NCBI GenBank assembly: GCA_016290255.1
Contig: JAEETG010000113.1
Location: forward strand, 1 to 25,377
Origin: Clostridia bacterium
GTDB taxonomy: Bacteria > Bacillota > Clostridia > Christensenellales > UBA1242
Reading direction: 5' to 3'
DNA length: 25,377 nt
Below the pieces are notes generated by a model. That model was not told where the DNA came from, did not search any database, and was given only the letters and a program-made list of their open reading frames with translations. The translations under genes were made by a program, and so were the position numbers. Below are positions 1 through 25,377 of this stretch, in pieces (the first letter of the stretch is position 1; every line of letters begins with the position of its first letter).

Positions 1-159
1 AAAAAGAACTTATCACAGCAAGAACTAGCCACTCTTGTTGGAACAACCAGACAAACAATTATTGCAATTGAAAAAGGAACATTCAATCCATCTGCAAAAC
101 TTGCTCTACTTTTGTGTGTTGCACTGGATTGCAAGTTTGAGGAAATATTTTTCTTTTAA
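1..159 (+). CDS. XRE-family helix-turn-helix transcriptional regulator (5'-truncated by window edge)
   Basis: Frame 1 reads KKNLSQQELATLVGTTRQTIIAIEKGTFNPSAKLALLLCVALDCKFEEIFFF*, a classic HTH_3/XRE pattern. Not in the ORF track. Confidence 0.9.
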   Translation, partial: KKNLSQQELATLVGTTRQTIIAIEKGTFNPSAKLALLLCVALDCKFEEIFFF

Positions 160-164
160 AAACA

Positions 165-194
165 AAAAACAATTAGGTTTTCCTAATTGTTTTT
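165..194. terminator. Bidirectional Rho-independent terminator
   Basis: 13-bp inverted repeat AAAAACAATTAGG-tttt-CCTAATTGTTTTT between convergent genes. Confidence 0.8.
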
Positions 195-491
195 ATTTTG
201 TTCTAGTTCTTCAAACTCTTTCATTCCATTCAAAACATGTTGAACTTGGTTCACATCCAAATATTTTAAAAGGCCTAAAAGTTCTCCAACGTGATGAAGT
301 TCCTCTTCTTTTATGTGCTCCCAAGTTTTCTTTGCAAGTTCATTTCTTGTTGTGTGAATGTGACTGTCATATTCAATAATTGCATCAATCTCCCCAACCA
401 AATCTTTTCTTGCCTTTTGAAGTGCGTCGAAATCTAAATTAGATGCATTTGTTTGTGCATGATTTATGTTTTGATTCACATAGTTAAACAT
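183..491 (-). CDS. Small ferritin-like (EncFtn/rubrerythrin-like) di-iron protein, 102 aa
   Basis: Motifs GEIDAIIEY and EEELHHVGELL. Start moved to MFNY, behind SD GGAGGG. Confidence 0.75.
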   Translation of the reverse strand: MFNYVNQNINHAQTNASNLDFDALQKARKDLVGEIDAIIEYDSHIHTTRNELAKKTWEHIKEEELHHVGELLGLLKYLDVNQVQHVLNGMKEFEELEQNKNN

Positions 492-546
492 TTTTCCCTC
501 CTTTTGTTTTATATATGAAAAAAGAGAACTAAATGTGAGTGCATGA

Positions 547-575
547 TTGCCAAATAGCACTAAAAATGTTATAAT
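547..575 (+). promoter_or_regulatory. Sigma-A-type promoter of the LRR gene
   Basis: TTGCCA-17 nt-TATAAT with TG extension; SD AAGGAG before ATG 599. Confidence 0.7.
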
Positions 576-598
576 TATAACAAATTAAGGAGAAAAAT

Positions 599-1666
599 AT
601 GGGTAAAATATGTCATTCATTCTATTCAATTATGTTCATTTTGTTAATTACATTTACTTTTTGCTTTGCTGGGTGCGATAAAAAAATTAAAACAATAGCT
701 TTTGATCAACTATATAATTATACTGAAGATGGAGAAATTATTTCTTTAACCGAACTTGGAAAAAATCAAACCACTATTGAAATACCTGAAAAAATAAATG
801 ACACCGAAATAAAAAGAATAAATTATTTGGGAAGTTCGACAGTAAAAAACATAATTATAAAAGATAACATAGAATATATATCAATGGGTGCTTTACGTGA
901 CAATATATGTTTACAATCTTTAACTGTTCCTTTTTTAGGAAATCCAACAAGTTTTCGCAATATATATGACAGATTTGGTTCAACCAATTCTTTTCCAGAT
1001 TTATGGTATTTTTTCACAAACCCAATTGACCAAACCACTTACGCCAAAACAAATGAAGTTATACCAAAAACATTAAAACATATAAACATTACAGGCTCAT
1101 CATTGGTTGACGAAATTGAAATTGGCAGGATTGGAGGATATTCTATTGAATCAATCAGTTTACCAGAAAAGTTTATAATTAAAGATGGTTTTGGGTTTGG
1201 TAATTGTGTAAAAAATGTATCTGTAAACGTAAATAATACAAAATATGATAGTCGTGATAATTGTAATGCTATTATAGAAACTAAAACAAATACCTTAATA
1301 AAAGGTTGTATAAATTCAACAATACCAAACAGTGTTACAACTATTGGAAAAAGTGCATTTTCAGGAATTCATTTAAAAGAAATTATAATTCCATCAAGTG
1401 TAACAACAATAAAAGAATATGCCTTTTATAACATTAACACATTAGAAAATACTATTGTATTTATACCATCATCAGTAAAAGAAATTGATCAACATGCTTT
1501 TGGACTTGATAACTATAGTAATATAACCGGTTTCATATTTGAGCAACCAGAAGGGTGGAAAATAGGCAATTATATATTACCAGCAGATCAATTAAACACC
1601 CCCACAGCCGCTTATGAAACACTAAAAACCTCTAACAATTTTAATATATTAATTAATACTTTATAG
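599..1666 (+). CDS. BspA-type leucine-rich-repeat (LRR_5) lipoprotein, 355 aa
   Basis: Signal peptide with lipobox FAGC; repeats TIPNSVTTIGKSAF, IIIPSSVTTIKEYAF, FIPSSVKEIDQHAF. Confidence 0.85.
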   Translation: MGKICHSFYSIMFILLITFTFCFAGCDKKIKTIAFDQLYNYTEDGEIISLTELGKNQTTIEIPEKINDTEIKRINYLGSSTVKNIIIKDNIEYISMGALRDNICLQSLTVPFLGNPTSFRNIYDRFGSTNSFPDLWYFFTNPIDQTTYAKTNEVIPKTLKHINITGSSLVDEIEIGRIGGYSIESISLPEKFIIKDGFGFGNCVKNVSVNVNNTKYDSRDNCNAIIETKTNTLIKGCINSTIPNSVTTIGKSAFSGIHLKEIIIPSSVTTIKEYAFYNINTLENTIVFIPSSVKEIDQHAFGLDNYSNITGFIFEQPEGWKIGNYILPADQLNTPTAAYETLKTSNNFNILINTL

Positions 1667-1679
1667 AATATAATTTAGT

Positions 1680-1717
1680 AAAAAAGAGTAAAGTTCATTC
1701 ATACTTTACTCTTTTTT
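1680..1717. terminator. Bidirectional terminator
   Basis: 15-bp inverted repeat AAAAAAGAGTAAAGT / ACTTTACTCTTTTTT. Confidence 0.85.
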
Positions 1718-1777
1718 ATGTGGTAAACTACATAAAACTCATCATTGCTACAACATTTACGATATAAAATCATACTT

Positions 1778-2371
1778 CTACTGTACAGAATTTGGAAACT
1801 CGTATACATTTTTTAAAATTGCTATTGTAAATTTCATAGCAATTTCAGCATCTTCTTTGCTCGCTATTTTACAATTATGAGTGACATCATTACCCAATTG
1901 TCTAATTTTATCAACCCATACATTATTAGTTTTTGACGGCAAACAGTTTTGTTGTAAATAGTTTACATAATCTATAAATGACTTGTTAGGCACACCTCCC
2001 TGATCTACAGCCACATGTGCCATTAAAGTTCTTAAAGTTATCACACAGCAAGTGTAGGCTCCAATACCAAAAGCGTTTCTACATTCACTGTAAAGTTGTT
2101 CTATTTCATCAGGTAAATAATTTATATTCTCAAAGTTAGAAACCATTGGCAAAACTGATGCATCTGAGAACTTATATATAACTGGGCAACCACAAAACGG
2201 ACACTGTCCCGTATAATATACAAAATTTTTTCTAGAAAATTGTTTTGTTGTATCTATACTATAATATCTGGCATATACATCCAAAGCAATTTTATTATTA
2301 CAATGTCCACAAACACAAGTTATAGCATCTTGCAATTTTGAAACATAACTTTCCATTTTTAACTTTTCCAT
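1778..2371 (-). CDS. DUF4145 (HEPN-like) protein with N-terminal zinc ribbon, 197 aa
   Basis: CGHC...CPFC zinc ribbon; GAYTCCVITLRTLM and IRQLGNDVTH resemble DUF4145. Start moved to MEKLK behind SD GAGGTG. Confidence 0.7.
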   Translation of the reverse strand: MEKLKMESYVSKLQDAITCVCGHCNNKIALDVYARYYSIDTTKQFSRKNFVYYTGQCPFCGCPVIYKFSDASVLPMVSNFENINYLPDEIEQLYSECRNAFGIGAYTCCVITLRTLMAHVAVDQGGVPNKSFIDYVNYLQQNCLPSKTNNVWVDKIRQLGNDVTHNCKIASKEDAEIAMKFTIAILKNVYEFPNSVQ

Positions 2372-2392
2372 AATATCACCTCTACCATTTAT

Positions 2393-2421
2393 ATTATAAC
2401 ACAATAAATATATTTTTTCAA
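2393..2421 (-). promoter_or_regulatory. Sigma-A-type promoter of the DUF4145 gene
   Basis: Minus strand TTGAAA-17 nt-TATAAT with TGTG extension. Confidence 0.75.
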
Positions 2422-2438
2422 CAACAAAAAAGTCTGTG

Positions 2439-2472
2439 AAAAAAACAAACCAAAAACTTGGTTTGTTTTTTT
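2439..2472 (-). terminator. Terminator of the inositol monophosphatase gene
   Basis: Inverted repeat AAAAAAACAAACCAA-aaac-TTGGTTTGTTTTTTT overlapping the stop codon. Confidence 0.75.
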
Positions 2473-3214
2473 AGTCGTGTTTTGTTATTGCAATATCATT
2501 TTTATATGGTCCGCATTCTTTCTTTAATAAATCTGCAAATTCCTTGCAACTTGCCGCAATGTGGCATCCTTTTTCATCAATAATATAGCCACCCGCTTGT
2601 TTAACCAAATATTGCCCAGGAAGATAATCCCAAGGACTATCATTTTTAAAAACCGCACCGCTCAATCTTCCACAAGCAGTCCAAGCAAGATTCACACATT
2701 GCGCAGCACACACCCTCACATGCCTTGTTGCTTGAAACAACCTCACAAAACTTGGAGCCTTGTTCCCTCCATCAATTGCAAAACATGCGTGATTTATTTT
2801 CCAATCCTTTACCACAATTTTTTGGTCGTTTAGAAAAGCACCAGACTTATCGGCATAATATAATTCATTAAGCCTTGGAAGATACAAAACGCTTGCTGTG
2901 GTTTCTCCATTTTCAACCGATGCCACTTGAATCCCCCACAAAGGAAGCCCATGAGCAAAGTTAACCGTTCCATCAATTGGGTCAATCACAAAACAGTTTT
3001 GTGTGAGTGTTTTTTGGGAATTTGTTTCCTCACTCACAATATCAAACTTTGGATATTGCTTGTTCATTTTTTTAATCAAATAACTTTCAATTTCTAAATC
3101 AAAGTTTGTGACCAAATCACCAAACTCACCTTTCGCTTTAATTTCAAACTCAGGAGTTATTAACCCTGCTGCTTCTTTCACAATTTGCACCAAAAACTCT
3201 GTCATCTTTTCCAT
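2471..3214 (-). CDS. Inositol monophosphatase family protein (SuhB-like)
   Basis: Motifs LVTNFD, VSEE, VIDPIDGTVNF, WDYLPG. Start at MEKM behind SD AAGGTGG. Confidence 0.9.
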   Translation of the reverse strand: MEKMTEFLVQIVKEAAGLITPEFEIKAKGEFGDLVTNFDLEIESYLIKKMNKQYPKFDIVSEETNSQKTLTQNCFVIDPIDGTVNFAHGLPLWGIQVASVENGETTASVLYLPRLNELYYADKSGAFLNDQKIVVKDWKINHACFAIDGGNKAPSFVRLFQATRHVRVCAAQCVNLAWTACGRLSGAVFKNDSPWDYLPGQYLVKQAGGYIIDEKGCHIAASCKEFADLLKKECGPYKNDIAITKHD

Positions 3215-3300
3215 AATATTTTCCACCTTTATAAGAAAAATTATATCATATCAAAAATTCTTTTGCAAAGCAAAAAACCTGATGAGAAAAAATAAAAACA

Positions 3301-3333
3301 AAAAAATCGAACACATAAGCACTCGATTTAGTC
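3301..3333 (-). repeat. Second copy of the tRNA-Leu terminator hairpin (31/33 identical to 4567-4599)
   Basis: AAAAAATCGAACACATAAGCACTCGATTTAGTC vs AAAAAATCGAACACATATGCATTCGATTTAGTC. Confidence 0.85.
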
Positions 3334-3361
3334 CCTAACAATTAAAAATTTGTCAATAGTT

Positions 3362-4000
3362 TTATTTAACATTTTCTATATCATGATTCAAAACATAGTT
3401 CGACACTTCTAAAAAGTTTTCATCATAATTATATCGTTTTTGCCCAAATTTCAACCAAGCAGCAGACCATGTTTTCTCATCATCTATAGCCTTTTTAACC
3501 ACAGGATTTTTTGTGTATTCATTATTATGCTGATCATTTAGATTAACACATCCTTCTTGGTCATATAATTTACATTGAATATCGCATTCAAGCTTATCAC
3601 AATAATAAGCGAATTTTGCCTCTTTTGTTTCTCTTTTATCAAATTCAAACACCAAATCTTTTATGGCTTTTCCGTTAGACAAAATGCTTGTTAGATTTTC
3701 CACCGCCTGATGTCCTTTCTCTTGTTTTGATTTAGCATCAACATCAAAAATTGTTAAGTCACCAATAACAATTTCTTCCAATTCATGAACAGCAAGCATT
3801 GATAATGTTTTTTGTAAATCAATATCATATTCATATTCAGACCACATTGAAATTGCAAGCATTTGAACTCCAAAAATGTGCTCAGCAATGCTTTCCACCC
3901 TTTCTCGTTTAACACCCCAGGCTTTCCATCCTGTTCTGATTTCATTTTTTAACTTATTACAAAAAATATAAAATTCCACAACATTTTTAGCTTTTTCCAT
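3362..4000 (-). CDS. HD-domain phosphohydrolase (HD_3, YfbR/HDDC2-like)
   Basis: LKNEIRTGW, ESIAEH, VHELEE, GD, DKLE pattern. Confidence 0.85.
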   Translation of the reverse strand: MEKAKNVVEFYIFCNKLKNEIRTGWKAWGVKRERVESIAEHIFGVQMLAISMWSEYEYDIDLQKTLSMLAVHELEEIVIGDLTIFDVDAKSKQEKGHQAVENLTSILSNGKAIKDLVFEFDKRETKEAKFAYYCDKLECDIQCKLYDQEGCVNLNDQHNNEYTKNPVVKKAIDDEKTWSAAWLKFGQKRYNYDENFLEVSNYVLNHDIENVK

Positions 4001-4037
4001 TTTCCCTCCACTATGATAATCTAGACTGTTTAATATT

Positions 4038-4433
4038 TTATCTTTTTGTTATCATCAATTCATTATAACCTGTGGTTTCATCAAAAACTTTTCCAAAAAT
4101 ATAACTTTCCAATTCCAAAATCACAAGTTCACATGTTGTGTTCACCTCGCACCCCTCAACCATGTGACCGCCAACAACAGACAAATCTTCTTTTGCTAAG
4201 CTTATGTGAATATGAAGCCTTTCACTTGAAACCGTTCCCATCAAACTCACAATTTCAAGTGGCTCCACAAGTGTTTGAATGTTCTTTCCTCCAGCATCAC
4301 GCATTTTTGCCTGAGACAAACATCCAACCCCACTAACTATAACTCCAGCCTTTATGTTATTTTCTTTACAAAACTCAAAAATTGTTTTATATAAATCCTT
4401 TCCCTTTGTTAAACGAACAGCAAATTCTTTCAT
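4038..4433 (-). CDS. PPC/DUF296 domain protein
   Basis: AVRLTKGKDL, SGVGCL, EIVSLMGT, HIHISL, GGHMVEG. Start MKEF behind SD GAGGTG. Confidence 0.9.
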   Translation of the reverse strand: MKEFAVRLTKGKDLYKTIFEFCKENNIKAGVIVSGVGCLSQAKMRDAGGKNIQTLVEPLEIVSLMGTVSSERLHIHISLAKEDLSVVGGHMVEGCEVNTTCELVILELESYIFGKVFDETTGYNELMITKR

Positions 4434-4566
4434 CAACTTCACCTCTACAATAATTAGTTTTTATTATTACATAATCGTCTCAAAAAGTCAAGCACACTTT
4501 CCCACACACCCAGCTTTACTAAAATAGTATTACTAATTCAAGCCTAAAGCACATTTTTGTTCAATA

Positions 4567-4599
4567 AAAAAATCGAACACATATGCATTCGATTTAGTC
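4567..4599 (-). terminator. Terminator of tRNA-Leu
   Basis: Hairpin AAATCGAA...TTCGATTT followed by a T-run on the minus strand, immediately 3' of the tRNA. Confidence 0.8.
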
Positions 4600-4605
4600 T
4601 TTTTC

Positions 4606-4688
4606 TGGTGCGGATGAAGGGACTCGAACCCCCATGGTCGCCCACTAGATCCTAAGTCTAGCGCGTCTACCAATTTCGCCACATCCGC
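4606..4688 (-). tRNA. tRNA-Leu (TAG), CCA encoded
   Basis: GCGGATGTGGCGAAATTGGTAGACGCGCTAGACTTAGGATCTAGT...GGTTCGAGTCCCTTCATCCGCACCA; long variable arm. Confidence 0.97.
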
Positions 4689-4697
4689 ATATCAAAC

Positions 4698-4726
4698 ATT
4701 ATATAACAAAATTTTCCAAAAATCAA
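4698..4726 (-). promoter_or_regulatory. Promoter of tRNA-Leu
   Basis: Minus strand TTGATT-17 nt-TATAAT. Confidence 0.7.
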
Positions 4727-4814
4727 GTAAAAAATTAAAATCTTTTGTTTATTATTTTATTGTGAAAAAAATTTTTGTGTGATATAATATGAATAATATT
4801 TTAGGAGGAGCAAC

Positions 4815-5327
4815 ATGGAAACACAAAAAGCATCAAATATTTTTTCAATTGTTTTGTCTAGCTTAACCATTTTAAGCGCTGTTTCTGTGTTCTTGGGGCA
4901 CATGTGCACAAACATGATTGGCTCTGGATTTTTTGCATACCTTCTAAACATTTTCTCCGCTCCAATACTTATGATTTTTCCTGTTTTTGTTAGCATTTTT
5001 GGTGGCCTTTGGGTTGTTTACATCATTGTTTCAATATTTTTGGTTGTTGGAATCATAAACTTGATTGTTTCCATAAAACTTATAAAAGATGAAAACTTTA
5101 ATTATTCATGTTTTGTTACAAACTTTGTTTGTTCTTGCATTGCAATATTTTTGGCTGCTTTAATCTTTTATTCACTTATTGCAAATGGATTCAAAATTTT
5201 GAGTGACTCAAGCATTTGGAGCATTTTTTGGTTAATACTTTTCTTGATTGGAATCATTTGGAGTTTTGTTTTAAAAATTATTTTGATGGTTAGATACAAT
5301 AAAAACACCGAAATTGTTGTGAAATAA
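4815..5327 (+). CDS. Hypothetical membrane protein with about 4 TM helices
   Basis: Four long hydrophobic stretches; SD GGAGGAG; TGTGATATAAT extended -10 upstream. Confidence 0.8.
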   Translation: METQKASNIFSIVLSSLTILSAVSVFLGHMCTNMIGSGFFAYLLNIFSAPILMIFPVFVSIFGGLWVVYIIVSIFLVVGIINLIVSIKLIKDENFNYSCFVTNFVCSCIAIFLAALIFYSLIANGFKILSDSSIWSIFWLILFLIGIIWSFVLKIILMVRYNKNTEIVVK

Positions 5328-5352
5328 AAAAAGCCTATGATAGGCTTTTTTT
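5326..5352. terminator. Bidirectional terminator
   Basis: AAAAAAAGCCTA-tga-TAGGCTTTTTTT between convergent genes. Confidence 0.85.
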
Positions 5353-5365
5353 ATTTAAAAAACTT

Positions 5366-6412
5366 TTATGAAATTGTTCTGATGGAATCTAGTTGTCTTC
5401 TTATTAGTGCGCTTTGTTCACGAGCCTTTTCTCTCTGATCACGAAGTTGTTCATATGTTGGCCTATTGTCTTTTTCGTCATAAACAATTTTGCCATCTTT
5501 TTGTTTCTTACCTTTTGGTTTATAGTATGAACCATACAAAACATCTCTGATGAGCCTTTCGTTTGTTTCCTTACTATGCTTAGACATTTCATTGCCTTTT
5601 GACACTAGTTCCATAAACCTTGAAACCATTTTTTCTTTTTGGTCTATTTTTATTCTTACTTTAAACTTTTCTCCAACTTCTATAATTTTGTTTATGTCGC
5701 CGTGCTTTATGACGTGGTCAAAATATGTATCCAAACTCAAATAAGGTGCAAATGGCAAATTGTGTGTTTGATAAAAATCCGAAATCTCTTTTGCACTAAA
5801 ATGTTCATATAGAACCTCTTTCACAACATCTTTAACAAAACCTTCATCCGATATTTTTTTCTCTAAATAATTATAAAGTATATCAACATTTTCTCTTAAA
5901 CGTTTATCTTTATCCATACCCCATATTGTTTTACCAATTTTTTTCTCGTTTTCAAAATACAGTTCAAGAGCCCTTTCCTCAAACATTTTTTGTTTGTCTA
6001 ATTCACCTTTAGAATGATTTAATTTTGCCATTTCAAGTTGCGTTTCCATTCTTCCATGCTGCAACACAGTTTGCTCAATAGCCTCAATTGTTTGTTCACT
6101 AAATTTCACTTTACCATGGCGCAAAATATCCACACAAAACCACACGTTTTCAGATTGTGCCAAAATGTCTTCACCCATTTTCACGCTTGATGGATATCTT
6201 TTGAAATATTCATAAGCAGTTTTTGATTGATCAAATGATTCCTGGCGTTTATGCAAATAATCAAACACTAATTTTAGGTATGGTTCAGTGTATTCAGGAT
6301 ATTGATCCAAAAATTTTACAACATCATCTGTGCATGCACCATAATTGGTTTCTATTTCTTTTTTCATTTTTTCATATTGAATCTTTCCAGAAATTTTATC
6401 AACAATTTTCAT
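5366..6412 (-). CDS. Hypothetical helical, highly charged protein, 348 aa
   Basis: Long ORF with SD AAGGTG, 19 bp downstream of the helicase stop; no family recognised. Confidence 0.75.
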   Translation of the reverse strand: MKIVDKISGKIQYEKMKKEIETNYGACTDDVVKFLDQYPEYTEPYLKLVFDYLHKRQESFDQSKTAYEYFKRYPSSVKMGEDILAQSENVWFCVDILRHGKVKFSEQTIEAIEQTVLQHGRMETQLEMAKLNHSKGELDKQKMFEERALELYFENEKKIGKTIWGMDKDKRLRENVDILYNYLEKKISDEGFVKDVVKEVLYEHFSAKEISDFYQTHNLPFAPYLSLDTYFDHVIKHGDINKIIEVGEKFKVRIKIDQKEKMVSRFMELVSKGNEMSKHSKETNERLIRDVLYGSYYKPKGKKQKDGKIVYDEKDNRPTYEQLRDQREKAREQSALIRRQLDSIRTIS

Positions 6413-6434
6413 CAAACATCATCACCTTTTAAAC

Positions 6435-7676
6435 TTATTTTCTTCCTTTGCGAAATTTTTGAGGATTTTTTCCATAATTTTGTTGTTTTTTGTGTTTAAA
6501 ACTGCCGTTCTTCTTTTCTCTGCCAGCAAATTTGTTTTCAAGTTTTATTTCATCAATGTTTTCAAGTTGCAATCTTTTCAGAGTTATTTTTGCTTTTATC
6601 ATTTTTTCAATTTGCTTAAGTTTTTGTTGCTGGTCATCGCTGTTTAAAATTGTCCAAGCAAAACCATCTTTTCCTGCTCTTCCCGTTCTTCCAATTCTGT
6701 GAATGTAGTTTTCAAGGTTTTGTGGTAAATCAAAGTTCACAACATGCAAAATGTCATTAACGTCAATTCCGCGAGCCGCAACATCGGTTGTGATTAAGAT
6801 TTCCACTTTTCCACTTTTATATTCGTTCATAACTCTTGTTCTTTGTGATTGTGGCATGTCACCATGCAGCACCGCTGGTCTATAACCCATCTTCTCCAAA
6901 TATGACTGCACCATTCCAACCATGTTTTTCGTGTTACAAAAAATTAAAGTTCTCCCTCTTTCAAGTTCACGAAGAAGTGAATGAAGTGCTTTTTTCTTTT
7001 TATCCTTTGGCACCAAAAAGTATGTTTGAGTGATTGCATCCAAAGTTGTGTTCTGTTTTCCAACCTTTATGGTTTGCGGGTTTTTCATATAATCAGCACT
7101 TATGCTTGTCACTTCATCATTCATTGTTGCAGAAAACAAAAGTGTTTGGCGGCTTTCTGGAGTTTTTGAAATGATTGTTATGATATCTTTTCTAAATCCC
7201 ATATTAAACATTTCATCTGCCTCATCTAACACAAGTGTTTGAACATTTTGAAGTTTTAGGGTGTGCCTTTTAATGTGGTCCAAAACTCTTCCCGGAGTTC
7301 CAATCACAATGTTTGGTCTTCTTTTTAGAGAAAAAATTTGTTGCTTTATGTCTGCCCCACCATAAACTGCCACCGACCTTATGTGTTTTAGGTGCATTGA
7401 ATATTCTTTTATTTCTTGCCTTATTTGCTGCACAAGTTCTCTTGTTGGGCACAAAATTAGTGCTTGAACGCAGTCGTTATCCTTGTCTATTTTTTGCAGA
7501 ATTGGCAAAACAAAAGCAAGCGTTTTCCCTGTTCCAGTTTGCGAAAGCCCAATAACATCTTCTCCCTCTAAAATTTTTGGGATTGACTTTTCTTGTATTT
7601 CAGTTGGCTTAATAAATTTCTTTTGTTTCAAAACCATCTTTAACTCTTCAATCAAATTCATGTCTTTAAAATTCAT
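6435..7676 (-). CDS. DEAD-box RNA helicase (CshA/DeaD-like)
   Basis: PTEIQ, SQTGTGKT, PTREL, TPGR, DEAD, SAT, HGDMPQ, TDVAARGID, HRIGRTGRAG; basic C-tail. Confidence 0.97.
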   Translation of the reverse strand: MNFKDMNLIEELKMVLKQKKFIKPTEIQEKSIPKILEGEDVIGLSQTGTGKTLAFVLPILQKIDKDNDCVQALILCPTRELVQQIRQEIKEYSMHLKHIRSVAVYGGADIKQQIFSLKRRPNIVIGTPGRVLDHIKRHTLKLQNVQTLVLDEADEMFNMGFRKDIITIISKTPESRQTLLFSATMNDEVTSISADYMKNPQTIKVGKQNTTLDAITQTYFLVPKDKKKKALHSLLRELERGRTLIFCNTKNMVGMVQSYLEKMGYRPAVLHGDMPQSQRTRVMNEYKSGKVEILITTDVAARGIDVNDILHVVNFDLPQNLENYIHRIGRTGRAGKDGFAWTILNSDDQQQKLKQIEKMIKAKITLKRLQLENIDEIKLENKFAGREKKNGSFKHKKQQNYGKNPQKFRKGRK

Positions 7677-7769
7677 ATGCACCTCTTTAAGATATATTTT
7701 TTATTATAGCACAAAAACACACAAATAGACAAACAAAAAAGCATATAAGCTTTATGCTCTATATGCTTT

Positions 7770-8543
7770 CTATCTTTTAACAACTTTTTTTGCTGTTTTT
7801 GCCACTTTTGGTGCCGCCTTTTTTGTTGTTGACGACTTTTTGGCTGTGGTTTTCGGCTTTATTGTTTTTGTTGTTTTAGCCTCTATGCTTGCCACTTTTT
7901 TGGTTTGTGGCTTTTTCACAACCTTTTTGTCACTTGCACGAGTGGTTGCCTTGGTTGCTCTTTTTGCTGGTGCTTTGCTTGTTTTTTTGCTTGCGGTTTT
8001 TCTCACAGGTTTTGGCTTAACCAATTTTTCTTCTTCCCTGTTAATTTCTTCCTCAACCATATATAGTGGTTTTGTTATTCCTTCAAGTTTCATGTTTGCT
8101 TCATCAAACTTTTTCTCTTCAATCACAGAGCAAAACAAAACATTGTCTGTTAATTGGTTTATGAACCTATCATTAAGTGCTGGTGAAATGTAGATTTCTT
8201 TTGTTTTATTCTTTTTCTTGTAAACAATTCTTATACAGCTGTTTGCTAGTTTTGCAGAAACCTTTGCACTGTCACAAGGAACAACGGCAACAATATCTTC
8301 ATATTTTATCTTCTTGCCCATTGCAAACCACAAACAAGTGATTTTTAAATAGTCTTGTGTTAGATTATAGTGAGTGAAAAAGAATGGAGGAATCACAAAC
8401 AAAACAAAAATTGCAGAAAACACCAAAAAAGGAATCCAAATTCCAGATAACCCCCAAAACATCAAAAGCCCTATATCAATCATGCACATAATCAAAAACC
8501 CTAAAAATGTACATGTTCCAATTTTACTACTAAATCTTTCCAT
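7770..8543 (-). CDS. Membrane protein with bacterial PH-like domain and Lys/Ala/Thr-rich tail, 257 aa
   Basis: Two N-terminal TM helices, KKIKYEDI...IYISP PH-like segment, low-complexity basic tail. Start MERF behind SD GGGGAG. Confidence 0.7.
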   Translation of the reverse strand: MERFSSKIGTCTFLGFLIMCMIDIGLLMFWGLSGIWIPFLVFSAIFVLFVIPPFFFTHYNLTQDYLKITCLWFAMGKKIKYEDIVAVVPCDSAKVSAKLANSCIRIVYKKKNKTKEIYISPALNDRFINQLTDNVLFCSVIEEKKFDEANMKLEGITKPLYMVEEEINREEEKLVKPKPVRKTASKKTSKAPAKRATKATTRASDKKVVKKPQTKKVASIEAKTTKTIKPKTTAKKSSTTKKAAPKVAKTAKKVVKR

Positions 8544-8673
8544 AGCACTCCCCTTATGGTTAAAGTATAACTTTTTACGACAAAAAAGTAAAGAAAATAC
8601 GCTCAGTATTTGCATTTTTTTGTTCAATATCAAAGGTAACACAAAGTTTTAATAAAAATATGCCGCAAAATTA

Positions 8674-8702
8674 TTGACACAACAAAAAAAATCTGCTAAA
8701 AT
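8674..8702 (+). promoter_or_regulatory. Promoter of tRNA-Asn
   Basis: TTGACA-17 nt-TAAAAT with TG extension. Confidence 0.8.
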
Positions 8703-8739
8703 GAATTCATAATCCGCTTGGATTATGGACCCAACCTAT

Positions 8740-8815
8740 TCCTCAATAGCTCAGTTGGTAGAGCATCCGGCTGTTAACCGGCAGGTCGCAGGTTCAAGTC
8801 CTGCTTGAGGAGCCA
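8740..8815 (+). tRNA. tRNA-Asn (GTT), CCA encoded
   Basis: TCCTCAATAGCTCAGTTGGTAGAGCATCCGGCTGTTAACCGGCAGGTCGCAGGTTCAAGTCCTGCTTGAGGAGCCA, 76-nt cloverleaf. Confidence 0.97.
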
Positions 8816-8846
8816 ATAAAAGCCTTTTTAAAGGCTTTTTTTGTTT
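8812..8846 (+). repeat. tRNA 3' GCCA plus terminator, copy 1 of a 35-bp perfect direct repeat
   Basis: GCCAATAAAAGCCTTTTTAAAGGCTTTTTTTGTTT, identical to 9005-9039. Confidence 0.95.
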
Positions 8847-9004
8847 GCTATTTCACCTTCAAGCAGGAGCAAAACTATGTTTTGCTGTTTTGCTGAAACA
8901 AAACACTTGAACCTTTTTTGGTTCACCCTCTGTCGGGCTCCCGGCTTTGGCTAAAAACAGCCACACTGGGCTGTTTTCTTAACGCGTCTCCCCTGCTTTG
9001 CGGG
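8847..9004. other. tRNA-derived structured element with split T-arm copies and REP-like hairpins
   Basis: 8859-8868 and 8905-8914 are each 10/10 reverse complements of tRNA-Asn 8799-8808 and 8790-8799. 9-bp hairpin AAAACAGCC/GGCTGTTTT at 8954-8977. Degenerate tRNA 3' end CCTGCTTTGCGGGGCCA at 8992-9008. Confidence 0.75.
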
Positions 9005-9039
9005 GCCAATAAAAGCCTTTTTAAAGGCTTTTTTTGTTT
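9005..9039. repeat. Copy 2 of the 35-bp repeat; likely terminator for the convergent 547-aa gene
   Basis: Identical to 8812-8846; hairpin AAAAGCCTTT/AAAGGCTTTT. Confidence 0.95.
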
Positions 9040-9056
9040 TTAATAAAAAAAGAGAG

Positions 9057-10700
9057 TTACATCTCTCTTTTTTCACTTTTTGATTTATAACTTATAGCAG
9101 CCTCATCTCTTTTATCTCTAGACATTCGAATTCTTGCTTCTCTAAACTCATTTTGAATTTTTTTCATGGTTGAAAGTTCAAGCATTTCATTTGTTGTTAA
9201 ATGTGCAATAGGTTCAATAACCTGCCCTGGAACAAACCTCGAATCCTTTGTTCCAAGCAAAGTAATCCCTCCGTCATAATCATAAATATATAGACCATGT
9301 TGAGTTGAGTTTCTAAACCTTGCAACAATTGTTTTCACACGTTCTTCGTCAACCTTACCTTTATCTGTTAAAAATTTCTTTGGCAAATCTTCCAAAACAA
9401 TTGGGTCATCTTTAAATATGTTATCTAAAACATCTTTAACTATGTCATCATTGTGATCAGCAGTAAAAATTTGATATAACATATTTGAAACAATTGTTGT
9501 ACTCAACCCGGTTTCCATATTCAAAATCGCACGATTTTTATTTTCCTGATCGTTTACAAAATGCCCCCACAATTCGCCAAAACCACAATCCATATATTTT
9601 GCGCAATATGAGCAAAATTGCAACATTAAAAATTTTTCTTCAATAAGATAATCATGATTATATTCTTTTTGTTTTGCAAATTCGCCACATTGTTTGGCAT
9701 TAATGCCAAGTTTCCCATCAAATTTTTCATCTGTCTTTTCATACATTTTCATTTTTCTATGATAATTCATATGATAGTTTATGTCTGCTTTTTCCACAAC
9801 ATTTTTTGTTTCAGTTGCTTTTTGCAGTTCTTTTTTGAGGCTATTTACCGTTTTTTTGTCGCCTTTTTCTTCTGCAATTTTAATTTCTTCTTCGATTTTT
9901 AAAATTTTATCATCAAAACTTTCAATTATTGCTGAGCTATTTTCATCAAAACATTTAAGTTCAATAAAACCAATTATTGTATGAAGCAAACTGTTTGGGA
10001 TTAACATTTCATAATAACCAAAATTCTTATTTTTTGCGTCTTCCTGCGTTTTTGCATATTTACACGTCATCTCAACAAAAAAATCTGATCGCAAAATATA
10101 TCTAAGATCCATATGCTCTGGCTCATGGGAACCATTCTTATTAATAAAGTCATTGTCTTCATCATTATGAGCAATTGCATTTCTCATATCTTTGCAAAAC
10201 CCAAAAACTGTTGCGTGATTCATAAAATAATCATACGCCATTTCATTGTTTTCTTCTGTGATACCAAATTGCTCTAAAATGAATTGTGCAAAAGATATTT
10301 GTTCACCATTTATTTCAGTCCATAATAACTCACTCAGTTTTTTGTCTTTAATTTCTGGTGGCGTAAACTCAAGTTTTGTTTCAGTAAGATTGAAAAGTTC
10401 TTCTAAAATTCCACTTTCAATTAGCCTTAAATCCGAAACAAGCCATGCACGAAATTGTTTCATCTCACTTTCAGGCATACTATTAATATAGTCTTCTGCA
10501 TATTTCTGCTTTTCAGAATGAGAAAGAGTGTCAACATCTGTGATATAATCTTTTAAGTTGTTCATTATGTGACTTTTTATATAACAAGTTAAAAAGCTTT
10601 GTTCATTGTTGCCATGAAATAATCCTAGTGCAACCAAAATTCTTGCTTCCGCACTTATTATTTCTCTTGATGAAATATATCTTAAATCATTATTAGCCAT
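9057..10700 (-). CDS. Hypothetical 547-aa protein with two HEPN-type RNxxxH motifs (candidate RNase)
   Basis: MRNAIAHND (R173-H178) and FRNSTQHG (R463-H468). SD AGGTG overlaps the tmk stop codon. Confidence 0.6.
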   Translation of the reverse strand: MANNDLRYISSREIISAEARILVALGLFHGNNEQSFLTCYIKSHIMNNLKDYITDVDTLSHSEKQKYAEDYINSMPESEMKQFRAWLVSDLRLIESGILEELFNLTETKLEFTPPEIKDKKLSELLWTEINGEQISFAQFILEQFGITEENNEMAYDYFMNHATVFGFCKDMRNAIAHNDEDNDFINKNGSHEPEHMDLRYILRSDFFVEMTCKYAKTQEDAKNKNFGYYEMLIPNSLLHTIIGFIELKCFDENSSAIIESFDDKILKIEEEIKIAEEKGDKKTVNSLKKELQKATETKNVVEKADINYHMNYHRKMKMYEKTDEKFDGKLGINAKQCGEFAKQKEYNHDYLIEEKFLMLQFCSYCAKYMDCGFGELWGHFVNDQENKNRAILNMETGLSTTIVSNMLYQIFTADHNDDIVKDVLDNIFKDDPIVLEDLPKKFLTDKGKVDEERVKTIVARFRNSTQHGLYIYDYDGGITLLGTKDSRFVPGQVIEPIAHLTTNEMLELSTMKKIQNEFREARIRMSRDKRDEAAISYKSKSEKREM

Positions 10701-10709
10701 TTAAATCAC

Positions 10710-11324
10710 CTATATAATCTTTTTATTTTTTAAAACCAACACAACTTGATTTAACAAATCCTTTTCAGATTTTGTTGCGTCTAGCACAACAAAACGTTTG
10801 TCTATTTGAGCAAGAAGTTTGAAACTTTTTCTAACATTTTGGTGGTATGAAAAATCTTTGTTTTCAATTCTATCACCTTTGTCTTTTCCGCCCTTTCTCT
10901 CAAATGCAAACTGAGGGTCTATGTCCAAGAAAAAGGTCACATCTGGAACCAAACCATTGGTGGCGAAATTGGTGATATTCATCACAACTTCATCAGCAAT
11001 GTTTGCACAATATCCTTGATAGACTCTGGTGCTGTCAAAATATCTGTCGCAAATTACCACTTTCCCGTTTTTTAGAGCAGGCAAAATCACATCATGCGTT
11101 AGTTGTGCCCTGCTCGCAGAAAACAGCAAAAGTTCAGTTTGTGGTGTTAGTTCCTCTTTTGAGTATTTCACAATTTCTCTTATTTTCTCGCAAACATCAA
11201 GCCCACCCGGCTCACGAGTGGCAATGTAATCAACACCATTTTCATCAAAATAATTTGCAAGATTTTTAATTAGAGTGCTTTTTCCAGAGCCTTCTCCGCC
11301 CTCAAATGTTATAAACTTTTGCAT
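10710..11324 (-). CDS. tmk: Thymidylate kinase
   Basis: FITFEGGEGSGKST, TREPGG, ELLLFSASRAQ, VICDRYFDS, PDVTFFLD. Confidence 0.97.
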   Translation of the reverse strand: MQKFITFEGGEGSGKSTLIKNLANYFDENGVDYIATREPGGLDVCEKIREIVKYSKEELTPQTELLLFSASRAQLTHDVILPALKNGKVVICDRYFDSTRVYQGYCANIADEVVMNITNFATNGLVPDVTFFLDIDPQFAFERKGGKDKGDRIENKDFSYHQNVRKSFKLLAQIDKRFVVLDATKSEKDLLNQVVLVLKNKKII

Positions 11325-11371
11325 ATTTCCCACCTTTGGAACTCATTATAACACAAAAATATAAAAATAAA

Positions 11372-11404
11372 AACAAAAACTAGGTGGATTACCTAGTTTT
11401 TGTT
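11372..11404 (-). terminator. Terminator of the Sel1 gene
   Basis: 14-bp inverted repeat AACAAAAACTAGGT-ggatt-ACCTAGTTTTTGTT. Confidence 0.85.
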
Positions 11405-11406
11405 AA

Positions 11407-12804
11407 TTATTTGCCTTCTGTTTCATCCTTTTTTTCTTCTTTTTTAGCTTCTTCTTTCTTTACTTCTGGCTTTTTCTCTTCTTTTTTTTCTTTTGATTTT
11501 GTCTTTTTCACAACAGTTGGCTTTTTCTCTTCTTTTTTGCTTTCTTTCTTTTCGTCTGCTTTCTTAGATTTCTTTGCTTTCTTTTCTTCTTTCTTTCCGT
11601 CTTTTTTCTCTGCTTTAACTTCCTTTGTTTCCGCACCAAAAACTTCATCGGCAGAAATTTCTTTTGTTTCTTCTTTCTTGCTTTCATCAATCACAGAAAC
11701 ACTTGCTTCTTTTGCTTCTGATTTTTCTTTCGCTTTTATTGATTTTGGTTTTTGTTCCAATAAAATTACTTGTTTTGGAGCTTCAATCTTTTCAATTCTC
11801 ACTTGGTCAAGTGTTTTCCCCTCAAAGTAAACGGCATAAAGTTCTTTGCTGCGTTCATCGCCGCACTCAATACCTTTTTTGAGATAATATTTTGCTTTTT
11901 CATTGTCTGAACCAACATAAGCAAATCCAAGTTCTGCATAAAGGTCATATCTTCCATTTTTTGCTGCAACATCAAGGTATGCAAAAGCAAGTCTGCTTTC
12001 AAGACTGTTAAAGTCGATTTCCTCATAACCTTCAAACATGTTCATAATTCTGTGTGAGTTTATGTTTGCTCCACCAACTGAAGCTAGTGCGTCAACATCA
12101 AAACAGTTCATTCTGTGATATTCTCCCCACCACAAATAGTCGATTGCATAGTTGTGAAGTTCGTTGATTGTTTTTGGCTCAAACTGAATTTTGCTGTAAT
12201 TTATCTTTTGTTCTTTAATCATTGATGTTAGTTTGTCGCCTGTTGCATCTTTAATGTTTTCTTTTGTGAGTTTTGCAATTTCTTCACTGTAATAATTCTT
12301 TAACATTTCTTTGGCAACCTTGTCTCCATTGTAGGCAGAAAGGTTAACAAACAAATATGCTTTTTCATCATCTTTCTTAACGCCAACACCATAGAGATAG
12401 CACATTCCCAAAAATAGCTCTTGCTCTTTTGTTTGGCTCTTAAGTTCGGCTTTCAAAACCTTTTTGAATTGTTCTTGTTTGTTTATTGTTTCTTTACATT
12501 TTGGACAAATGATGTCTTTGGTGAGTTTTTGCTCTTGAACCAAAAAGCTCTTTTGACATTTGTCACATTCAAACTTGATTGAACAATAAATTGGTTCCAA
12601 AATGAGCTCATCTTTTTTTGGCTCCAATGGTTTCTTTTCTTCCTTTGTTTCTTTGTTAGCTGTCTTTTCTTTTTTTGTTCTTTTGTCTTTTATGACAACA
12701 ACTGTTTTTCCAGGTTCTCTTTTTATTAGAGATAGAAGTAATATAACAAGTGTTACAACTGATGCTCCAAAAACTGAGAACAATACGATTAAACTTGTTT
12801 CCAT
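11407..12804 (-). CDS. Membrane-anchored zinc-ribbon and Sel1-like repeat protein with Lys/Glu-rich tail, 465 aa
   Basis: N-terminal TM; CDKC...CPKC; LGMCYLYGVGVKKDDEKA; ELGFAY...KAKYYLKKGIECGD. Start METS behind SD AAGGAG. Confidence 0.8.
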   Translation of the reverse strand: METSLIVLFSVFGASVVTLVILLLSLIKREPGKTVVVIKDKRTKKEKTANKETKEEKKPLEPKKDELILEPIYCSIKFECDKCQKSFLVQEQKLTKDIICPKCKETINKQEQFKKVLKAELKSQTKEQELFLGMCYLYGVGVKKDDEKAYLFVNLSAYNGDKVAKEMLKNYYSEEIAKLTKENIKDATGDKLTSMIKEQKINYSKIQFEPKTINELHNYAIDYLWWGEYHRMNCFDVDALASVGGANINSHRIMNMFEGYEEIDFNSLESRLAFAYLDVAAKNGRYDLYAELGFAYVGSDNEKAKYYLKKGIECGDERSKELYAVYFEGKTLDQVRIEKIEAPKQVILLEQKPKSIKAKEKSEAKEASVSVIDESKKEETKEISADEVFGAETKEVKAEKKDGKKEEKKAKKSKKADEKKESKKEEKKPTVVKKTKSKEKKEEKKPEVKKEEAKKEEKKDETEGK

Positions 12805-12974
12805 ATAAAAACTCCTTTTAAAGTTTTCTACGGTTATATTATAGCACAACAATACAAACTTTTCAATACCCAAATTAAAAATTCCCCAAAACACAAAAAA
12901 AGCACCAATTAAAGTGCTCTTTTGCTATTTTATCACTTTTTTATTATTTAGCCTCAACCACGCCATCTTCTTTT

Positions 12975-13799
12975 TTAGAAAACTTTTTTATCAACATTTT
13001 TGTTATATTTTTTGGAAAGAATTTCTTCCCTTTTATCTTTGTTTTTTTGTTCCTCGTCCCTCTTGTAAGCGTCAGTTTTTTTAGTAAATATTTTTTTCTG
13101 TTCATCTATGTTTGCAAAAAATTCACTGCCATATTTTTCTTTTAATTCTGTTACAGACATTTGGTTTACGTCTTCTTTTAACTCTAATATAGTTTCCATA
13201 ATAAGTTTTGGCTCAATTTTTGGATCAGTGATTTTTCTGTAATGCACTTCGGCCATTGAGTTAACAACTTCTTCATAAATATATGTTTTTGCCTCTTGAT
13301 CCATATATCTAAGAAGAATTTGTGAAGTTTTGTCTAGATTTTTGCCATCTTGGCTTGCAACAGCATCTATAATTTCATCAGTCCAATGTTTGCCCGTGTC
13401 AATAGTTTCTGGATCATAAAGAGATATGTCACCTTTGTTGTATTTGAACGCAGTGCCAGATAATAAATATTGACCAGGAATTCCATATGCATCACCACAT
13501 CCCACCATGCCATTTGTGTGGTAAAATTTTATTGTGCCATTTTCATCAAAATTATAATATAATGCATTTTTCAAATCACCAACAATCAAAGTATAGTAAA
13601 CAACATCGCGTTCGGGCCTATTTTCAACACTATTTTTAACCTTCTTGAATGTTTCTCGATCTTCCAAACTATCATCATACTTTTTGTAAACCTTCTTAAA
13701 ATCGCACATCCTTTTCATATTAATTTTTCCAATCAAAAAGATATCGTGCTCACTTAAAAATGGATATTTCTTTTTTATGCTAATTTCGTTTTCAAACAT
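12975..13799 (-). CDS. Hypothetical protein, 274 aa
   Basis: ORF with SD GGGGGG and its own TGTGTTATAAT -10; no family recognised. Confidence 0.75.
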   Translation of the reverse strand: MFENEISIKKKYPFLSEHDIFLIGKINMKRMCDFKKVYKKYDDSLEDRETFKKVKNSVENRPERDVVYYTLIVGDLKNALYYNFDENGTIKFYHTNGMVGCGDAYGIPGQYLLSGTAFKYNKGDISLYDPETIDTGKHWTDEIIDAVASQDGKNLDKTSQILLRYMDQEAKTYIYEEVVNSMAEVHYRKITDPKIEPKLIMETILELKEDVNQMSVTELKEKYGSEFFANIDEQKKIFTKKTDAYKRDEEQKNKDKREEILSKKYNKNVDKKVF

Positions 13800-13901
13800 T
13801 TCTCAATCCCCCCACAACTTTCTATGTTGATTATAACACAAAACCAACAAATAATCAATAAGCTTTTATAAATATAAATAAAAACAGCCAAAGGGCTGCT
13901 T

Positions 13902-14345
13902 TTATTCAACTTCAACAATTCCACCATCTTTGATGGTTATTGTCATGTCATCTTTCACATATTCCAAAAATTCATCACCAAGGTTGTCAACAACTGGCAT
14001 TGAAACATCATCAAGCCAAACACTGGCAAGAATTGAACCAGCTGCAGCCAAAGAGTCGATTGGTTTTGAAAAAAGCATGCAAGCAGGTTGCCTTTTCATT
14101 GAACAAGCACAATACAAAACAAGCCCACCTGTTGTTGATCCAATTGTTTGAGGGAGGCACAAAGCCTTTCCTGCCATTTGTTTGCCAAAAAGGTCTTTGT
14201 TGTTTTGGTCGCCACAAGTTGCTTTTTTGTCGCCAAACTGAAGTGCTTTTTGAAATGATGCCAAAGTGTTTAGCCCGCCGTGGCTAACAAGTGCTTTTGC
14301 GCTCACTGTTCCAGGAGCGATAACTCTTCCTTTAAATGTTTTCAT
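13902..14345 (-). CDS. Aconitase X swivel (small) subunit, DUF126
   Basis: FKGRVIAPGTVSAKALVS, GKALCLPQTIGSTTGG, PVVD; TAATG overlap with the large subunit. Confidence 0.9.
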   Translation of the reverse strand: MKTFKGRVIAPGTVSAKALVSHGGLNTLASFQKALQFGDKKATCGDQNNKDLFGKQMAGKALCLPQTIGSTTGGLVLYCACSMKRQPACMLFSKPIDSLAAAGSILASVWLDDVSMPVVDNLGDEFLEYVKDDMTITIKDGGIVEVE

Positions 14346-15628
14346 TATGCCTTTCCTCCTTTTGTGATTTGACTTAAGATTTCATCATCGGTGTAGTATC
14401 TTGCAGTTGTGTAGGTTCTAAGTTTATTTGATGATGTGATAACAGGCATTTTGCCACATAGTGGGTTGTTCATATACATAAGTGGGCAAATTGATGAAAC
14501 AATAACTCCCATTTCTTTAAGGCGTGAGGCATATCCAGTTTTTTCAAACTCTTTCACAACGCCAGGAGATGCTGTGAACACAGTTTTGATATACACTTTC
14601 TTTCTGTTAACGCTATTTAGTGCTGTGTCTAGTTTTTTGGTCCAAGAAATTAGTTGTTCAAGTGACATATGTGGGCAACCCATGAAACAAAGTTTTGGTT
14701 TTGCGTTTGGATTTTTCCAAACAACTGGATAACTCTTTTTAACCCTTTCAAGTTCTGCATCATCAATAACATATTCTTTTGCACCCTTTTCAATAAGGTC
14801 TTTTCCAAGTTCTTTTGCCTCAGGGGTTAGTTTGTCGATGTGATAAAGTCCAACTGCTCCGTTTGATGCAGTTGCTGCACCAAAATCTTTTAGATATGAA
14901 CAGGTTTCATCATCAAGTTTTTTGCCAAGCCACTTATCAAGCCCAACAACATATGGAACATCTTCCATAACCTTCATTCCAATTGCTGAACCCAAAAGTT
15001 GTGCTTCTGGTTTTTTTGTGGTGTTAACTTTCACGACCCATTTTGCCTTTCTTCCCTCATCGGTCAAAAGTCCAAAATATGGAACATATCCAACAACAGA
15101 ACCCATGAGGTCCATAATTCCTGAGTTACGGTTGCATCTTGCGCCCAAAACTGAGTTTGCATAAACAACAGCAGAAGATTCAGACCAACTCAAAACCTCA
15201 CCCTTTTTTGGTGTGTTTCCAACTTCAGGCATGTAGGCCGTGCAAGTGAAGGCATCTTCGTTCATGAGTCCCAACTCTTTTAGTTGCTTTTCATAGAAAT
15301 CTTGCTTTGAATACATAAACTTGTTGAAAATAAGTTTTTGCAAAAAGTTTGCTGGAACATTTTTGTCTAGTGGTCTTGGGTCCACAGAAAATTGTTGGCC
15401 AGATTTTGCTCCATCTTCCAAAAGCTTATTTAACAGGTTGTAAACAGGCCCTAAAGCCTTTAGCCCAAATGCTGTTACGAGGTGGTTGTATTTTGATGTC
15501 ACTTTCACCAATTTTTTTGCACCAAATGTTTCTCCATACATAATCAGAGTTTTCAAAACTCTCTTTTTTGTGTCGCCGTGTTTTCCGTCCAGAATTTCTT
15601 GTTGTTCTTTTGTTAATTTTATTGCCAT
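14345..15628 (-). CDS. Aconitase X catalytic (large) subunit, DUF521
   Basis: LTKEQQEILDG, TCTAY, WSESSAVVYANSVLGARCNR, GCPH, SICP. Start MAIKL behind SD GGGGAGG. Confidence 0.9.
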   Translation of the reverse strand: MAIKLTKEQQEILDGKHGDTKKRVLKTLIMYGETFGAKKLVKVTSKYNHLVTAFGLKALGPVYNLLNKLLEDGAKSGQQFSVDPRPLDKNVPANFLQKLIFNKFMYSKQDFYEKQLKELGLMNEDAFTCTAYMPEVGNTPKKGEVLSWSESSAVVYANSVLGARCNRNSGIMDLMGSVVGYVPYFGLLTDEGRKAKWVVKVNTTKKPEAQLLGSAIGMKVMEDVPYVVGLDKWLGKKLDDETCSYLKDFGAATASNGAVGLYHIDKLTPEAKELGKDLIEKGAKEYVIDDAELERVKKSYPVVWKNPNAKPKLCFMGCPHMSLEQLISWTKKLDTALNSVNRKKVYIKTVFTASPGVVKEFEKTGYASRLKEMGVIVSSICPLMYMNNPLCGKMPVITSSNKLRTYTTARYYTDDEILSQITKGGKA

Positions 15629-15666
15629 GTTTTCCTCCCCTTTCTTGGCTTTTTTCATCTGATTTC

Positions 15667-15695
15667 ATTTTACATATTATTGCGTTTTTAGTCAA
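15667..15695 (-). promoter_or_regulatory. Promoter of the aconitase X operon
   Basis: Minus strand TTGACT-17 nt-TAAAAT with TG extension. Confidence 0.75.
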
Positions 15696-15736
15696 ATAAA
15701 ATAGCAAAAAAATGTGTTTTTTTATAAAATATGGTA

Positions 15737-15765
15737 TTGACAACTTCAATTTTTCATATTATAAT
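15737..15765 (+). promoter_or_regulatory. Perfect consensus sigma-A promoter
   Basis: TTGACA-17 nt-TATAAT upstream of ATG 15791. Confidence 0.85.
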
Positions 15766-15790
15766 TTTTGTGAAAAAAGGAAACGGAAAA

Positions 15791-16294
15791 ATGGAACAAA
15801 AAAAAGACTCAGCAAAAGAAAAAGAATTGCAGCAATTTATTAACTTTTATAATGAAAAAAAAGAAGCAGACATTGCTTTTTATGAAATGTATAACTTCAC
15901 GGGAATAGACGCAGGCTATGAAGAAAAAATAAAAGACAACGCGTTAAACCAAACAATTGGTTACATTGAAGATTATTATGATGTTCACACCGCCGCATTT
16001 GCTGCTTCCACCGCAGCATCTTTGGGTGTGGGATCTTTGGCTGCAGCTGGCAGTGTTTGTGCTCTCAACGAAATTGTTTCAGATGCCGCGTGTGTTGGAA
16101 TATCTGTTGGTGTTGGCATTGGAGCCACAATTCTAACAGAGCTCGCAATCCACAAACAAAACAAAAAAATCCGCGAATATGACAAAAAAGCAAAATGTGC
16201 CGCAGAGATGACACAAAAACTAAGAGAATATCGAAGAGAAGACAAAAACGATGTTATTTTGATTAACTCAACAAACAAAGAACTAACCAGATAA
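15791..16294 (+). CDS. Hypothetical protein with a Gly/Ala-rich hydrophobic hairpin and charged flanks, 167 aa
   Basis: AAFAASTAASLGVGSLAAAG...GISVGVGIGATIL; the promoter at 15737-15765 rules out the upstream start in the ORF track. Confidence 0.75.
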   Translation: MEQKKDSAKEKELQQFINFYNEKKEADIAFYEMYNFTGIDAGYEEKIKDNALNQTIGYIEDYYDVHTAAFAASTAASLGVGSLAAAGSVCALNEIVSDAACVGISVGVGIGATILTELAIHKQNKKIREYDKKAKCAAEMTQKLREYRREDKNDVILINSTNKELTR

Positions 16295-16321
16295 AAAACA
16301 GTGGGAAATCCACTGTTTTTT
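16293..16321. terminator. Bidirectional terminator
   Basis: AAAAAACAGTGG-gaaat-CCACTGTTTTTT. Confidence 0.9.
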
Positions 16322-16326
16322 GTTAT

Positions 16327-17472
16327 TTATATCATTTTTTCAACTATTGCCCTACAACTTTTTGAAGCGGACAGTTCTTTTTTTATGTAGTCCAACCCCT
16401 TTTTGTAGTTTTGTTCTGCCTCAGCCCAATAAGCATCTGTTTTTTCTCTTTCCAGCAAGTCACTGTCTTGATTTAAGTGTTTTTCCTTAATTGAATCCAT
16501 AATGCAAAATTCTTCTTTCATGCTATTAAACAATTGTTTTGCTTTTCCATTTTGGTAAAACTCACAAACAGATTTAAAAAATTGTGAAATTTCTGTTTTA
16601 GGGTTGTTGATTTCCTCAATATCTTTTTCACTTAGTTTTATATGGCAGTTCACTTGCAAAGGGTAATCCATGATTGGTGCATCAATTCCAAATCGCTCAC
16701 ACATTCCATTATCATACATTGGGGCAATGCGTGCTGTTTTTTGCTTTTTATCATATATGATGCTAATGTTTCCAGCATGCCTATCAAATTGTTTTGTGAT
16801 TGCATCAATGATTGCCATTTGCTGAAGTTTAAACCTTGTGTCACTAGACACAGTTAAACCATTTTCTGTTGCAAACATTTGAATTCTTCTTTCACACTCA
16901 TCAATGTTCAAAGCATTTTCTGTTCTTGTTTTTTCTTTTATTTCTTCCAAATATTTTTTATTCTTTTCAATAAAGGTGTTGTCAAACGGCATCAAAAGTT
17001 TGCTTTTCATTTTGTGTTTATATAGCAAACTGTGAGCAACAACATGAAGATCTTTAAATTTGAAAAGAAATGTTATTGGGCAAGCACGAGCAAAAACAAC
17101 CATCATTTGAAAATATAACTCTTTTGGATAATCTTTCATCACCTCTTTGTCACGAATTTCACTAAGAGTTATTGCCTCTTCTTTTTCAGACAAAAAACTT
17201 TTTGACATAATCCCTCTTCTTTCATGACCTTTTTGTTCATTGATGGCATAGCCGCACTCAACACAGTCAACGCCAAGTTCTTTGCAAAGTTTGGAAACCA
17301 CAATTTCGCCAACCAATTCTCCAGTGTCTTGCTGTGCGTGTTTTGGATATTTGAAAAAATATTGCTTATGAAATAACCAATATGACGGATTATATGAAAC
17401 ATATTTTGGAATTTTAACTTTTTTAAACACATATGGCTGTTTTAAGTCAAACAATATTTCTTTCTTTTTCAT
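16327..17472 (-). CDS. HipA/CtkA-like (PI3K-like fold) protein kinase, 381 aa
   Basis: YFFKY, GELVGEIVVSKL, GIMSKSF, FDRHAGN, IAPMYDNG. Start MKKKE behind SD GGAG. Confidence 0.8.
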   Translation of the reverse strand: MKKKEILFDLKQPYVFKKVKIPKYVSYNPSYWLFHKQYFFKYPKHAQQDTGELVGEIVVSKLCKELGVDCVECGYAINEQKGHERRGIMSKSFLSEKEEAITLSEIRDKEVMKDYPKELYFQMMVVFARACPITFLFKFKDLHVVAHSLLYKHKMKSKLLMPFDNTFIEKNKKYLEEIKEKTRTENALNIDECERRIQMFATENGLTVSSDTRFKLQQMAIIDAITKQFDRHAGNISIIYDKKQKTARIAPMYDNGMCERFGIDAPIMDYPLQVNCHIKLSEKDIEEINNPKTEISQFFKSVCEFYQNGKAKQLFNSMKEEFCIMDSIKEKHLNQDSDLLEREKTDAYWAEAEQNYKKGLDYIKKELSASKSCRAIVEKMI

Positions 17473-17488
17473 CTTTCGCTCCAAAAAG

Positions 17489-17517
17489 ATTATAGCAATA
17501 AACGGCCTAAAAGTCAA
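17489..17517 (-). promoter_or_regulatory. Promoter of the kinase gene
   Basis: Minus strand TTGACT-17 nt-TATAAT with TG extension. Confidence 0.8.
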
Positions 17518-17550
17518 TATCCTTATTTTTTTCAAAAAGAAAAAACGGAA

Positions 17551-18261
17551 TTATTTTTCCGTTTTTTTAGTGGTTTTTGTTGTCTTTTTTGGAGATGCTT
17601 TTGTTTCCTTTTTAGGTTCGGTTTCTTTTTTCGGTTCCGTTGTTTTTTTAGGTGTGTCCACTTTTTTGAGCGTGTTGGACTTTAAGAGAATTGCTTCTTT
17701 TTTTTCGTCTGGAAGAGTTTCAACATCCAAAACATTTTCTTTGTTTGGCAAATTTTGAAGAGCCAAAAACTTGTAAAGGGTTACTGCCAAAAGTGCCAAA
17801 AGTGCAATCAATATAAAGTATATAAACAAACTAAATGAAAAGACCAAACAAATATAAATTGACACAAGCATTAAAGCCATAAACACGATGTAGAAAATTG
17901 CAGATGCCAAATATTCTTTTTTGCCGTTGATGAGCAAAACTGGGTTCTTGGAATATGCTTTTGCTTTTAGCCCAGAAACAATCATGAGCGATGCGGTAAT
18001 CAAATGAAGTGCTCCCATAACAATAAACAAAAGAACAAACACTGCCCCAAGGCTCACGCCTTCCTTATAGCCGAACACCTTGAAAACACCCTCTCCCCAA
18101 CTGCTCATAAAAAGCGATGATATGAACACAAAAAAGTATAATGCAGAAACAACCAAAAAATATGAACCAAAAATTATTTCCAATATTCCTGTTCGTTTGA
18201 TTAAATTTTGCAAATTATCTTTTATACCAAACGCTTTAAACTCAAAAGAATTGTTTGTCAT
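17551..18261 (-). CDS. Hypothetical membrane protein (about 4 TM) with Lys/Thr/Glu/Pro-rich tail
   Basis: Four hydrophobic segments; tail PKKTTEPKKETEPKKETK... Confidence 0.75.
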   Translation of the reverse strand: MTNNSFEFKAFGIKDNLQNLIKRTGILEIIFGSYFLVVSALYFFVFISSLFMSSWGEGVFKVFGYKEGVSLGAVFVLLFIVMGALHLITASLMIVSGLKAKAYSKNPVLLINGKKEYLASAIFYIVFMALMLVSIYICLVFSFSLFIYFILIALLALLAVTLYKFLALQNLPNKENVLDVETLPDEKKEAILLKSNTLKKVDTPKKTTEPKKETEPKKETKASPKKTTKTTKKTEK

Positions 18262-18329
18262 TTTTTACCCCGCTTTTTTATAATAATACCCAAAAAAAAC
18301 TATAAAATCAACTTAAAATCACCAATTTT

Positions 18330-18785
18330 TTATTTTTTGTCTGTTGAACCAAAACCGCCCTCACGTTTTCTGGTTACAGTTTCTTCATCATCAACCTTTA
18401 AAAACTTAATGAATAGGCCTTGGCCAATTTTTTCGCCTTGTTTAATCACATATGGTTCATCACTAAAATTATATAACCTAAAACCAATGTTTCCATCGTT
18501 GAACTGGTTGCCAAAATAGTCGCTGTCGATAATGCCAACATTGTTTGCCAGCATAATTCCGCGTTTACCCATTCCGCTTGTGACCGCAAGAATCAAAACT
18601 TCATCTTCCCCGAACTGTGCTTTCACATTTGTCCAAATAAGTTCACTTTTGTGTGGTTTTATTTCAATTTCTATTGGAGACACAAAATCATATCCAGCAG
18701 AATGCACTGTTGCCCTTTTGGGCAAAACAGCATTTTCTTTTTCATATTCCATAAATTCTTTGTCCACTTGAAAAAATTTTCTCAT
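18330..18785 (-). CDS. dut: Trimeric dUTP diphosphatase
   Basis: LPKRAT..SAGYDF, GIIDSDY, KIGQGLF, REGGFGST. Confidence 0.93.
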   Translation of the reverse strand: MRKFFQVDKEFMEYEKENAVLPKRATVHSAGYDFVSPIEIEIKPHKSELIWTNVKAQFGEDEVLILAVTSGMGKRGIMLANNVGIIDSDYFGNQFNDGNIGFRLYNFSDEPYVIKQGEKIGQGLFIKFLKVDDEETVTRKREGGFGSTDKK

Positions 18786-18794
18786 AAAGCCCCC

Positions 18795-19316
18795 TTAACA
18801 CAATCCATTGTTTTTCAAATATTCTTTCAGTTTTGAATCGCAAACTCCTGCGTTTGCCCCCTGAACAGCCAGCCCACTGCAAACATTTGCATTACCACAA
18901 ACCTTTTGTAGGTCCTTTTCACTGTTGCCCATTCCACTTCCTTCGTGAGTGCAAATTGGCAAAATGGTTTTGCCTGTTAGGTCATAGTGCTCCAAAAAGC
19001 TGAAAACAGGCATTGGCATTGTTCCCCACCAGCATGGATAAACCAAAATTATTTTTTCATATTGATTTAGGTCTGGCAAATAGTTCAAAAGAGTTGGCCT
19101 TTTATTTTGCATAAGTTCATCTTTTGCAACTCTGCAACAAGCGTTATAGTCCTTTGGGTAACTTGTTTCGCCAACAATTTCAAACAAATCAGCATTAAGC
19201 ATATCACTTGCTTTTTCTGCAATTATTTGAGCATTCCCCTTTTCAACATTTCTATATCCACCTGGAAAATATGTTTCGCCTTTATGCGAAAAAAATGCAA
19301 CCAAAATTTTGTTCAT
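18795..19316 (-). CDS. Flavodoxin (Flavodoxin_4-like)
   Basis: LVAFFS..GETY, GNAQIIA, YPCWWGTMP, PICTHEGSGMG. Confidence 0.9.
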   Translation of the reverse strand: MNKILVAFFSHKGETYFPGGYRNVEKGNAQIIAEKASDMLNADLFEIVGETSYPKDYNACCRVAKDELMQNKRPTLLNYLPDLNQYEKIILVYPCWWGTMPMPVFSFLEHYDLTGKTILPICTHEGSGMGNSEKDLQKVCGNANVCSGLAVQGANAGVCDSKLKEYLKNNGLC

Positions 19317-19447
19317 TTAACACCTCCACATATATATTTTATTATACAAAAATATTTCAAAAAAAGTCAAATGAAAAAGATGCAAACAAAATAAGAAAAC
19401 ATTAAAAAAACTTTGCCATTTTTAGACAAAGTTTTTCTATACAATTT

Positions 19448-20698
19448 TTAGGAAATCAAGAATTGGAACAAGAGTTCAACAACAACAAACAGAACAAGCC
19501 CCATAAACACAACTGGCAAAATAATGTCGATGCTCTTGTTTTTGTAGTCTTTTGTGTATCTCAAAAGCATAACAAACGGAATTGCCAAAAACATCATAAA
19601 AGATGTTCCAAACCCAAGAGATTGCGCCCCTGGAATGAAAGATAACACAAAATCAAACAAACTAACAATAGCCAAATTTACACTATAGAAGAGTGAAAAA
19701 TGAAAAGTGTTGGCATTTGATTGCAAATATGCTTGATATTGAAAAGCATTTCCACCCATTCTTGCAAAAATTTTCTCTCTGGTTTTCATAAATAAAACCA
19801 AAAAGAAGAACACCAAATACACCGCTGGGGAACGGCAAACCAAAAGTGCATAACACGCAACAGGCAAGTTGATGATTTGGTTGTTGTTCAAAGCAAAAAG
19901 CACCATTGATGTCACCACATACAAAATTGGAACAGAAGAACATGCCCTAAACAAACCAAGATGATTTTTCTTTATCTTTTTTGGAGTCCACATTAAAAAG
20001 AAATAGAAAGAGCAACACAAAAGCATATCTAAGAAAATGTTATAATGAATGATTTCTCCAAATTCCGCAATTGTTTTTGCGTTTGCAAAAGCCCTTAGTT
20101 CTGCTGGCGTCATTTCTGGGTGAGCGATTGCAAAAAAATTTATAACATAGTGTTCAAAAACAAAAATTGTTGCGATATAAATGAAAAGAGCCAACACAAA
20201 AAAGCGAATCATCGTTTGAATTGTTTCTTTTTTCCTTGCCAAAATCATACTGAAAGCAGAAACCAGAAAAAGAGGCAAAGCAATCTGTTCTGTCCACTCA
20301 AAAACAGCCGCAATTTTGTTTGCAACATCAACGTCTCCACCCTTTAGCTCAACAAACAAAGGCAAAAAGCCTGCAAAGATTCCCAAAAACAGAAAAAGAA
20401 ACGCAATCAGCCTTATTCCACGATATGAAAGTGGACCTTTATATTTCACTCTTGGAATCAACACTCTTGTTTTTATGGCAGACTTTGTTATATAGTCATT
20501 TTTTTCAAACATTGTTAGTTGCTTAAACTTTTGTTTTCTTCCAAAGAAACTTTTCTTTGGCTGTTCACTAAAAGAAACTTCTTCAACCTTTTCTTTAGCA
20601 TTGGTCACATCTTGTTTTGCGTCTTCACATTTTGGTTTCTTATCTTTTTCTTCTTTCAGCCTTGTTTCATCTTCTTGCATTTTTATTTTTTTACCCAT
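19448..20698 (-). CDS. Hypothetical polytopic membrane protein (about 9-10 TM), 416 aa
   Basis: Charged N-terminal region followed by many hydrophobic helices. Start MGKK behind SD AAGGGTG. Confidence 0.75.
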   Translation of the reverse strand: MGKKIKMQEDETRLKEEKDKKPKCEDAKQDVTNAKEKVEEVSFSEQPKKSFFGRKQKFKQLTMFEKNDYITKSAIKTRVLIPRVKYKGPLSYRGIRLIAFLFLFLGIFAGFLPLFVELKGGDVDVANKIAAVFEWTEQIALPLFLVSAFSMILARKKETIQTMIRFFVLALFIYIATIFVFEHYVINFFAIAHPEMTPAELRAFANAKTIAEFGEIIHYNIFLDMLLCCSFYFFLMWTPKKIKKNHLGLFRACSSVPILYVVTSMVLFALNNNQIINLPVACYALLVCRSPAVYLVFFFLVLFMKTREKIFARMGGNAFQYQAYLQSNANTFHFSLFYSVNLAIVSLFDFVLSFIPGAQSLGFGTSFMMFLAIPFVMLLRYTKDYKNKSIDIILPVVFMGLVLFVVVELLFQFLIS

Positions 20699-20766
20699 GG
20701 CACCCTTTTCTTCCGTTTTTTGCATTTTATCATATATTAACAAAGATTGCAAATCAAAAATATAAC

Positions 20767-20845
20767 AAAAAAGGCTGAACAAAATGTTCAGGCTTTTTTA
20801 TTTTGGTGACCCCGACAGGAATCGAACCCGTGTTACCACTGTGAA
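20767..20845 (-). repeat. att-like copy of the tRNA-Glu 3' half (42 bp from the anticodon loop) plus terminator
   Basis: Matches 22193-22270 with 3 substitutions and a 1-nt indel. Confidence 0.93.
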
Positions 20846-20899
20846 CCAAACTATAGTTTAGTTATCAATTGAGTTGGATTTATTTGAAATATTATTATT

Positions 20900-21439
20900 T
20901 TACTTAGAAATAAATTTTTCCATTAATTTTTGTTTATTTAACGATTTTTCATAAAAGACTTTTTCATTATCTTCTTTTGCAACAGTAAATCCTAATTTTT
21001 CATAAAGAGATTTTGCTTCAATATTTGTTTTTTCTGTATCAAGTTTTATTAACTTATCCCCAAAGTTACTTAAACCATTTTTAAGAGCCATTGTGGCTAA
21101 TCCATGCTTTCTGTGACAAAGTTCAGTTTGAACATCGTCAATATAACAATAATCATCAAATACTGTAAAACTAGCAATTGAATAAATTTTATCATCAAAA
21201 ACAATAGATAAAAAGAACTTGTTTGGGTGTTCCAAATATTTATTTTTAAATTCATTAAAAATACTTTGATATCTGTTCTCTCTTATTTTATTAAAATTTT
21301 CATGTGTTAATTCAAACCTCCCCTTAACGCACATTTTCAATTCTTCAAAATTATCAAAATTATAAACAAAACCTAAATTATTTTTAAAAAAATCTTGATT
21401 TTCAAAAAATTCTTTTTCACCAATAATCGCCTTCTTCAT
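20900..21439 (-). CDS. GNAT-family N-acetyltransferase
   Basis: YIDDVQTELCHRKHGLAT (motif A), KTNIEAKSLYEKLGF (motif B). Confidence 0.85.
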   Translation of the reverse strand: MKKAIIGEKEFFENQDFFKNNLGFVYNFDNFEELKMCVKGRFELTHENFNKIRENRYQSIFNEFKNKYLEHPNKFFLSIVFDDKIYSIASFTVFDDYCYIDDVQTELCHRKHGLATMALKNGLSNFGDKLIKLDTEKTNIEAKSLYEKLGFTVAKEDNEKVFYEKSLNKQKLMEKFISK

Positions 21440-21456
21440 TTTTATACCTCACTTAT

Positions 21457-22125
21457 TTATAGTTTTTGTTTTTCAATGGTGTTTTGTTTTGATTTTAAAA
21501 ACTTGTTGGTATCTTTAATTAGCCTATCAACATCTTCTTTTTGAGGCTCACTCAATATTTTTAATAAATCATTATGTGATTTGTTTTGCATTAAATACCC
21601 CATAATTTCATAGGCATAGGCGTAGTTATTTTTTATTTTATAGAAATCAAAAACTAAATCATCTGCTGAGCAGTTAATTTCTGTAACTTTATTGGCGTAT
21701 TTTGTTTGCCCTGCCAATCTTGTTGCAATTCCTTCCATTAAAAGTGGTGGCATAATGTTTTTGTCCTTCAAAATTTCTTCATGACAAATATGCACAAATT
21801 CATGTTTTAATGTTTTTATGTAGTCATCATAATTGTTGTTTTTATGACGTTCATCTTGAGTGTATAATTCCAAATTTAAAATATGAACAACACCATTTCT
21901 TGTTGTTGCAACTGTTCCATCGTGATATCTCTTTGGTTCTTTCCCGTTAAAAGTAACAAAATTAACAAAATTAGTTAAAGAATCATAAATTTGCACATTA
22001 AAAGTTCTAGATAATTTGTCAATTTCAAAAAAATTCATTGCCTCTTTCTGAAAATCTTCTAAATCATTTAAAATTTTTTCTGTAAAAACTTTATCTTTAC
22101 AATTTAACACTATATTACCACTCAT
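21457..22125 (-). CDS. HExxH gluzincin/peptidase MA-like protein, 222 aa
   Basis: KHEFVH followed by LMEGIA (third zinc ligand); own promoter ATGACA-17 nt-TATAAT at 22154-22182. Confidence 0.7.
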   Translation of the reverse strand: MSGNIVLNCKDKVFTEKILNDLEDFQKEAMNFFEIDKLSRTFNVQIYDSLTNFVNFVTFNGKEPKRYHDGTVATTRNGVVHILNLELYTQDERHKNNNYDDYIKTLKHEFVHICHEEILKDKNIMPPLLMEGIATRLAGQTKYANKVTEINCSADDLVFDFYKIKNNYAYAYEIMGYLMQNKSHNDLLKILSEPQKEDVDRLIKDTNKFLKSKQNTIEKQKL

Positions 22126-22228
22126 TTTTGCTTTTCCCTTTCTTGTTAAACATATTATAACATAGGATATTAATTTTGTCATAATATTTAATAAAAAAGG
22201 CTGAACAAAATGTTCAGTCTTTTTATTT

Positions 22229-22303
22229 TGGTGACCCCGACGGGAATCGAACCCGTGTTACCACCGTGAAAGGGTGATGTCTTAACCGCTTGACCACGGG
22301 GCC
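22229..22303 (-). tRNA. tRNA-Glu (TTC), CCA encoded
   Basis: GGCCCCGTGGTCAAGCGGTTAAGACATCACCCTTTCACGGTGGTAACACGGGTTCGATTCCCGTCGGGGTCACCA. Confidence 0.97.
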
Positions 22304-22335
22304 ATAACTAGCAAAACAAGAGTTGCCAGCATCTC

Positions 22336-22412
22336 TGGTAGCGGCGGAGAGATTCGAACTTTCGACCTATCGGGTATGAACCGATCGCTATAACCAACTA
22401 AGCTACGCCGCC
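22336..22412 (-). tRNA. tRNA-Met (CAT), elongator type, CCA encoded
   Basis: GGCGGCGTAGCTTAGTTGGTTATAGCGATCGGTTCATACCCGATAGGTCGAAAGTTCGAATCTCTCCGCCGCTACCA; closely resembles Bacillota elongator Met. Confidence 0.92.
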
Positions 22413-22431
22413 ACGAAATGATACTGAGTCT

Positions 22432-22460
22432 ATTTTACCTTATTATAAAAGAAAAGTCAA
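22432..22460 (-). promoter_or_regulatory. Promoter of the tRNA-Met/tRNA-Glu unit
   Basis: Minus strand TTGACT-17 nt-TAAAAT. Confidence 0.75.
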
Positions 22461-22520
22461 TATATTTTCATAAAAAAATAAAAAACTTTGAATCAAAGTT
22501 TTTTATCTGTTTTTCATATT

Positions 22521-23501
22521 TTACATAGACATTTCGTCTTTTGATTGTGTTTTTTTTGATGCGAAAGCCTCTTTAACTTTTGTTGCAACAGCTTTTGAAC
22601 CATCATAGATTTTCTTTGCACCTTTCTTGACTGCTGTTTTCACTGAATCTGCAGCAAATGCAAGTTTTAACAATGCTTTAACTTCCCAAACAGCAATTTT
22701 ATATCTGAGTTCATCTCTTTTCTCTTTTCTGATTTGTGCTTTTTGTTTTCTTTCTTCAATCTTTTTGATTAGTGCTTCGGCTTCTGCTTCTTGTTTAAGC
22801 TCTGTTTTTGTTTTTTGTTGTTCTTCTTTTGTGGCGATTATTTCATTGAAGTGGTCAAGCCCTCTTGCAAATTCCATGAATTGATTCCATTCAACGCTAT
22901 CTTTGTTTTTTCCATATTTTGCAAGTTCTGCAATTTGACGATAGTTTAGGTTAAGTCTTTCTTGTTTTGCATATTGTTCTGGAAGCAAAACTTTGATTAC
23001 TGCCAAATATGTTTTCTTCTTCTCTTCATCTTTTGATTCTTGATAGCCTATGATATATTTGTTTACTGTTTCAATTGCACTTATAAGTTTTTCTGATTCT
23101 TTTTCTGGAATGTCATCAAAAATGAAATCATCAACAGTTAAAAGATTTTGTGCAACCTTTTCTGCATCAACTTCTGTTAACTTTGTTCCAAGAACTCTTT
23201 CTGCTTCTTTCCACCAAGAGATTGATGCTTCAACATCTGCATAGGTGTAGATTGATTTTTGCATGTTTAGTTTGTTTTCGTCATCATCAGCAAGTGTTCT
23301 TATTTTAATTCCATCTTGTTCACCCAAAAAATAAATTGGTCCAAGCATTGCACTGTCTGTTATTTTCATTCCTGTTGCTTTCAAAAATTTTTCGTGTGCA
23401 AGTTTTAATGAGAATTGATTAACAAAAAAATTTGCAACCCCTTTTTTCTCCTCAATTTGGTTTCCATCTTTATCTACCAAAGGAACTTTTTTTATCATCA
23501 T
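22521..23501 (-). CDS. Degenerate ThyX-like (flavin-dependent thymidylate synthase fold) protein with coiled-coil extension
   Basis: LGEQDGIKIRTLA, YADVEASISWWKEAE, VDDF, VLLPEQY...LNYRQIA, EWNQFMEF track the clostridial/phage ThyX-like consensus as recalled. Confidence 0.6.
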   Translation of the reverse strand: MMIKKVPLVDKDGNQIEEKKGVANFFVNQFSLKLAHEKFLKATGMKITDSAMLGPIYFLGEQDGIKIRTLADDDENKLNMQKSIYTYADVEASISWWKEAERVLGTKLTEVDAEKVAQNLLTVDDFIFDDIPEKESEKLISAIETVNKYIIGYQESKDEEKKKTYLAVIKVLLPEQYAKQERLNLNYRQIAELAKYGKNKDSVEWNQFMEFARGLDHFNEIIATKEEQQKTKTELKQEAEAEALIKKIEERKQKAQIRKEKRDELRYKIAVWEVKALLKLAFAADSVKTAVKKGAKKIYDGSKAVATKVKEAFASKKTQSKDEMSM

Positions 23502-23549
23502 AATATTTCACCACCCTTTTATTCACTCTGTAAGCAAATTATATCACAA

Positions 23550-23577
23550 AAAAAGAGGCTTTGCAAGACCTCTTTTT
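23550..23577 (-). terminator. Terminator of the oxidoreductase gene
   Basis: AAAAAGAGG...CCTCTTTTT inverted repeat. Confidence 0.7.
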
Positions 23578-23595
23578 GATAATTTGCTTATATTT

Positions 23596-25377
23596 TTATA
23601 TCTTTTCAGCAACTTCCCAAGCACGCCACACAACAGTTCTTAGGTTTCCAACTTTTAGTGCGTCACCAACAATGTGAACATTCTTCCCTTTTTGAACAAG
23701 TGGGGCTGGTTTGTAACCAATGCAGGTTATTATGCTGTCTGTTTTGATTTTGATTGATTTGCCATCTTTATCTGAAATCAAACAAAAGCCGTCACCAATT
23801 TGAAGAAGTTTGCTCTCCAAATACACTGGCACTTTGTGCGCTTTGAAGTAGTCACGCAAATATGATGAGTTTGCAAGGCACAAGCCTGGCGCTTTCATCA
23901 AATCGTCTAGTGCCTCAACAATTGTTGGCTTTTTGCCTTTTAGGAACAAGTCATAGGCAATTTCACAACCAGTTAGGCCTCCACCAACAATCAAAACATT
24001 GTTGCCAACTGATTTGCCACTTAAATATTCAACTGCCTCAACACATTTTTCACTTCCTGGCATACGAAGTTTTTTAGGAACAGCACCAGTTGCAATCACA
24101 ATTTCGTCAGCGTCTAATGTTGAGATGTCAGTTATCTCTGTTTTATATTTCACATCAATCTTTAAGTCCTCAATTTGTTTTTGATACCATTTGATGAGCA
24201 TTTTGTCTTTCTCTTTGAAAGGCATGTTTGATGCTGGAATGAACACTCCACCAAGTTTGTTGGTCTTTTCATAGATTGTCACCTTGTGACCACGAAGAGT
24301 TGCAATTCGTGCAACCTCCATTCCACCAACTCCACCACCAATAACAGCAACTGTTTTTTGCTTCTTTGCTGGCTTTATGTCATATTTTCCGCCGTCCATT
24401 GTTGTTGGGTTAAGTGCACATCTTGCCATGTGTTTTGAGTCTTCCATTGTGGCATCACACGCAACACCTTTGTAGTGTGCCATTGGGAAACAACCGTTGT
24501 GGCAACAAATGCAAGGCAAAATATCTTCAAGTTTGTCTTCTTTTAATTTTGTAACCCAGTGGCTGTCTGCCAAGAATTGCCTTGCAACACCCATTGCATC
24601 AATTTCTTTTGCTTTGATTGCTTTTGCGGCAGTTTCTGGTTCCATTCTTCCAGCACAAATAACAGGAATGTTTGTGAACTTTTTGATGTGAGCAACATCA
24701 CTTAGGTTACAGTTTTGTGGCATATATGCTGGTGGGTGCGCCCAATACCAAGCATCATATGTTCCGTTGTCACAGTTAAGCATGTCATATCCTGCTTTCT
24801 CAAGATATTTAACCGCTTTTTCACTTTCTTTAAGCGTTCTGCCAACTTCTTTATATTTTTCATCTGGAACAGCACCGTCACAGAATCCTTTTGTTTTTGA
24901 AACAACACTATAACGAAGAGAAACAGGAAAATCTTGACCACAATATTCTTTGATTTTCTTTACAATATCTGTTGCGAACCTATAACGATTTTCAAAACTT
25001 CCACCATATTCATCTGTTCTTTGGTTGGTGTATGGAAGAGTGAACTGGTCTAGAAGATATCCTTCGTGAACTGCGTGAATTTCAACGCCGTCAACACCAG
25101 CTTCTTTTAGTTTCTTTGCAGTTTTTGCAAAAGCAAACACCATGTCTTCAATTTCTTTTTTGGTTACTTCCCTTGTTGTGTAGCCCTCAAGCCAACGAGA
25201 TGGAAGCCTGCTTGGTGCAGCACACAAACGCTCCAAGTCGATGATTGGCTTTAACATTTTGCACAAAAGTTTGTTTTTGATGATTCCTTTCATTGAGTTT
25301 GGAATTGAAAAAGAACGACCAAAACCAGCAGTTAGCTGAATGAACATTTTTGCTCCAGTTTTGTGGAACTCTTCCAT
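23596..25377 (-). CDS. NADH:flavin oxidoreductase (old yellow enzyme family, 2-enoate reductase-like, FMN/4Fe-4S/FAD); 5'-truncated by window edge
   Basis: IQLTAGFGR, DGVEIHAVHEGYLLDQF, NQRTDEYGGSFENR, CICCHNGC...C, two GGGxxG Rossmann motifs. Confidence 0.92.
   Translation of the reverse strand: MEEFHKTGAKMFIQLTAGFGRSFSIPNSMKGIIKNKLLCKMLKPIIDLERLCAAPSRLPSRWLEGYTTREVTKKEIEDMVFAFAKTAKKLKEAGVDGVEIHAVHEGYLLDQFTLPYTNQRTDEYGGSFENRYRFATDIVKKIKEYCGQDFPVSLRYSVVSKTKGFCDGAVPDEKYKEVGRTLKESEKAVKYLEKAGYDMLNCDNGTYDAWYWAHPPAYMPQNCNLSDVAHIKKFTNIPVICAGRMEPETAAKAIKAKEIDAMGVARQFLADSHWVTKLKEDKLEDILPCICCHNGCFPMAHYKGVACDATMEDSKHMARCALNPTTMDGGKYDIKPAKKQKTVAVIGGGVGGMEVARIATLRGHKVTIYEKTNKLGGVFIPASNMPFKEKDKMLIKWYQKQIEDLKIDVKYKTEITDISTLDADEIVIATGAVPKKLRMPGSEKCVEAVEYLSGKSVGNNVLIVGGGLTGCEIAYDLFLKGKKPTIVEALDDLMKAPGLCLANSSYLRDYFKAHKVPVYLESKLLQIGDGFCLISDKDGKSIKIKTDSIITCIGYKPAPLVQKGKNVHIVGDALKVGNLRTVVWRAWEVAEKI

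What the first reader, a model, noticed from the sequence alone, without database searches (positions are those of the whole stretch)
9057..10700. Compact orphan protein with two HEPN RNxxxH motifs, coupled to tmk
Seen: RNAIAH (nt 10167-10184, R173-H178) and RNSTQH (nt 9297-9314, R463-H468), about 290 aa apart in one 547-aa helical protein. Its SD overlaps the tmk stop codon, so it is probably co-transcribed with an essential gene. Known: HEPN RNases build a composite active site from two RxxxxH motifs. Most do so by homodimerising; Cas13, including compact ancestral forms, carries both in one chain, and some HEPN toxins are restrained by an RNA antitoxin. Inference: a single-chain dual-HEPN RNase with no CRISPR array and no protein antitoxin nearby, possibly a new defence or toxin family. 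It converges on a tRNA-derived structured element.
Basis: partly seen in the sequence, partly recalled or inferred. Interest (0 to 1): 0.75.

Follow-up and report, generated by a model that had tools for sequence, protein, structure and literature searches.

The report
Orphan protein with two HEPN motifs
A 547-residue protein of an uncultured rumen Clostridia bacterium carries the catalytic signature of HEPN RNA-cutting enzymes twice in one chain with no CRISPR array or antitoxin, so it is probably a rare, dispensable stand-alone RNase, though neither its fold nor its activity is shown.

Summary
ORF 9057-10700 (minus strand, 547 aa) carries RNAIAH (R173-H178) and RNSTQH (R463-H468). Its Shine-Dalgarno sequence overlaps the tmk stop codon.

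Both motifs are invariant in all five full-length relatives (about 40% identity). A 32%-identical fragment also keeps the second motif. It is the only ORF in its 0.9-Mb genome with two RNxxxH motifs.

The family is tiny: five or six sequences among about 15 billion proteins. No Pfam, NCBIfam, PADLOC, PHROGs or PDB sequence match was found.

The HEPN reading is likely but unproven:
- Each motif ends a predicted helix and is followed by a beta-hairpin and a helix.
- Language-model neighbours of both halves are pEK499_p136 (PF18736) clusters.
- The HHalign similarity vanishes when the motif is deleted.
- No fold search gave a significant hit.

The gene is dispensable and fast-evolving. It was not found in 60 related genomes, sits at three different loci, and is a pseudogene behind tmk in a sister lineage.

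The assembly has no CRISPR-like array and no partner gene is conserved. The downstream "tRNA-derived element" is a generic multi-copy tRNA-linked repeat, not a dedicated RNA partner.

Unchecked notes from this scan describe similar twin-RNxxxH orphans in other gut Firmicutes genomes.

The parts
9057..10700 (-). ORF of 547 aa (P0001), stop codon included; founder of a tiny orphan family
10167..10184 (-). First R-N-x3-H motif, RNAIAH (R173-H178). It lies in the invariant block RNxIAHNDED, at the end of predicted helix 165-180.
9297..9314 (-). Second R-N-x3-H motif, RNSTQH (R463-H468). It lies in the invariant block RxRNxxQHGLY, at the end of predicted helix 452-467 (low-confidence model).
10557..10682 (-). 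Residues 7-48, the most conserved stretch of the family (RYIPSREIISAEAR...GNNE.SFL.C..KS). Function unknown and modelled at low confidence.
9732..9944 (-). Residues 253-323: predicted two-helix coiled-coil hairpin joining the two halves. It is poorly conserved and 25-30 residues shorter in relatives.
10706..10711 (-). Shine-Dalgarno sequence AGGTGA overlapping the tmk stop codon (10710-10712)
10710..11333 (-). tmk (thymidylate kinase), immediately upstream on the same strand
   Evidence: PF02223, E 5.9e-48
11372..11404 (.). Bidirectional terminator-like hairpin between the Sel1-repeat gene and tmk. It would make tmk plus this gene a two-gene unit.
9011..9032 (.). Terminator-like hairpin just after the ORF. 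It is part of a 42-nt copy (8998-9039) of the tRNA-Asn 3' end plus terminator (8805-8846).
8937..8993 (-). Core of the downstream element (hairpin plus TTTTTAGCCAAAGCCGGGAGC). The same core follows the homolog in L002. It is a multi-copy tRNA-linked repeat in relatives without the gene, so I do not count it as a functional partner.
8740..8815 (+). tRNA-Asn (GTT), convergent with the ORF

Best explanation
The gene encodes a stand-alone, single-chain protein with two HEPN-type RNase centres.

**Shown**
- Two canonical R-N-x3-H motifs, 290 residues apart, are invariant across a small, fast-evolving family.
- Each ends a predicted helix and is followed by a beta-hairpin and a long helix.
- The halves are joined by a variable coiled-coil hairpin.
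- The gene is an accessory gene with no CRISPR array and no conserved partner gene.

**Inferred**
- Each half is a divergent HEPN domain, nearest to the pEK499_p136 type.
- The two halves pair within one chain, as Cas13's HEPN1 and HEPN2 do, or between chains. This forms a composite, metal-independent active site that cuts RNA and leaves 2',3'-cyclic phosphate ends.
- The enzyme is latent because it is co-expressed with tmk without an antitoxin. A trigger such as phage infection or stress would switch it on, possibly sensed by the highly conserved N-terminal 48 residues.
- Its role would be a toxin-like or abortive-infection-type RNase in a reduced-genome rumen Clostridia bacterium.
For: - **Motifs.** Both are present at the stated coordinates and invariant in five full-length relatives at about 40% identity. 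The second is kept in a 32%-identical fragment.
- **Rarity.** This is the only ORF of the genome with two RNxxxH; there are 8 motifs in 246,562 residues.
- **HEPN signature.** N follows R in both motifs, the typical polar residue. The motif position matches the HEPN description in PMC3710099: at the end of helix 3, running into the loop to helix 4. In the models the motifs end helix 165-180 (pLDDT about 88, falling to 67) and helix 452-467.
- **Family pattern.** PF18736 members show MRNSVAH followed by a short stretch and a last segment in the same order.
- **Language-model neighbours.** PF18736 clusters are nearest for the whole protein (0.90; 58 of 100 hits), the N half (0.90-0.91) and the C half (0.88-0.89).
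- **HHalign to a PF18736 profile.** The N half scores 33.1 (59.5% in the first run) and the C half 25.0, against a maximum of 18.1 and 18.7 in 40 column shuffles. That is at or above the 24.3 scored between two accepted HEPN families, PF18736 and Abi_2.
- **Weak fold hits.** Five of the top 30 AlphaFold-DB rows for the N domain are HEPN families: ApeA-like, Cthe_2314-like twice, pEK499_p136 and LAS1.
- **Accessory character.** The gene was not found in 60 related genomes. It lies after tmk here, after clpX in L002 and after a GDPD gene in L003. It is decayed to a pseudogene behind tmk in a sister lineage.
- **Real gene.** Strain variants are 10 synonymous to 8 non-synonymous, none in the motifs, and codon usage is native.
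Against: - **No family match.** No Pfam, NCBIfam, PADLOC, PHROGs or PDB sequence match appeared even at E 10, for the whole protein or for its halves.
- **Motif-driven similarity.** With the 8-residue motif deleted from both profiles, HHalign scores fall to 14.5 and 12.6, within the shuffle range. The profile similarity is therefore not independent of the observation.
- **No sign of duplication.** The two halves are not detectably similar to each other.
- **Weak C-terminal model.** It has pLDDT 30-50, from only five sequences.
- **No expression evidence.** One metatranscriptome contig covers only the 3' end of tmk.
- **No defence context.** There are no defence genes directly beside the gene.
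Confidence: 0.5

Rival explanations
1. It is not a HEPN enzyme. The two RNxxxH strings would be conserved structural or ligand-binding elements of a new helical fold, for example a nucleic-acid-binding or scaffold protein without nuclease activity.
For: - No significant fold or family match was found.
- HHalign similarity to PF18736 vanishes once the motif is removed.
- The halves are not alike.
Against: - Two copies of the exact R-N-x3-H form, both invariant, would arise by chance only rarely (about 0.018 expected per protein of this size).
- Both sit at a helix end before a loop, where HEPN motifs sit.
- Language-model neighbours of each half taken separately are HEPN clusters.
- HEPN families are notoriously recognisable only by this motif (PMC3710099). 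Two accepted families score no better against each other.
Confidence: 0.25
2. It is a housekeeping RNA-processing or RNA-turnover RNase of this reduced genome, co-expressed with tmk and not involved in conflict.
For: - The Shine-Dalgarno sequence overlaps the tmk stop, and terminators flank the pair.
- The tmk junction is kept in a sister lineage.
- Codon usage is native.
- All neighbours at all loci are housekeeping genes.
- No antitoxin is present.
Against: - The gene was not found in 60 related genomes, including 12 of the same genus.
- It is a pseudogene in the closest lineage that keeps the site.
- It lies at three different loci.
- It evolves much faster than its neighbours: 32-40% identity against 74% for tmk and 87% for LepA.
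Confidence: 0.12
3. It is an RNA-guided or RNA-restrained dual-HEPN effector, in the manner of Cas13an or AbiF. It would use an unrecognised non-coding RNA, for example the structured element downstream.
For: - Its size (514-576 aa) falls in the Cas13an range of 429-577 aa (PMC12165695).
- It has two HEPN motifs in one chain.
- The same roughly 57-nt core follows the gene both here and in L002, although the upstream genes differ.
Against: - There is no CRISPR-like array in the window or the assembly.
- Rfam finds no abiF motif or any RNA other than tRNAs.
- The gene starts 9 nt after tmk, so there is no upstream RNA.
- The downstream core is multi-copy beside tRNA genes in 16 of 60 relatives that lack the gene, and it is missing after the homolog in L003.
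- No sequence match to any solved Cas13 was found.
- Abi_2 proteins carry one motif per chain and score weakly or at null level.
Confidence: 0.05

Closest known systems
pEK499_p136 family of HEPN domains (Pfam PF18736; Anantharaman et al. 2013, PMC3710099; type protein WP_000528932.1 of plasmid pEK499, 166 aa)
   Same: - The motif context is the same: hydrophobic-x-x-[MF]-R-N-[AS]-x-x-H.
- An invariant Asn lies in a helix 57 residues upstream of the motif in the C half; the spacing in PF18736 is also 57.
- It gives the best HHalign score of the families tried.
- It is the nearest language-model neighbour for both halves.
   Different: - The Pfam model does not hit the protein or its halves even at E 10.
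- The similarity is motif-driven.
- The fetched members of the family are 95-183-aa proteins with one domain and one motif, whereas this protein has 547 aa and two motifs.
- The family is described as linked to restriction-modification, ART/Macro and Pgl genes. Here the neighbours are housekeeping genes.
Cas13an, compact ancestral type VI CRISPR effectors (PMC12165695)
   Same: Two HEPN motifs in one chain, a similar length (429-577 aa against 514-576 aa), and a Firmicutes-type host. Cas13 forms its site by intramolecular pairing of the two HEPN domains, which is what I infer here.
   Different: There is no CRISPR array, no cas genes and no guide-like RNA. No sequence or fold match to any solved Cas13 was found. 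The Cas13an HEPN domains group with AbiD/F, whereas this protein scores better against PF18736 than against Abi_2.
AbiD/AbiF (Abi_2, PF07751) abortive-infection RNases with an RNA antitoxin (bioRxiv 10.1101/2025.04.15.648962)
   Same: Both have an RNxxAH-type motif. Both are patchy accessory genes in Firmicutes and stand-alone toxin-like RNases without a protein antitoxin.
   Different: - Abi_2 proteins are 290-380 aa, with one canonical RNx[CI][AV]H motif per chain in 20 of the 21 extracted.
- They carry an upstream abiF RNA motif (RF03085), which is absent here.
- There is no Pfam hit.
- HHalign scores are 24.8 for the N half and 15.1 (null level) for the C half.
Swt1-like proteins, described as a 'dyad of HEPN domains' (PMC3710099, Table 1)
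   Same: They are a precedent for two HEPN domains in one chain outside CRISPR systems.
   Different: They are eukaryotic, fused to a PIN domain, and have only partly conserved motifs. No similarity was detected here.

Membership tests
HEPN superfamily | Rx4-6H motif with a polar residue (N/D/H) after the R, conserved in the family | tested here: met
   RNAIAH and RNSTQH are both invariant in 5 relatives. The second is also kept in a sixth, fragmentary relative.
HEPN superfamily | [quoted passage not shown] | tested here: inconclusive
   Both motifs end a predicted helix and are followed by a loop or beta-hairpin and a helix. A four-helix HEPN bundle was not confirmed by any fold search. The C-terminal half has pLDDT 30-50.
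HEPN superfamily | Significant profile or fold similarity to an accepted HEPN family | tested here: inconclusive
   HHalign against PF18736 scores 33.1 and 25.0, against a shuffle maximum of about 18. With the motif deleted the scores are at null level. The best AlphaFold-DB E-value is 0.29, with 5 HEPN families among 30 weak rows.
HEPN superfamily | Metal-independent RNase activity dependent on the R and H residues | not testable with these tools
   This needs biochemistry.
pEK499_p136 (PF18736) | Match to the Pfam model at or above its gathering score | tested here: not met
   No PF18736 hit at E up to 10 for the protein, its halves or its relatives. The genome search with PF18736 also found nothing in the window's own genome.
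pEK499_p136 (PF18736) | Small protein with a single HEPN domain | tested here: not met
   The fetched members are 95-183 aa with one motif. This protein has 547 aa and two motifs.
Cas13 (type VI CRISPR effector) | Two HEPN motifs in one chain | tested here: met
Cas13 (type VI CRISPR effector) | Adjacent CRISPR array supplying guide RNA | tested here: not met
   No CRISPR-like array in the window or in the 146-contig, 89%-complete assembly. No tRNA was found in the homolog loci L002 and L003, and I saw no array-like repeats in the flanking stretches I read by eye; no repeat search was run on those loci.
Cas13 (type VI CRISPR effector) | Sequence or fold similarity to known Cas13 proteins | tested here: inconclusive
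   The profile search of all PDB chains found none at E up to 10, and the fold searches list none. The models are weak, so absence is not proof.
AbiD/F (Abi_2, PF07751) | Match to the Abi_2 model | tested here: not met
   No Pfam hit. HHalign scores are 24.8 for the N half and 15.1 for the C half.
AbiD/F (Abi_2, PF07751) | Upstream abiF non-coding RNA (RF03085) | tested here: not met
   Rfam at gathering score over the window, and at E up to 1 over 8640-9060, found only tRNA. The gene starts 9 nt after tmk.
Type II/VII toxin-antitoxin pair (e.g. HepT/MntA) | Adjacent antitoxin gene conserved with the toxin | tested here: not met
   The neighbours differ at every locus: tmk, clpX plus a 77-aa ORF, GDPD. 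The small ORFs are not shared.

The most novel reading that the evidence does not exclude
This would be one branch of an undescribed class of CRISPR-independent, single-chain double-HEPN RNases of gut Firmicutes. In this reading the class was built by joining two pEK499_p136-like HEPN domains through a coiled-coil stalk. That would be an independent parallel to the fusion of two HEPN genes proposed as the origin of Cas13 (PMC12165695). The enzyme would be kept latent without any antitoxin and switched on by a trigger sensed through its conserved N-terminal segment.
Probability: 0.3. Interest if true: 0.7.

Novelty: new variant of a known kind. Interest (0 to 1): 0.5.

Why it matters
If both motifs are catalytic and pair within one chain, this would be a Cas13-sized, guide-less double-HEPN RNase. 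It would show that fusing two HEPN domains happened outside the AbiD/F-Cas13 lineage.

It would also pose a concrete question. How is a potentially lethal RNase kept silent when it is co-transcribed with an essential gene and has neither a protein nor an RNA antitoxin?

Compact single-chain HEPN RNases are also of interest as RNA tools.

If the motifs are not catalytic, the family is still a clean example of how far motif-only HEPN calls can mislead.

Tried and rejected
- **Family libraries.** Pfam, NCBIfam, PADLOC and PHROGs scans of the protein, its halves and its relatives gave only chance-level rows.
- **PDB by sequence.** The profile search found nothing.
- **More relatives.** The following searches added none:
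  - an exhaustive phmmer search of 1.84 billion representatives;
  - a profile search of 5.8 billion proteins;
  - scans of genome, metagenome and viral contigs.
- **Whole-protein fold searches.** They were dominated by the coiled-coil hairpin at residues 253-323.
- **Internal duplication.** HHalign of the N half against the C half is not significant.
- **Dedicated RNA partner.** I considered the downstream element because the same core follows the homolog in L002. I rejected it because the core is multi-copy beside tRNA genes in relatives lacking the gene.
- **Insertion footprint.** Synteny around tmk in four same-genus genomes shared only tmk.
- **Expression.** One RNA run holds only a 217-nt contig over the 3' end of tmk (10698-10914), which does not bridge the junction. 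All runs were contigs, so no level or transcript ends can be read.
- **Defence island.** Only the HipA-like kinase 6 kb away hits PADLOC; the direct neighbours do not.
- **Long PF18736 proteins.** I could not fetch the 563-575-aa PF18736-bearing clusters that the Atlas search lists, so I do not know whether they also carry two motifs.

Full report
**Observation**

The window has an ORF at 9057..10700 on the minus strand (547 aa). RNAIAH is residues 173-178 (nt 10167-10184) and RNSTQH is residues 463-468 (nt 9297-9314).

The upstream gene is thymidylate kinase (PF02223, E 5.9e-48). Its stop TAG (10710-10712) overlaps AGGTGA (10706-10711), which lies 5 nt before the ATG. Terminator-like hairpins stand before tmk (11372-11404) and after the ORF (9011-9032), so the two genes look like one unit.

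The motif pair is unlikely to be chance. The 699 ORFs of at least 150 aa in the 0.9-Mb assembly hold 8 RNxxxH motifs in 246,562 residues, and only this ORF has two.

**Family**

An exhaustive phmmer search of 1.84 billion representatives and two word-indexed searches of 5.8 billion proteins found the following relatives:
- two 97%-identical strain variants;
- three full-length relatives at 39-44% identity (514-576 aa);
- two fragments.

Scans of genome, metagenome and viral contigs added nothing.

In the five-sequence alignment both motifs lie in invariant blocks: GFCxxxRNxIAHNDED and RxRNxxQHGLY. The other strongly conserved blocks are residues 7-48 and NMLYQxFTAD. A 173-aa fragment only 32% identical keeps RIRNATQHGLY.

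**Is it HEPN?**

No family library or PDB sequence search matched.

*Models.* AlphaFold with five sequences gave pLDDT 59.8 for the whole chain. The N-terminal half scored 70-90, the coiled-coil hairpin at 253-323 was fair, and the C-terminal half scored 30-50. The N-terminal 258 residues alone gave 70.6. In both models each motif ends a helix (165-180 and 452-467) and is followed by a loop, two beta-strands and a long helix. PMC3710099 places the Rx4-6H motif at the end of helix 3 running into the loop to helix 4, with N, D or H after the R. Both motifs fit that description.

*Fold searches.* They were not decisive.
- The whole model matched only coiled coils.
- The N domain gave no PDB or AlphaFold-DB hit better than E 0.29.
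- Five of the 30 weak AlphaFold-DB rows are HEPN families.

*Language-model neighbours.* PF18736 (pEK499_p136 HEPN) clusters were nearest for the whole protein (0.90; 58 of 100 hits), the N half (0.90-0.91) and the C half (0.88-0.89). These are leads, not tests.

*Profile comparison.* I fetched PF18736 members and compared profiles with HHalign.

| Comparison | Score | Note |
|---|---|---|
| N half vs PF18736 | 33.1 | 59.5% probability, P 9e-5 in the first run; motifs aligned |
| C half vs PF18736 | 25.0 | 9% probability, P 0.0036; motif aligned, NMLYQ on NCLLG |
| Either half vs column-shuffled PF18736 | up to 18.1 (N) and 18.7 (C) | 40 shuffles |
| N half vs PF18736, motif deleted | 14.5 | null level |
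| C half vs PF18736, motif deleted | 12.6 | null level |
| PF18736 vs Abi_2 | 24.3 | two accepted HEPN families |
| N half vs Abi_2 | 24.8 | |
| C half vs Abi_2 | 15.1 | null level |

Deleting the 8-residue motif from both profiles removes the signal, so the profile similarity carries no information beyond the motif. Two accepted HEPN families score no better against each other, so motif-only similarity is normal between HEPN families. The two halves are not detectably alike.

My reading is that HEPN is likely but not shown. The protein is not a member of PF18736 by that family's own criteria.

**Distribution and context**

The nearest named relatives of a neighbouring helicase are uncultured Clostridia and Christensenella-like MAGs from rumen and gut. 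The runs that hold the stretch are ruminant gut metagenomes.

The gene was not found in 60 related genomes: 12 of the same genus, 24 of the same family and 24 of the same order.

In related contigs it lies at other sites:
- after tig-clpP-clpX in L002;
- after rSAM-lepA-GDPD in L003, where LepA is 87% identical to this genome's.

In this genome a different gene follows clpX.

A sister lineage (tmk 74% identical, same Sel1-tmk order) has the gene at the same junction, but decayed:
- a 48-codon N-terminal ORF ends in a stop;
- further stops follow;
- residues of about 95-345 are deleted;
- a 173-codon C-terminal ORF remains.

The gene is therefore dispensable. It also evolves much faster than its neighbours.

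Strain variants are 10 synonymous to 8 non-synonymous, none in the motifs. Codon usage is native, and GC is 30.4% against 34.1% for the genome.

No small ORF is shared among the loci. The assembly has no CRISPR-like array, and Rfam finds only tRNAs.

**The downstream element**

A roughly 57-nt core (a hairpin plus TTTTTAGCCAAAGCCGGGAGC on the gene's strand) follows the gene here and in L002. That looked like a partner RNA.

It is not specific to the gene. The core occurs in 16 of 60 relatives that lack the gene, often in 3-5 copies, and lies 100-300 nt from tRNA genes of many identities. It is missing after the L003 homolog. It is a lineage-wide tRNA-linked repeat. What it does show is that the gene lies next to tRNA loci in two of three contexts.

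**Expression**

Only assembled contigs were available. A DNA contig bridges the tmk junction in another sample. The one RNA run has a 217-nt contig over the 3' end of tmk only. There is no usable evidence either way.

**Mechanism**

*Shown:* two invariant canonical motifs at helix ends, a variable coiled-coil linker, a very conserved N-terminal segment, accessory status, and no partner.

*Inferred:* two divergent HEPN domains pair within the chain, as in Cas13 (PMC12165695), or across a dimer, to form a composite metal-independent RNase site. The enzyme is latent until triggered, since it is co-expressed with tmk without an antitoxin. Its role is toxin-like or abortive-infection-like.

The rivals are a non-catalytic helical protein, a housekeeping RNase, and an RNA-guided or RNA-restrained effector.

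**Comparison and novelty**

- *pEK499_p136* is the nearest known family, but its type protein is 166 aa with one motif.
- *Abi_2* proteins have a single canonical RNx[CI][AV]H motif in 20 of the 21 I extracted, and they are reported to carry an upstream RNA.
- *Cas13an* has the same size and two motifs but always comes with a CRISPR array.

Two HEPN domains in one chain are known from Cas13 and Swt1. I therefore rate this a new variant of a known kind.

Notes from this scan, unchecked by me, list five further orphan 495-639-aa twin-RNxxxH proteins from uncultured gut Clostridia and Bacilli, with the same nearest families. If they are related, they point to a broader, fast-evolving class.

Noticed in passing
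L132:4679-5522 (Logan contig of run ERR5671698): In a sister lineage (tmk 74% identical, same Sel1-tmk order) the homolog behind tmk is a pseudogene. A 48-codon N-terminal ORF ends in a stop, more stops follow, residues of about 95-345 are deleted, and a 173-codon C-terminal ORF still carries RIRNATQHGLY.
   Followed up: yes
window 8937-8993 (core), within 8847-9010: A roughly 57-nt core (hairpin plus GCTCCCGGCTTTGGCTAAAAAC on the plus strand) is a multi-copy repeat. It lies 100-300 nt from tRNA genes of many identities in 16 of 60 related genomes, sometimes as pairs about 145-260 nt apart. It also follows the homolog in L002. One strain (run X1) has an 18-nt insertion behind 8936. Its function is unknown; it may be a shared terminator module or a small RNA.
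   Followed up: partly
window 8805-8846 and 8998-9039: A 42-nt direct repeat (95% identical) made of the tRNA-Asn 3' end plus its terminator, flanking 151 nt. It could be a remnant of integration at the tRNA or a duplication of the terminator module.
   Followed up: no
window 1778-2404 (-): A 208-aa protein with an N-terminal CxxC...CxxC zinc ribbon and a DUF4145 domain (PF13643, E 2.2e-9), a family classed as HEPN in PMC3710099. It is a second HEPN-type gene in the same window.
   Followed up: partly
window 16327-17535 (-): The stand-alone HipA-like kinase matches the candidate defence family PDC-M03A of PADLOC (E 1.3e-16).
   Followed up: no
[not shown]
   Followed up: partly
window 13902-15658 (-): A large and small subunit pair of aconitase X (PF04412 and PF01989) in a 0.9-Mb reduced genome.
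   Followed up: no
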